From: an uncultured delta proteobacterium
GTDB taxonomy: Bacteria > Desulfobacterota > Syntrophia > Syntrophales > UBA2185
Assembly: GCA_963695875.1 (NCBI GenBank)
Contig: CAVOID010000007.1
Coordinates: forward strand, 1 to 64,000
Length of the DNA: 64,000 nucleotides
Direction: 5' to 3'
The position numbers and the translations under genes were made by a program. The first letter of the stretch is position 1; each line of letters starts with the position of its first letter. Below the pieces are notes generated by a model. It did not search any database. It had not been told where the DNA came from and worked only from the letters and a program-made list of their open reading frames with translations. Below are positions 1 through 64,000 of this stretch, piece by piece.

Positions 1-119
1 GTCACCTATTAAAAGGCACCTTGTCAAGTAACAAAATTACACGTCTCGAAAATAATAATTTTCGTAAAAATAAAAGATACAGTATCGTTGTCATCAGCAT
101 CTTTTCTGGTGCCGTAGTT

Positions 120-400
120 TCTTTGCTTTGTGGTGTCAGTCTTCACTGCACCAGTCACCCATCAGGATTAAGGTCTTGCTGAAATAGAACATATCAGGAC
201 CCATTCCGCCATAGCGGACCAGAAAATCTTCGGTTCCAGGCCATGTCCAATTGTGGCTTCTAAGCTCAATTCTCATGGTTTTTAACCATCCTTCGTATGG
301 CTCACGGCATGGTCAGTAAAGATGTGAGAGCATCTGTCGGACGAAACGCTCTACCAATCAATAATATGGTTCTGCCAACGAAATCTCTGGATGAGCGTTC
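120..400 (-). ncRNA. putative bridge/seek RNA of IS110 #1
   Basis: CAATAAT at 359-365 equals the target flank at 1529-1535; CACCCAT at 156-162 approximates the donor end CACCTAT at 3-9; each sits beside a hairpin; ends approximate. Confidence 0.6.
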
Positions 401-409
401 CGTCCTTTT

Positions 410-1432
410 TCATGTGGCAAACAGTTTCTCCGGTATGAACGGTACCTGATCCTTCATGACATGATATGCTGCTCGGGCCAATTTATGGGCCAGTGCATTA
501 TGTGCAATCATAAAATTTGTCTTCTGCATTTTACGGTTGTAATAAGCTCTTGACAGGGGATCATACCGCCTGGCAAGTTCCGCTGCTTCGGAAAATGCCC
601 ATGCCAGATACTTGTTACCATTTTTCTTATTTCCGCTGCCCTTTGCTTTTTCGTTGCTGGTCCAGCGGGACGAAACCTTGCGACAATAGGAACAGTAATT
701 GCCTACTTTCTGAAACCGGTCAATGGATCCTGTTTCCAGCATGATAGTTAGACCAAGAACCTTTCCAATGCCGGGTAGCGTTAACAATTTTTGATAGGGA
801 TCCTTTAATCGAACCTTACACTCAACGGTGTATTCAATGGCCCGAATCTTCGATGTTAAAAAGTCGATGCTCTCTTTGGTGACCTTGCCGGACAGGGCTA
901 ACTCCTCATTTTCCTTTAGAAGAGGGGTCACACGGTCTTCCTTTAATCTTTTGATGTCATTACTGTCAATCTTGACGCCGCAGTTCCTCACGATAATGTT
1001 CTGCAGACTCAAGATCAGGGATGTCCTCAACTTGACCAGATGTCCCCTTTTGCGAAGCAGATCCCGAATAGCCCGCTCTTCCTTCGGATATATATGGCCT
1101 TCCGGTAAAATATCGAGTCTCAACATCTCCGCAAGCCAGAAAGCATCTTCTTTGTCATCCGAATGTTTCAGGCCCTTATACTTCTTAATGGCTGCCGTAT
1201 TCGCCAGATGAACCTTATAACCCGCATCCACCAAGGTGTCCACGATCCAATACCAGTTATAGGTGGATTCCACGACAATGCCGATTATGTGTTTCCGATG
1301 GGGACTGAGAAAATCGAGAATAATCCCAGAATCATTTGGTAATTTCTTCTTGGCAACCCTGTTCCCTTCGTGATCAATGATGGCCACATAAGTGTTGTTT
1401 GCATGTAAATCAAAAGCCGTGTACAATTCCAT
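410..1432 (-). CDS. IS110 family transposase/recombinase
   Basis: N-terminal DEDD RuvC-like motifs (AFDLH, VVEST, HSDDKEDA); C-terminal LPGIG...SN...GNKYLAWAFSEAA; GGAGG RBS before ATG at 1432. Confidence 0.95.
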   Translation of the reverse strand: MELYTAFDLHANNTYVAIIDHEGNRVAKKKLPNDSGIILDFLSPHRKHIIGIVVESTYNWYWIVDTLVDAGYKVHLANTAAIKKYKGLKHSDDKEDAFWLAEMLRLDILPEGHIYPKEERAIRDLLRKRGHLVKLRTSLILSLQNIIVRNCGVKIDSNDIKRLKEDRVTPLLKENEELALSGKVTKESIDFLTSKIRAIEYTVECKVRLKDPYQKLLTLPGIGKVLGLTIMLETGSIDRFQKVGNYCSYCRKVSSRWTSNEKAKGSGNKKNGNKYLAWAFSEAAELARRYDPLSRAYYNRKMQKTNFMIAHNALAHKLARAAYHVMKDQVPFIPEKLFAT

Positions 1433-1531
1433 ATAGCACCTCCTCAAGGTAAGATTGATCTCTTTCCCGGAGCATAACAGAATGTAACCATATCTGCTAT
1501 GCCCAGGAGGTGCCTTTTAGATGATTATCAA

Positions 1532-1542
1532 TAATCTTAAAA
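1532..1542. repeat. half of a dif-like X palindrome, abutting IS110 #1
   Basis: TAATCTTAAAA is the reverse complement of the arm TTTTAAGATTA seen at 8923 and 23385. Confidence 0.65.
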
Positions 1543-1582
1543 ATAACTGTACTTGCGAAAGAACTCTCGACACTTACTTTCA

Positions 1583-1679
1583 CTTACAAAGTGTGGGCGC
1601 GGCCCAGATATCGAAATGCTTCATTTCCATTTGTAATCTGGAATAAAACCTGCTTATACTTCAAGCGCAAATCAGAAAG
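1583..1679 (+). repeat. complete C-N36-A-N35-B site (degenerate)
   Basis: CTTAC 1583-87, 36 bp, TTTCCATTTGTA 1624-35, 35 bp, ATCAGAAAG 1671-79. Confidence 0.55.
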
Positions 1680-1748
1680 ACATAACGGATCAGATTGTTT
1701 TTAGTCTTTGTTCTTTAATTTTTCTTAGAATGAAAGGAGTGTATAATT

Positions 1749-2540
1749 ATGGAAGGTCAGAATTTCATAGAAGCAGTTGATTTTATAAGAAACAACCTGA
1801 GGCTCAAGACTTTCCCGGTGGCAGTTAAGTTCTTGAAGGATAAAAAGGAATTCCCTGAAAAAACCCGCCAACCGTCTGTAGCCCTCGGGAAAAGGATAAC
1901 CATTTGCCAGGCCGTTACTATGGCCCGTGTTTATGGATGGACTATGGGCTTGACAAAGGACGATATTATCTGCGTTCCCGCGGCCATTGCCTTCGGCTTC
2001 AGTACGTCAATCAATTCAGCTGATTCTCTGGGGAAGCTCTTCTGTGAGGGAAGCTACTCGAAAAGTGAGGATGTCGGGCGTAAGGAGGCTGCCTCGATCA
2101 AACTATTGGAGAAGGATGAGTATGAAGCCATTTTGCTTTCACCTTTACAAAGGGCGACCTTTGAACCGGATACGGTTGCCTTTTATGGAAATCCGGCTCA
2201 GCTCATGCGACTGGTACATGCTTGGACTTATCGAGAAGGCCAACGCGTTAAGGGTAACTTTGGAGGTAAAGTTGAATGCACCGAATATCTCCTTGCGCCA
2301 TTTAAGGATCAGGTGCCGCATATTGCCATCCCCGGGACAGGGGACCGTGTCTTCTCCATGACTCAGGATGACGAAATTGTTTTTTCAGCTCCAGGTAAAT
2401 ACCTTATGGAAATAGTTCAGGCTTTCAAGGAGGCAGGGAAAAAAGTTGGTGCACAGTATCCTGTGCCTGTTTATCTTAACTTTCAGCCGGAATTTCCAAA
2501 GCAGTTCAAAGAACTCGGAAAAGAGTTGGGTATTCTATAA
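1749..2540 (+). CDS. DUF169 domain protein
   Basis: PVAVKF..CQA...AR..G...C.A..FG and NPAQLMRL...EC...PG.GDR motifs. Confidence 0.85.
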   Translation: MEGQNFIEAVDFIRNNLRLKTFPVAVKFLKDKKEFPEKTRQPSVALGKRITICQAVTMARVYGWTMGLTKDDIICVPAAIAFGFSTSINSADSLGKLFCEGSYSKSEDVGRKEAASIKLLEKDEYEAILLSPLQRATFEPDTVAFYGNPAQLMRLVHAWTYREGQRVKGNFGGKVECTEYLLAPFKDQVPHIAIPGTGDRVFSMTQDDEIVFSAPGKYLMEIVQAFKEAGKKVGAQYPVPVYLNFQPEFPKQFKELGKELGIL

Positions 2541-2645
2541 GTATATAAAGCAAGAATTATTTGCGGAGGGTGATGCCTTTAAAGCATTGCCCTTTGCTTT
2601 TTAAGAAGAATGCCCCCATTCTTATCATTTACTTGATGCCGTTGT

Positions 2646-2996
2646 TCAGGCGAGCGCAGGATACCAGGTGTCGTGGGCTACGAAGTCTTCTTCGATGTCG
2701 TGTGGTTGGTGCAGTGTTCCTTTCGGAATTCTCAGAAAACTTCCCGCGACCAGCGGCACGTCTCCGATGCCTTCGACCCACATCTTGGCCTTGCCCTTCA
2801 GCACATAGATGATGTCGTCCGAGTTCTCGTGTAAGTGCTTCTCTACTTGCGACCCGACCGGCAGGTGAACGAGAGCGCATGTAATGTCAACCTTGTCCGC
2901 TCGTTTGGACACGAGATATGCGACTTCAACGCCAGGCAGTTGCGGATGAGGGTCCCACTTCCGTTCTTCGGGTTGAATAAGCTTATAGTTCTCCAT
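2646..2996 (-). CDS. cupin domain protein
   Basis: H.H..SDDIIYVLKG and IPKGTLHQP cupin motifs; start set at MENYK. Confidence 0.85.
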   Translation of the reverse strand: MENYKLIQPEERKWDPHPQLPGVEVAYLVSKRADKVDITCALVHLPVGSQVEKHLHENSDDIIYVLKGKAKMWVEGIGDVPLVAGSFLRIPKGTLHQPHDIEEDFVAHDTWYPALA

Positions 2997-3038
2997 GTTT
3001 TTCTCCCATTGCCTCACTGTTCCGATAAGGATGATAAG

Positions 3039-3096
3039 TATTTCCAGTTGAAATATTGTAACAGGAAACAATATCAAAAAGCAACACTTCAAGAAG
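3039..3096 (+). repeat. A-N35-B site
   Basis: TTTCCAGTTGAA, 35 bp, TTCAAGAAG. Confidence 0.65.
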
Positions 3097-3131
3097 AAGT
3101 GCTCGCTACCCTCTGTTGGGTCATGTCCCAT

Positions 3132-3410
3132 TTAGGACACATTAACTCTCTTCTTCAAGTCCTTCCCCACCTTGAAGAACGCCATCCTTTTGGGCTTCAC
3201 ATCAATTTTTCCTCCCGTCTTCGGGTTCCTTCCCGCATAAGATTTGTATTTCCTCACAGAAAATCTCCCAAATCCCCTGATCTCAATCTTACTACTATTT
3301 TTTAGTGTTTTGGTAAAACCGCCAAATATCAGGTTAATGATAGTCTTAGCGTCCTTCTCTGTGAGATCTTCTTTCTCTACTAATGCCATAATTAAATCGA
3401 ATTTGTTCAT
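3132..3410 (-). CDS. ihfB: integration host factor beta / HU family protein
   Basis: IEIRGFG.F...GRNPKTG...F..GK.LK motif. Confidence 0.85.
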   Translation of the reverse strand: MNKFDLIMALVEKEDLTEKDAKTIINLIFGGFTKTLKNSSKIEIRGFGRFSVRKYKSYAGRNPKTGGKIDVKPKRMAFFKVGKDLKKRVNVS

Positions 3411-3541
3411 ATTATGTTACCCCTAAAATATTATTCCTTTATTATTTTCAGTTCTACTGTAGTGTTGGCAATAAAGTGAAGTGACTGTTTCTAAGGTAAC
3501 ATATAAAATTTATCAGAATATGTCGAAGAACTACAGAATAT

Positions 3542-3569
3542 TTTTAAGATAATTACCATTTTCTTAAAA
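3542..3569. repeat. dif-like 11-6-11 palindrome X
   Basis: TTTTAAGATAA-TTACCA-TTTTCTTAAAA. Confidence 0.7.
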
Positions 3570-3781
3570 AAATCGACTTTTTTTGTATATGGTTGAACTT
3601 TATACCTGCCTATTCATATCTTTTTGTGAAGACGTAATTGGTTTTTATTGGAAGGCAACCTGCTTGTCCGCCCTAGGAATTACCTCAAAAACAAAAAATG
3701 CAGTTGAAGAAAAATCTCCAACCGCTGCGAAGCCAGTAATGAAGGGTAATCACTTATTTAACCATCAAAACCACTCCGTCC

Positions 3782-5755
3782 TTATCGCAACCCCTCTGCC
3801 ACGACCTCGGCGATGTCCTTGACCGCAACTCTATCGGCATTCTTGTCTTTCAGGCCGTCTTCAAACATGGTCATGCAGTATGGGCATGTCACGCAGACTG
3901 TGTCAGGATTCTTTTTGAGGGCTTCGGATACTCGCTCCAGATTGATGCGGGTGCCGAGGTGCTCTTCCATCCACATCCTGCCGCCGCCTGCGCCGCAGCA
4001 GAAAGAATTGTTCCTGTTCCTTTCCATCTCTTCCGGAGGCTTGCCGGTAGCCTGGTTGATTATATTTCTGGGCGAATCATAGATATCGTTATGCCGTGCC
4101 GAGGTAGCAGGAATCATGGAACACGATCTTGCCAAGATTGACGCTTGTTCTTGAGCTTCAGCTTGCCCGTTGGGAGAAGATCATTGATGAGGTCGGCGTG
4201 ATGGATGACCTCTCCGTCGAAGCCATACTGCTTGTAGTCGTTCTTCAGGGTTGAAAAGCAGTGCGGGCACATGGTGATGATCTTCTTCACACCCTTGTCC
4301 TTGAACATCTTGACATTGTCCCTGGCCATCTTGTCGAAAACAAACTCGTTGCCGAGCCTGCGCAGGCTGTCACCGCAGCACATCTCGTCCTTGCCCAGGA
4401 TGCCCCAGGATATCTCCGGCTGCATCGAGGACCGCTGCCAAGTGCCACGGTGACCAGCTTGTTCCTGGAGTCGAAAGCGCCGGCGCACCCTACGAAGAGG
4501 AGGTACTCGGTGGATACCGTCGAACGGCTTCACCTGCATCTGGGAGCACCACTTGGTCCTCTCGGCGGTGCGATGCCCCACGGGTTGCTGCGCTGCTCCA
4601 TATTCTCGAAGAGGTTCAGCAGCTCTTCCGGAAAATGGGCCTTCATCTCCACCAGGTAGCGCCTGAGCTGGAGGATCTTGGGCATCTGCTCGATGAATAC
4701 CGGGCAGACTTCCATGCATGCACCGCAGGTAGTGCAGGACCAGATCTGCATCTTCGGTGATGCTGCCTTCGCCGTTATTGCCGATGAGCGGCAGCGTCGG
4801 CTTCTGGCTCTTCTTTCACGGCCGGGCCGTTGTCCAGCAGGTTGATCTTGAGATCATGGATGACCTGCCTCGGGTTCAACGGCTTGCCGGTATTTGCCGC
4901 AGGACATGCAATCTGGCACCTGCCGCACTCGGTACAGGCATAGGAATCGAAGAGGTCTTTCCAGGTAAACTGGTCGACGGTTTCCACACCGAATTTGTTG
5001 CCCTTTACAAACGTCTCCATAGGCAGCGTGTTGGCCTTCCCGAAACGCCTGAAGTAGCAGCTCGGGATGGAGGACAGTATGTGCATGTGCTTGCTGTACG
5101 GCAGATAGTTCAGGAAGGAGAGCAGCACGACGGCATGAACCCACCACCAGAAAGCGATAAGCGATTTCGCGCTCTCGGCTGTATGGCCGGCATATAATGA
5201 AGCACCTACGCATCGATGAGACGGGCATAAAGGCTGAAGCTGCTTCCTGGCCGACGGCTATCTCGATGCCGTGCAGGTTGAAGAAGGCGATCATCAGCAA
5301 GGCGATCAGGGAAAGGATGACATAGGCATCCAGTGTAATTGCCTCAGGATATGGAGGCCACAGCAGCCGCCTTATACCGGCGATAATTACGCAGACAAGG
5401 GCAATGAGCGATACGAGATCAAACAGGAATACGAGCGGGTGATAGATCGCGTTCGGCGAGCATCGAGAAGCTTATGGCCGGGAATATACCGTGTATGCAG
5501 AATTCGGCATTGGCAATCATCAGGATCATGAACGACCAGAAAAGGATGAAATGGTTGATACCGAAGGGCTTCTGCAAGACCCGCTTCTGGGCAAACGCAT
5601 AAATAAAGGTATCTCGAATCCTGGCAGCGACGTCCTTGAAACGGTCTTCCGGTTTGCCGATGGTCACCAGGCCGAAGCGTTGAAAGCAGCTCCACGCAAA
5701 CAGAAGAACAGCGGCAATAAAAACAACGGCAAAAATCAGTCGGATTGGGTATCAT
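3782..5755 (-). pseudogene. membrane Fe-S oxidoreductase (FadF/DUF224, HdrD-like CCG domains), multiply frameshifted
   Basis: Fragments carry CTECGRCQIACP, CTTCGACMEVCP, CCGD..RRLGNE, CPHC, CCGAGGGRMW and CPYC in different frames; the breaks may be read errors. Confidence 0.85.
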
Positions 5756-5784
5756 GAAAATATTCCTTCTCTCATACTTTCAGT

Positions 5785-7131
5785 CTAACAGACCTTCGGT
5801 GTCCCTCTCCGGGCCTTAACCTGCCGGACATGCTCCGTGATCGCCGGAACGATCTTGAAAAGATCGCCGACGATGCCGAATGTCGCCACCTCGAAGATCG
5901 GGGCCTCGCGATCGCGGTTGATGGCGATGATCATATCCGAGTCCTGCATGCCGACCAGGTGCTGAATGGCGCCGCTGATGCCGCAGGCGATGTAGATCTT
6001 CGGCCGCACGGTCTTGCCTGTCTGCCCGACCTGGCGTTCCACCGGCATCCACCCAGCGTCAACAGCGCTCCTGGATGAGGCTACCACGCCGCCCAGTTCG
6101 TCCGCAAGCTCCTGCAGGATTTTGAAGTTTTCTTTCGCCATCATGCCCCTGCCGCCGGAAACAATGTACTCCGCGCACCGACGATATCAACGCTGTCCTT
6201 TTGATCGGCATCACTGATGACATCCAGCACCTTGGTGAGGACGTCCTCTTCCTTCATGGTCATTTGTTCCCGGATGATTTCTCCAGTCGCATTCTCGATC
6301 CGGATAGGCATCGGCATGACGTGAGGACGGACCGAGGCCATCTGGGGCCGCCTTTGCTCGCAGACTATCGTTGCCATGATGTTCCCGCCGAAGGCCGGAC
6401 GCGTCTGCAGCAACAGTCCTTTCTCATCGATATCAAGGCCCGTACAGTCGGCTGTCAGACCGGTCCTCAGCTTTGTCGCAACAGCTCCGGCGAGATCCCT
6501 TCCCAGTCCGGTGGCTCCCATAAGGACGATCTCAGGTTTGTACTTTTCCACCAGGTAGCAGATGCTCTCGAGATAAGGGCCTGTCCGATAGTAATGACAG
6601 TACGGGATCATCGATGAGATATGCCTTGGTTGCCCCATAGGCGAATGCTTCCTGACAGAGCCTCTCCACATTGTGCCCGAGAACCACGGCGCACGATTCG
6701 ACCTGAAGCTGCGAAGCCAGTTGGCGCCGACTCCCAGGAGCTCCCAGGAGACCCTGGCAGGGATACAATCGGTCTGCTCGACAAAGACCCATACCCCCCG
6801 GTACTGGGCCAGATAATTCTTCAGCTTTGCCTCTTCGTAGTCTTCTTCCTCAACCGGTGCGCCCCCAATGCCCTTTTCCGCCGCAAGCTGCTTGAGGATT
6901 TCCATCTCCTCCGGGGTAAAGAACATCTCAAGGGCTTCAGCCGGGCAAATCTCAACGCATTTCTGGCAACCGATACATTTATCCGCAAGGATGATGGGCT
7001 CACCCTTTTCATTCATCTCAATCGCTTCCGCCAGGGCAGGCGCTCTGACAGCGCGCTCCGCAGGCAATACACTTGTTGGGGATGAGAGATGCTTTACCTC
7101 GCGGCTTCTTAACTTTTTTCGGTTTGTCCAT
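5785..7131 (-). pseudogene. etfA: electron transfer flavoprotein alpha with N-terminal 4Fe-4S domain, frameshifted
   Basis: [45 protein letters not shown]; several indels. Confidence 0.9.
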
Positions 7132-7167
7132 CTGTCTTGTTTCTATCGATATTCAGTTATTTCTTAA

Positions 7168-7983
7168 CTATCCCAGCGTCAGCAATTCCTTCTGGACCAG
7201 TTTTTCCACCAGCATTCCTGCGGTGCCGTTCGGGTCATTTACGCCATCACCAACGATCTCGCCCTTTTCGCGCTCAGGAGAGAATATTTTCCTCACCGCG
7301 GTAGGAGAACCCTTGAGACCGATCTGCTGGACATCAAGGTTCATAATCTTGTTGTCCCACAGGGTCAGGTCATGTTCCTGGGCCTCGAGGCGCATGGGGA
7401 CTGACGGATAGCGGGGTTTGTTGATCTCCCTGACTACGGATATCATCGCCGGCAGCTTGGCCTCGACGATCTCGTGACGTCCTTCGAGCTTCCTGCTCAC
7501 TCTGATCTTCTTGTTCCTGAGATCGATGTCATTGATGCGATCTACAAGGGTCAACGGGGCCAGACCGAGGCGGATCGCTATGCCGGGACCCACCTGGGCG
7601 GTATCGCCATCGATGGATTGCTTGCCGCAGAGCACAAGGGCAAGGTCATCTTCCTCAGCTAGCTTCATGATGGCCTTGCTGAGGACCAGGCTGGTGACCA
7701 GAGTATCTGCTCCGCTGAAGACACGATCCGATAGCATGATGGATTCATCCACACCCAGAGAAAGGGCCTTGCGCAGTGTCATCTCAGAATTGGGGGGACC
7801 CATGGAGATCGCCACCACCCGCGCTCCGAATTTATCCTTTATGCGGAGGGCCTCTTCCAGGGCATGGATATCAAAGGGATTCACGATAAAGGGTATCCCT
7901 TCCCGAACCAGGGAGTTGGTAACAGGATCGATTTTTACCTGAGTTGTGTCCGGCACCTGTTTGATGCAAGCAACGATGAGCAT
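7168..7983 (-). CDS. etfB: electron transfer flavoprotein beta
   Basis: CIKQVPDT, GADT, GKQSIDGDTAQVGP, GLKGSPT. Confidence 0.95.
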   Translation of the reverse strand: MLIVACIKQVPDTTQVKIDPVTNSLVREGIPFIVNPFDIHALEEALRIKDKFGARVVAISMGPPNSEMTLRKALSLGVDESIMLSDRVFSGADTLVTSLVLSKAIMKLAEEDDLALVLCGKQSIDGDTAQVGPGIAIRLGLAPLTLVDRINDIDLRNKKIRVSRKLEGRHEIVEAKLPAMISVVREINKPRYPSVPMRLEAQEHDLTLWDNKIMNLDVQQIGLKGSPTAVRKIFSPEREKGEIVGDGVNDPNGTAGMLVEKLVQKELLTLG

Positions 7984-8025
7984 TACTTATCCTTCTAAAA
8001 TTTTCCCATTCCCCTGCCTTCTTAC

Positions 8026-8511
8026 TCAATATTCGTCCAAAACAGAGAGCCCTCGCTCACCAATCAGAATAATCTCGGTATGGTTCAGACGGGTGGCTAT
8101 TACTTTTGCCGTGGCCTGCATGAAATTATATCCTAATGTAATGTCTTTATTCAGCAGCTCCCTGAGTTTAGCTCCATCGAAGGCAATGGCTTTCGAGTCA
8201 TCAATACATCGAGCTCCTAAGGTGTACACATAAGGCTCAATAACTGCTGACCATCCCATAGCATCTCCCTTTGTGATGAGATCCACAGTGACCTGCATTG
8301 GTGGTTTAGCAGTACCCATGTAGGTATCCATGACCAGAACAACCTTTCCCCCTGCCAACATGTAGAGGTTCTTCGCTGAATCTCCCTTTTTCCACAACTG
8401 GAAACCGGCCTTATAAGATTCTTCGGTAGCGATATCCGCCAGTTTTTTGATCTGTTCCTCACTGAACCCTTTGAAAAAATTGTATTGCTTTAAGAGATCT
8501 ACCGAAACCAT
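8026..8511 (-). CDS. stand-alone cyclic nucleotide-binding domain protein
   Basis: cNMP-fold pattern with GDAMGWSAV; no C-terminal HTH. Confidence 0.85.
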   Translation of the reverse strand: MVSVDLLKQYNFFKGFSEEQIKKLADIATEESYKAGFQLWKKGDSAKNLYMLAGGKVVLVMDTYMGTAKPPMQVTVDLITKGDAMGWSAVIEPYVYTLGARCIDDSKAIAFDGAKLRELLNKDITLGYNFMQATAKVIATRLNHTEIILIGERGLSVLDEY

Positions 8512-8922
8512 GAACTGTTACCTCCTTTCTGAATAGTTGGCATGCTTTTTTCCCCTACAGGAAGTGTTTTTCGAAATTGCATATATTATATTTTTAAATA
8601 CTTTTTTCCTTATAAATCCATCAGGCATATTCTGATTTCAACGGTCTAAATCCCTTAGTCAATAAAGGTCAGAGACAGACAGAGTTTTCTGACAGCAAAC
8701 CCATGAAATTCCTGTGTGGATAATTTGGATATAAAAGATGGCGTGACTTTTCTTGATTTTCACATGAAATGTTGGACTGACGGACTGACTAAGAAAAACA
8801 AAAGAGGAAGCCATCTGCATTTTACATAAACGGAAAGCAGACCGTCAAAGTTTCACATGTTTCTGTCGATTAGGAAGAAGGGAATGCAATTGACATCCAC
8901 ACAGATAGTTCATTTGCCAAAT

Positions 8923-8950
8923 TTTTAAGATTATCAGTATTCTCTTAAAA
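8923..8950. repeat. dif-like palindrome X
   Basis: TTTTAAGATTA-TCAGTA-TTCTCTTAAAA. Confidence 0.7.
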
Positions 8951-9116
8951 ATTTCATTTGCTGCCATACTAGGCGTAGTGGCAATCAAGATATCATAGAC
9001 TCATGAATATTTTATGCTCCGGCGCCAACTAATTTTTCCATGTTCGTCAGCAAGAGTGCCCAAGCGGAACCTTTGCCTTTCATCTCCTAAGTCTGTTTTT
9101 ATTAATGTACTTATAC

Positions 9117-9145
9117 TTGACATTTAGACGTCTAAATGGTAAATA
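9117..9145 (+). promoter_or_regulatory. sigma70-like promoter overlapped by a perfect 18-bp palindrome
   Basis: TTGACA 9117-22; CATTTAGACGTCTAAATG 9121-38. Confidence 0.55.
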
Positions 9146-9153
9146 CACTTCCC

Positions 9154-10308
9154 ATGATTGAGCGAACGTTTTGGATAAAACGGATTCAAGAGGCCTGGAA
9201 AAAGCGACCGATCGTATGGCTGTCGGGAGTTCGCAGGGTAGGGAAGACAACCTTAGCCCGGATGTTTCCCAAGGCAGTCTATCAAAATTGCGACCTGCCC
9301 TCAGTGGTGCGCCGATTAGTCGATCCGGAACCTTTCTACGACAGCCTCGATAAAGGGTCCATTGTTATCTTTGATGAAATCCACCGTGTAGAGGACCCGA
9401 GCCGTCTATTGAAAATTGCGGCAGACGCCTATCCGTACTTGAAAGTGCTCGCAACAGGCTCTTCAACGCTGGCGGCGACGAAGAAATTTCGCGATAGCCT
9501 GACGGGGCGAAAGCACATGATCTATTTGCCGCCGGTGCTCTGGAGCGAATGCATAGACAACTTCAACATAAAAGAACTGGACCGGCGATTGCTTCATGGA
9601 GGACTGCCGGAACCCTTGCTTTCGGATACGAAGCATGCCGCCTTTTTTTCGGAATGGATGGATAGTTTTTATGCCCGGGACATTCAGGAGCTTTTCAGTA
9701 TCCGCAACCGGACCGGCTTCATGAAGTTATTGCATTTGTTGTTTCGACAAAGCGGAAGTCTTATGGATTATACCAATCTGGCTCGATTAAGTGAATTAAG
9801 CAGACATACGGTAAAAGCGCACGTGGAAGCCATGGGTATTGCCCACGCAGTATTCCTGCTTCCTCCATTTCAGGGCGGGGGCCGCCGCGAAATTACGCGC
9901 AGACAGAAATGCTACGCCTTTGATACGGGGTTCGTAACGTTTGTTAAAGGTTGGGATACTATTCGTGATGACGATCGCGGTCTCTTGTGGGAACATCTGG
10001 CACTCGATATGCTGCGAACGCTAGTCGACGATCACAATGTGCTTTACTGGCGGGACAAATCCGGACGTGAGGTGGACTTTGTGGTCAGAGGCCAGGGGCA
10101 ACAAGCAAATGCCATTGAGTGCAAAATCAATCCTGATCACTTTGATCCTGCCAATCTTATGGTATTTCGATCGCTCTATCCTGAGGGGAAAAATTATGTG
10201 CTGAGTCCCAATATTAAATCCCCTTATCAGCGTCGTTATGAAAAAACCCTGATTCACTTTATATCGGTGGATCAGCTCTTTAAGATAAAAGAGAAGGGTT
10301 GTAGATAG
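9154..10308 (+). CDS. AAA ATPase with DUF4143 domain
   Basis: GVRRVGKT Walker A, IFDEIH Walker B, TGSS, GGLP, D.G, WRDKSGREVDF, IECK. Confidence 0.9.
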   Translation: MIERTFWIKRIQEAWKKRPIVWLSGVRRVGKTTLARMFPKAVYQNCDLPSVVRRLVDPEPFYDSLDKGSIVIFDEIHRVEDPSRLLKIAADAYPYLKVLATGSSTLAATKKFRDSLTGRKHMIYLPPVLWSECIDNFNIKELDRRLLHGGLPEPLLSDTKHAAFFSEWMDSFYARDIQELFSIRNRTGFMKLLHLLFRQSGSLMDYTNLARLSELSRHTVKAHVEAMGIAHAVFLLPPFQGGGRREITRRQKCYAFDTGFVTFVKGWDTIRDDDRGLLWEHLALDMLRTLVDDHNVLYWRDKSGREVDFVVRGQGQQANAIECKINPDHFDPANLMVFRSLYPEGKNYVLSPNIKSPYQRRYEKTLIHFISVDQLFKIKEKGCR

Positions 10309-10330
10309 GATCAAGAAAGATCACGGAAAG

Positions 10331-10828
10331 ATGATACTCCGACTCACACAAAGACTCTCAAAGAAACTCAGGATCACGCAACTGCACATCATTTCGCAGG
10401 ACGGGAATCCATATGCAGACTGGAGCGCCCATCTATTCACAGCACAACGTGTTCAATATATCATCCTGACCAACACCGTGTCTTTGTATTCCATGATTAT
10501 GTATGGGCGTGGCATGAGCAATGAAAAGAATTTTATTAAGGGAGTCCTGACCTACATAAAACAATTCATGGCCGCCGACGGTAATAAATCCATATTTGAA
10601 AAATACATTGAACCTCTCGCCGATGAAATATCATTCTCTAAGATAACGGATCGGAGAGTCATGGGATCAATGAATGACCTTATAGCTCAGGCGAAGGTCT
10701 ATCTCATCGAATGTCAACAATCGACTTTTCATGTTTCACTTCATCTGAATGAATCACCGATGTCGTATTTGAAGTATGGTCGTCCGAAAGATGCTTTCAA
10801 GGCGTTGAGTTTTGATAACAAAAAATAA
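10331..10828 (+). CDS. DUF6933-like hypothetical protein
   Basis: MILRLTQRL...W.AHLF...T.DRRV.GSMND pattern. Confidence 0.6.
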   Translation: MILRLTQRLSKKLRITQLHIISQDGNPYADWSAHLFTAQRVQYIILTNTVSLYSMIMYGRGMSNEKNFIKGVLTYIKQFMAADGNKSIFEKYIEPLADEISFSKITDRRVMGSMNDLIAQAKVYLIECQQSTFHVSLHLNESPMSYLKYGRPKDAFKALSFDNKK

Positions 10829-10849
10829 CCTTTCTCAATCTAAAAATGT

Positions 10850-11278
10850 CTAATCACCAACACTGATTTTGACATCATAAGGAGCGGGACGACCTTCGGC
10901 CCTTTCCAACCAATCCCTCAAACTTAAAAGAAATGTAGCCCATTTGGTACTGCAATGGTGCATAAATTCTGAGGGTTTCTTCCAGTTGGCGTGCGAGAAT
11001 AGGACAAAAGTTTGATCCTTTTTGGCTTTCAACTGAAAGGTCAAGTCTGTACCGAGCCACTCCTTAGGCCCCTTCACGCATTTCCATTTCACTAGTTTGT
11101 TAGGCTTTAACTCTACAACTCTCATGTCGGCGAACCCGAAGTGAATAATTCCACCTTGCTTGGCGTTCCCCTTAGTACCCACAATCCACCAATGAGAAAT
11201 TCCATCAATAGTGGAAAGCGCCTCAAAAACCTTTTTGGGTGTGGATCTAATTCCAACGCTGTGAAGAATATCAGGCAT
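10850..11278 (-). CDS. SRPBCC/AHSA1 domain protein
   Basis: KVFEAL..WW, EWLGT, HCSTKWATFLLSL. Confidence 0.85.
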   Translation of the reverse strand: MPDILHSVGIRSTPKKVFEALSTIDGISHWWIVGTKGNAKQGGIIHFGFADMRVVELKPNKLVKWKCVKGPKEWLGTDLTFQLKAKKDQTFVLFSHANWKKPSEFMHHCSTKWATFLLSLRDWLERAEGRPAPYDVKISVGD

Positions 11279-11318
11279 GGCTTCCCCTCCTTTCTCGGCG
11301 ATAAGCACCTTTTTCGAT

Positions 11319-12098
11319 TCAGTATGTCAGACCTTTCTCTTTTGGCAAACACCACACTTCTTTGATTTTGCAAAGTCGTGCAAGCATCTCTTCGTACTCT
11401 TTATTAATAGCTGCTCTTTCCGTCAGGCCGAGAAACTGGATGATGTATCCATGGGGGCCGGGCATTATAACAAAGGGATACATGCCACCGAGCTTCCCGC
11501 CGCCTATGTCTTCATTGGTTATATTGGGGGCGTAGTACATGACGTGTGGCACGTTAAGGGTGACGACACTGTCGATTTCTTCCGGATTGAAGTACGTTCT
11601 CAGCACTGGAGACAGCATGTCTGAGATACCGACTCGTTCCGGCGCTTTATAGTATCCTGATTTGTAACGGTCTTTTATGATTTTCTTTAGTTCTCCGGGA
11701 GGAGTACCCTTGGCCTGCATTTCTGCTGCGTCAAAGAAGACCCGCATCTGCGCCTTGGCTCCCGCTTTGTCAAAGGAAACCGGGTAGAGAATATCATCTC
11801 TATATTCCGTTAAGGGCCAGGACCCCCTGAACGTATCATCGCCGGTTCGAGCAACAAAAGTGTGGAATCCATTAGTGCCCTTACGGGCGACTTCGAAACC
11901 CTTGTCGGGGTTTAAAACATATACGGTTGCATTGTCTCTGAGGTGGGGCGGCAGCGCGCTTAGCGCAAGCTGAATTTCCAGATCTCGCGGCAATGGCGCG
12001 ATTTTCTTCGTCACCTCAAGAGCCTGTTTATCTTCCGCGCCCGCTGCAAGCGAGAATAATAGAACTGAAATTATTGCAATTATCTGTACCTTTCTCAT
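11319..12098 (-). CDS. secreted hypothetical protein
   Basis: Signal peptide; ALSALPPHLRD.ATVYVL and PHVMYYAPN motifs. Confidence 0.75.
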   Translation of the reverse strand: MRKVQIIAIISVLLFSLAAGAEDKQALEVTKKIAPLPRDLEIQLALSALPPHLRDNATVYVLNPDKGFEVARKGTNGFHTFVARTGDDTFRGSWPLTEYRDDILYPVSFDKAGAKAQMRVFFDAAEMQAKGTPPGELKKIIKDRYKSGYYKAPERVGISDMLSPVLRTYFNPEEIDSVVTLNVPHVMYYAPNITNEDIGGGKLGGMYPFVIMPGPHGYIIQFLGLTERAAINKEYEEMLARLCKIKEVWCLPKEKGLTY

Positions 12099-12112
12099 AT
12101 TGACCTCCCGCC

Positions 12113-12472
12113 TCACATGCCTGTCTTTGACTGCCACAGTCCAAATGTAGCGCCATTTGGATCTGTAATGACACTAAACCACCCCATGTCCGGAACCTCG
12201 GTGACGTCCTTGCAGATCGTTGCCCCCAGGGACTTCGCCTTTTTGGTCGAGGCTCTCACGTCATCGACCAGGATGTACGGAAGCCAATTGTCCGGAATGC
12301 CGGGATCGGGCTTCTTCATCATGCCTCCGCCCGTTCCTTCGCCGACCATGATAATTGTGTAGTCCATGCCCGGAATTTCTTCCAGCTTCCAGTTGAACAA
12401 GCTGGTGTAGAACTTTTTCGATTTCTCCAGGTCTTGCGTCGCCAATTCAACGTGAACAAATGGATTTGCCAT
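12113..12472 (-). CDS. VOC/glyoxalase family protein
   Basis: FVHVEL, GGGMM, WLPYILVDD, DPNGATFGLWQ. Confidence 0.9.
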   Translation of the reverse strand: MANPFVHVELATQDLEKSKKFYTSLFNWKLEEIPGMDYTIIMVGEGTGGGMMKKPDPGIPDNWLPYILVDDVRASTKKAKSLGATICKDVTEVPDMGWFSVITDPNGATFGLWQSKTGM

Positions 12473-12539
12473 ATCGCACCTCCCGTCAAGTTTTTTATGT
12501 CCGCAACCCCCACTAGGCAGGGGCCAAGAATGCGCTTGG

Positions 12540-13043
12540 TTATTTCTGCTCATATGCCCGCTTTAAGGTTTTTATGTCGATCTTTTTCATTTGCAGCATT
12601 GCCTTCATAACCCTTCCCGATTTCTCAGCATCCCTGTCTTGTAACATCTCTACTAAGACAGTGGGAACGATTTGCCATGATACGCTATACTTGTCTTTCA
12701 GCCAGCCGCATTGCTGCGCCTTTTCATCTCCGCCTTCGGAAAGTTTTTCCCAGTAATAATCTGCCTCCTCTTGCGTCTTGCAATGCACTTGAAACGAAAT
12801 GGCTTCGTTGAATTTGAATATCGGACCACCGTTGAGTGCTGTAAATATCTGACCTTCGACCTCGAATTCCACGGTCATGACCGTTCCCGCCGGTCTTCCA
12901 TGAATCTCATAGCCCTCTTTTCCATAGCGGGCAATTCTTCCGATCTTTGAGTTTTTAAAGATAGAGACGTAAAAATTAGCCGCCTCTTCGGCTTGGTTAT
13001 CGAACCATAAACATGGTGTGATTTTTTGAGTGGCGCTTTGCAT
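12540..13043 (-). CDS. PhnB-like VOC protein
   Basis: ITPCLWFD.QAEEA, ALNGGP, CGWLKDKY.VSWQ. Confidence 0.9.
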   Translation of the reverse strand: MQSATQKITPCLWFDNQAEEAANFYVSIFKNSKIGRIARYGKEGYEIHGRPAGTVMTVEFEVEGQIFTALNGGPIFKFNEAISFQVHCKTQEEADYYWEKLSEGGDEKAQQCGWLKDKYSVSWQIVPTVLVEMLQDRDAEKSGRVMKAMLQMKKIDIKTLKRAYEQK

Positions 13044-13323
13044 GGTGTCCCTCCTCAAGAATGAGTTTCTTAGCTTCGTCATCTTTTTTTATACACAACG
13101 AATTCCTGAGCTAAACAAACATTCTTCCTCCATATCGACCCCACCTTGACTATTTTCTGATCATGTGACTCCCTCATTTGATGATGTAAAACAATAGGGA
13201 TTGTTAAGTAGAGGAATGGTAGGCAAAAACTGATAACAAGGGATGATATTCAGCCTTAAGACATAACTTCTTACGGTAAGAGTATATGAAGAATGGTCTT
13301 GTGTCGATGGAACATCAATGACA

Positions 13324-13453
13324 GATTACCGTTTGAAGGGTTGTATGATTGAGAAATCCATCGGGTCATTGACAACAGGAAGGAGTGCTTGATGAAAACA
13401 CCTACAAAGCGAGAGTTTCCGATTTTCAATTGACTTGATGAATACCACTTGTA
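13324..13453 (+). repeat. A-N36-B followed by C-N36-A (130 bp)
   Basis: GATTACCGTTTGAA, N36, AACAGGAAG (13374-82); CCTAC 13401-05, N36, ATACCACTTGTA. Confidence 0.8.
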
Positions 13454-13762
13454 ACGGGCATTTATTAAAGCAGGCATAGCTATCGCGAAGATTGCAAAAA
13501 TAAATATGCCGGCTAATCAGTTGTTGGGTTTAAGGTCGCCACCTAAAAGGCAGGAAAAGGTTATATAGGTACTGAAAGCCTCTCTTAGTTTCAAACCTGA
13601 TTTGTCCAAAACTATATGAAAACTTCAAGAATCCTGCCTACCGAAGACGGTGCTATGAGTTTTAAATCCCTGACAACATGATTATTTGTTTCCATAACTA
13701 TCTCTCTGTATTTTTTATATTAATGACCGAAAAAACATTCAAAGAGAAATATCCGCTCCAGT

Positions 13763-14485
13763 CTATATTTTCATATGTCTCAATGCCCTGCATGGCTGAC
13801 ACATGAAATCCTTCAAACCGTAAACGACAAGGCTTTCATCGGACTTTCTCACCGATATCTCTTCACCCACTTCGAGACAGTCCGTTTCGTCTGCGTTGTC
13901 GTAAACTACTACGACCGGGCCGCGTGTAACCTTTATTCTTATGACAGAATACTCAGGGACGACAATATGGGTTGAATGATCCCTTGAATTGCTTAATGCA
14001 AGACCAATCCCGGATCTGAAAATACAATTAGTAATGTTTCTGAAATATGCGGTGCTGCCGTGAGGAGTGGCAATCCCGATGCCGTCATTCATGTCCTCCT
14101 TCAGATATAGTTCGTCATCAATCCAGACGCTGCACCGTATTGCCCTGTTCCTGTTATAGTTGTGAATAAAAATATCATTCAGTGCGGTAATTTTTTTATT
14201 CCTGAAAAATCCGTTAATCTTGATCAGCTCGCTTTTTTCAAGTTTTCCGGAAGCAAGACGTTCTACGAGGTCTCTGATATTATGCGCAGCGCAAAGCGGT
14301 CCAGTCCTGCTGTCCCGGAGAGGAAACTTCGGCAGGCCAGGGAAAGCTCTCTCAGACGACAAAAACGTACCATCCCCTCCGTATGCTATGACAGCATCGG
14401 GGGATTTGTCCGAGATTTCTATTCCGCATTGTTCGAGGACAGGAACAATGTCTTCTTTATATCGACTTACAACTGCAACTTTCAT
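13763..14485 (-). CDS. NAD kinase-like protein
   Basis: GGDGTFL, ALND, DG...ATPHGSTAY. Confidence 0.85.
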   Translation of the reverse strand: MKVAVVSRYKEDIVPVLEQCGIEISDKSPDAVIAYGGDGTFLSSERAFPGLPKFPLRDSRTGPLCAAHNIRDLVERLASGKLEKSELIKINGFFRNKKITALNDIFIHNYNRNRAIRCSVWIDDELYLKEDMNDGIGIATPHGSTAYFRNITNCIFRSGIGLALSNSRDHSTHIVVPEYSVIRIKVTRGPVVVVYDNADETDCLEVGEEISVRKSDESLVVYGLKDFMCQPCRALRHMKI

Positions 14486-14533
14486 AATGATATAGAAAAT
14501 AGCCCCAAAAAACTACTACACTTACCTTATGTC

Positions 14534-14767
14534 GATTACAAGTTGAAATATTGGATAAATAGATGCAAATGGAAAACCAACATAACAGGAAGCTATACTC
14601 AGAAAGAACTTCAGCAAAAATACATAGTATGAAATCATCATATTTTTAAGAATAATTACCATTATCTTAAAGATAATCGGTAGTCGTGAAAGAATTCTTG
14701 CAACACTTGTTAACACCTACAAACAAACGGACTCAAGTCGGTTAAAGTTCATCGACTACCGATGAAA
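14534..14767 (+). repeat. A-N36-B, X palindrome, C-N35-A
   Basis: GATTACAAGTTGAA, N36, AACAGGAAG; X at 14645-72 (TTTAAGAATAA-TTACCA-TTATCTTAAAG); CCTAC 14716-20; GACTACCGATGAAA. Confidence 0.8.
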
Positions 14768-14904
14768 ACAAGTGATAGCCACTCCCTTGATCCACCACCA
14801 GCTTCTGATGGACGAAGCGGCAGAAATGGCAGTGCTTGCAAGAGAAGTCCAGGAGATACAAATAAAGATAGCTGAGGGAGTAGTCGCAAGCGGCCCGCCG
14901 CACA

Positions 14905-15479
14905 TCAGAATGGATTGTAGGTCCTGGTCTTGGTGTAGTGCATGTAGCCTATGCTTGCGCCAGCGCGCAGGCCCACGCCCAGCCGTATCGGCGCGAGGAT
15001 GACTTTATCGCGCTGCTGGTAATTGATGCCCGCGCCACCGACGAAGTAGAAGCTGCCGTCCACCGCCGGGTAACGCCGGAACAACTGCTCGCTGTTGTCG
15101 AGGTGATAGACCAACACGAAAACCTTGGCTGCATTGCCGCCGTAGTCAAAGCCGATGGAGGGGCCGCTCCAGTAAACCTTGCGACTCTCGCCGCTCTTGC
15201 GCATCAGCGTGCCGTCACCGTAACGCAGTCCCACCGTCAATGGCGCCGCTTCGCCTCCTGACCCTTGATATAGGCGTTCGGTCTGCCGTAGTCCTTAAAT
15301 GCTTTCTCGATTACTTTCGCAAGTCCTTCAGTGCTCTTGCCAAAAAATTCAGTGGCATCTTTGAGCACGGAATCCTGGTCGTAGGTATCGGCATCCTTGT
15401 TCTCAGCGGCTAAAGCAGGTACCACGGATAGCGCCACAGTGAGCATGATTGCCAGTAACTTAAGCATGAGTTTAGTCAT
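14905..15479 (-). pseudogene. DUF1134/EipA family protein, frameshifted near 15240
   Basis: GRPNAYI.GQE, then VGLRYGDG..YWSGPSIGFD and LAPIRLGVGLRAG in another frame. Confidence 0.85.
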
Positions 15480-15612
15480 CGTCTTCCTCCTGGGTTGAAA
15501 CTAGCGTTTGTTTGATATTTGACAAGAATCCGCTTCTTGGCGATCCAAATTTATCAAAAGAGTAGTTATTGTGTCAAGAAAAGATGGCCACAAAATGTGG
15601 GGGTGCTGATGA

Positions 15613-15834
15613 TATTTCCGATTGAAATGTAGCATGGTTAGGGAGAAATCAAGATTAACTCTCATAGGAAGAAAGTATCTGAGAAGAAGCTTCTGTTATG
15701 TGAGAGATGAAACACCGGATCGGCATAAGGGTGGTAGATTTAGCAGTTCCGAAAAAATGGTTATTGAAATTGCGTGTTACACCTACTACTGTTCAGTGGT
15801 TGAAAGTTGTCAGAAATGATAATTACCATTTGAA
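15613..15834 (+). repeat. A-N36-B ... C-N36-A
   Basis: TTTCCGATTGAA, N36, CATAGGAAG; CCTAC 15782-86, N36, TTACCATTTGAA. Confidence 0.75.
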
Positions 15835-15904
15835 TTGTAGTATACGATATTGCTAATGAACCAAGCGAAGATTCCTCGCATTCCTTAAAAGGATTCTATG
15901 CGGA

Positions 15905-17419
15905 TCAGTGTGTGAGACAGGCGTTCACTGCCGCGGATTTTTCGCCCATTATTACTTCGCCAAATTTATTAAGCACAAGAAAGCTCTGTAGATTTTCCCA
16001 TTTGTCTTTTTTATGGGCTGACTCGGAAAAATAGCTCTGTACGTCCACGTCTACATCGCCGTTGCCCTTGCTGTGTACAGCGGCCTCTACTATAAAGTGC
16101 CGCTCCGCTGAGCCACTACCTATTAATACCTGTCGGTCCAGTGTCAGATTGACGATGTTTACATCATTGCTGTCTTTGACCGGTTTGCCTGCTTCATTAA
16201 AAACGCGTATCATTTCATTACGCAAGTCTTGCGAAAAACGTATTCCAGCCGGTCCAAGCGACTTAGCACGGGCGTAGACCTCTTCCATTGCACAACCAAG
16301 CGCTTTCTGCCAGCCCCTCTGCGCCTTTTCAGCTTTAGCTTTGAATTCCCCTGAACCTACAGGATCAATTTGGGGAATACCTTTCAAGGTTGAAAGGGGA
16401 TTATGTCGATTCTGTTCATCTAGTTGACGGTCGCTCTCTGCTGCTTTTTGAAGCATTTCTTCCTTTGCGTGCATTCGCTGTTTTGATATTTCATCGACCG
16501 GGCGCATCACCTGCTGGTTGTCCTGAAGAGACCGTACTTGTTTTTGCTCTTGTTGTTCATTGGAAGCACTGGATGAGGTTACAGGAGGAACGGCTGTTTT
16601 GGCCTTCATCGCTGCAGGTTTTGCCTCATGCGTCTGTATTTTATCCTTCACCACATTAGGGTCAACAACATAGGGAGCTTTTTTGTCGCTTAAGTCAACG
16701 ATGTTCTGGTCGCCCATGATTAGTGGCAGAGCATCGCCTGGATTAGCAGGAGCCACCGCGGTCGCCGAATAACCCTGCCGTGGTCTTAAATCAACAACTT
16801 TTGAATCATTATTAACGCTGGTAGCTGAGCCACCCAAGCCAAAAAATGACGTCCCTTGAGGGCGAAGGCCGTCGTCACCATCTCCCAGCATTAAGGGAAG
16901 ACTATGCCCTTGACCATCAAATCCTTCTGAGAGCTGGAGCTGTGAGGAAAGACGATCATATTGCTCCTGCCGCTTACGGGCCTCCTCAGCCGCTCGTATG
17001 CGGGCTTCTTCCTCAGCCCTTTGGCGGGCTATTTCGGCTTGCCTTGGGGCTTCGGCGGCCATTGCAGCTGCCTCCGCCCGTTTACGAGCTTCTTCCTGAG
17101 GATCACCGAACAGCGCCTTGCCGATTGACTGCCCAATGCTGTATCCAAGGCCATAAAAGGGTTGGTAAAGCCCACCAACGGCTGCACCGCCGCCACCGGA
17201 GGAAGAGCCTCCTTTCCGCTCGCTCATGCATTGGTTGTAGCAGAGCTGGTAATTACACCACTTAGATTCAACAGGATGGAAACTACCCCCGACACTTCTA
17301 CAGTCGCAGGGTGCAGCTGCGCAGCCCCCTTGTATATCGCCAGCGTATGTTAAGTTCATGGTTAGAGTAGTACATAATATAACTAAGCTTGAGATAAACA
17401 ATTTTTTCTTCATCTTCAT
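15905..17419 (-). CDS. secreted hypothetical protein with Cys-rich N-terminus and coiled coil
   Basis: Signal peptide, six N-terminal Cys, Gly linker, E/A/R-rich coil. Confidence 0.75.
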   Translation of the reverse strand: MKMKKKLFISSLVILCTTLTMNLTYAGDIQGGCAAAPCDCRSVGGSFHPVESKWCNYQLCYNQCMSERKGGSSSGGGGAAVGGLYQPFYGLGYSIGQSIGKALFGDPQEEARKRAEAAAMAAEAPRQAEIARQRAEEEARIRAAEEARKRQEQYDRLSSQLQLSEGFDGQGHSLPLMLGDGDDGLRPQGTSFFGLGGSATSVNNDSKVVDLRPRQGYSATAVAPANPGDALPLIMGDQNIVDLSDKKAPYVVDPNVVKDKIQTHEAKPAAMKAKTAVPPVTSSSASNEQQEQKQVRSLQDNQQVMRPVDEISKQRMHAKEEMLQKAAESDRQLDEQNRHNPLSTLKGIPQIDPVGSGEFKAKAEKAQRGWQKALGCAMEEVYARAKSLGPAGIRFSQDLRNEMIRVFNEAGKPVKDSNDVNIVNLTLDRQVLIGSGSAERHFIVEAAVHSKGNGDVDVDVQSYFSESAHKKDKWENLQSFLVLNKFGEVIMGEKSAAVNACLTH

Positions 17420-17468
17420 GCTCCTCTCATTTGTCTTCTTCTATCGACTTCTTTCTTACAGCCGCCTT

Positions 17469-18458
17469 TTATTTTACTCTTCTTTTAGGTGTCTCCGGCT
17501 CCTGCATGGCTTCTGAGGGGGATGGCGTCTCCTTTGCCTTTTCCTCCCAGAGGTACATCTTCTCCCGCGCAACTTTGGCGTTTGCGGCATCGGGAACGAG
17601 TTCCAGATAACGTTTCATATATAAGGCAGCCCATTTGTACCTCTGCAATTCTCCTGCAAGCATAGCGGCATTAAACTGCCCCTGCGGCCACAAAGGTTCA
17701 ATGGTCAATCCTTTTCTGTAATACTCAAGAGCTTTTTCAAAGTCTTTATTATTGAACGCGTCCTCAGCCACTACCCGGTATCGCTGCACATCTTCGGGCA
17801 GGGCGGGCTTCACCAGCAACTCGCGATACCTCTTGGCTTCATTTGCGAATGCGGTCTCTTCCACTTTCCGTCTAGCCTCCTCTGACTGCCTCCTGGCTTC
17901 CTCTTCTATCTTCAAGCAAAGATCTTCTATTGCATATTTCATAGCCTTGTTAATTGACACGCTGTCAGTCTCCGCAGTAAACCTGCTACCCACTCCCTTT
18001 ACGATGCCTTGTCCAGAGAAATTACCAAGATCCAACCCATCTTTGGAAATCAAAGTTGCGTGCATATTAACTATGTAATCAAAATAATCGTAGTTAGTTA
18101 AATGGTATCTAACATCAACATTCAATATACTATCCGATGGGCTATCAAGAACAGAGTGAAATATATTACGTGTATTTAGATATGTTATGAGTATTTCCTT
18201 TAAAGACTCCCTATTCACAAATATCGGAGTAGTAGAATTTGGATTTTCTTGTTTAACTTCTTTAAGTTCTACTCGCACTGAAAGCGGTAATTGAACCATG
18301 CTTTTTGACTCAGCCTGAAAAGGCGTAATCGTTATAGTACGGGAAAAAGCACAGCCCGTCATCAGTAAGCCAATCAAAAGGTAAACGCATATTTTCCATA
18401 AGGAACGGCCTCGCCTCCCCGTCACTCTATTAATACCAAAAAGGCTTAAATAATTCAT
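17469..18458 (-). CDS. lipoprotein with C-terminal TPR domain
   Basis: LMTGC lipobox; TPR-like C-terminus. Confidence 0.8.
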   Translation of the reverse strand: MNYLSLFGINRVTGRRGRSLWKICVYLLIGLLMTGCAFSRTITITPFQAESKSMVQLPLSVRVELKEVKQENPNSTTPIFVNRESLKEILITYLNTRNIFHSVLDSPSDSILNVDVRYHLTNYDYFDYIVNMHATLISKDGLDLGNFSGQGIVKGVGSRFTAETDSVSINKAMKYAIEDLCLKIEEEARRQSEEARRKVEETAFANEAKRYRELLVKPALPEDVQRYRVVAEDAFNNKDFEKALEYYRKGLTIEPLWPQGQFNAAMLAGELQRYKWAALYMKRYLELVPDAANAKVAREKMYLWEEKAKETPSPSEAMQEPETPKRRVK

Positions 18459-18459
18459 T

Positions 18460-19419
18460 TCATTTGCCCTCCACCGTCAACTTTTGTTGCATCTCCTCCT
18501 CCGCCTTTCCCTCCCAGAGATACATTTTCTCACGCCCGATGTTGGCGTTCTTGGCGTCGGGAACGAGTTCCAGATAATGTTTCATATATAATGCGGCCCA
18601 GTCGTACCAACGCAATTCACCTGCAAGCATAGCGGCATTGAACTGCCCCTGCGGCCACAAAGGTTCGATTGCCAACCCCTTACTGTAGTACTCGAGAGCT
18701 TTCTCAAAGTTCTTATTATTGAAAGCATCTTCAGCCATTACTCGGTATCGCTGAACATCTTCGGGCAGGGCCGGCTTCACCGGCATCTCGCGGTATCTCT
18801 CTGCCTTTTTTGCGAATGCGGCCTCGGCAGCAAGATCATCCCCGGGTGCGGCTGGTGTGTAACCTTCAGCGCAGCGTTTGAGCACATAGAACGCATTCGC
18901 CAAAGAAACTGCGTCATCCTTATTCATTGTGCCGAAATCAATATCGTTTCTATAGTATCTGGATTCACCCAAAGTGGGTGTGCCTTTAGCCTCGACCTCT
19001 ATATTGCCCAGGAATACGTAAAATATTCCGCTACCCCCCTTTCTGACACTAACGTTCATTGATTTAAAATATGACGTACAGAAATTATGTATGTAATTGT
19101 TACTATCAAACTCAATAGAAGGTCTCCAATAGTCATCCCAAGCTACTTTGTCGGAACCTATTTTAATGCTATTAATTAAATGAGTGCCGCCATAAGTGTA
19201 GCCGCCTGTCTTCCTAGTTGTGTTCCTATCGTCGACACGATACATCACCGTGAGTTTTTTCATAGACTCTATTTTTTTGTGCGCCCGCGAACACGACATC
19301 ATCGTTATCGTTGAGTCTTTTGGCTGATAAACGACTTCCAAATCAGCAGCCATGCTCGGTTGAATACTGACAAGTAACGTCATGACGGCTACTGCCAGGA
19401 TAAACAATTTTTTCTTCAT
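18460..19419 (-). CDS. secreted protein with C-terminal TPR domain
   Basis: Signal peptide; C-terminus nearly identical to both neighbours. Confidence 0.8.
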   Translation of the reverse strand: MKKKLFILAVAVMTLLVSIQPSMAADLEVVYQPKDSTITMMSCSRAHKKIESMKKLTVMYRVDDRNTTRKTGGYTYGGTHLINSIKIGSDKVAWDDYWRPSIEFDSNNYIHNFCTSYFKSMNVSVRKGGSGIFYVFLGNIEVEAKGTPTLGESRYYRNDIDFGTMNKDDAVSLANAFYVLKRCAEGYTPAAPGDDLAAEAAFAKKAERYREMPVKPALPEDVQRYRVMAEDAFNNKNFEKALEYYSKGLAIEPLWPQGQFNAAMLAGELRWYDWAALYMKHYLELVPDAKNANIGREKMYLWEGKAEEEMQQKLTVEGK

Positions 19420-19432
19420 CTTGATACTCCTT

Positions 19433-20380
19433 TCATTCGCCCGCACCCGTCAGCTTCTGCTGCTCCTCCTTAGCCTTTTCCTCCCAGAGGTACATCTTCT
19501 CCCGCGCAGCGTTGGCGTTCTTGGCATCGGGAACGAGTTCCAGGTAACGTTTCATATATAAGGCGGCCCATTTGTACGAGTGCAATTCACCTGCCAGCAT
19601 AGCGGCATTGAACTGCCCCTGCGGCCACAAAGGTTCAATTGCCAACCCTTTTCTGTAGTAATCGAGAGCCTTCTTGAAGTCTTTATTATTGAACGCGTCC
19701 TCAGCCACTACCCGGCATCGCTGCACATCTTCTGGCATCGCCGGTTTCACCGGCATCTCTCGGTACCTCTTAGCTCCATTTGCAAATGCTGCCGAGAAAG
19801 CAGGATCTTCAGGGGTGTAGCCTTCGGCGTAGCGCTTGAGCACATAGAAGGCGTTGACCAAAGAGACGGCTTCATCCTTTCTAAGTGCATCCCAAAAAGA
19901 AGCATTACCTTCATGAGTGTATCTGTGCTTCCCAGTCTCATAATGCACAGGCTCACCACCACCCAGTAATACATTGTATGTCCCATACGTACTTTTCACA
20001 ACATTAGGGTCCATCGATTTTAAATATGATGTATATGACCACACTACCTCCGGGTAATTCTTAGTAAAAGTTATCTTGTCGGAACTTATTTTAATGTCCT
20101 TGAGTATAGTGGCGTTATAGGTATAGTCAGTATATCCGGGAGGAATCGGAAGGCGGCGGTTTTCCATAGACTCTATTCTTCTTTTCGCCTGCGAATATGA
20201 CATCATTAGCAACAAGTCGTCATTCGGCGCATAAACTACTTTGTCTTCTTTATTGCCAGCAGCTAAACTCGGTTGAATACCGACAAGTAGGGTCATGAGG
20301 GATAATACCAGGGACAGATACGCAATAGCGTACAAATGGAAACGAAATGGTTTCATAAAAGCCTCCTTTATCGACCCCAT
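19433..20380 (-). CDS. secreted protein with C-terminal TPR domain
   Basis: Signal peptide; paralog of 18460-19419. Confidence 0.8.
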   Translation of the reverse strand: MGSIKEAFMKPFRFHLYAIAYLSLVLSLMTLLVGIQPSLAAGNKEDKVVYAPNDDLLLMMSYSQAKRRIESMENRRLPIPPGYTDYTYNATILKDIKISSDKITFTKNYPEVVWSYTSYLKSMDPNVVKSTYGTYNVLLGGGEPVHYETGKHRYTHEGNASFWDALRKDEAVSLVNAFYVLKRYAEGYTPEDPAFSAAFANGAKRYREMPVKPAMPEDVQRCRVVAEDAFNNKDFKKALDYYRKGLAIEPLWPQGQFNAAMLAGELHSYKWAALYMKRYLELVPDAKNANAAREKMYLWEEKAKEEQQKLTGAGE

Positions 20381-20685
20381 ATGTTAATATTTTTTGATAA
20401 GACATTATTTTCTGACAACATATATTGCATATAAAACAGGTTGATCAGATATGGCTGCGTTATCATACCCCCGCACTTATCGTAACATATTACCCATTCA
20501 TCTTTATAATATAAATTTATTTACGTGATAATACTCTTATAAACATCATTAAGACGCAGCGATTTTTATCTTAACAGTCTCTACTAAACAAAATCACTCA
20601 TACTTACCTATAGTTTCATTATCGTCATATTTTTTCAAATATTGAGGGACATTTAATAATTAATCAGGATAAATTTCAGAAAACA

Positions 20686-20716
20686 GAAGGCAGGTTCGAT
20701 TGACTCTGCCTTTTTT
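20686..20716 (+). terminator. intrinsic terminator hairpin
   Basis: AAGGCAG...CTGCCTT followed by a T run; related to hairpins at 43011 and 45660. Confidence 0.6.
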
Positions 20717-20731
20717 ATTTACCAGATTACT

Positions 20732-20790
20732 GATTAACGATTGTAATCTTCTATCTATTGCTGAAATCAAATTTTATCGCTTTCAGGAAG
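20732..20790 (+). repeat. A-N36-B site
   Basis: GATTAACGATTGTA, N36, TTCAGGAAG. Confidence 0.75.
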
Positions 20791-20840
20791 ATATCAAGGC
20801 TGTACTATATGTGCTAACAGAAAACTTGATGAAATACCGG

Positions 20841-21446
20841 GTCGGCCTAAGGGTCTTAGGAAGCCAACCGAAAATGGCACTTTAAAAAAGTTGTTTTCAG
20901 CTACTAAAGGTGAAACCGAGATTGTCAAGCTTTCCAATCTTTAAATTTATTTTTAACTCTTTATTAATTCTTCTAATTTTTCAACTTTTTCGTTTAGAGT
21001 AAAAACTAATTTTTCCAAAAGGTCTATTCTATTATAAAGTTTCCTTGCGATTTGTTTCTCGCAAAAAACGATAATCTCTTTCTCTTTTGTGCCAGTCACG
21101 TTTCCGTCCATAGATTGCCTCCATGTCCAGTCTAAAAATTAATATATGAATCAACTTTTCCTGCTGGTCTTGGTCGTAAACAGGGATATCTGCTGTTTCA
21201 CCTTCTTGCTTTTGCATTTCGGACATGTGGCTTTGCCCTTATCATGTTCGCTGAAACTCTGTATCAATGAAAACTCTTTTTTGCAGGCTTCGCAAAGATA
21301 CTCATACGTTGGCATGCTTTCACCTCCACATTAGGATTATTTATATTGCTATTTTTGATTTATATTTTAATTAAATGAGATATATTGTCAACTTCAGTAT
21401 TTCCAAGTTTTGATCTTAATATACCACACCTAAGTCATTTATTAAA
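20841..21446. repeat. ~600-bp direct repeat, copy 1 (copy 2 at 34328-34931)
   Basis: Near-identical sequence by direct reading. Confidence 0.95.
21151..21315 (-). CDS. FmdB-family zinc ribbon protein
   Basis: MPTYEYLCEACKKEF...CPKC; GGAGG RBS. Confidence 0.85.
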   Translation of the reverse strand: MPTYEYLCEACKKEFSLIQSFSEHDKGKATCPKCKSKKVKQQISLFTTKTSRKS

Positions 21447-21479
21447 GAATGCTTAAACCGGAAGAACAGGGGGCCTGAT

Positions 21480-21850
21480 TATTTGCAAAACTTTGCAAAA
21501 GAGATTCCATGATTCTCTGATAAGGGGTTTTAGGAGAGTCATGCTGTTTAATAGTTTTAGAACCGATACGTTCTTTGGCGGTGAATTTTACGGAGGTGCA
21601 GGAGAAGTTATGGAAGAGTCTCCATTCATTGCGATAGAGGTTATTAAGAAGCGCGATGACCCTGGGATTATCTGATCTCTGATAACCGAGCCATTGACAT
21701 ACGTGCGTCCAGTTTTTCTGTTCTACGTGTGCGTTATCATCTTTGTGATACGGTCTGCTGCGGGTGAATTTTACGGGGTGTTTTTGTTGGGTAAAATGTC
21801 TTACGAGGTGATAATTTAAGAACTCCGAGCCCGTTATCGCAATCGAAGCC
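21480..21850 (-). pseudogene. DDE/rve integrase (ISNCY-type) fragment
   Basis: GFDCDNG / SEFLNYHL..FTRSRPYHKDDNAHVEQKNWTHV, frameshifted and truncated. Confidence 0.75.
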
Positions 21851-21943
21851 CTCAGAGTGCTAGAAAACTAATTCTCTAGATGGACCAGTTTTGGGGGAAC
21901 CATCAGTACGTTCTGGGGGCAGGTCAACGGGCAGCCCAAGTTA

Positions 21944-22636
21944 TTAGTAAACGTCGGTTAGGTGAAAAAGTACAGTCAAGTGAAGGTTCATAATGCCGTA
22001 TCGGTCTAAAGGGATCATCACAGCATGATCTTCTTTCAGACCGGGAGGAAATGCTACTGAAATAGGTACTTCTCCAACAATGGCACCTTCACCGGCACAT
22101 CGAGAGCACTCATAAGGCCCCACACCGCCATATCCTTGGCATATTTTACAGATGGCTCTTACTGGAACCATGACCCTGGCATTTCCACCAGAAAGCGCCT
22201 GCTCATTTGTCAGAGGAACCTCAAGTGTTAGATTTTGTACCCGCCCCGATTTGGGGTAATTGAGAGTGGAAAAATTGGTCCACAACCAATCAAATATCTC
22301 GTCGAATGATGGCGTAAAGGTCTGAAACGACCTTACAAGCGAGATTTTACCAATATTAGTTGGCTGTTTCTCGGGAATGAGAGGTTCTGGCTGTGGATAA
22401 AACTTATGCCTGACAGGTACTCTTGTCTTTGCGTTTATTAAAATTTGATCGTATTGTCGTCGTTCCTGGTCATCGCTTAATACGGAGTAGGCTTCCTGAA
22501 TTTGCTGGAATATATGAATTCCACCTGAGTAGCGGTCTGGATGGAATTCTTTTACAAGGCGACGGTATGCTGCTCTAATTTCGTCTGCTTTCGCGCCGGA
22601 CGAAATGCCGAGAATTACATAGTAACTCTTGGCCAT
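21944..22636 (-). CDS. J-domain protein with partial zinc finger
   Basis: YY.ILG, HPD motif, CKICQGYG..CSRCAGEG. Confidence 0.85.
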   Translation of the reverse strand: MAKSYYVILGISSGAKADEIRAAYRRLVKEFHPDRYSGGIHIFQQIQEAYSVLSDDQERRQYDQILINAKTRVPVRHKFYPQPEPLIPEKQPTNIGKISLVRSFQTFTPSFDEIFDWLWTNFSTLNYPKSGRVQNLTLEVPLTNEQALSGGNARVMVPVRAICKICQGYGGVGPYECSRCAGEGAIVGEVPISVAFPPGLKEDHAVMIPLDRYGIMNLHLTVLFHLTDVY

Positions 22637-22783
22637 ACTCAACCTCCTTATCTTGATGAAATTCCCCTCAGGCGGTGTGTAGTTTGCTCGCAGGTAATTT
22701 TTATGTAAAGAGAGTTTAAGTATAAAACATTTTGATTAAGAAGTATGAACAACCACACGGGATAGGTGGCCAGAGCATGGACT

Positions 22784-23116
22784 CTATATTCCCAGATTAG
22801 AGAGCATCCTGCAGAAGGTATTGATAATCTCCACCAGCCTTGGATGAGATGTTTCGAAGCCCTGAACCGATGAGGCCAGACCTTCAATCGACAAATTGAG
22901 GAGCGCCGGATTCTTTTCGCTGCGTGTGGCTTCGCGGGCTGATAATTCGGCAAATCCTGTTATGCTTTCCGCCTGCTCATGGTGAGTCTGGGAAAGGTCG
23001 GCAATTTCCGTCCTCAGGGTCGTCAGGAGGGTCAACAGCTCGGCTTTGTCACTCTCTTTGACCGCTTCGCTCTGCTTCAGCCTCTCTTCAATCTTGTCAA
23101 GATGATCCTGAATCAT
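22784..23116 (-). CDS. DUF4404-like protein
   Basis: C-terminal FETSHPRL...LSNLGI. Confidence 0.7.
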   Translation of the reverse strand: MIQDHLDKIEERLKQSEAVKESDKAELLTLLTTLRTEIADLSQTHHEQAESITGFAELSAREATRSEKNPALLNLSIEGLASSVQGFETSHPRLVEIINTFCRMLSNLGI

Positions 23117-23180
23117 TTCCTTCCACCTTAATTCGCCTTCATTCCAAATGTCCCCCGAACCTCTCCGCCCCAGAGATAAA

Positions 23181-23209
23181 AGCATACGATGGGTGGCCTT
23201 GTGTGTCAA
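23181..23209 (-). promoter_or_regulatory. repeated sigma70 promoter P
   Basis: TTGACA-N17-TATGCT. Confidence 0.7.
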
Positions 23210-23294
23210 TGAAAAATGAACCACAGGTATGTATTATCATCTGTTATCTCAAATGCTTTATAATGACAGAAGTGTGTGGACTTCAGTCAATAAA

Positions 23295-23548
23295 GATAAT
23301 CATTTGAAAGGATGGATCAATGTTAAAAATGCCGGCCGCTTTGTTTCAGGAAGAACGGATTACACTTAGTTGACTGACGAATATTTTTAAGATTATCAGT
23401 ATTATCTTAAAAATGATCGGCACAGTGCAGATTGCCGCATGAAGAACATACAACGAGAGGAATCAGCGGATAAGCCCTTGCAACACTTGTTAACGCCTAC
23501 GAGTCAATATATTCATGAAGCCGGGAAAACTGAAGATTACCAATTGAA
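23295..23548 (+). repeat. A-N36-B, X palindrome, C-N36-A
   Basis: GATAATCATTTGAA, N36, TTCAGGAAG; X at 23385-412 (TTTTAAGATTA-TCAGTA-TTATCTTAAAA); CCTAC 23496-500, N36, TTACCAATTGAA. Confidence 0.85.
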
Positions 23549-23591
23549 AGAGAGTAGGACTCTGCGTCACCAAAAATTGAATGATGGAATT

Positions 23592-24395
23592 CTATCTGCT
23601 GGCTATCTGAATTTTGTTTTCCACGGATTCAACACCTTTGACTTTTATTGCAGCCCTCTCCGCAGCCGATTTTTCCCGGGGAACTTGCACAACCCCTGTT
23701 AACCGGACTTTTCCCGGCGCATCAACGAACGCGGAAACGTAACTTGATGGAAAACCGGCTTCTGCAAGGGCTGTCCCCACTCTCACTGCAAGTTCCATCA
23801 TATCCAGGGAGTTGATCATATCACCGTTGCATCCTTGGATTTCACCTGCGCGGGCTGCACATAAGACCATATCAGCCGCTGTATTGACGGCAAGCTTGTC
23901 CATATTGAGGACAATGTCATACAGCTCAGGATTGTGCCAATCCCGATGGAAGGCAAACCTGATGAAACTTTCTCTCTCGTGATCACTCTTCTCCAGTGCC
24001 ATAGCAGCGGCCTCCCTCGTATAACCCCTCTCCATAAGATTGCGTACACGTTTGTCCTGCGATGCGATTACCCGGACATGAAGCGCATACGGGAGAGACC
24101 GAAAAAGCATATTGCCTCCCCGTCCGAGTATTACTGCGCTCCCCAGGCGTGCAAGTTCATAAATGACTACATACAGCCGGTCCAGGCAAATCTCAGGCCG
24201 GATTGAAAAAAACCTCTTCAACGGAGGCGGAACCTTGCCGTTTACCTCTCTGACGTCATCAAGACATCCCATTTCTTCGGCTTTTTTTTCGATATCTTCT
24301 GTATCATAGAAGGCATACTTCAGTTCTTCCGCCACGAGCTTCGCAATTTCTGTTCCTTTTGTGCCCATCTTCCTGGAAAAGGTAATAAAATACAT
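23592..24395 (-). CDS. cytidylate kinase-like protein with C-terminal BON domain
   Basis: ITFSRKMGTKG, VILGRGG, YDIVLN; V.LTG...GVESVENKI. Confidence 0.85.
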   Translation of the reverse strand: MYFITFSRKMGTKGTEIAKLVAEELKYAFYDTEDIEKKAEEMGCLDDVREVNGKVPPPLKRFFSIRPEICLDRLYVVIYELARLGSAVILGRGGNMLFRSLPYALHVRVIASQDKRVRNLMERGYTREAAAMALEKSDHERESFIRFAFHRDWHNPELYDIVLNMDKLAVNTAADMVLCAARAGEIQGCNGDMINSLDMMELAVRVGTALAEAGFPSSYVSAFVDAPGKVRLTGVVQVPREKSAAERAAIKVKGVESVENKIQIASR

Positions 24396-24475
24396 AGTAT
24401 CCTCCCTACAATCCGACTACTCCGCTGCCAGGTCCTCTCCCTTCGCAACCTATCCGCCACCCACTGTTGAGACAC

Positions 24476-24802
24476 TTAGGCGTGAGGCCCCTGCGAGGCC
24501 CGCGGGGTTTGCTGGAATCGTTCGATTAGATCACGAATGGCTCGTGCGTCGTCTTTGCGATGCCCATGACTCACAATGGGGTTGCTTCCTCCTACCGAAT
24601 CAATTCGGATGTCGGACCATATTAAACCCGTTTGGATATTGACCGAAGCCACTTTAGCGATCGCAATGCTCTCTTCGTTGGAACCAAAGAGTCGCGGCTT
24701 AATCCGCGTAACCCGGGTTTGATTTACTTCAATACGCACCGGGAAAATCAGGTTGCCCGCAGTCCATCGGCTGGCGGTGAATACATGCTTGTCGTCACTC
24801 AT
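24476..24802 (-). CDS. bacterial PH-domain-like protein
   Basis: ASRWTAGN..FP, EESI....VASV. Confidence 0.65.
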   Translation of the reverse strand: MSDDKHVFTASRWTAGNLIFPVRIEVNQTRVTRIKPRLFGSNEESIAIAKVASVNIQTGLIWSDIRIDSVGGSNPIVSHGHRKDDARAIRDLIERFQQTPRASQGPHA

Positions 24803-24939
24803 CGCTTCCTCCTTCGATTCGATAATTTAAATTGATAAGGCATCGCTTCTTCACGGTGCAAGTACATGGTGATTCGAGTCTATGGATACCGAAAGTGGAA
24901 GTAGCTCGTGCAATCTTATCACTCCGGAATCTTGGTTTC

Positions 24940-25515
24940 CTACAAAGTCAACATGGCTGCATAGCTAAACGATATCTCAGGACTATCGACTATTTTGAAT
25001 CCCATTTCCTGAGCTGTTCTCAATGTATCATTAAAACGTCGTTTTGTAACATGGAAACGGGGTTCAGCGATTAAGAAAAAGGCTTTTGGTTTCATGATCT
25101 CTTTTACATTCACAAAAAAGTGCATCAACTCGGGAACCTCGTGCACCATCCAGAACGCTAATACAAAATCGGCTTTCACATCTAAACTAAAGTCATTGGG
25201 TCTGATTAGATTTGTGGTGAGGTTTGCAGCAAGCCCCGCTTCAGATGCCCTCCGTTGCAAGGCCCTTAACATCCTTTCCTGAATATCTACAGCAATGACC
25301 CTTCCTTCTCTTCCCACCAATTTACAGATGGGAATTGTAAAATAACCTTTCCCCGGTCCGATATCCACGACCGTATAGCCGGGTCTGATGTAAGGCGAAA
25401 GGATTTTATAGGGATCTTGGAATATTTTGCGTAGAGGATTATCAAAGGTGAAACATAACCATGACGGACATACATGTTTTCCTCTTACAAATAGCTTATC
25501 AAGAATACTGCCCAC
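24940..25515 (-). CDS. class I SAM-dependent methyltransferase
   Basis: VVDIGPGKG, AVDIQ, FWMVHEV. Confidence 0.9.
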   Translation of the reverse strand: MGSILDKLFVRGKHVCPSWLCFTFDNPLRKIFQDPYKILSPYIRPGYTVVDIGPGKGYFTIPICKLVGREGRVIAVDIQERMLRALQRRASEAGLAANLTTNLIRPNDFSLDVKADFVLAFWMVHEVPELMHFFVNVKEIMKPKAFFLIAEPRFHVTKRRFNDTLRTAQEMGFKIVDSPEISFSYAAMLTL

Positions 25516-25538
25516 CAGAAACCTCCTGTCGGTTCCTT

Positions 25539-25667
25539 TGAGTCGAGTATACCAGTTTCTTCAGATACCACAGGTTGACATTTGAAATATCAAATGTGCG
25601 GGTTATTGACGTTACCTACTACTATACATCCCAGAAAATTTCCATACATCAACGATTACCGCTTGAA
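25539..25667 (+). repeat. D motif followed by C-N36-A
   Basis: TGAGTCGAGTATACCAGTTTCT; CCTAC 25615-19, N36, TTACCGCTTGAA. Confidence 0.75.
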
Positions 25668-25739
25668 ACATTGATTAGAAAAGGCAGCGCCATTTCTGGC
25701 ACTGCCTTTGCCCTCAAACCATCAATCTAATTATTTGTC

Positions 25740-26255
25740 TTAGGGTAACATATACTTGATATTCGCTTTGACATAACTCTGGACGACTCCCTCTTTCGGA
25801 GGTAAAGCGTATCTGGTAAATTCGAAAGAGCCCTTAATCCCGGAGCATTTTCCGGTGCCGCCGATGATGGTAACAGTCCCCTTCGTGATACCCACCATTT
25901 CTGGTTTTGCTGCTTCGCCAGTAGCCTTCACAGTCAGGAACACCTTATCTCCGTTCATAAGATTCCAAACGCCGCTACCACGTTCATCGTTAAATTTACC
26001 TTGCTCAATTGTCAATGACCCAAGAATACGAACAGTCCCTTGATGAAATAGACCCTGTCCTGTGTCAGAAATGGTTAATCCAATGGCATCGTAGGACATG
26101 AAAGCGCGGTCTGCTCCCATAGGAACGACTTTCGCTGTAGCATAATAAGTGGTAGTGGCTGATTCGTTTACTTCTTTGGATTGGGCCTGAACATTTATCC
26201 CAAGAGCAAGCAATAAGACTAAACTCAATACCAATATCAAAATAGATTTTCTCAT
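25740..26255 (-). CDS. secreted beta-rich hypothetical protein
   Basis: Signal peptide; GDK.F and GGTGK..GI.G motifs. Confidence 0.75.
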   Translation of the reverse strand: MRKSILILVLSLVLLLALGINVQAQSKEVNESATTTYYATAKVVPMGADRAFMSYDAIGLTISDTGQGLFHQGTVRILGSLTIEQGKFNDERGSGVWNLMNGDKVFLTVKATGEAAKPEMVGITKGTVTIIGGTGKCSGIKGSFEFTRYALPPKEGVVQSYVKANIKYMLP

Positions 26256-26345
26256 GGTCACCCTCCTTTTTCTCCTTAGGGGCAGTGCTCGATCAGACGT
26301 CCTTGACAGCACCGCCCCTCTATATAATCGGTTGAATTTAAATAA

Positions 26346-26642
26346 TCACTTGGTCAGGGCTTTTATCATTTCCTCTGCCTGACTTACTGAACCAATGGGA
26401 TGTACCTTGAAACGGACAAATGGGGTGTAGCGTTGTACGGCATTCATAACTTCTAACTCAGATCCTTCATTAACCGCATATCCGCCAAGTTCGCCAATAA
26501 ACGTTCCCCAATCCTTGGTTAAACCTTTTTTCATATCTTCCTTGACCATCTCCAATAAGAGACTCCATCCAGCCCCTCGCTCTTTTGGATTCAAAGGTAC
26601 CTTCGTCCAATCAATCTCCCAAAGCATAAGATACTTTCCCAT
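26346..26642 (-). CDS. DUF3303-like small protein
   Basis: RBS and intact ORF; family call tentative. Confidence 0.6.
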   Translation of the reverse strand: MGKYLMLWEIDWTKVPLNPKERGAGWSLLLEMVKEDMKKGLTKDWGTFIGELGGYAVNEGSELEVMNAVQRYTPFVRFKVHPIGSVSQAEEMIKALTK

Positions 26643-26968
26643 AACTTATCCCTCCTTATTAAAAGAATGTTCTTGAATCGGTTCTTGACAAATTAGTGAA
26701 GGAGGCTCCGCAGGAATGCAATCATCCCTGGAAGCCCACAGTATCGGCACCTTCCGGAAACTCCCTCTCATGAACTTCCTCAAGAAGGTTAGGGGTTAGG
26801 TTATTGGTTTACTGAGCTAAGGTTAGTTACTGAGCTACGGGAGGAATATGAATTACTAATGAGCTACAGAAGGAGTGACAATTTATAAAAAGATACTCCT
26901 AACATCAGTGGTAGTCAAGGGGAAATTTTCTCCTGGAAATAGCCTCGATTTTTCAATTCTAAACTGAG

Positions 26969-27027
26969 GATCAGCGATTGAAATCTTGCATTCTGAAGGA
27001 AATTGCAAAAAACAAGACTACAGAAAG
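26969..27027 (+). repeat. A-N36-B site
   Basis: GATCAGCGATTGAA, N36, TACAGAAAG. Confidence 0.7.
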
Positions 27028-27047
27028 TTAGCTTCCTTTCAAGCGCA

Positions 27048-27626
27048 TCAATGTTTGCCGTGACCTGGATACGGGAAGAACATAGGGACTTTTTTCCTGT
27101 ATTCCACATAGGATGCGCCAATACGTTTTTCCAGTTCCGGTTCTTCGATCATCTTGAATTCAAGAAAGGAAATTACCATAAACATCGGCGTGTATATGAT
27201 GACCAGTGAGAGCGACTGAAACAGAAAGCCGATGCCGAAAAGCATAAGAAAGACACCGGAGAGCATGGGGTTTCGCGAATAACTATAAGGTCCGGTGTCA
27301 ACAAGCTTCGGGGGCGGGCTGAGAGGCACTGGTGTGCCTCTGGATTTGAAAAATGTCAACACAGACCATAGCCAAAGCCAGATTCCGGCTGCAAGCAGGG
27401 GAGTGGACAGGACAAGGTTTGCAGGCGAGGGCGGCCATGCGTGCAAGCCCAGCAGTTTGTCGGATACAAATGCCAGAAAGATGACGAAAAGGACAACGCC
27501 GAAAAAAAACAGGCCCCCCAGAAAAGTCAGAAGGCCGTGATGTCTTTCCCGCATGGTTGCTTTCCGGTAGATATAGTCGATTATCCTGTCACGCAAGCGC
27601 GCCATTAATCTACTTTCTTCCCCCAT
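27048..27626 (-). CDS. isoprenylcysteine carboxyl methyltransferase family protein
   Basis: GTP.P..PP..LV..GPY..SRNPM, EEPEL, Y.EYRKKVP. Confidence 0.9.
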   Translation of the reverse strand: MGEESRLMARLRDRIIDYIYRKATMRERHHGLLTFLGGLFFFGVVLFVIFLAFVSDKLLGLHAWPPSPANLVLSTPLLAAGIWLWLWSVLTFFKSRGTPVPLSPPPKLVDTGPYSYSRNPMLSGVFLMLFGIGFLFQSLSLVIIYTPMFMVISFLEFKMIEEPELEKRIGASYVEYRKKVPMFFPYPGHGKH

Positions 27627-28012
27627 ACAGGGACACTTTCATTTGATAAGAAATCGCTTCTGCGGAGAAAAAATTACTATGGGCGGCCATGTGTGTCAAA
27701 GAAATAATGACCGCAAGATATTGTTTGGGAAAATATATGGTTGAACCTCACACCTGTTTAACCTGAGGGCATCAGATCTTAGGCGTAGGAATAATCATTC
27801 ATGTAACTATAGCAAGAATTTCAATACATTCCGTGATTTTAATTTTTTTGATTGAAGCAGAATCCATACAATTTTCTGACCCCTGCCGGCTACTTTTAAG
27901 TGCGAAAAATAATGATAATCTTTATATATCAACAGCTTACGTATTAAGACCATTTCTGGGTACATCTCTTGCTTTATCTAAATATTCGTATTAATAATCG
28001 AGTAGACCAAAA

Positions 28013-28375
28013 ATGAGACTGCTGGTAGTGGATGACGCGTCGGGTGTTGTGAGTATCTTGTCTTTATGGCTGAAAGAATCCGGCTATGAAGTAGATGGGG
28101 CGCATGACGGGATCGAGGCTGTTGAGCGTCTTCGGAACAATTCATACGACGTTGCTATCGTAGATGCTATTATGCCTAATATGAACGGCTCAGAAGTCTG
28201 CAAATTCATAAAGTCTCATAATCCCGGTACGTATATCATCGGTATAAGCGGCTATCCTGACTCTCTGAAAAAGCTAAAGAATGAAGGCGCCGATATCTGC
28301 TTCACCAAGCCTTTCAGCATTGACCAAATCAAAAGGGCCATAGAAAATCAATTTCATTTAGTGCCCATTTCTTGA
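28013..28375 (+). CDS. single-domain response regulator
   Basis: LVVDD, IVD..MP, ISG, KPF. Confidence 0.9.
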   Translation: MRLLVVDDASGVVSILSLWLKESGYEVDGAHDGIEAVERLRNNSYDVAIVDAIMPNMNGSEVCKFIKSHNPGTYIIGISGYPDSLKKLKNEGADICFTKPFSIDQIKRAIENQFHLVPIS

Positions 28376-28925
28376 CGCCAGCGAGAGAAGTTATGAAGGC
28401 CCTGGGCAGCAATGTAACAAAATGAAGAGGTTTGCAAAATGAAAGAGATAAATAGCATGTATACATCTGATAATAGGCAGTTGTTCCCAGCTTTCAAAGC
28501 TGATCTATTCGTGAATCCCCTGAGGCCGTTAAACAGTGATTATCAGAAAAAGGAAAAAGATGCGGCGATAATAAGGAAAGAGCTCCCCGCCGAGCACTTG
28601 ACCGCGACCTACTGGGGATGATGGGCTGTCTTTCATAGCAGGAAGAGATAAAAGCCGGATCGCATGATCTATGCTTACTTTTTTTCCAAATGTCTCAGGA
28701 TCTCCCAGCTCTTGAGAAGTTCTATTGCACTCTTTAATTGATTATCTTTCATAGTATCTAAATCTCCTTTTGCCTGAATCGCTCCCTGCGCGGCATCTTT
28801 CAGCTCATTCAATTGGGATTTCATAAAATTAATGTATTTTGAAGCTCAAAATAAGGGAAAGCCTTATATTCATCCGCCGCGTCTGTGATAAAATAATCAA
28901 AAATGGTTTAAAGGAGGTGACACCG

Positions 28926-29099
28926 ATGCCACGATATTGTGTTGACCCTGTCTGTAAGTGCAAATTGGAGGAAGAAAAAGCGGCGCAAAGCAGTGAACAC
29001 GACGGGAAGAAAGTTTATTTCTGCTCCGTGGAATGTAAAGAGGAGTTCGAAAAAAACCCTCAGGAGTATATGGCTGAATATCTGAGGACCGGTGCTTAA
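28926..29099 (+). CDS. YHS domain protein
   Basis: DPVC...YFCS..C...F..NP..Y. Confidence 0.85.
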   Translation: MPRYCVDPVCKCKLEEEKAAQSSEHDGKKVYFCSVECKEEFEKNPQEYMAEYLRTGA

Positions 29100-29526
29100 T
29101 CGACATTTCACTTTTCTAATTTATTATCTCTCTTCTTGAGAGGCATACCATACCCATTGGAGTGACGTTTGCAGGCCTGTCATCCGGTTTCGTTTTCCTG
29201 CGTGGCGCCAACTGGAAATCAGATTTGCCGATATCCTGACAACCCGCAAGTACATGGTGAAGCTATGCCCCACTAAACAGTCACGATGGTCTGCACTTTC
29301 GTCCTTGTTTCTTTGTTGAGTAGCTCACAGGCAATTGGCGATTGTGCCTGGGTGATGTGGATCAAGCATCACGAGGTTCAACTTAATGATGGCAGGGAAA
29401 AAGTGTGGTGGGAGATTGAGACAGCGATTCCCAGGTATGATCAATGTGTGCAGGTCAAGCAGGACATCTGGAATAAACAAGGAAGAAGGGGAAAATGAAT
29501 TTTTACAATGAAAACAGGAGGGTAAC

Positions 29527-29967
29527 ATGGATATTGATCTTAAGAATCGCATAACCGAATACATAGAGAAGTGCCGTTTCTGTACTATAGCAACCGTCAG
29601 TGCAGATGGACAACCAAATGCATCAACAGTCGCTTTTAATAATGTAGGAATGGATATTTATTTCAATACAGCTAGAGATAGTAAGAAAATACAGAATATT
29701 TTATCTAATCCCCGGGTGGCTATAGCTATGCGAAAGCCTCGCCTTCCTAAAACTGACCAGGAAATAACGGGAATCCAATATAGCGGCACTGCAAAAATTC
29801 TGTCTGACGATGAAATTGCTAAAGCACCCAAAAGAGTCGTGGCCAGAAATAGGCTTTTCAACAGTTTAAAACCTGGATCATCAGTGATCGTTAAAGTGAC
29901 ACCTTTGGAGATTTACCTAATCGACTATTCCCGAGGGCTTCGACATCGAGAGCTTCTTCAATTATAG
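29527..29967 (+). CDS. pyridoxamine 5'-phosphate oxidase-like FMN-binding protein
   Basis: IATV..DGQP, SKK.QNI..NPRVA. Confidence 0.85.
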   Translation: MDIDLKNRITEYIEKCRFCTIATVSADGQPNASTVAFNNVGMDIYFNTARDSKKIQNILSNPRVAIAMRKPRLPKTDQEITGIQYSGTAKILSDDEIAKAPKRVVARNRLFNSLKPGSSVIVKVTPLEIYLIDYSRGLRHRELLQL

Positions 29968-30109
29968 CCAAAATCATTGAAGAAGGTATTATTTGTTACA
30001 CCTACACTTATAAGGCCTCCAGATGTCAATAGATAAATTTATCCATCAACGAAATTTTTTTCTTCCGCTCTTTCAAATAACGAACCATCTGGCTATTGGC
30101 AGCAATTCT

Positions 30110-30450
30110 GACTTTGTTTCAACATAGGCGTCGGGAGAATGATCCCGCACCATACACTTATAGAGGTTCAACTACCTATTCAATCTGCCCAGGGGAAAAG
30201 AGAGAGTCCGCCGGGCATCAGGCAGCTGCAAGGCGAAATCATCACCTTGCGACCTGGAAAATATACCGTACCCTCATGCCGTCCTAATCAAATAACGGGG
30301 TATGGGAATCATCCCCAGTAAGTAGCAGGTTCGGTTGAGGAGCAGAACCTTTCCAACGAGCCAAAGAGCACGTTATGGAAAATTGTAGGAGCGGAACGGA
30401 CCTCCAATCAAGTCAAGGGAATATCGGGTTTATTCGTCATATCATCGAAT
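30110..30450 (-). ncRNA. putative bridge/seek RNA of IS110 #2
   Basis: Target guides at 30409-14 and 30383-89; donor guide at 30155-62; ends approximate. Confidence 0.75.
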
Positions 30451-30553
30451 ATGCGTTCATGGACGCAAGGGTTTTCTTCTCCCTCGATGCGGACACATGC
30501 TCGTACCCATAGTTGTTCCATTAGGTGCCCGGGCTGATCCGTTCCCTCCATAT

Positions 30554-31598
30554 TCATAGGCTCAGCAGTTTGTTTTGATCGAAAGCCTCCTTGTTCTTGA
30601 GCATGAAATATACGGCCCGTCCCAATTTATGGGCAAGGATAGACAGGGCTTTTGCTTTGCCGTGTTTCCTGGTAAGCCTGTCTACATATTTCTTTGCCAG
30701 ATCATTGCTTTTGAGAAAGAAGACGGCGGCCTCGGAAAAGGCCCACTTGAGGTGAACGTTTCCTATTTTACTGCCGCCGGAGCCGCATTTTTTCCCATTG
30801 GATTCTTTGGCGCATTTTACGAGGCGGCTGTATGAGGCAAAGTCCTGCACACTGGCAAAGCGGCGGATATTTTCTATTTCGTACAGCATGATCAGGGCGA
30901 TGATTTTTCCAACTCCCGGGATGGTCTGGAGTAAGGCATAGGAAACCGGGTCGTGGTTATTGGCCAGTTTAATTATGGATTTTTCGAGTTGCAATAAGAT
31001 GCCGTCATAGGTCCTGATCATTTCAATATCTACGGCAATGCTTTTCTGCACGGAAGGCTGTTCAAATTGCCCGGCAATGCCGTTCCTGTTCTGATGTCTT
31101 GAAATGGGGCCAAAGGAATCAGGCAGGTTGTACTGGCTGTTGGTGTTCTGGATGTGAGCGTAGAGTTCGGAGCGTTTTCTCATAAGGTGATTCCGGCGTC
31201 TCATGAGGTCACGCGTGGATCTCATCTTTGCTGGATATACATAGGCCATGGGGATCATGCCTCCTCTGAGGAGTGCGGCGATCTTTTGGGAGTCGATCTT
31301 GTCGGTTTTTTGCTTTCCCGCCATGGATTGCCTTCATGTAGAGGGCATGTCCGAGGACGAAGGGAATGCCTTCGTTGTGGCAAAGATCGGCTACCCAGTA
31401 CCAGGTGAAGATGCATTCTACGGCAACGACGATATCCTCACGAAAGGGAGCGATGGCTTTGAGAAAGGCATCACGGTCGGTTTTCAGGTTGCGATGTTCC
31501 CTGATTTCTCCTTTTTCATCGAGGATGCAGATATACATTTTTCTTGTGTGTAGATCGATTCCGCAGTGATACTTGTGCTGATTAGTGTAAAATCTCAT
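30554..31598 (-). pseudogene. IS110 transposase with a single frameshift near 31305
   Basis: GIDLH, AVEC, HGGKAK / DKIDS, IPGVG, GNVHLKWAFSEAA. Confidence 0.9.
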
Positions 31599-31783
31599 GG
31601 GGCTTCCTCCTTCTTCTGGTATTATTTGGCCCTACTCAATTCCAAATATACCATGCTTTGGGGGAGGCCTTAAATAGTATCAAGTCCTCAATCCAAGATA
31701 ATTCCGAAAGTCAACGATTATGGTTAGAAATGTGCATAAAAAAACAGGGACATAGCGACCCCGCCTTTGTGGAGTGTAGTGAA

Positions 31784-32470
31784 TCAGGTTTTTTGTTTTG
31801 TTAAATGAAGCACTCTTGTGGCGGCAGACCCAATTGCGGAAGGTATAAAATTAATAAATGTATATTTCGTGATGAGGTCAAAAATCTTAATTAGAAAGTC
31901 GAAGCAGGCACCATAGTATTCAGGTTCTTTGTTTGTATCATGTTTAACCGTAAATCTTTTGTCTGGGAACTCACCTTCGTAGATGTCTGCTATGTGTTTT
32001 ATCAGAATATTTATAGCAATATTAGTTGTTGGCCCACCTTTATCAGGGCGAATATTTTTACTCTCTTCCTCAAACTTGTCCTTCATTATTCGTGTTAATT
32101 CTTTTACTCTATCCAAAGCCAATATAATATAAGATTCGTCAAGGTCATATAAGTCATCCTTCCTTATTACAAGCTCTCCTGTTCTTGCAACTGCAAGCTT
32201 CAAATATTCGTCCAACTCTTCTGCGTGCTTTAAGAGGACATCTGCGTGCTGCTCTAATATTTTTAAATCAGCCTTGATTTGGGAGTCACGTCTCGAAACA
32301 TCCAAGCCAAATGCGCATATTACAATAGAATGATATATTTCTTTTATAGCGTTGTCACTAAACGGGAATCCCATTTCCTCTATTAACTTGCGGATGTCGG
32401 CTTCTTTTAGCATCTCGCTTTTTAGTTTTCCAGAGAGTATGCCTCGGATTGTGGCTTCGTCTGCTACCAT
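31784..32470 (-). CDS. hypothetical protein
   Basis: Intact low-GC ORF with RBS and upstream promoter P. Confidence 0.7.
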   Translation of the reverse strand: MVADEATIRGILSGKLKSEMLKEADIRKLIEEMGFPFSDNAIKEIYHSIVICAFGLDVSRRDSQIKADLKILEQHADVLLKHAEELDEYLKLAVARTGELVIRKDDLYDLDESYIILALDRVKELTRIMKDKFEEESKNIRPDKGGPTTNIAINILIKHIADIYEGEFPDKRFTVKHDTNKEPEYYGACFDFLIKIFDLITKYTFINFIPSAIGSAATRVLHLTKQKT

Positions 32471-32597
32471 CTGCAACCTCCTGTTGTTTTGCTCCTGTGT
32501 TAATAGGGAAAGGCGGCTCAGGATTGCCGCTTTTCGGGAGCGACCCTATCTTTGATTTTTTGATAGGTTTGATAGGAACTTCATTTTTCGTGAGGGA

Positions 32598-32626
32598 AGT
32601 ATAAGACAAGCGGCCTTGTGTGTCAA
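32598..32626 (-). promoter_or_regulatory. repeated sigma70 promoter P
   Basis: TTGACA-N17-TATACT. Confidence 0.8.
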
Positions 32627-32642
32627 TGCAATGCTGACCATT

Positions 32643-32697
32643 GATTACCACTTGAAAGGATGCATATCTGTCAAAATCATCGGATGCTTGACTTCAG
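32643..32697 (+). repeat. A-N36-B site with B split by IS110 #3
   Basis: GATTACCACTTGAA, N36, TTCAG | GAAG (34315-18). Confidence 0.85.
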
Positions 32698-32795
32698 CTT
32701 GCTATATTGTAGTTCGGGATTGAATCGACTTCGAGAATGTCATATATCCTTCCGATGCAAGATTGGTTATTCCAGGAAAATGGCAAGGGAGGGAT

Positions 32796-34067
32796 ATGGT
32801 TATGAAGAAAGCAGATACCGGGAAAGTGAGAGGTGTAAGGGACGACGCGTTGATCGTAGCGGTAGATATAGGAATGGAGATGAATCGGGGATATTGTACC
32901 ACCCCAGACGGGAGGAGCACGAAGACTTTCAAGTTTGAAAATACCAGGGAGGGAATGGATACGCTCTGGGGCATGATTATGGCGAGCAAGAACAGATTTA
33001 AATGTAACGAGGTGATTGTCGGATATGAATCAACCGGTCCCTATGGGGAGCCTATGCTTCATTACCTGATGAAAAAGCCGGTTAGGATTGTGCAGGTCAA
33101 TCCCATGCACACAAAGAGGGTAAAGGAGATAAACGACAATTCTCCGTTAAAGACCGATGAGAAGGATCCGCGGGTCATTGCGGATATCATACGGTGGGGC
33201 CATGCATTGAGCATTGTCATCCCGGAAGGTGATGCGGCGTATTTACGGAGGTTGAACAACTCGCGGGAGAGGCATGTAAGGGAACGGACTGCCCTTGTGA
33301 ACCAGTTACAGCAATTGGTCTTTCTGTTGTTTCCCGAGTTCATGACAGTGATAAAAGATATAAAATGCAAGACACCTCTCTACCTTCTCAAGAGATATCC
33401 GACGCCGGAGGCCATAAGTGTTTTGGACAAGCAGCTCCTTGGCGAAGAAATGAGGAAGCGGAGCAGGGGCAAGTTTAGAGAGCACCATGCGGACATGCTG
33501 ATCAATCTTGCCAAGAATACCGTCGGTATCAGAGAAGGCGTTTCTGGTCTCTCCATGGACATAAGACATATCCTCGTTCAATTGGAGATGCTAAAAAACC
33601 TTATTGCCGAGATAGAGAGCGAGATGGAGATAGCCCTTGGGAGGATACCTTATAGCTCAAAGTTGCTTTCCATAAAAGGGCTTGGCGTAGTATCCGTGGC
33701 AGGCATCATCGGAGAGATAGGAGATTTTAAGAAATTCAAGACACGGTCAGAGATCATGAAACTGGCCGGTCTTGACCTCTACGAGATAAGCTCCGGCAAA
33801 ATGAAAGGACAGCGGAGGATCTCAAAAAGAGGAAGGAGTCTGCTCCGGAAGATACTCTATTATGCGGCGATCCAGACCATAAGAAAGAATGGCATCCTGC
33901 ATGATTACTACACAAGACTGACCGACAGGGGCATGAAAAGGATGATGGCCCTCGTTGCGGTTTCCAGGAAGCTTTTGGGAATCATCTATGCGATTGTAAG
34001 GGATGACAGCGAATATTCAGTCAACTTTGAATCCATGAAAAGGCAGGTGATAAAAAAGGCTGCATAA
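32796..34067 (+). CDS. IS110 family transposase/recombinase
   Basis: AVDIG, YESTG, KTDEKD, IKGLG, AGL....SSG, ISKRG...LR. Confidence 0.95.
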   Translation: MVMKKADTGKVRGVRDDALIVAVDIGMEMNRGYCTTPDGRSTKTFKFENTREGMDTLWGMIMASKNRFKCNEVIVGYESTGPYGEPMLHYLMKKPVRIVQVNPMHTKRVKEINDNSPLKTDEKDPRVIADIIRWGHALSIVIPEGDAAYLRRLNNSRERHVRERTALVNQLQQLVFLLFPEFMTVIKDIKCKTPLYLLKRYPTPEAISVLDKQLLGEEMRKRSRGKFREHHADMLINLAKNTVGIREGVSGLSMDIRHILVQLEMLKNLIAEIESEMEIALGRIPYSSKLLSIKGLGVVSVAGIIGEIGDFKKFKTRSEIMKLAGLDLYEISSGKMKGQRRISKRGRSLLRKILYYAAIQTIRKNGILHDYYTRLTDRGMKRMMALVAVSRKLLGIIYAIVRDDSEYSVNFESMKRQVIKKAA

Positions 34068-34079
34068 GGTATTATTACA

Positions 34080-34230
34080 TAGGCGGGGAGATTATCGTTT
34101 TCTTCCATTGAGGCGCATAGCGACCTCCTACTTCAGAATACATAACTCCCCGTCAACATCCTAACCTCAATTGAGCAAGGTAAAAGCGTTTCATACGACT
34201 TTCAAATTACAAGGGTTGGGTAGGATGTCA
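34080..34230 (+). ncRNA. putative bridge RNA of IS110 #3
   Basis: Two stem-bounded loops containing all four guide segments. Confidence 0.85.
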
Positions 34231-34410
34231 TACAACAAGATGGGGATAACCGCCTATGAAAATACCTTCAAACATAAAATACATATGAAAAATATCTTGA
34301 CTGGAATAAACAAGGAAGAAGCAGAGTGTCGGCACAAGGGCCGTGGGAAGCCAACCGAAAATGGCACTTTAAAAAGTTGCTTTCGGCTACTAAAGGTGAA
34401 ACCGAGATTG

Positions 34411-34596
34411 TCAAGCTTTCCAATCTGTAAATTTATTTTTAATCTTTATTAATTCTTCTAATTTTTCAACTTTTTCGTTTAGAGTAAAAACTAATTTTTC
34501 CAAAAGGTCTATTCTATTATAAAGTTTCCTTGCGATTTGTTTCTCGCAAAAAACGATAATCTCTTTCTCTTTTGTGCCAGTCACGTTTCCGTCCAT
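34411..34596 (-). CDS. small coiled-coil hypothetical protein
   Basis: GGAGG RBS; the copy at 20953-21111 is shortened by a 1-nt indel. Confidence 0.55.
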   Translation of the reverse strand: MDGNVTGTKEKEIIVFCEKQIARKLYNRIDLLEKLVFTLNEKVEKLEELIKIKNKFTDWKA

Positions 34597-34635
34597 AGAT
34601 TGCCTCCATGTCCAGTCTAAAAATTAATATATGAA

Positions 34636-34800
34636 TCAACTTTTCCTGCTGGTCTTGGACATAAACAGGGATATCTGCTGTTTCACCTTCCTGCTTTTGC
34701 ATTTCGGACATATGGCTTTGCCTTTATCATGTTCGCTGAAACTCTGTATCAATGAAAACTCTTTTTTGCAGGCTTCGCAAAGATACTCATACGTTGGCAT
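34636..34800 (-). CDS. FmdB-family zinc ribbon protein
   Basis: MPTYEYLCEAC...CPKC. Confidence 0.85.
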   Translation of the reverse strand: MPTYEYLCEACKKEFSLIQSFSEHDKGKAICPKCKSRKVKQQISLFMSKTSRKS

Positions 34801-35157
34801 GCTTTCACCTCCACATTAGGATTATTTATATTGCTATTTTTGATTTATATTTTAATTAAATGAGATATATTGTCAACTTCAGAATTTCCAAGTTTTAGTC
34901 TTAATATACCACACCCAAGTCATTTATTAAAAAATAAAAAACAGACCCCCAAAATACAGCATAAAAATTGTCTTGGCTTCTGAATTGATGGTAGTATCCT
35001 AAAGGTAATAAAACATACTGTAAGCGGGGGGTACATCCGAAAATGTCTCTTTTTACTTCTAAGGATAATTTGCTCACAGCGTCCGAAACCGTGAGGTCAG
35101 GAAGGTGTCTTACAGCACCTAATCAACGCTGGGGGCTTTTTTCACGGAGGTGGAGAA

Positions 35158-35337
35158 ATGACAAGGATTAAAAAAGATGAAATACTGGGGTATCAATTTG
35201 ATACTGAAACCATCTGCAGAGAATGTGCGACACCGGAAGAACTGAAAGATTTAAACAGGGATGAGGTACTTACTGCGGAAAGCATCGGTGTTGATCTGGT
35301 TTTTTGTGACAGGTGCAAAAAACATATTGAAGATTGA
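35158..35337 (+). CDS. small protein with two CxxC motifs (59 aa)
   Basis: GGAGG RBS; CREC and CDRC. Confidence 0.65.
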   Translation: MTRIKKDEILGYQFDTETICRECATPEELKDLNRDEVLTAESIGVDLVFCDRCKKHIED

Positions 35338-35580
35338 TTCTTGAAGGGTGGGTGATGGGCTTTTTTATGAAAGGAGGTAAGGCAAATGAAAACGGAATAT
35401 AAAAATTATCCTCATTATCAAACTGCTAAATGGGTATTTTCACTCGTACCATTTGCTATTGCTATTCTCCCAGACTCTTCAAATGGATATTGGCATACGG
35501 CTTTTTTGTTTTAACGTTTGGTCTGATAGTTATTTCAGAGCAGATAGAAAGGATAATTGATAAGACAAAAGGAGAACAAA

Positions 35581-36006
35581 ATGGATAAACGCAGATTCTT
35601 CTCAACGCTCTATATTGTATTTTTCGTCAGTCTGTTTATATTACTCTGCGTTTCAAAAAAAGTGATTAGTGCAGATTGGACATTTATCGGTCAAGCAGAA
35701 AATAATGATTCATGGTATTATGACGCAGATAATATAAATTTTCTACCAAACAATATTATTCGAGTATGGGCAAAACATATTCCAAATGAAGATGCTGCTC
35801 TTCGATACGCGTATTCATTATTGTTATATGAAGTTAATTGTAAAGATAACACGCTGACTATTTTGGCAGTAATGGACTACAATGATGATGACGAATTAAT
35901 ATATTCAGTTCAACCGGCAAAACCAGCCCCCGATTATATTGTTTCAGACTCTATTGGATACATATTTCATAAAACTATATGCTCATTGAAAGACTTAAAA
36001 AAGTAA
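35581..36006 (+). CDS. surface-adhesin E-like exported protein
   Basis: Signal peptide; ADW....WYYD..I.....RVW, EVNC. Confidence 0.65.
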   Translation: MDKRRFFSTLYIVFFVSLFILLCVSKKVISADWTFIGQAENNDSWYYDADNINFLPNNIIRVWAKHIPNEDAALRYAYSLLLYEVNCKDNTLTILAVMDYNDDDELIYSVQPAKPAPDYIVSDSIGYIFHKTICSLKDLKK

Positions 36007-36055
36007 AGGCGGTGAGGATTAAACAAGGGGTCGGGAAACTGACCCTTCATATTTC

Positions 36056-36253
36056 TTAAATCGTCTCTTTCTTTGGATAGAGCCCGTTATCATCAAGTTC
36101 AGATGTGTCTACTTCTTTGGCGGTTTGGTTAAGTGGCGAACAATTGAAACGTTTGATTCTTTCACGGGTTGCCATACGTTTAGAGCGAATCATTTGGTCG
36201 GTGGCTATATCATAGCCTATGAAGTAATATACTGTTGTTTTCGGCATGGGCAT
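36056..36253 (-). CDS. small hypothetical protein
   Basis: AAGGAG RBS; intact ORF. Confidence 0.55.
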   Translation of the reverse strand: MPMPKTTVYYFIGYDIATDQMIRSKRMATRERIKRFNCSPLNQTAKEVDTSELDDNGLYPKKETI

Positions 36254-36269
36254 GTCTCCTTTATTTCTT

Positions 36270-36537
36270 TGAGTCAAGTAGACCGGTTTCTCCCCATTGA
36301 ACGTAATAAATACAAAACCCCGCACTCTTTTTGAGTAACAGGGTTTTAATAATCTCTTCATGGCACCACCCTTACAAAAAGGGTTCAGATTAGTTGTTAA
36401 CCTTTCGACGATGCCCTATTTAAATATGATTATTTTTGTGCTCCCAATTCTTTAAAAAGTCAAGAGACAAATTTCATTGATAACCATTTGAAAGGGTGCA
36501 TATCTGTCAAAATCACCGGATACTCCCTTTCAGGAAG
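36270..36537 (+). repeat. D motif, weak C-N36-A, A-N36-B
   Basis: D at 36270-96; CTTAC 36371-75, N36, TGCCCTATTTAA; GATAACCATTTGAA, N36, TTCAGGAAG (36479-537). Confidence 0.75.
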
Positions 36538-36658
36538 AACTAAATAGGCTTTCCCACTGCTCGATGTGAACAAGATTGAACCGCATGATTATCAAAGAAC
36601 CTGGCAAATTTTTTGCTAGAGCATTAGTGCTGGAAATGGGCGATAGACAACTCTCCAG

Positions 36659-37909
36659 CTAAACCATCTCCAAAGCGGTGGCCATGGCTACACCGCCGCC
36701 CCCACAGATAGTTGCTAGGCCAAGGGTCTTCCCACGCCTTTTCATCTCGTGAATCAGAGTAACCATAATACGGCATCCCGTGGAACCAACAGGGTGACCA
36801 AGTCCAATACCAGAACCATTAACGTTGGTAATTTCCCTCTTTAGCCCCAGTTCTTTTTCGCATCCAATATACTGGGCCGCGAATGCCTCATTCACCTCTA
36901 ATAACTCAAAATCCTCCAATTTCAATCCTGATTTCATTAGAAGCATACGTACTGCAGGTGTTGGACTCAAACCCATGACCGAAGGATGACATCCCCCGTA
37001 ACCAACAGCCCTTATTCTTGCGATTGGTCTGATCCCGAGTTCCTTTGCTTTGTCAGCAGACATAATGATCATCCCGCTTGATCCGTCATTAATACCCGAT
37101 GAATTCCCTGCTGTTACTTTACCAATTTTGGGAACAAAGGCAGGGGGTAAAGCTGACAGTTTCTCCATGGTCAGGCCCGGCATAAAATGTTCGTCCATAT
37201 CAAAGATTATAGGGGGTTTACCCTTCTTTTGAGGAATCTCAATCGGAACGATTTCTTCTCGAAAATAGCCTTCTTTAGTAGCCTTTTCAGCATTGTTGTG
37301 ACTGCGCAGTGCTACTTCATCTAATTCGTTTCTGCTGATATTATGGAGTTGTGCAATGAACTCCGCTGTATGTCCCATAATGTATGGTTTACCCTTAAAT
37401 AGCTCCAGAGGCATACCTTCTTTAAGAGGTCCTTTCTCAGGTCCTGGCAGTAAGTGTGAACCGCAATGCAAGGCATGGATCATGGTATCCACAAAGAGGT
37501 GATCCTGTAGACGGCATCCCCAGCGTGCTCCTGGAACAGAATAAGGAATACCTGACATGTGCTCTACACCACCAGCCAGAATGACGTCAGCCAATCCGGA
37601 TTTAATCATGGCCATACCTGATATGACAGCTTCCATTCCTGATACACAAACCCGGTTGATAGTAACAGCGGTTGCTGTATCAGGAATCCCAGCCATAAGG
37701 GCTGATACGCGTGCGACGTTTAGAGCATCAGCAGGTTCCATGCAACAGCCATAACGAACATCGTCTATCATACCGGGTTCTATACCTGCTCGCTTGATAG
37801 ACTCTTTCATGGTCACACTTCCAATAACTGCCGCATTACTGTCTTTTAGAGTGCCGCCAAACGATCCTATTGCTGTTCGGCAAGCCGATACAATCACAAC
37901 ATCTTGCAT
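36659..37909 (-). CDS. acetyl-CoA C-acyltransferase (thiolase)
   Basis: INRVCVSG, NEAF, GHPVGSTG, CGGGG. Confidence 0.95.
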   Translation of the reverse strand: MQDVVIVSACRTAIGSFGGTLKDSNAAVIGSVTMKESIKRAGIEPGMIDDVRYGCCMEPADALNVARVSALMAGIPDTATAVTINRVCVSGMEAVISGMAMIKSGLADVILAGGVEHMSGIPYSVPGARWGCRLQDHLFVDTMIHALHCGSHLLPGPEKGPLKEGMPLELFKGKPYIMGHTAEFIAQLHNISRNELDEVALRSHNNAEKATKEGYFREEIVPIEIPQKKGKPPIIFDMDEHFMPGLTMEKLSALPPAFVPKIGKVTAGNSSGINDGSSGMIIMSADKAKELGIRPIARIRAVGYGGCHPSVMGLSPTPAVRMLLMKSGLKLEDFELLEVNEAFAAQYIGCEKELGLKREITNVNGSGIGLGHPVGSTGCRIMVTLIHEMKRRGKTLGLATICGGGGVAMATALEMV

Positions 37910-38557
37910 GTTTCTCTCCTTAAAATTATTTATGAAATACTCATTGTCCTCTCTCGGGAAGGAATCTCGCCATGTCGTCCTGTGATATGGTGGATGCTGA
38001 CGGCAATTTTTTGCTATCTCACTTGTAGCACCCTGCCAACGGTCATGATTTCAGCCTCTTTGGTTCATTCATAGATCTCGAGGATCTTGGCATTACGGTA
38101 CTATTTCTGGACACTATACTCATCGATATAGCCATATCCCCCGTGAAGTTTCAACACGGCGTCGTCTAAAATCTTACATATTCGTTAGAATATATCAAGT
38201 GCTGATGACATAAAGAAAACCATGAAAAGGAAGTTGTTGAGTTCACCTTGTGTTCTTATGGATTAATGAATGTTATAAACTACCGGCTGGGAAGCCGGGG
38301 TAAAATGGGAGGAGAGAATCTGTACGAGTCGATGGTTTTTGATTTGGAATTGAAGTGAGGATTACGAATCGAACTGTAGCCTTTAACAGTGTTAGCCATA
38401 CCACCGCAGCATCTGCTCACGCCTGTTCGGGATGTGTGATCACAGGTTGACCAGCCACTCCAGCGCAGGGAAACTCTTGCTTGTCCTGCTGTCTTTGGAT
38501 ATATATTTGAACTGCATCATGTGTTGCTTTGTATGTACAAATCCCCTTTTCGGTTTT

Positions 38558-39094
38558 TTAGGCGCCTTCAAGATTAGGATCTTCCCATTCCATAAACCAA
38601 GAACCGGGATCAGTCAGATATAACTCTGTATCTCTGAGTGATGCGTAGTGTTCGTGCTCAATATTGGAAAGGAGGTTAAAAAATGCTTTTTCCTTCGGGT
38701 CGATGACTTCATCACGGAGTTTTGCATAACTTTCTGCTCCCTTGAACTCAAAATCGATTGCCATTTGAATGGCCTTTAGGTCATCGGCGTCTCTATTAAA
38801 TGTCTTCGAAGCATTTTTTGCTGCCTCCCTCAGGACTGTCTTGACAACCGTATCTTTCACCTTGAGTGGAATGGTTTCTGGCCATATTTTTCCCTTTTCC
38901 CAGTTCTCATGGACTTGCTTCAACCTCTCGTAGTGCTCCATCTCTTCACCGGCTATTTGTGTAAACATAGCTTTACTAACAGGGTTCTTGGTCCTCTGTG
39001 CATTCTTAAGATAAAACTCACGTTCTCTTATTTCGTTATTGAGTGCAACCTTTAGCGCGTTTAGTCGTTCTTTCATATCAATCTCCTTCTTCAT
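38558..39094 (-). CDS. ferritin-like / rubrerythrin domain protein
   Basis: Two E..FY...EE..H-type repeats. Confidence 0.85.
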   Translation of the reverse strand: MKKEIDMKERLNALKVALNNEIREREFYLKNAQRTKNPVSKAMFTQIAGEEMEHYERLKQVHENWEKGKIWPETIPLKVKDTVVKTVLREAAKNASKTFNRDADDLKAIQMAIDFEFKGAESYAKLRDEVIDPKEKAFFNLLSNIEHEHYASLRDTELYLTDPGSWFMEWEDPNLEGA

Positions 39095-39400
39095 TGTTAG
39101 TTTCTTATAGAACTTTTAACATTATCTATGTCCAAAGCTCTACGGTTAAGAGAATTGTTACTGTACAACGAACATCATTGTTTAGTATCAAAGCTTGCTC
39201 AATAATATTGTTAATAAATCAGTCTTTTGATTGCGGCAGGGAAGACGTAACAGTGATATCCCATGGTTACAATCAGCAATCATTATTAATCGTGAAATAC
39301 AGAATTATACAGAGATCCACAATAGGGGATATTCTTATTTTGGGCTTCGAAAATTCTTATTCATAATGGATCTGATGAAAACTTCCTTTTTTGTGGGGGA

Positions 39401-39429
39401 AGTATAAGACAAGGGGCCTTGTGTATCAA
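39401..39429 (-). promoter_or_regulatory. repeated sigma70 promoter P
   Basis: TTGATA-N17-TATACT with flanks matching 32581-32630. Confidence 0.7.
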
Positions 39430-39831
39430 TGGTATCCATGACAAGCAGGTTCAAAGATCAAATGAAAATCAGCAATGTGGGGTAAATTACGGAATAGAAT
39501 TTCCCTCCTTGACTGTCCATGCAGATGAGAGTATAGTTTATATGGTATTTCCTACCTGACCTTGATTAATCTAACAACCTAACATCTAACCTTTTGGAGT
39601 GTAGTATGAGAACGAGCTTCCGAAAGGTACCAATATGAAGCCTCCGAGGGGACAGTAATGTCCCTTTGGGGGGCCATCCCTGCATGATCTCAATACCTAA
39701 AGCGAGTTCTTATCAAGTAAACGATGTAGTATTATTACCTTAGTGCAGTAGGAAATCAGTAAGCCGGTTTTGTGGTGATCTCTAATAAATTTCCAGGAAA
39801 TAGAACAATTGAGAAAAAAGGAGGGATTATT

Positions 39832-40041
39832 ATGTCAGTGTACAGTATTATTGAAATCGTGGGGACCAGCCCGACATCGTGGGAAGATGCTGCCCAAGGC
39901 GCCCTGGCAACTGCTTCCAAGACTCTCGAAGATCTTAGAATCGCAGAGGTTGTAAAACAGGATGTTACTGTTGAAAATGGGAAAATAACATCCTTCAGGG
40001 TAAGACTCAATATCTCATTCAAGTATCATGCACGTGCCTGA
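39832..40041 (+). CDS. dodecin family protein
   Basis: VY..IEIVGTS..SWEDAA...ISFKY. Confidence 0.9.
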   Translation: MSVYSIIEIVGTSPTSWEDAAQGALATASKTLEDLRIAEVVKQDVTVENGKITSFRVRLNISFKYHARA

Positions 40042-40199
40042 GCAGATTAGGTTTACATTAAGACGTATAACAATAAGCGGGATCAAAAGACCTTATGTGA
40101 TGAATTATTTCTAAGGCGGCGTACTCTGCGACATTAAGAAAACGGTAAGAAGCAACAGAGCCCAAAAAGCATCTTTTTTTCTGAAAGGAGGTAACACAC

Positions 40200-40685
40200 A
40201 TGGTTTCCGCAGATCTCTTAAGACAATTCGTGTTTTTTAAAGGTTTTGATGAGGGTGATTTAAAGAAACTGTCAGGTGTCGCTTCTGAAGAATCGTTTAA
40301 AGCAGGAGTTCAGGTCTATAAGAGAGGTGATCCGGCAAAAAAACTCTATCTCGTGGAAGAGGGAAAATTTGTCATGCTCATGGAGAGTTACATGGGCACC
40401 GCTAAACCCCCCATGCAGGTGACTGTGGATATCGTCACAAAGGGTGATGCCATGGGATGGTCCGCTGTTGTTGAACCTTACGCTTATACCTTAGGGGCCC
40501 TGTGCATTGACAATGCAAAGGCCATTGCTTTTGATGCGGAGAAACTCAGGGAACTACTGATTCAAGACGGTGCTTTAGGACTTAATTTTATGCAGGCCAC
40601 GGCGCGGGTAATAGCCGCCCGTCTGACCCACACCCAGATCATATTGGTTGGTGAGAGGGGACTGTCTACCTTGGCTGAGACGTGA
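40200..40685 (+). CDS. cyclic nucleotide-binding domain protein
   Basis: Close paralog of 8026-8511. Confidence 0.85.
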   Translation: MVSADLLRQFVFFKGFDEGDLKKLSGVASEESFKAGVQVYKRGDPAKKLYLVEEGKFVMLMESYMGTAKPPMQVTVDIVTKGDAMGWSAVVEPYAYTLGALCIDNAKAIAFDAEKLRELLIQDGALGLNFMQATARVIAARLTHTQIILVGERGLSTLAET

Positions 40686-40716
40686 TGAAGGATAGATCAT
40701 AAAGGAGGTAACTACG

Positions 40717-41136
40717 ATGTTCATACAAGAAGTAGAGCTTTTCAAAGGGATTCCCTCACATATCATTGACGAAATTGCAGAACTCGTCACTCAGGAAAGT
40801 CACCCGGCAGGACATGTATTGTTTCGAGAAGGCGATTTTGCAGATTATCTTTATATTCTTGAAGAAGGAGATCTTGATCTTACCGTTAAGAGGGATAAAC
40901 AACTCTCCTTTTCAGTAGATAAGACAGGTTCTGTATTTGGTTGGTCATCACTTGTAGAGCCGAATCTGTACACGGCTAAAGCGGAATGTGTAAAGGAAAG
41001 CAGGGTGATAAAAATTGACGCAGATCGCCTGATGCGCGTGTTTCAAAAGCATCCTGCCGAGGGTCTGACGATCATGAAGCGTCTGGCAGGGGTCATCGCT
41101 ACACGGCTTATTAAGAGTTACAAGGAGGTCATCTGA
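40717..41136 (+). CDS. cyclic nucleotide-binding domain protein
   Basis: LFREGD, FGWSSL. Confidence 0.85.
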   Translation: MFIQEVELFKGIPSHIIDEIAELVTQESHPAGHVLFREGDFADYLYILEEGDLDLTVKRDKQLSFSVDKTGSVFGWSSLVEPNLYTAKAECVKESRVIKIDADRLMRVFQKHPAEGLTIMKRLAGVIATRLIKSYKEVI

Positions 41137-41210
41137 ACAGTCGTTCCATTTGAGCAATCAGGATGTGAACCTTGTAGTGACAAGTAGTGGGTTGCCTCAA
41201 CGACCTGCAT

Positions 41211-41269
41211 CTTCCTGTAATATGGTTTTTATAATTCAGTCAATCTCGACAGCACTTCAAGTAGCAATC
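41211..41269 (-). repeat. A-N36-B site
   Basis: + strand reads CTTCCTGTA, N36, TTCAAGTAGCAATC. Confidence 0.75.
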
Positions 41270-41344
41270 AGTAGTGACCTAGGAACATTACAATAAAAAG
41301 GGGTTAGAGCTGATCTCTAACCCCGCGGTGTAATTTTTTTCTTT

Positions 41345-41518
41345 CTATGCCTTCAAGCGATTGATCAAACCACTCATGAACTCTTCTCTCTTCCGGAGAA
41401 ATCTCCTAAACTCCCTGTCATCAGTGTTCACTACTTCAACTCGGAGGTCGTGGTAATACCTCTCCAGAATCGCCAGAAGCTCTTTTTCCTCATCAGGTGT
41501 CAACTCAAGCTTTGACAT
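41345..41518 (-). CDS. small hypothetical protein (57 aa)
   Basis: AAGGAGG RBS; MSKLELTPDEE... Confidence 0.7.
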   Translation of the reverse strand: MSKLELTPDEEKELLAILERYYHDLRVEVVNTDDREFRRFLRKREEFMSGLINRLKA

Positions 41519-41570
41519 GGTTTTACCTCCTTTCCATCTATTAACGAATTCCCATACCCCGGTCTTCCTT

Positions 41571-41831
41571 TTACTTTCTCAGTAACGCCTTGGTTGCGCC
41601 GATTGGATAAACGGGGAATATCTCAAACTTGAGGAGATCGATCCATGCAGCCCGTGTAGCAATCAACCCGATTTCGTCGCTCTCAATAACCCAAATGGAT
41701 CTGCGGCCCTGAAGGTCCTGAAATCCGAAAAGGACCTTTTTCACTTCCTTTGGCCACTCCCAGTTTGCCATCTTTGACCTGACTTCTCTTTCATCCTCCG
41801 GCTCCCATGTGCAGATCATCATGAAGTACAT
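41571..41831 (-). CDS. DUF3303-like small protein
   Basis: AGGAGG RBS; MYFMMICTWEP; family call tentative. Confidence 0.6.
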   Translation of the reverse strand: MYFMMICTWEPEDEREVRSKMANWEWPKEVKKVLFGFQDLQGRRSIWVIESDEIGLIATRAAWIDLLKFEIFPVYPIGATKALLRK

Positions 41832-42159
41832 ATACTCACCTCCTATCAATCTTACTTCTGTAAAACAGTTATCAAATATAATGTTTGTATTAACTGAATC
41901 CACTTTCTAATATTCTACTCTCAGATAGAGACTTTTTCAAGCCTTGTCTCATAGCGCATACACCGCCGCCTGTTGAATACGCCGGAGGTGATGCTTATAA
42001 CCATAATGCTGATTTCCTGAAGCCCTCACATGTGACGCCGTAATTGTACGTTAATTAATGTTTGCATTATTGTGACAAAATATGGCAGTCTGCAAACCTC
42101 GCATTCACGAGTGCTTTATACTGATACCTTCACCAACAATAAGATCGTGATAGGGGATA

Positions 42160-42864
42160 ATGCCATTGAAACAATATCTTTTCCTTTTTATGATCGTGTG
42201 TTTTGCATCCGTCCTGGGCTGTGCAACGACATATGACCTGCAGCGCGTTCAGGAGAAACTTGATTCGGATATTCAGTCTCTGAAAGAGGAGAATGCGGGT
42301 ATCCGTAAGGATATCGAAAAGGTTCATAAGGATGCCTCTGCCTTAACAGCGAAGGATGGAGGATGTAATGATATTAAGAAAACGCTCGATCAGATATCCA
42401 ACAAAATCGATTTTATAGAAGAATTCCTTGATATTGCGAAAAATCAGAATCAATCAGAGGGGAATTCGAAGAATGTCTTAACTGGTAAAATGGTCGAAAA
42501 GTCAGTTTATGAATTGGCCTATGAAACTTTTAAGAAAGGAAAGTATGGCAAGGCCAGGATAAGGTTTCAAAGCTTTCTGAAGCAATATCCGAACACGGAA
42601 TATTCCGATGATGCCGAGTTTTGGATTGGGGAGTGCTATTATCTTGAAAAGAAATATAAGGAGGCTATCCTGGAATATGAAAAAGTGGTCAAAAACTATC
42701 CTGAGGGAAATAAAGTATCCTCCGCGTTGCTAATGCAGGGACTTTCCTATCTGAGGCTGAATGACAAGCAAAGCGCAAAACTCATTCTGCAACGTGTTAT
42801 ACAAGATTATCCCAACACCAGCCAGGCAAGAATAGCAAAGGAAAAACTAATTGAGATCAATTAA
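42160..42864 (+). CDS. ybgF: tol-pal protein YbgF/CpoB-like lipoprotein
   Basis: Lipobox, coiled coil, TPR with FLKQYP..A.FWIGECYY. Confidence 0.8.
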   Translation: MPLKQYLFLFMIVCFASVLGCATTYDLQRVQEKLDSDIQSLKEENAGIRKDIEKVHKDASALTAKDGGCNDIKKTLDQISNKIDFIEEFLDIAKNQNQSEGNSKNVLTGKMVEKSVYELAYETFKKGKYGKARIRFQSFLKQYPNTEYSDDAEFWIGECYYLEKKYKEAILEYEKVVKNYPEGNKVSSALLMQGLSYLRLNDKQSAKLILQRVIQDYPNTSQARIAKEKLIEIN

Positions 42865-42935
42865 ATTAATGACTAAAATAGTATCGGAAAAATTTTGACC
42901 TGTCCCCCCCGAAAATCAGATTATAGTACGTATAG

Positions 42936-43095
42936 CTTCCTGTAATCTAGTTTTTCTCAACTTGTTGCTCTATGCAATATTTCAATCGATAATCCTTATT
43001 CCTATCAACAAAAAAGGCAGAGCCACTCGACCCTGCCTCTCCGATGAAAGTTAAAAATTAGTTTACTCTTTAACCTTTTTTCTTACTCCTGCCAA
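42936..43095 (-). repeat. A-N36-B plus terminator; ~160-bp repeat, copy 1
   Basis: CTTCCTGTA, N36, TTCAATCGATAATC; matches 45584-45745. Confidence 0.85.
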
Positions 43096-43098
43096 GCC

Positions 43099-43764
43099 TT
43101 ACTGTGTTTGTGGTGCAATTTTGATTTCTACTCTCCTGTTTTTTTGACGTCCGGCTTCTGTGTTATTACTTGCCACGGGCATGGTCTCTCCAAACCCGAC
43201 AACTTCAATGCGGCTTCCGGCTATGCCCCGCTGAACTAATAAATTTCTTACTGCATTGGCGCGCCGGTTCGAAAGGTCCATATTGTATTCATTGGAACCT
43301 TTACTGTCAGTATGCCCTTCCACTCTAATTAAAGTGTTAGGGTATTGATTCATAACGCGTGCGACACGGTCTAATTCAGAGTAAAGCCCCGGTCTGACGA
43401 CTACAGAGTTGGTATCGAACGTAACGTCGCCTTTAAAAGTCACCGCCAGGAGATTGCCTTCCCTTGAAACGGCAGCAGCTTCCGAAGAAGCCAAAGCAGC
43501 ACGCATGTCTCTTTCCTGATTGTCCATCATTTTGCCAACTCCGGCACCCCCAAGTCCCCCTATAGCAGCGCCGATAGCAGCGCCGATAAGAGTACCCTTC
43601 GTATCATGGGCGATAACCTGTCCAAGCACTGCTCCGGCTGCAGCGCCGCCCGCCGTCCCGTAAACAGCGCCTTGCCCAGTTTTTGTTTGAGGAGCCGCGC
43701 AACCGATTAAAAGTGAAACGACAAGTGAAATGGACAGAAATAAAGAAATTATTTTTTTATTCAT
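43099..43764 (-). CDS. OmpA-family lipoprotein with glycine zipper (YiaD-like)
   Basis: LIGC lipobox; GHTDS, LS.RRA, NRRVEI. Confidence 0.95.
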   Translation of the reverse strand: MNKKIISLFLSISLVVSLLIGCAAPQTKTGQGAVYGTAGGAAAGAVLGQVIAHDTKGTLIGAAIGAAIGGLGGAGVGKMMDNQERDMRAALASSEAAAVSREGNLLAVTFKGDVTFDTNSVVVRPGLYSELDRVARVMNQYPNTLIRVEGHTDSKGSNEYNMDLSNRRANAVRNLLVQRGIAGSRIEVVGFGETMPVASNNTEAGRQKNRRVEIKIAPQTQ

Positions 43765-44124
43765 TTTTATCCTCTTTATCCTCCTTTGAAACGCAATATA
43801 ATATGTTTTTTTATATACAGGTTTTTTTCCCCTGATTCAATAAGGGGATTTATTATTCTTAGCTAACCTTTTAATTGAAAAAAAGCATACATTCCATTCA
43901 ATGCAACATAACCATGAGTGGATATATTTTATCCAACTGGATAGCGAAGATGGATAATTACTATCCACTATTTTGCCTGATGACGGGAAGAATAGGTATT
44001 GATAGACTTGACTATTTATCAATAATTAACTTATTTCAATTAGTTACATTGCTTATCGATCTCCTGGCACAGCAAATGCAGTATATAAAGCTGAAACGAA
44101 ATAAATTAAAAGGAGACGATGATT

Positions 44125-44409
44125 ATGAAAAAATTAGCAATGACATTTATCACGATTCTCTTTCTGACGAGCTTAACAACTTCTGCTTTTGCATTTGGTT
44201 CAGGCTGGCAAGATCGTGGACGATATAATAATCATGGTAGATATGACCGTGTACATTATCGGTATGACAATTATGACCGGCGTGTGTATCCTCAGCCCCA
44301 TAGCTACTATGCTCCTGTCTATGCACCTAGGCCGGTGGTCTTTGTCCCACCGCTCCCGTTGCCGGGAATTAACATCTTGTTCCCGAATGTCAATATTAGA
44401 ATTCGGTAA
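44125..44409 (+). CDS. small secreted Pro/Tyr-rich protein
   Basis: Signal peptide; low-complexity repeats. Confidence 0.65.
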   Translation: MKKLAMTFITILFLTSLTTSAFAFGSGWQDRGRYNNHGRYDRVHYRYDNYDRRVYPQPHSYYAPVYAPRPVVFVPPLPLPGINILFPNVNIRIR

Positions 44410-44583
44410 GAATAAATCTCCTTCCTCCAATGATAGGTGGCGGCACATAAATGAGGGACGGCGAGAATAGCTGTCCCTCATTCATATTTGATAATACACT
44501 AAAGTAACTAATCATCTGAAAGGGATGCGGCGAAAAGAACAGCCAATATAAATGCAGATAAGAGATTCGGAAGAGGAAATTGT

Positions 44584-45420
44584 TTAGTGAGGTCGATAAT
44601 ACCTCATGGCTTCGGGGACTAGGGCCTCAATCTGCTTTATCCGTGTCTCTGGGGCAGGGTGGGTTGACAAGAATTCAGGTGGTTTGCTCCCCCCCTTCTC
44701 ATTCATCCTCTGCCAGAAAGGAACAGCGGCTCTCGGATCATACCCCGCCCTCGCCATTAAAGACAGCCCTATCCGATCTGCCTCAGACTCATGGATACGA
44801 CTGTAGGGAAGCAGGATTCCCACGTTTGTCCCCACTCCATAAGCGGCCATGAAGATATCGCTCGTGGGTCCTGGCTGTGTCGAGAGGGCAACAGACAGTC
44901 CGACCGCTCCGAGCTGAGCCAGGAGCCCTTGACTCATCCTCTCATTTCCATGTTTGGCGATGGCATGGGCGACCTCGTGGCCCATGACAACCGCCAGCCC
45001 GGTTTCATCGCGGGTCACCGGAAGGATGCCTGTGTAAACCCCTACTTTACCGCCGGGCATGCACCAGGCATTGACCGTTTTGTCATCCTGGATCACATTG
45101 AATTCCCATTGATAATTCTTGATCTCCGACTCCATTCCGGCTTCTCTCATGAATTCCTCGGAGGCCCGCGCTATTCTCGTCCCTACTCTCCTTACCATCT
45201 GCACCTTTGCAGTGTCGTTCGAAAGTTTTGATGTTTTCAAGACTTCACTGTATTGCTGCAAGCTCATACTCGCCACTTCAGAATCCGGAAGTATATGCAA
45301 GCTACTTCTTCCTGTTACGGGGACAGTGGCACAGGACAGAATGACCAGCAAAAATCCGATGATTCCCATGCTGAGAAAAAAATGAGAAACTCTACCTTTC
45401 AAAGTATATAGGGTTTTCAT
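44584..45420 (-). CDS. M48 family metallopeptidase lipoprotein
   Basis: NAWCMPGG, HEVAH, ESEAD, LSTHP. Confidence 0.95.
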   Translation of the reverse strand: MKTLYTLKGRVSHFFLSMGIIGFLLVILSCATVPVTGRSSLHILPDSEVASMSLQQYSEVLKTSKLSNDTAKVQMVRRVGTRIARASEEFMREAGMESEIKNYQWEFNVIQDDKTVNAWCMPGGKVGVYTGILPVTRDETGLAVVMGHEVAHAIAKHGNERMSQGLLAQLGAVGLSVALSTQPGPTSDIFMAAYGVGTNVGILLPYSRIHESEADRIGLSLMARAGYDPRAAVPFWQRMNEKGGSKPPEFLSTHPAPETRIKQIEALVPEAMRYYRPH

Positions 45421-45583
45421 AAATACCTCTCACTTGTCCCGGCTTCTGAATTCTATTATCCTATTGGACTATATTTTTTTCAATCCATTTTTTTACACAT
45501 GGTTGATGTATGCCTCACCATTTTTGTCCTCGCGGTTTGAGGCACTTTGGAGGTGAACTAAACAACCTCCTTTTTATGATTTC

Positions 45584-45745
45584 CTTCCTGTAATCTAGTT
45601 TTTCTCAATTTGTTGCTCTATGCAATATTTCAATCGTTAATCGATAAAGTGGGTAAATAAAAAAGGCAGGGCTAATCGACCCTGCCTTTCTGTTGAAAGT
45701 TAAAAAATTAGTTTACTCTTTAAACTTCCTCCTCGCTCCTGCAAC
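45584..45745 (-). repeat. A-N36-B plus terminator; ~160-bp repeat, copy 2
   Basis: CTTCCTGTA, N36, TTCAATCGTTAATC. Confidence 0.85.
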
Positions 45746-45847
45746 CCAAATTAAACCAAGACCAAGAAGAAGTATGGTGTTGGTTTCTGGGGTCATGGCA
45801 AGTGTTATCAAGTTAAGATCTATGTATTAAATAATCTGTGATGCTGA

Positions 45848-46033
45848 TTAAAAAAAAACGTCTTTATATTTTTTATTTAACGCTTTTGCAACCTTCAATT
45901 CAGAATACTTTCGTGTTGGCAATCCTTTTTCCATCTTTGTAATGGTCTGAGGGACTAATTCTGCTCTCCGTGCAAGTTCGGCAATGCTCAGAGGAATAGA
46001 TTCACGAAGCTGTTTTACTTTATTTCTTCTCAT
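45848..46033 (-). CDS. XRE-family HTH regulator
   Basis: N.VKQLRE..LSIAELARRA....TI.KMEKG. Confidence 0.8.
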   Translation of the reverse strand: MRRNKVKQLRESIPLSIAELARRAELVPQTITKMEKGLPTRKYSELKVAKALNKKYKDVFF

Positions 46034-46418
46034 ATATGATTGAAAAGCTGACCTTATGTTACGAACTTATTATAAATTATGTAAAGCGAAAATCATCATT
46101 CACATTTAATGTATTTTAATATTAATCAATATTAATCAATATTGTCTGTTATTCTTATTATCGCCAACTTAATAGCAAAACTTTAGAATAAATTTTATAT
46201 GCCTAAGTTTCTATCCAAATGAATTAATGGGATACTTTACTTCAGCTGAGATAGCCTTTGCTTCGTCCTGAAGTTTTGATTTACCAATTTTACCTATTTA
46301 TACTACATTATAATAGAAAATAATCAAAAGCAGCAGAATTATAACTTTAAATGTGGTACATAGACAACATAACCTACGAATATGACCATTAACGATCAGC
46401 ATGTAAAGGAGAAGGGAT

Positions 46419-47657
46419 ATGAGAAGACTTTATCTCGTGCTCTGTATTGTTTTACTTGTGGCGGGATGCAATACAACGCGTCCTCCCGGTCCTACCTGTA
46501 ACCTTCACTTGCTACCTGAAGCTCAAGCAATTACCTCCCCAACGCTGGCCCCATTAACAGGCGATGACCATACCACCCGGACAGGGAAACTGATTGCTAC
46601 TAAATCATCGCCGTCAATTCTGTTGCTTCGCGAAAAGATCTCGAAGAGCTTTGAGGCGCGGCGTAAGAAAAAGCTGAGAACAATGACACCGTCAGAGGAA
46701 AGCTTCGTCGTCCTATTGCTGTCGGCTGGTGGCCAGTATGGCGCATACGGTTCCGGGTTTCTGAAAGGCTGGAGCGAGAATGCTCAACTAATGCCTCGCG
46801 ATAGTATTGACGTAGTTACTGGTGTCAGCACAGGTGCTATGATGTCCACTTATGCTTTTCTGGGCTCATCGGATGACCCCGTGGTCAGGGCAAAGTATGA
46901 CGATCTTCTGAAAAGAGAATATACCACCCTACACGACGAGGACGTGTTCCGCCGTCGCTGCCCCATAGAACTGCTGTGGGCGAATTCTATTTATGATAGT
47001 GAGCCGTTACGAAAAAGAATTGAGGACACCATCACCGAAGGCCTCCTCGATGAAGTCGTAACCGAGGCGGATAAGACCCATCGTCTACTGTTTGTTGGAG
47101 CAGTCAACACCAACTCCGGCGAGTTCGACGTCTTTGATTTGGTGGCCATTGCTAGGGATAAGAATCAGGACCGCAGGGCGTGTTACACGGCCGCAGTGCT
47201 CGCCTCTGCAGCCATTCCTGCCACTTTCGATGCCATATTCATAAATGGCAAAATGTATATTGACGGAGGAATCCGCAGGCAAGGGTTTTTTGTCGAGCAA
47301 GCAGCTACTGCCCTGCCGAATGTCAGGGTCAAAAAAATATTCGGTATCCTTCACGGAAACCTCGACGTGCCGTCGACCCCAAAGACGAAAAATAATCTGA
47401 TAGGCGTTGTATCGCGTACTGTTTCTATAGCAAACGACGAACTACTAATCGATTCAGCTTTCTATGTAGATACAAAAGGGAAAGATAATGGATTTACAAG
47501 ATTCTGGACAGCACCAGTCAAGTCTACATGTGAGTCGACATCTCCAGAGGGTCACAAGTTCGACCCCGGCTTTGGTACCTGCCTATGGAACAAAGGGTAT
47601 GACGATGCGAAACAGCAAAAACCATGGAAGACGTTAGATGAACTTCTGCAACAATAG
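46419..47657 (+). CDS. patatin-like phospholipase lipoprotein
   Basis: SAGGQYGAYG, GVSTG, ASAAIP, DGG. Confidence 0.9.
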   Translation: MRRLYLVLCIVLLVAGCNTTRPPGPTCNLHLLPEAQAITSPTLAPLTGDDHTTRTGKLIATKSSPSILLLREKISKSFEARRKKKLRTMTPSEESFVVLLLSAGGQYGAYGSGFLKGWSENAQLMPRDSIDVVTGVSTGAMMSTYAFLGSSDDPVVRAKYDDLLKREYTTLHDEDVFRRRCPIELLWANSIYDSEPLRKRIEDTITEGLLDEVVTEADKTHRLLFVGAVNTNSGEFDVFDLVAIARDKNQDRRACYTAAVLASAAIPATFDAIFINGKMYIDGGIRRQGFFVEQAATALPNVRVKKIFGILHGNLDVPSTPKTKNNLIGVVSRTVSIANDELLIDSAFYVDTKGKDNGFTRFWTAPVKSTCESTSPEGHKFDPGFGTCLWNKGYDDAKQQKPWKTLDELLQQ

Positions 47658-47757
47658 TGGCTATGGACCGTCCTTGAAACAAAGAGGTCTTTGGGGTAAT
47701 AAAATATATAGATGTCAAGGCGGTTATGATTTCTCAAGTGCATAGATTGCTACGGTG

Positions 47758-47816
47758 CTTCCTGAAAGAGTGATTTTTAAAAATCTCGCCTCGATACAAC
47801 ATTTCAAGAGGTAATA
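47758..47816 (-). repeat. A-N36-B site
   Basis: CTTCCTGAA, N36, TTCAAGAGGTAAT. Confidence 0.8.
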
Positions 47817-48077
47817 AAGAATCTCATTCTGGTGATGAAGTGTTTTCCATATCGTAACCCCATGGAAGGTGCGTAATTTGTGGAGAAGTCTTCAATCTGA
47901 ACAGAAGTCATTGCCGGAGCTTTTCCTATCAATAATTCTTTATTTCTATTGGATAAAACTTACAACTAAACAGTTCTAAAGAATTAATGCCCCGTGGATT
48001 AATACGGTTTGAATCTTAAGACTGGATGATGTAAGTTAAAATTAAATTTGAAAAATAGAATACGAAGGAATCATCCT

Positions 48078-48608
48078 ATGCAAGGACATAGCAAGAATAT
48101 ATTCATTTATTTAACCGCTGTATTTTGTCTTTTCTTTTCTGTTAGCTGTTTTGCACAGGCCGATGCGGTCAAGCAGTCGAAGAAAGACATTAAGGAGATT
48201 AACGAGAAGAATAAGAGCACAAACACGGGTGACCCGTGGACGATAGAAAATGTTATTACGGTTGATGAGCTCGTATCGCTGTTAAAGAAACAAGGTTCAA
48301 AGGATGTTTATATCTACCATATAGGTTTTAATAATCATTATACAAAAGGACGCATAAAAGGCGCGTTGTATGCAGGCTCTGCATCAACAGAAGAAGGTTT
48401 GCAGAAGCTTGAATCTTCCATTAAAGCTTTGCCCCACGATACGGAAATCATTCTTTACTGCGGCTGCTGCAATTGGGTTGACTGCCCCAACATCCGCCCC
48501 GCATTTGAAACTGTCAATAAGATGGGCTTTAAAAATGTAAAAGTTCTTTATCTGCCCGATAATTTCACTGTTGATTGGATGAATAAAGGGCTCCCGGTTG
48601 AGAAATAG
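48078..48608 (+). CDS. rhodanese-like exported protein
   Basis: GRIKGA, LYCGCC...CPN, DW..KGLPVEK. Confidence 0.85.
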   Translation: MQGHSKNIFIYLTAVFCLFFSVSCFAQADAVKQSKKDIKEINEKNKSTNTGDPWTIENVITVDELVSLLKKQGSKDVYIYHIGFNNHYTKGRIKGALYAGSASTEEGLQKLESSIKALPHDTEIILYCGCCNWVDCPNIRPAFETVNKMGFKNVKVLYLPDNFTVDWMNKGLPVEK

Positions 48609-48623
48609 CTGACCCTTTAACTC

Positions 48624-48682
48624 CTTCCTGAAATCAATAGACCTGCCGTTCTCGCATGAATACAAGACCTCAATGCGTAATG
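48624..48682 (-). repeat. A-N36-B site
   Basis: CTTCCTGAA, N36, CTCAATGCGTAAT; starts 16 bp after the rhodanese stop. Confidence 0.7.
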
Positions 48683-48740
48683 ATCACGTCCTTTAGACGA
48701 TCATTAACACACCACCCCACATCTTTTGGTCACTCTTCCA

Positions 48741-48769
48741 TTGACACACAAGGACGCTTTTCTTATACT
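48741..48769 (+). promoter_or_regulatory. repeated sigma70 promoter P
   Basis: TTGACA-N17-TATACT. Confidence 0.8.
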
Positions 48770-48835
48770 CCCTCCACGAAAAAGGAAGTTCTTATCAATT
48801 CAATAATTCAATTATCATAAATCTGGAAGGCTGAA

Positions 48836-49768
48836 ATGGATATCACATCCGCTCTCCTCATCGTCCTGGGGCTTGCCCTCTTCGAATCGATCACTAGCAT
48901 CGACAACGCCATCATCAACGCTGAGGTCCTGCGGGGCATGCAGCCCCGGGCGCGGAGGTGGTTTCTCACCTGGGGGATTTTTATTGCCGTCTTCGTCGTC
49001 CGGGGGGTTCTGCCCTGGCTTATCGTCTGGGTCATGACACCGGGCCTCGGGCCATGGGATGCCCTAACGGCAAGCTTCACCGCTAATCCTGCAGCGCTAG
49101 AGGCCATTCAGTCAAGCTCCCCGGTCCTGCTCATGGGGGGCGGGGTATTCTTCATCTTCCTTTTCTGCCACTGGATCTTCCTCGAGCCCAAGAAGATAGG
49201 CCTTCCCGTCGAGCGTCTCATCGCTCGACATGGGGCTTGGTTCTATGCCGTCGTCTCAATCGCCCTGATGCTTATCGTCTGGTTTGCCCTTGATGACAGC
49301 CGCATGCTCGCCTTCGGAGCCGTCGCGGGCTCATCGGCCTTCTTTATCACCCACGGTTTCAAACGCTACGCCGAGGAGCAGGAGGCACGCATTCTTTCCG
49401 GCGACGGGCACATGTCCGTCATCGGGAAGATCCTCTACCTCGAGGTGATCGACCTGACCTTTTCCATCGATGGCGTTGTAGGGGCCTTCGCCTTCACGCT
49501 GTCGGTGCCCCTGATCCTTATTGGAAACGGAATCGGCGCTATCGTCGTCCGGCAGCTCACGGTCTACGGCGTCGACAGGATTAAAAAATACGTCTATCTC
49601 AAAAACGGTGCCATGTACTCCATTTTCGTCCTGGGCTGCGTGATGCTCGCACACGGCTTCGGCCTGCACGTCCCCGAGTGGGTCACGCCCCTGGCTACCT
49701 TCCTCATCGTCGGCTACTTCTTTTTCAAGTCCAGATGGCAGGCCAGGAAAGCCGGAGAGTTATCCTGA
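48836..49768 (+). CDS. DUF475 (TerC-like) membrane protein
   Basis: SIDNAIINA, YLEVID.TFSIDGVVGAF. Confidence 0.9.
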   Translation: MDITSALLIVLGLALFESITSIDNAIINAEVLRGMQPRARRWFLTWGIFIAVFVVRGVLPWLIVWVMTPGLGPWDALTASFTANPAALEAIQSSSPVLLMGGGVFFIFLFCHWIFLEPKKIGLPVERLIARHGAWFYAVVSIALMLIVWFALDDSRMLAFGAVAGSSAFFITHGFKRYAEEQEARILSGDGHMSVIGKILYLEVIDLTFSIDGVVGAFAFTLSVPLILIGNGIGAIVVRQLTVYGVDRIKKYVYLKNGAMYSIFVLGCVMLAHGFGLHVPEWVTPLATFLIVGYFFFKSRWQARKAGELS

Positions 49769-49951
49769 ATAAAAAGGGAAGTGGCCGTGGACGGCATGGT
49801 TACGCTAACTGGTTGTTGTCCTGCTTCTCTCGCCATGCCTCTTCTTTATTCCGATCCCGGCACCGGATGGAGATTTTTATAAAGCGTTCTTCTCCGCACT
49901 GCCTTTTGAAGTATTGTATATTTCTTCAAAAGACCGCCACAACTGTCAATT

Positions 49952-50233
49952 CTATTTTTTTGCCAGTTGTCTTGCCCAAAGTGTCAGCCAGATGACGACA
50001 AATATCATCATTCCGACGCCGAGCTTATATGCCACCATTGCCCACAGCCATATAGTGCGAATTTCCGGCCATGTAACACCTTCACCCCAGAAGCAAAGTA
50101 TTCCTGCCGGCTGCCTGGTCATGATCAGCAAATAAGCAAACCATTGGATCAGCAGGATACAATAGGCGATTAACACAGTCCACCATCCAGCCATTGCCGC
50201 CGCCCGCACTTTTTTTATAAATATTTCATCCAT
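49952..50233 (-). CDS. small membrane protein
   Basis: Two hydrophobic segments. Confidence 0.7.
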   Translation of the reverse strand: MDEIFIKKVRAAAMAGWWTVLIAYCILLIQWFAYLLIMTRQPAGILCFWGEGVTWPEIRTIWLWAMVAYKLGVGMMIFVVIWLTLWARQLAKK

Positions 50234-50536
50234 ACTTAACCCCCATATCTTTTTATTCAAATTTATTTGTAAGCTACAGTTCAGTCAATGGTATTTTATC
50301 ACCATTCTTATTTATAGTCTTCCTTACAGAGGTTGCAATCAGTATTGATCCCCCAAGTGTTCTGTCATCTGAAATTTTATGAGTATATTACAAAAAGAAA
50401 GAGTGAGTTTTTTTAGGAGGGATGATTCATTTCTCGGAGTGGGGCATTATTCCTCAAGAGAGAGGAAAACTATCTCAGCAGGGATGGGATAACATTGCCA
50501 ATCTTTCAAAGTTATGATCGTATCCCGGTATATCCT

Positions 50537-51484
50537 TCAAGGCTGGAACTCTCTCGCCTTTTCCACCTCAAAACGGCTCCCGATGTAGATCGGAGAACGC
50601 TGATTAAGTTCCTCCACCTTGATAGACATGAGATCCTGTTTACCGTCCGTGGCCATACCACCGGCCTGTTCAATGATGAATGCCATGGGCTGAAGCTCAA
50701 ACAGAAGCCGCAATTTCCCTTGGGGATTCTTCTTTAGTGCAGGGTATGCAAAAACGCCCCCCCTCTTAATCAGAACCTGATTGACATCCGGCACAAATCC
50801 GCCACTGTAACGGAGCTTATACCCTTCCTTTTCCAGGAAATCTATGTATTCAAGGTGTTCCGGAGTCCAATCCCTTCTCAATCCTCCCAAGCTGTAAATG
50901 TCTCCCCGTTCTCTTAAGGTTATGTTTTCCTCAGAAAGAATGTATTCCCCTTCTCTGTTCAGTACAAATTCATGGGTTCCCTTTCCTGCAGAATAGACCA
51001 TCGTAATCAGCGGTCCATACACAATGTACATGGCTGCCACCAATGTTTTTCTCCCCTCGGCTAACATCGACTCTCTATGAATGCCTATTATCGTTCCTAT
51101 GGACAGATTCGCATCCACTAAAGAAGAACCGGCCAAAGGATCTGCAGTGACGAAATATTTTTCTTCTCCCTTGCCGATCTGAATCACTGAATCCTGTTCT
51201 TCTGAAGCATATGCTCTGACAAATCCTGAATCCTGGAGTTGATTCTTGAGAATCTCATCGGCGCTTCTATCCATAGTCAATTGCTCTTCACCGTGACGGA
51301 AAACGCGAATGTTCCTAAAACCAGCCAGTTTCCGATTCGATTCTTGAATTTTAGCAGAGATATACTTCCCTATAACGGCTATTTGCCATATCAATCTGCG
51401 TAATTCCATTTCCACACCTGATTTCCACATATGTCTGCGCAGGTCGACGATAAATTTTGTGTAGTCCGAAATCCCCTCTCCCAT
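50537..51484 (-). CDS. fbp: class 1 fructose-1,6-bisphosphatase with an altered motif
   Basis: GEEQ, SEE, DPLAGSS, LRYSG..VPD, GKLRLLFE. Confidence 0.9.
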   Translation of the reverse strand: MGEGISDYTKFIVDLRRHMWKSGVEMELRRLIWQIAVIGKYISAKIQESNRKLAGFRNIRVFRHGEEQLTMDRSADEILKNQLQDSGFVRAYASEEQDSVIQIGKGEEKYFVTADPLAGSSLVDANLSIGTIIGIHRESMLAEGRKTLVAAMYIVYGPLITMVYSAGKGTHEFVLNREGEYILSEENITLRERGDIYSLGGLRRDWTPEHLEYIDFLEKEGYKLRYSGGFVPDVNQVLIKRGGVFAYPALKKNPQGKLRLLFELQPMAFIIEQAGGMATDGKQDLMSIKVEELNQRSPIYIGSRFEVEKAREFQP

Positions 51485-51579
51485 GGGCGTTCATCCTTAT
51501 AAAATATTTGTCTTTTTATAACAATTAATAATCATTTTAACAAGCGCATTTTAATTTTTCCGAGAAGATACCCATCAAT

Positions 51580-51638
51580 TATTAACGCATGAAAGCCTGC
51601 ATATCAATCGATGCTGAAGATTTGAGGAGTGCAGGAAG
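51580..51638 (+). repeat. A-N36-B site
   Basis: ATTAACGCATGAA, N36, TGCAGGAAG. Confidence 0.65.
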
Positions 51639-51761
51639 CACTAAATGAGTCGTCTATCACTCATTATTTGAGACAATAATGATCAGAATTTTATAATACA
51701 CCTGTATGGGTAGTGATTCATACTAGCGTTTTCTTCTCTATCTTTGCAGTACCGCGGTATA

Positions 51762-53529
51762 TCAATCAGCACCCTGCTCTTCGAGAATCTTTTTTACATG
51801 GTCGAGGGCGCGGCGTATATATGTTTCATCAAATTTTCCCACAGGAGATGATATCTCGAAGATTCTTTTCGGGATGCGCAGTTCGTCCAGGGAAAATCCT
51901 TCTTTTGTTTTAAACCGGTACTTTTCGCGATAAATTTCTGTGCCGATCCTGTTGATGTCTTCAAGTTTCAACTCGAATCCAAGTAAAGGAAGCAGTTTCG
52001 ATACAATGTCAGGCGTATAGATTCCCCTCGCGAAAAAACAGACGACCAGGCTTGATAATATCTGACGCCATCTTTCCTCCTCCAGGAGCATATCGGCGAG
52101 TTCCTCGGGACTGACTTGTTTTTGGGCAAGCACTTTCTGGTCAATACTGTAGCCTGCATTGTCCAGATGGCTGTGTCGCAAGCCGATTAAATTTCCTACA
52201 TGGGTACCGGGGCCCGTATGGTATCCTGCCATTTCATTCTTTCCAAAGGCAAGGGCGGAATCTCTATTTCCATATATTGAGGCAGCGTATTCGACACCCT
52301 TTGCCAAGGCCATGTAAAACTCATTGGGCTGCTCAGTGATCAATCTGCTACGCATTTATGTATGGCACCGGATCTCCCCAGGAGAATTTAATCCCCATCG
52401 TTTCTTTTTCAGAGATGAGTCCCTGTTCCTGTGCCTCCGTTACCCATGCCAGAACGACACCAGTGCTTATGGCATCCATCCCCCATGTCTCGACACTATC
52501 CATCAATTTCAAGATGCCCTCGGGATCGGAAATACCCAGCATGGAGCCTAATGAATATATAGGTTCATAGTCGTAGGATATCATGGACGTCTTATAGTAA
52601 TACGGTTCATCCTCATATGGTTCTCTGAATGCAGCGATATGGATGCACCCCACAGGACAATGAGAACAGGCCAACCGCCTGCCCAAATATCCCGCTGCAA
52701 ACGCCTCACCGGAAATCGCATCCGCTTTCTCAAAGGTTGCCTCTTTTAGATTTCTCGTGGGGAAACCACCGAATTTATTCAGTGCTATGATATTCTCGGC
52801 GGTTCCCAGATCGTGATATTTCTTCATGACAGGGGATTCTACCGCTGTCTGATAGATTTCCTCATACATTTTTCGGTAAAGCTTTGTGTCGACAACAGGC
52901 ACTGATGATTTTCCGGAGATGGCAATCGCCTTGAGTTTTTTACTTCCGAAAACGGCGCCCAATCCCAATCTGCCAAAATGACGATAAGTCTCCGTCGTTA
53001 CACTGGCATATGAAACAAGGTTTTCCCCGGCCTTGCCGATTCGCATGATCGTGCGCAAGCCTCCTCCCGTCTCATTCTCTCTGATGATACGCCCCGTTGC
53101 GGAACTGCCCATCCCCCACAATGAGGAGGCATCACGAAAGTACACCTTGTTCCCATGAATGGATAAATAGATGGGGATATCACTGGCACCTTTAAAGACA
53201 ATGGCCCCGTATCCGGCCATACGGATTGCGACCGCGCTTCTACCGCCACAGTGGCTCTCTCCCAGGTTGCCGGTATGGGGAGATTTAAACATGGCGACTG
53301 TTTTGGAGGCCAGAGGGAACACTGACGTAAGGGGACCAACCGCGAATATGATCGGGTTTTCCGGGCCGATAGGATCGCAACCTGTGGGACATTCTTCATG
53401 AAGAAGCTGTATGGCCACGCCGGTGCCTCCGATATACCTGTCAAAAAGTTCAGGCCTCTTTTTCGTCATGAAGGTTCTGTTTGATAGGTCTATATAAAGG
53501 ATATTGGCAAGGGGATCATCTTTTAACAT
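51762..53529 (-). pseudogene. aldehyde:ferredoxin oxidoreductase, frameshift near 52350
   Basis: KSPHTG..GES..GG, GR.GLGAVFGSKKLKA, C..CPVGC, GMDAIS. Confidence 0.9.
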
Positions 53530-53935
53530 GGTCCACCCCCTCCTTTTTCTCCAATCCCAAGACCTTGTGGGGACAGAATTTGACGCAGTAACCGCAGTGG
53601 ATACAGATCATGGGTTTATTTGTGGTATCATCCCATAAAATGGCTCCAATAAGGCAGGCATCCTGGCAGTGCCCGCATCCTATGCATTTCTTCATATCGA
53701 GGCGAACGCCGCCGTCTTTTCTTGGCTCCAGAGCATTCGTTGGACAGACTTTCGCGCAGGGAGGATTATCACAGGCCCGGCAGACAATGACTGTAAAACC
53801 CCGCTCCATCCCTCCGACGGACTTCACGGCAATACAGGCCTTGGTGAGGCCGGCCTCATCCTGCCTGCGTGAGCACGCGAACATGCAACATTGACAGCCT
53901 ACACATCGTTCTGTTTCCAATACCGCAAGTCTCAT
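53516..53935 (-). CDS. 4Fe-4S dicluster protein (AOR partner)
   Basis: Four Cys clusters. Confidence 0.9.
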   Translation of the reverse strand: MRLAVLETERCVGCQCCMFACSRRQDEAGLTKACIAVKSVGGMERGFTVIVCRACDNPPCAKVCPTNALEPRKDGGVRLDMKKCIGCGHCQDACLIGAILWDDTTNKPMICIHCGYCVKFCPHKVLGLEKKEGVDHVKR

Positions 53936-53961
53936 TGACTTGTTCCTTTCGCTCTCATATC

Positions 53962-54150
53962 TGAGTCGAGTAGACCAGTTTCTCCCCATACCACAGGTTG
54001 AGGTTTGTTTTCTCCGTTTACCGCTTGGTTTCCCAGCGGTATCACAATATTTTAATCTTATATCAGATTTCTTAAGGCTTTGCATACCAATTACTACTAC
54101 TTGTAATCTACGACTGAACTCCAAAATTTTATTCTAACAGTTACTGGAAG
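53962..54150 (+). repeat. D motif, degenerate X, A-N36-B
   Basis: D at 53962-54001; CTACTACTTGTA, N36, TACTGGAAG (54092-150). Confidence 0.7.
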
Positions 54151-54380
54151 GACTAAACAAAAAATCCAATTGGCGATTTTTCAAGATCACTTTTTGCCCT
54201 TCCATACATACAGAGGTGTGAAATTGGGAGATGTTTCAGTACCGAATAATAATAACGCATGAATTTTACCATTACGTGTGATACAGATTTCGGCGGTAGG
54301 TATTTGAATCCGCCAGAATCACGGGGATGATTCCGCCCGCTATCGGATTCGCCAGGATTCTTTGCTGAGGCAAGATAATA

Positions 54381-57300
54381 TTGGCTCAAGGAATCATAAG
54401 AAGTCGCTGCCGCCATTGCGACTGGTTTATCGATACTGCTCCTCGGAAAGAGGGTTTGAAAGTGAATTTAAACATCAAGACCATTCCCGGGCTTCTGTCC
54501 CATGTGTGGGCGAGTCTCCGTGGAAACGATTTGACACAAAAGTACGCCTGTTTCGAGCCGCCGCTGCGAGCGGAATTATTCAGCGCCGATCAGATGGAGC
54601 AGCATGGCAAGACTCTCGCAGGCTCACACACGTTAAGCCCGGGACACGCTCCGGATCGGCTTCTGAAACGACTGGCTGAGAATGAAGGCCTCCTGATTGG
54701 CGTCCAAAGTCTGCTGACGGAGGCAGTTGAGGCAAACCGCCGGGTTACGCCTGCCGGGGAATGGCTGCTCGACAACTTCTATCTGATTGAAGAGCAGATA
54801 CGCACGGCCCGGAGACATTTGCCAAAAGGGTACAGCCGGGAACTCCCCCGCCTGATGACTGGTCCTTCGGCTGCTCTGCCGCGCGTATACGACATTGCGC
54901 TGGAGATGATCTCACATGGCGATGGGCGGGTCGATCCGGAGATTCTCAGCAGATTTGTTGCAGCATACCAGACCGTCACTTCCCTGAAGTTAGGCGAATT
55001 GTGGGCAATTCCTATCATGCTGCGCCTGGCGCTGATCGAGAATCTCCGACGCGTTGCCGGCCGGATCGCTACTGATAGAATCGACCGCAACCTGGCCGAT
55101 TATTGGGCAGACCAGATGACGGAAAGCGCCGTGAAGGACCCGAAGAGCCTGATCATTGTGATCGCAGACATGGCGCGATCGAACCCGCCGATGGTAAGCT
55201 CCTTTATAGCGGAAATTACGCGCCGCCTGCAGGGACAAGGCCCTGCTCTGTCATTGCCGCTTACCTGGCTTGAGCAGCGGCTGTCTGAGTGTGGACAGAC
55301 GATCCGGCAAATGGTGCTGGCGGAGAACCAACAGCAGGCTGCCGATCAGGTATCCGTGAGCAACAGTATCGGAAGCCTGCGATTTCTGGGCGCGATGGAC
55401 TGGCGCGAATTCGTCGAGACGATGAGCGTTGTCGACCAAGTGCTGCACGAGGACCCTAGCGGTGTTTACGGCACGATGGATTTTTCTACCCGTGACCGTT
55501 ACCGCCATGTCGTGGAAAAGATAGCGAGACACAGCCAGTTTTCCGAGAACGAGGTGGCGCACAAGGCGATCGGGCTGGCGCATGAGGGTGCAAACGGGAA
55601 AGACGGCAATGATCGCGCGGCACATGTGGGCTTTTACTTGGTTGACAAGGGATTGGCCCAACTTGAACAGACGCTGGAGGTAAGCCTTTCCCCATCTGAG
55701 TACCTTCAGAGATGGAGCCGCCGGTTTCCTTTACTCCTCTATCTGGGTACAATCACGCTGATGACGGCAGTATTCGCCGGGGGCTTGCTGGCAAAGGGGC
55801 ATGTCGATGCGTTGCCTGGCTGGGCAATTATTCTGATCGTACTCCTCTCAGTTCTAAGCGTAAGTCAGCTCGCCGTTGCCCTGGTGAATTGGCTGGCGAC
55901 ACTGCTGGCGACGCCCCATCCGTTGCCGCGCATGGACTTCTCCAAAGGGATACCGCCAGAATTCCGCACACTGGCCGTAGTTCCTACGATGCTCACAAGC
56001 ACGCAGAATATAGAGGATCTGATCGAGGCGCTTGAAGTGCGGTTCCTGGCAAATCGGGACGCTAACCTGCACTTCGGCCTGTTGACCGATTATCGAGACG
56101 CACAGGAAGAAACGCTCCCTGAAGACGAACCGCTGTTGCGGCTTGCGCGGCAAAGGATCGAAGGGCTGAATGCCAAGTACGGTCATTCCCGAGGCGACAC
56201 CTTCTTCCTTTTCCATCGCCCCCGTCGATGGAATCCTCAGGAGCGGATTTGGATGGGTTACGAGCGCAAACGGGGGAAACTTGCTGCATTGAATGCTCTC
56301 CTGCAGGGCGAGGAACATGCGGGGGATCGTTTTTCCCTCATCATCGGTGACACGAGAGTCTTATCGAGCGTGAAGTATGTGATCACCCTGGACACGGATA
56401 CGCAACTGCCGCGCGACGCGGCGTGGCAGTTTGTGGGCGCCATGGCGCACCCTTTGAATCGTGCGCGTTACGATGAAGATAAGCAGCTTGTCTGTGAGGG
56501 TTACGGCATCCTTCAGCCACGGGTCGCCGTAAGTCTGCCCGGCATGAACCGGTCGCGGTATGCGGCAATGTGCGGAAGCGAGCCCGGCATCGATCCCTAT
56601 ACGCGTGCTGTTTCCGATGTTTACCAGGACCTGTTTGGCGAAGGCTCGTTCATCGGCAAGGGCATTTACGAGGTTGATGCCTTCGAGCGAACGCTCAAAG
56701 GACGTTTCCCCGAGAACCGGATCCTCAGCCACGATCTTCTGGAAGGGTGTTACGCGCGGGCGGGGTTGTTGAGCGATGTAATGCTCTATGAGGAATATCC
56801 GTCTGCGCTACAATGCGGACGTGAACCGTCGGCATCGCTGGATTCGCGGTGATTGGCAGCTCCTGCGATGGTTGCTGTCGGGTGTTCCCGGCCCTGATGC
56901 GCGTCTTCAAAAGAATCCGCTCTCATGGCTGTCCCAATGGAAGCTATTCGACAACCTGCGGCGCAGTCTCATGCCAGCGGCGTTGACACTCCTTTTGCTG
57001 CTGGGCTGGACGGTCTTGTCAGCGGCCTGGTTCTGGACCCTATCGGTGCTCGGAATCATCCTGATCCCTTCTCTGATTACCTCTCTCCTGGAAGCGCTTC
57101 AGAAGCCGGACGACGTGCATTCTGAGTCAGCACCTCGATGCCATCCTGCACTCCGCCGGCCGGCACTTCGCTCAGGCGGCATTTACGCTCGTCTGCCTTC
57201 CCTACGAGGCGTTTTTCAGTCTCGATGCGATTGTGCGCACGTGCTGGCGGATGCTGGTCACCCACAAGCGGCTTCTCGAATGGAATCCGTCGGGCGATCG

Positions 57301-60300
57301 GGATCGCCACAGCCGCACGGACCTTGCCGCCTCTTGGGGATCGATGTGGATCGCCCCGGCCCTGGCCATTGCCGCGACGATTTATCTGACGCTTTCGAGG
57401 CCGATGTCATTAGCAGTGGCCGGGCCCATACTGGGACTCTGGTTTGCCTCTCCTGTTGTCGCCTGGTGGATCAGCCGGCCGCTTGCTCGTCGCGAAGCAA
57501 GGCTGACGGCTGACCAGACCACCTTTCTCCGGAAGCTTTCCCGCAAGACCTGGGCGTTTTTCGAAACCTTCGTCGGCCCGGAAGATCATTGGCTGCCCCC
57601 TGACAATTTTCAGGAGCATCCCGCTGCCGTAATTGCGCATCGCACGTCGCCGACCAACATGGGCCTGGCTCTTCTCGCAAATTTGTCCGCCTACGACTTC
57701 GGCTACATCCCGGCGGGACAACTCATCGAGCGCACGGCAAATGCACTCCATACGATGGAAGCATTGGAACGTTACCGAGGCCACTTCTACAACTGGTACG
57801 ACACGCAATCCCTGCAACCGCTGCGACCTACCTACATCTCGACCGTGGACAGCGGAAACCTTGCCGGCCATCTGCTGACACTGCGGCAGGGACTGCTCGC
57901 ACTTCCCGACGACCGGATTCTGGGATCGCGAGTGTTTGAGGGAATCAGCGACACCATCCGTGTCCTCGAGGACATGGATGGCAAAACCGCTTCGGACCAA
58001 CTCGTGCAACTGCAAAAATTGCTGAAGTCCGCAATCGATTCCCCGCCCACCACGCTTGCGGCGGCGCGGCTGTGCCTTGATCAGTTGGCAACGTCCGCCG
58101 CGGAAGTGGTCACCGGCGTCAATGTTCTCGATGCGGACCCCGAGAGCCAGGCGCAGTGGTGGGCGCATGCCCTTGCCGGGCAATGCCGGGCCGCCCTCGA
58201 TGAGCTGACGTTTCTCGCGGCCTGGACATCATTGCCGGCATCATCGCCGGGACAGGCTCCGCGAGATGCCGGATATCGATGAAATCCCGACGCTGCGCCA
58301 ATTGGCCAACCTTGAGGCGGAACTCCTGCAGGCAATCGAAGGGCGCCCAAACTCTGACGAGACATCGGAGAGCGTATGGCCTGGCGAACGTCGTCAGCTC
58401 ATTACGGAGGCAAGCCGGCGCGCCGGAGCGAGGATCAGGGCTATCGAAGGGCTGGCACGGCAAATCGACGAACTCGCCCATATGGAATACGACTTTCTGT
58501 TCGACGAGGCACGCAATCTCCTGGCTATCGGGTACAACGTCGGTGAACGTCGGCGGGACCCGAGTTACTATGATCTGCTGGCTTCGGAAGCACGGTTTTG
58601 CAGTTTCATAGCGATTGCGCAGGGACAGCTGCCGCAGGAGAGCTGGTTCGCCCTGGGACGTTTGCTGACCACTGCCGGTGGAGAGCAGATCCTCCTTTCG
58701 TGGAGCGGTTCGATGTTCGAATACCTCATGCCGCTCCTGGTGATGCCGACGTACGAACACACACTGCTCGACCAGACCTGCAAGGCGGCGGTGGCCCGGC
58801 AGATCGAGTATGGGAGGAAACGCGGGGTGCCCTGGGGCAGTTCGGAATCCGGCTACAACGCAATCGACGTTCATCTCAACTACCAGTATCGCGCCTTCGG
58901 CGTGCCCGGCCTGGGTCTCAAACGCGGGCTCGCCGATGATCTGGTCATTGCGCCCTATGCCTCGGCGCTGGCGCTGACGGTAGCGCCCGAAGAGGCATGC
59001 CTGAATCTCGAGCGACTTGCGGCTGAAGGCGTTATGCCGGAACGTATGGCTTCTATGAGGCAATCGACTACACTCCTTCACGTCTGCCGCGCGGACAATC
59101 AAGCGCCGTGGTCCGCTCCTTCATGGCGCATCATCAGGGCATGAGCTTCCTCTCTCTGGCCTATGTGCTCCTGGACCGTCCGATGCAGAAGCGATTTGAG
59201 TCGGAACCCATGTTCCAGGCGACCATGCTGTTGCTCCAGGAGCGAATCCCCAAGGCGACGGCGTTCTATGCGCACACCGCCGAGCTCTCCGACCGCCATG
59301 CAGAATCCATGGGCACGGAGGCGCCGGTGCGCGTGTTCGGCAGCCCGAACACGCCGAAACCGGAAGTGCACCTGTTGTCAAACGGCAGATACCACGTGAT
59401 GATCACGAACGCGGGCGGCGGTTACAGCCGTTGGAAGGACATTGCCGTCACCCGCTGGCGCGAAGACAGCACCTGTGATAATTGGGGCACGTTCTGTTAC
59501 ATCCGCGACGTGACGAGCGGGGAATTCTGGTCAACGGCCTATCAGCCGGCGCTCAAACAAGCGGATACGTATGAAACGATCTTTTCGGAGGCGAAAGCGG
59601 AGTTCCGTTGCCGCGACCACGACCTCGACACGCATACGGAAATTGCCGTTTCGCCCGAGGATGACATCGAGCTGCGCCGCATCACCATCATCAACCGTTC
59701 CGGGAAACGCAGAGCCATTGATGTCACGAGTTATGCGGAGGTCGTCCTCGCCTCGCCGGCCGCGGATGCACTGCATCCGGCGTTCAGCAATCTCTTTGTT
59801 CAGACCGAGATCCTCCGCCGGCAGCGGGCGATTCTCTGCACGCGCCGGCCCCGCTCCCAGGGCGAGCACGCTCCCTGGATGTTTCATCTGATGGCCGTGC
59901 ACGGCGCGGACATCGGAGAAATCTCTTATGAGACCGACCGCCTGCGGTTCATCGGCCGCGGAAATACGGTTGCCGACCCGCAAGCGATGGGTGATGCATC
60001 GGCGCTCTCCGGCAGCGAGGGCTCCGTGCTGGATCCGATCGTCTCGATCCGTTATCGAATCACGCTCGATGCGGAAGAAACGGCAACGGTCAATATTGTC
60101 TCCGGCATCGGCGAGACTCGCGACGCAGCCTTAAGCCTGGTCGGGAAATACCAGGACCGGCGTCTCGCGGATCGGGTCTTCGATCTGGCGTGGACACACA
60201 GCGATGTCTTCTTGCGGCAGATCAATGCCACGGAGGCCGACGCGCAGCTCTACGGACGCCTCGCCGGCTCGGTGATCTATGCCAATGCTTCGCTGCGCGC

Positions 60301-63206
60301 CGATGCAAGCGTCATCATCAAGAATCACCGCGGGCAATCCGGTCTCTGGGGCTACGCCATTTCCGGCGATTTGCCGATCGTACTCCTGCGGATTGAAGAT
60401 CCGGCCAATATTGACCTGGTGCGTCAACTCATACAGGCCCATACGTACTGGCGCTTAAAAGGACTGGCGGTGGACCTGGTGATCTGGAACGAAGATCACG
60501 CCGGTTACCGGCAGCAACTCCAGGAACAAATCATGGGGCTCATTGCCGCAGGCGTCGGAGCCCACGTGACGGATCAACCGGGCGGCATTTTCGTAAGGCC
60601 TGCGGACCAGATATCGAGCGAGGAACGCATCCTGCTCCAAACGGTCGCCCGCGCCATCGTCACCGACAGCCGGGGGATGCTGGCGGACCAGATCAACCGC
60701 AGAAGCCTCGTGGAATTAACCGTGCCGCGCCTTACGCCGACCCGGACTCGACCGTGGCGCCCCCCCGGCAGTTGCCGCCTTGCCTCGCCACGATCTGCTG
60801 TTTTTCAACGGACTCGGCGGATTCACCCCTGATGGCCGCGAGTACATCATTACAACCACGCATGATCAGGTGACGCCGGCGCCATGGGTGAATGTCCTGG
60901 CGAATCCGCACTTCGGAACCGTCATCTCGGAGAGCGGCTCTGCCTATACCTGGGCCGAGAATGCCCACGAGTTTCGCCTCACTCCCTGGTATAACGATCC
61001 CGTGAGCGATACGAGCGGGGAAGCGTTCTACCTCCGCGATGAAGAGCGCGGCCACTTCTGGTCTCCCATGCCGCTGCCCAGCCGCGGGGCGACGCCTTAC
61101 GCCACCCGGCACGGATTCGGCTACAGCGTCTTCGAGCACACAGAGCGCGGCATCCGCTCCGAGGTATGGGTTTACGTGGCCATGGACGCATCGATCAAGT
61201 TTACGGTGTTGAAGGTGAGAAACGAGTCAGGCCGATCACGCCGGCTCTCTGCTACCGGATATGCGGAATGGGTTCTGGGAGATCTGCGGCCCAAAACGAC
61301 CATGCATGTGATCACCGAAATTGACCCCAACAGCGGAGCGCTTTTCGCGCGGAACCCTTACAATACGGAGTTCCCCGACCGGACTGCCTTTTTCGACGTG
61401 GACGAAGCGACCCGGACGGTAAGCGGCGACCGGACGGAATTCCTGGGGCGGAACGGCACGCTCGCGAGTCCGGCCGCGATGACCCGGTTGCGGCTCTCCG
61501 GCAGGGTAGGGGCCGCCCTGGACCCCTGCGCCGCGATCCAGGTTTCCTTCGAACTGGCCGCCGGGCAGGAACGTGAAATCGTCTTCAGGCTCGGCGTCGG
61601 GCGGGACGCCGAGGACGCCGGCAACCTGGTGCGTCGCTTCCGGGGATCTGCCGCCGCGCGCAACGCGCTCGAAACGGTCTGGCAATACTGGCAACACACG
61701 CTCGGCGCAGTGAACGTGGAAACACCGGACCAGTCCCTCAACATGTTGACCAACGGCTGGCTCTTGTACCAGACGCTGGCATGCCGCCTGTGGGCGCGCA
61801 GCGGCTACTACCAGTCCGGGGGCGCCTTCGGTTTTCGCGATCAGTTGCAGGACGTGATGGCGCTCATCCACACCGAGCCGCGCCTCGTGCGCGAGCACCT
61901 CCTTCTTGCCGCAGGCCGTCAATTCCCCGAGGGTGATGTACAGCACTGGTGGCATCCTCCTCAAGGCCGCGGCGTGCGCACACACTGTTCCGACGATTAC
62001 CTCTGGCTGCCGTTGGCGATGTGCCGCTACGTCCGGAGCACCGGGGATTACGGTGTATTGGATGAGACCATCCACTTCCTTCAGGGCCGCCCGATAAACG
62101 CGAATGAGGATTCCTATTACGATCTGCCCGGCCGGTCTCAAGAAGCGGCCAGTTTGTATGAACACTGTGTAAGAGCCATCCTGAGAGGTCTCAACTATGG
62201 CGAGCACGGATTGCCGCTCATGGGCTCCGGCGACTGGAACGACGGCATGAACATGGTGGGCGCAGAGGGGAAAGGCGAAAGCGTCTGGCTGGGCTTTTTC
62301 CTGTATGATGTGCTTATGCAATTCACTGAGGTTGCCCGCAGGCGTGGCGATCTACCCTTCGCCGAACGGTGCGAGGCAGAGGCGGCTCAGATGCGCCGGA
62401 ACATCGAGCAGCATGGCTGGGATGGCGGGTGGTACCGCCGCGCTTACTTCGACGACGGCTCGCCGCTTGGGTCGATGAGTAACCCCGAATGCCGGATTGA
62501 TTCGATTGCGCAAAGCTGGTCTGTTCTCTCCGGCGCAGGTGATGCCGAACGCGCGCGCATGGCCATGGAGGCGGCGGATCAGCGCCTTATCCACCGGGAC
62601 CAGGCGCTGATCCAACTCCTGGACCCGCCCTTCGACAAGTCTGATTTGAATCCCGGCTACATCAAGGGATACGTCCCCGGCGTACGGGAGAATGGCGGGC
62701 AATACACCCATGGGGCGATCTGGATGGCGATGGCCTTCGCTCAATTGGGCGACAGCCGGCGCGCCTGGGAACTGATGGCCATGATCAATCCGGTGAACCA
62801 TGCGAGGTCTCCTGAGTCGATTGCGACTTACAAAGTGGAACCCTACGCCGTCGCGGCCGACGTTTATGCGCTCTCACCGCACACCGGCCGCGGCGGATGG
62901 ACGTGGTACACCGGTTCGGCCGGCTGGATGTACCGGCTGATCGTGGAATCACTCCTGGGGCTGAGGCTGGAGGTGGATAGACTGAGTTTCGCACCGCTCC
63001 TCCCGGCGGATTGGGAGGGCTTCACGGTGCACTACCGTTATCGGGAAACGGTCTACCACATCGCCGTTCTGCGCAGGCAGGTCGGCGATGGCGCAACGAG
63101 TGTGACCGTCGACGGCGCCCCGCAACAGGATACAACGATTACCCTTGTTGACGACCATCAGGAACACGCAGTCGAGGTGAGAATACCCGCAGACGGAATT
63201 GAGTGA
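54381..63206 (+). pseudogene. ndvB: cyclic beta-1,2-glucan synthase (GT84 plus GH94), about 5 frameshifts
   Basis: [67 protein letters not shown]. Confidence 0.92.
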
Positions 63207-63369
63207 GTCGAGTAGACCGGTTTCTCCCGATGCTACAGCATATCTGCTGTAAACCTTTGTAGGAGAGGGATTAATTGATAACAGGAAATAGCCACGGAGG
63301 TTGCCTGTTTCATTCACCTACATGTCTTCACAAACGCTCGGCAAATAAGAGTTAAGATGTCGTAATGAA
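63204..63369 (+). repeat. D motif followed by C-N36-A
   Basis: TGAGTCGAGTAGACCGGTTTCTCCC begins at the ndvB stop codon; CCTAC 63317-21, N36, TGTCGTAATGAA. Confidence 0.65.
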
Positions 63370-63390
63370 AGCTTTTTAACCCGTGGTTCG

Positions 63391-63617
63391 CTAATTTTTC
63401 TTTAGATCTTCAAGTAATTGTCCTAAAAGTCTCAGCTGTTCCTGTTGAATTGAAATCAGCTCACTCCACTGTTTCTCCCTGAGTGAATCAACTTTCTCAT
63501 GAAGCCCTATTATTTCAAGCTCTGCCTTTAAATTGACTTCATAATCGTGTTCCGCACTTAGTCGATCCTTATAGGCCTGTCGATTTTGGGACATCAAAAT
63601 AATTGGAGCTTGATATG
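63391..63617 (-). pseudogene. DUF1003 C-terminal fragment
   Basis: QAPI.LMSQNRQ..KDR..AEHDY.VNLKAELEI; N-terminus missing. Confidence 0.8.
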
Positions 63618-63745
63618 ATCAGAAGAGGAGTTGTTAAATATAGCTATAAAAACTATGATATTCCATAGAAATAGTCTTAGAAATAAACTTGGTTTAAAGA
63701 ATCAAAAGCCAACCTTCGAGCCCAGCTATTAACTTTCATATAAGA

Positions 63746-64000
63746 TCAAATTATTGCCTGAATTAACCTAGTAATAATTAGGCATTGCATTTGCCAAAAT
63801 TTAACCGGATTATACACACTGGTTATTTTAGTATCTTCCAGTCCTATCTTCAGAAAGCCCACGTATTGAGAAGCAAACAGACCTGCAAACTGAAGCTCGC
63901 CAAGAGGGAGGGCAGTTTCTTCGACGCAGTGATCGATACCATGGCTGTAATAGATGGTGAAGGTAAATTCGATCATTACCGGTCTGCTGTCACCGACATC
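63746..64000 (-). CDS. partial hypothetical ORF at the window edge
   Basis: Open frame running off the window end. Confidence 0.35.
   Translation of the reverse strand, partial: DVGDSRPVMIEFTFTIYYSHGIDHCVEETALPLGELQFAGLFASQYVGFLKIGLEDTKITSVYNPVKFWQMQCLIITRLIQAII

Follow-up and report, generated by a model that had tools for sequence, protein, structure and literature searches.

An IS110-family insertion sequence from an uncultured Syntrophales bacterium that very probably encodes a bridge RNA downstream of its transposase gene

We analysed a stretch of 64,000 nucleotides (the window) from an uncultured delta proteobacterium. The window is C7:1-64000 of an assembly of 16 contigs and 2.86 Mb that is 82.6% complete. 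It contains an IS110-family element with one transposase gene, which is preceded by 98 nt of non-coding sequence before its start codon and followed by 247 nt after its stop codon. The features of the element and its surroundings are shown in Table 1. Relatives were collected in one scan of species-representative genomes and two related-genome searches, and their transposases are 51-94% identical. Places that were found repeatedly (L009 = L022, L013 = L023, L011 = L025) were each counted once. The close relatives are labelled Syntrophales, Syntrophaceae and other Deltaproteobacteria.

Table 1. Coordinates of the element, its putative RNA and associated features (window positions unless another contig is given)
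Feature	Position	Strand	Basis or remark
Intergenic repeat, ~60 nt	13320-13378, 23291-23349, 32639-32697 (occupied), 36475-36533
Intergenic repeat, ~60 nt, other copies	G000 C7:69497, C10:13406, C15:39867, C11:29626; L068, L071 (one same-genus genome)
Left target half ACTTCAG (5 nt + AG core)	32691..32697	+	identical to the 3' target guide, 34130-36
IS110-family element	32698..34314	+	1617 bp, one AG core copy counted
Left-end donor hexamer CTTGCT	32698..32703	+	reverse complement of the 5' donor guide, 34174-79
-10-like box TATATT	32703..32708	+	read from sequence
5' leader hairpin	32744..32797	+	32744-32758 with 32783-32797, 15 nt, 80%
Transposase gene, 423 aa, uninterrupted ORF	32796..34067	+	PF01548 + PF02371
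Predicted bridge RNA core, target and donor loops, ~150 nt	34081..34229	+	model R1 175.7 bits, fold, covariation
Putative target-binding loop	34082..34154	+	closing stem 34082-95/34142-54; inner hairpin 34110-16/34120-27
5' target guide TTCTTCC	34100..34106	+	reverse complement of last element G + GAAGAA (34315-34320)
3' target guide ACTTCAG	34130..34136	+	equals the 7 nt left of the element, 32691-32697
Putative donor-binding loop	34156..34228	+	closing stem 34156-72/34214-28; inner hairpin 34183-87/34197-202
5' donor guide AGCAAG	34174..34179	+	reverse complement of left-end CTTGCT
3' donor guide ACAAG	34209..34213	+	equals the last 5 nt of the element
Conserved 3' tail	34239..34268	+	kept in relatives of at least 70% protein identity, not conserved in the 51-53% clade
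-35-like box TTGACT	34297..34302	+	read from sequence; TTGAC[TA] or near variant at same place in the relatives listed
Right-end donor bases and core ACAAG	34310..34314	+	equals the 3' donor guide
Right target half GAAGAA	34315..34320	+	only GAAG common to most relatives' flanks

The transposase matches PF01548 (DEDD_Tnp_IS110) at residues 21-180 (E 1.4e-25, 90.3 bits, cut-off 29) and PF02371 (Transposase_20) at residues 289-372 (E 1.4e-21, 77.1 bits, cut-off 21.3). The NCBIfam model NF033542, "IS110 family RNA-guided transposase", gave 195.9 bits against a cut-off of 140. The closest solved structure is the IS621 recombinase (8wt6, E 7e-13). The E of YESTG, both D of KTDEKDPR and the S of ISSGK align with E60, D102, D105 and S241, the catalytic residues of IS621 as numbered in PMC11208158. 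The first catalytic D (VAVDIG) lies outside the printed IS621 alignment and was read by eye. Plasmid records gave only "IS110 family transposase" entries, with at most 35.5% identity to the 423-aa protein. The protein is an IS110-family DEDD transposase with a predicted N-terminal RuvC-like domain and a predicted C-terminal Tnp domain.

The boundaries were determined by comparison with relatives. Similarity begins at CTTGCT and stops at ..ACAAG, and the relatives' elements are 1578-1727 bp in length. The left junction is ..ACTTCAG/CTTGCT.. (between 32697 and 32698) and the right junction is ..AACAAG/GAAGAA.. (between 34314 and 34315), which sets the length given in Table 1, with AG counted once. 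AG is present at both junctions, and 19 loci have the same junction form. On the relatives' metatranscriptome contigs, similarity starts at 32689/32690 and ends at 34318, with divergence beyond.

We found no orthologous empty site in the two same-genus genomes (G149 and G186). Both are without the transposase and have only repeats in common with the element flanks, so the locus is not conserved. Uninterrupted paralogous sites in the window's genome were taken instead. At these sites TTCAG is directly followed by GAAGAA: at C11:243117 the paralogue of the right flank comes directly after TTCAG, and at C11:29626 the paralogue of the left-flank repeat comes directly before GAAGAAC. The paralogous sites and the 19 loci indicate insertion without target duplication at a dinucleotide common to target and element, which is characteristic of the IS110 family.

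The landing site is the 3' end of a ~60-nt repeated intergenic element of the genus (..TTGAAAGG..TGTCAAAAT..), which ends in TTCAGGAAGAA and carries a weak promoter-like match on the + strand (TTGAAA-17-AATCAT). In the genome, the perfect 13-nt target ACTTCAGGAAGAA occurs unoccupied twice against 0.1 expected, and the 11-nt target core has 16 unoccupied sites against 1.7 expected. The genome contains one full copy of the element and one 5'-truncated fragment. This fragment (L002, G000 C6:23346-23677) preserves ~80 nt from the 3' end of the transposase gene, together with the right end and an RNA gene that is intact (179 bits). Of the relatives, L019 retains the last 72 codons and the RNA, and L033 has lost the RNA after the first 14 nt. 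These truncated copies do not represent a defined module because their break points differ.

The initial annotation of this DNA had described an intact transposase of about 423 aa and a core that reads CT on the opposite strand. Both descriptions agree with our results: the reading frame is uninterrupted, and AG stands at both junctions on the + strand. The same annotation had numbered the element as the third of its type, which we could not confirm, as only one other IS110-type gene was seen in the window. This unrelated second gene (30554-31598, minus strand) is split into two overlapping frames, with the start of the DEDD domain in 31212-31598 and the remainder plus Transposase_20 in 30557-31324. 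It is probably a frameshifted pseudogene, and no RNA was found beside it by model R1 (see below).

Other repeated sequences were observed in the window. The right flank of the element (34328-34935) is one copy of a 610-bp repeat whose other window copy, at 20841-21450, is 97% identical; copies of 93-95% identity lie on C11:219736-220279 and C3:104254-104496 (G000). Among the small ORFs of this repeat is one of 54 aa with a zinc-ribbon domain (34639-34800, minus strand, PF09723). At 17469-20380 on the minus strand lie three neighbouring paralogous genes of ~315-329 aa, with DNA 80-89% identical over stretches of 324-467 nt. Positions 8044-8550 and 40164-40667 form an inverted 507-nt pair of 74% identity, each over a 161-aa ORF.

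The 173 nt past the stop codon fold with -52.4 kcal/mol (z -4.5), and none of 200 shuffles was as stable. The minimum-energy fold of those 173 nt shows two stem-enclosed internal loops, with both closing stems present. In the target loop GGCGGGGAG (34082-90) pairs with CTCCCCGTC (34146-54), and in the donor loop CATCCTAACC (34157-66) pairs with GGTTGGGTAGGATG (34214-27). For covariation, 20 copies were aligned with MAFFT, and RNAalifold gave 40 pairs. Across these copies 99.0% of the pair cells are paired, compared with 40-48% after a shift of the 3' partners by 1-3 columns. Changes on both sides are seen in 15 of the 40 pairs, compared with 0-4 in the control, and none of 500 shuffles reached the observed values. 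Every one of the five helices is 97-100% paired. Helix 1 has 13 pairs (both-side changes in 6, 100% paired), helices 2 and 3 are 100% paired, helix 4 has 15 pairs (both-side changes in 5, 97.3% paired) and helix 5 has 5 pairs (both-side changes in 2). G-U pairs are common, for example 15/20 at columns 3/80 and 19/20 at columns 98/145, and fit an RNA of the + strand only. A two-loop structured RNA is kept here by covariation, as in bridge RNA and seekRNA.

When a covariance model (R1) built from 14 copies was run on 9 further loci, it detected the RNA 3' of the transposase gene in all 9. Its only two matches in the genome of the window were the window copy and the C6 fragment. R1 gave no match upstream of the gene, where the 98 nt of leader form a hairpin that covers the ribosome-binding site rather than a two-loop RNA. 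Searched against the relatives of 25-31% identity (L034-L047) and the rest of the window, it returned only a weak reverse-strand echo. Rfam at gathering scores had no match in the whole window. Four metatranscriptome runs from four studies contain assembled contigs of relatives, 88-100% similar to the element, that cover the gene and the RNA region and may include DNA. No terminator-like site was found in a scan, and promoter-like sites are not in excess (3 against 4.1 in shuffles). The sole promoter candidate upstream of the RNA is weak (GTGATA-17-TATTAT, 9/12).

Two words in the target loop match the DNA on either side of the element (Table 1). Each of these 7-nt words occurs once in the whole element. 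When the 235-nt non-coding region was subjected to 200,000 mononucleotide shuffles, both target words appeared together in 31, and all four guide words, donor words included, in 2.

We compared the 3' target guide of each copy with its own left flank at the 5 non-core positions in the 19 loci having both RNA and left junction. Of these 95 variable positions 86 match, against a mean of 40.8 under permutation, and none of 100,000 permutations reached the observed count. With one locus per distinct guide (11 guides) the count is 50/55 against a permuted mean of 20.3, again with 0/100,000 permutations. The guide ends sharply, because the next two positions outward match in only 3/38. Excluded from this count were L012, L014, L017, L018, L020, L048 and L050 (no RNA on the contig), L002, L015, L019 and L026 (RNA but no left junction), L016 (RNA broken by N) and L033 (RNA truncated). 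A related genome, G423, has four copies in four places, all TTACAG/GAAG beside the guide (G/A)TTACAG; in L065 the right flank is cut after GA. The dinucleotide after the 3' target guide is CT in the 51-53% clade, where it would fit bases 1 and 2 of the left end, and AA in the window's clade (compare the IS621 handshake).

The 5' target guide was compared with the right flank over 8 nt, namely the core G and 7 more. At least 6 of the 8 match in 17 of 19 loci (4 at 8/8, 7 at 7/8 and 6 at 6/8). The exceptions are L031 (1/8) and L062 (2/8), where the right flank is not matched and the other three guides match. The 5' target guides of these two loci end in ..CTA, not ..CC; L062 also has a left-end mismatch and a tail ~110 nt longer. 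Other registers were tried by eye for both, and the best, 5 of 6-7 and shifted, were rejected as unconvincing. Counted by guide class, 3 of 5 match the right flank and 2 of 5 (L031, L062) fail. The word (T/G)TTCTTCC is common to 15 loci, whose flanks begin with GAAG (GAGG in L024) and then vary. The differing classes that match are those of L029 (CTAAAGCC, 8/8) and L063 (6/8). The target loop thus contains segments complementary to both target strands that vary with the target, the 5' guide doing so in 17 of 19 loci.

The donor words of this copy are not significant alone, being found in 6% and 30% of shuffles, and they recur in the element (ACAAG at 34235, 33427 and 33912, AGCAAG at 32985). 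Because such words are common by chance, the donor reading rests on the relatives and not on the window copy. The 5' donor guide matches the left-end hexamer at 6/6 in 16 of 18 loci and at 5/6 in L031 and L062; L061 has 5/6 (by eye). Left ends CTTGCT, CGAGCT (L030) and CGTGCT (L063) face guides AGCAAG, AGCTCG and AGCACG, respectively. The 3' donor guide equals the last five element bases in 20 of 21 loci, the exception being the truncated copy L019. Right ends ACAAG, ATAAG (L015) and ACCAG (L029, L031, L062, L063) are mirrored in the guides as the same words. The donor loop thus has segments, short at 6 + 5 nt, that are complementary to both element ends and vary with them. All relatives listed carry ATA after the hexamer of the left end and again before the bases of the right end. 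When left-end positions 3-15 are compared with the complement of the right end, 8/13 agree in the window (by eye), and 10/13 in each of L029 and L031.

Every motif that had initially been read from the letters of this region was recovered at its position. The words TTCTTCC, ACTTCAG, AGCAAG and ACAAG were re-derived from the flanks by script at the same positions, and both closing stems are those of the minimum-energy fold. The compensatory changes and the co-variation of all four guides with DNA support the claim that a bridge RNA follows an intact transposase gene of the IS110 family. The proposed check by RNA folding and covariation gave the z-score and the both-side changes in 20 copies stated above. 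"Reprogrammable" has natural support in 11 distinct 3' target guides beside matching left flanks, some among transposases ~90% identical to each other. As for the vacant near-targets, TTCAGGAAGAA starts at 23345 and 36529, and each site differs from the guide at -7 and -6. The statement that subterminal inverted repeats are missing is correct where repeats near both ends are concerned, as no pair of 7-17 bp was found there. However, 13 nt at the right terminus, 34301-13, are 92% complementary to 32763-75 in the leader-hairpin loop, 66 nt inside the left end.

This terminus/leader-loop match is 12/13 in the window and L011 and 9-10/13 in the other relatives of at least 70% identity. It was reached in 0/2000 shuffles for the window and L011, and in 300-400/2000 for L009, L010, L024 and L027. 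In the leader hairpin, the ribosome-binding site and the start codon of the transposase gene are paired with ATATCCTTCC. The arms of this hairpin differ in sequence in L029, L030 and L031 (51-53% relatives) with pairing kept (by eye). At the other end of the gene, the tail segments GATGGGGA and CCGCCTATG are able to base-pair with the two strands of the target-loop stem. A further pairing is available between AATACCTT (34261-68) and AAGGTATT (34066-73), at the stop codon. Folded in full, the non-coding region adopts the tail pairings in its minimum-energy structure and loses the target-loop stem. The helix 34066-73/34261-68 has 7-8 of 8 pairs in close relatives (by eye) and one compensatory change in the 70% clade (L067), and the tails of the clades do not align with each other. 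The tail pairing could be a basal helix or a switch. The RNA would be ~150 nt in length, or possibly ~200 nt with the basal helix.

If the element ends were joined, TTGACT and TATATT would be separated by a 17-nt spacer, of which 12 nt come from the right end and 5 nt from the left end. The 17-nt spacing recurs in L029, L031, L062 and L063 despite differing end bases. Junction promoters are described for the IS110 family in PMC12288879, and TTGACT-17-TATATT may be such a promoter, formed upon circle formation.

Taken together, we consider it very probable that 32698-34314 is an IS110-family insertion sequence whose 3' non-coding region encodes a bridge RNA (seekRNA). The region would be transcribed and processed into an RNA with two internal loops, which the transposase would bind. 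The target-loop guides would jointly specify ACTTC-AG-GAAGAA. In the donor loop, AGCAAG and ACAAG would pair with the element ends joined as a circle (..AAC-AG-CTTGCT..), the presumed intermediate, in which the junction promoter would arise. On the model of IS621, the DEDD/serine recombinase would act as a tetramer that holds both loops and swaps strands at the common AG (CT opposite), and the circle would be inserted without target duplication.

The matches of loops to flanks and ends might have arisen without any guide RNA. The short words could be protein-binding sites in the DNA or remnants of earlier insertions. For this, the transcript evidence is limited to assembled contigs, and the family does have short end-proximal repeats, seen here as ATA...TAT in the CT-core frame (compare the Extended Data Fig. 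10 legend of PMC11208160). However, the stems are kept via G-U pairs and one-strand compensatory changes, which argues for RNA rather than duplex DNA sites, and an RNA-guided mechanism has been solved for the family of this protein. We find this explanation scarcely credible. Slightly less remote, yet still highly improbable, is an RNA that regulates or stabilises the transposase mRNA, like Ssr9/Asr9 of ISPpu9, and does not guide, with incidental flank matches. The downstream small RNA of ISPpu9 is reported as dispensable for transposition (PMC12288879), the tail here is able to refold the target-loop stem, and the terminus is complementary to the leader-hairpin loop, although this match is near chance in several relatives. 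Such a role leaves unexplained the identity between 11 different loop sequences and the left flanks of their own loci, and likewise the joint changes of end hexamers and loop hexamers. Regulation could accompany guiding but not replace it.

A guide RNA of this kind may also carry extra control. The tail might toggle the target loop between closed and open, with the terminus complementary to the leader-hairpin loop, in a clade that may at the same time be intermediate between the IS110 and IS1111 groups. This joint reading seems unlikely to us. If true, guide availability and transposase translation would be coupled through one transcript.

More weight must be given to the idea that a genuine element with a genuine RNA gene has ceased to move in this genome, so that the copy would be a relic that is intact by sequence only. 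The single full copy and the fragment in an 82.6% complete assembly, the unoccupied 13-nt and 11-nt targets, the truncated or frameshifted state of several relatives (L019, L027, L033, L048) and the ribosome-binding site hidden by the leader hairpin are consistent with it. On the other hand, the reading frame is uninterrupted with the catalytic residues kept, all four guides still match their partners exactly, relatives 87-94% identical are found at different sites in other genera and families, and one related genome has four copies at four sites. Immobility is a possibility that we take seriously, though we lean away from it. The signs are mixed, and the guided insertion sequence may still be active at present, for which the intact gene and the promoter that the joined ends would create also speak.

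In a natural bridge-recombinase system that is cleanly delimited, comes from uncultured anaerobes and has all four guides readable, the relatives would form a natural retargeted series. Variation is seen at five bases of the left target half, at about four of the right half and in the end hexamer, whereas the AG core, the stems and the left-end ATATTG are fixed. The system would be useful as an orthologue for engineering and for relating the IS110 and IS1111 layouts; the known mechanism is unchanged by it. Both the bridge mechanism and the downstream RNA position are already published (PMC11208160, PMC11187229).

The element resembles IS621 (PMC11208160, PMC11208158) in its DEDD RuvC-like domain and Tnp domain with catalytic serine, and in the two successive internal loops of its predicted RNA, first for the target and then for the donor, both of which enclose a hairpin. 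As in IS621, each loop would have one longer and one shorter guide, for opposite strands and overlapping at a 2-nt core, and a 3-nt ATA/TAT pattern stands beside the donor bases. Read on the CT-core strand, we infer from the sequence the same order and strandedness of all four guides as in IS621 (PMC11208160). Unlike IS621, whose RNA lies in the left end, upstream, the RNA here is downstream of the transposase gene, and in the gene direction the core is AG and the guides come in the opposite order. At 423 aa the transposase exceeds the 326 aa of IS621, whose residues 193-315 align with 284-404 of our protein, and the two are only remotely similar, as the E value above reflects. In both loops here, the 5' guide leaves one of the two core bases unpaired.

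ISPpu9 of Pseudomonas putida KT2440 (PMC12288879) also recombines at an AG common to target and element and inserts into repeated intergenic sequences. It has a folded leader, which hinders translation in ISPpu9 and is predicted to do so here, and a stray downstream small-RNA gene joined to a transposase 3' fragment, which may be compared with L002. In contrast, its bridge RNA is upstream and its downstream Ssr9 is a dispensable non-guide RNA. Its circles are described there as lacking a hybrid promoter, unlike the TTGACT-17-TATATT that joined ends would give here, and the truncated copies here (L002, L019, L033) start at different points, unlike a defined module.

The IS1111-type seekRNA elements ISEc11, ISKpn4, ISPa11 and ISPst6 (PMC11187229) share with our element a long downstream non-coding region that encodes the RNA. 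They likewise have the top-strand match 5' of the bottom-strand match, overlapping in the target, which is the reverse of the IS110-type order, and insert site-specifically into a repeated sequence. They differ in having subterminal inverted repeats of 7-17 bp, and the IS1111-family proteins have 330-350 aa, compared with 423 aa here. The downstream RNA and the guide order are thus those of the IS1111 group, and the subterminal repeats and protein length are not; the lack of long inverted repeats and the 2-3-bp repeat beside the donor bases are those of the IS110 group, and the position of the RNA, which is upstream in that group, is not. A length of 395-455 aa is given for the subgroup around IS110 itself, in which 423 aa falls, and some IS110-type elements have a 3' non-coding region (PMC11187229, Fig. 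1b group). The element may belong to this IS110-type group with a 3' non-coding region. Its layout is mixed, with the RNA position and guide order of IS1111, a long transposase and no long subterminal repeats. It is a new example of the mechanism described in 2024 and not a new kind of system.
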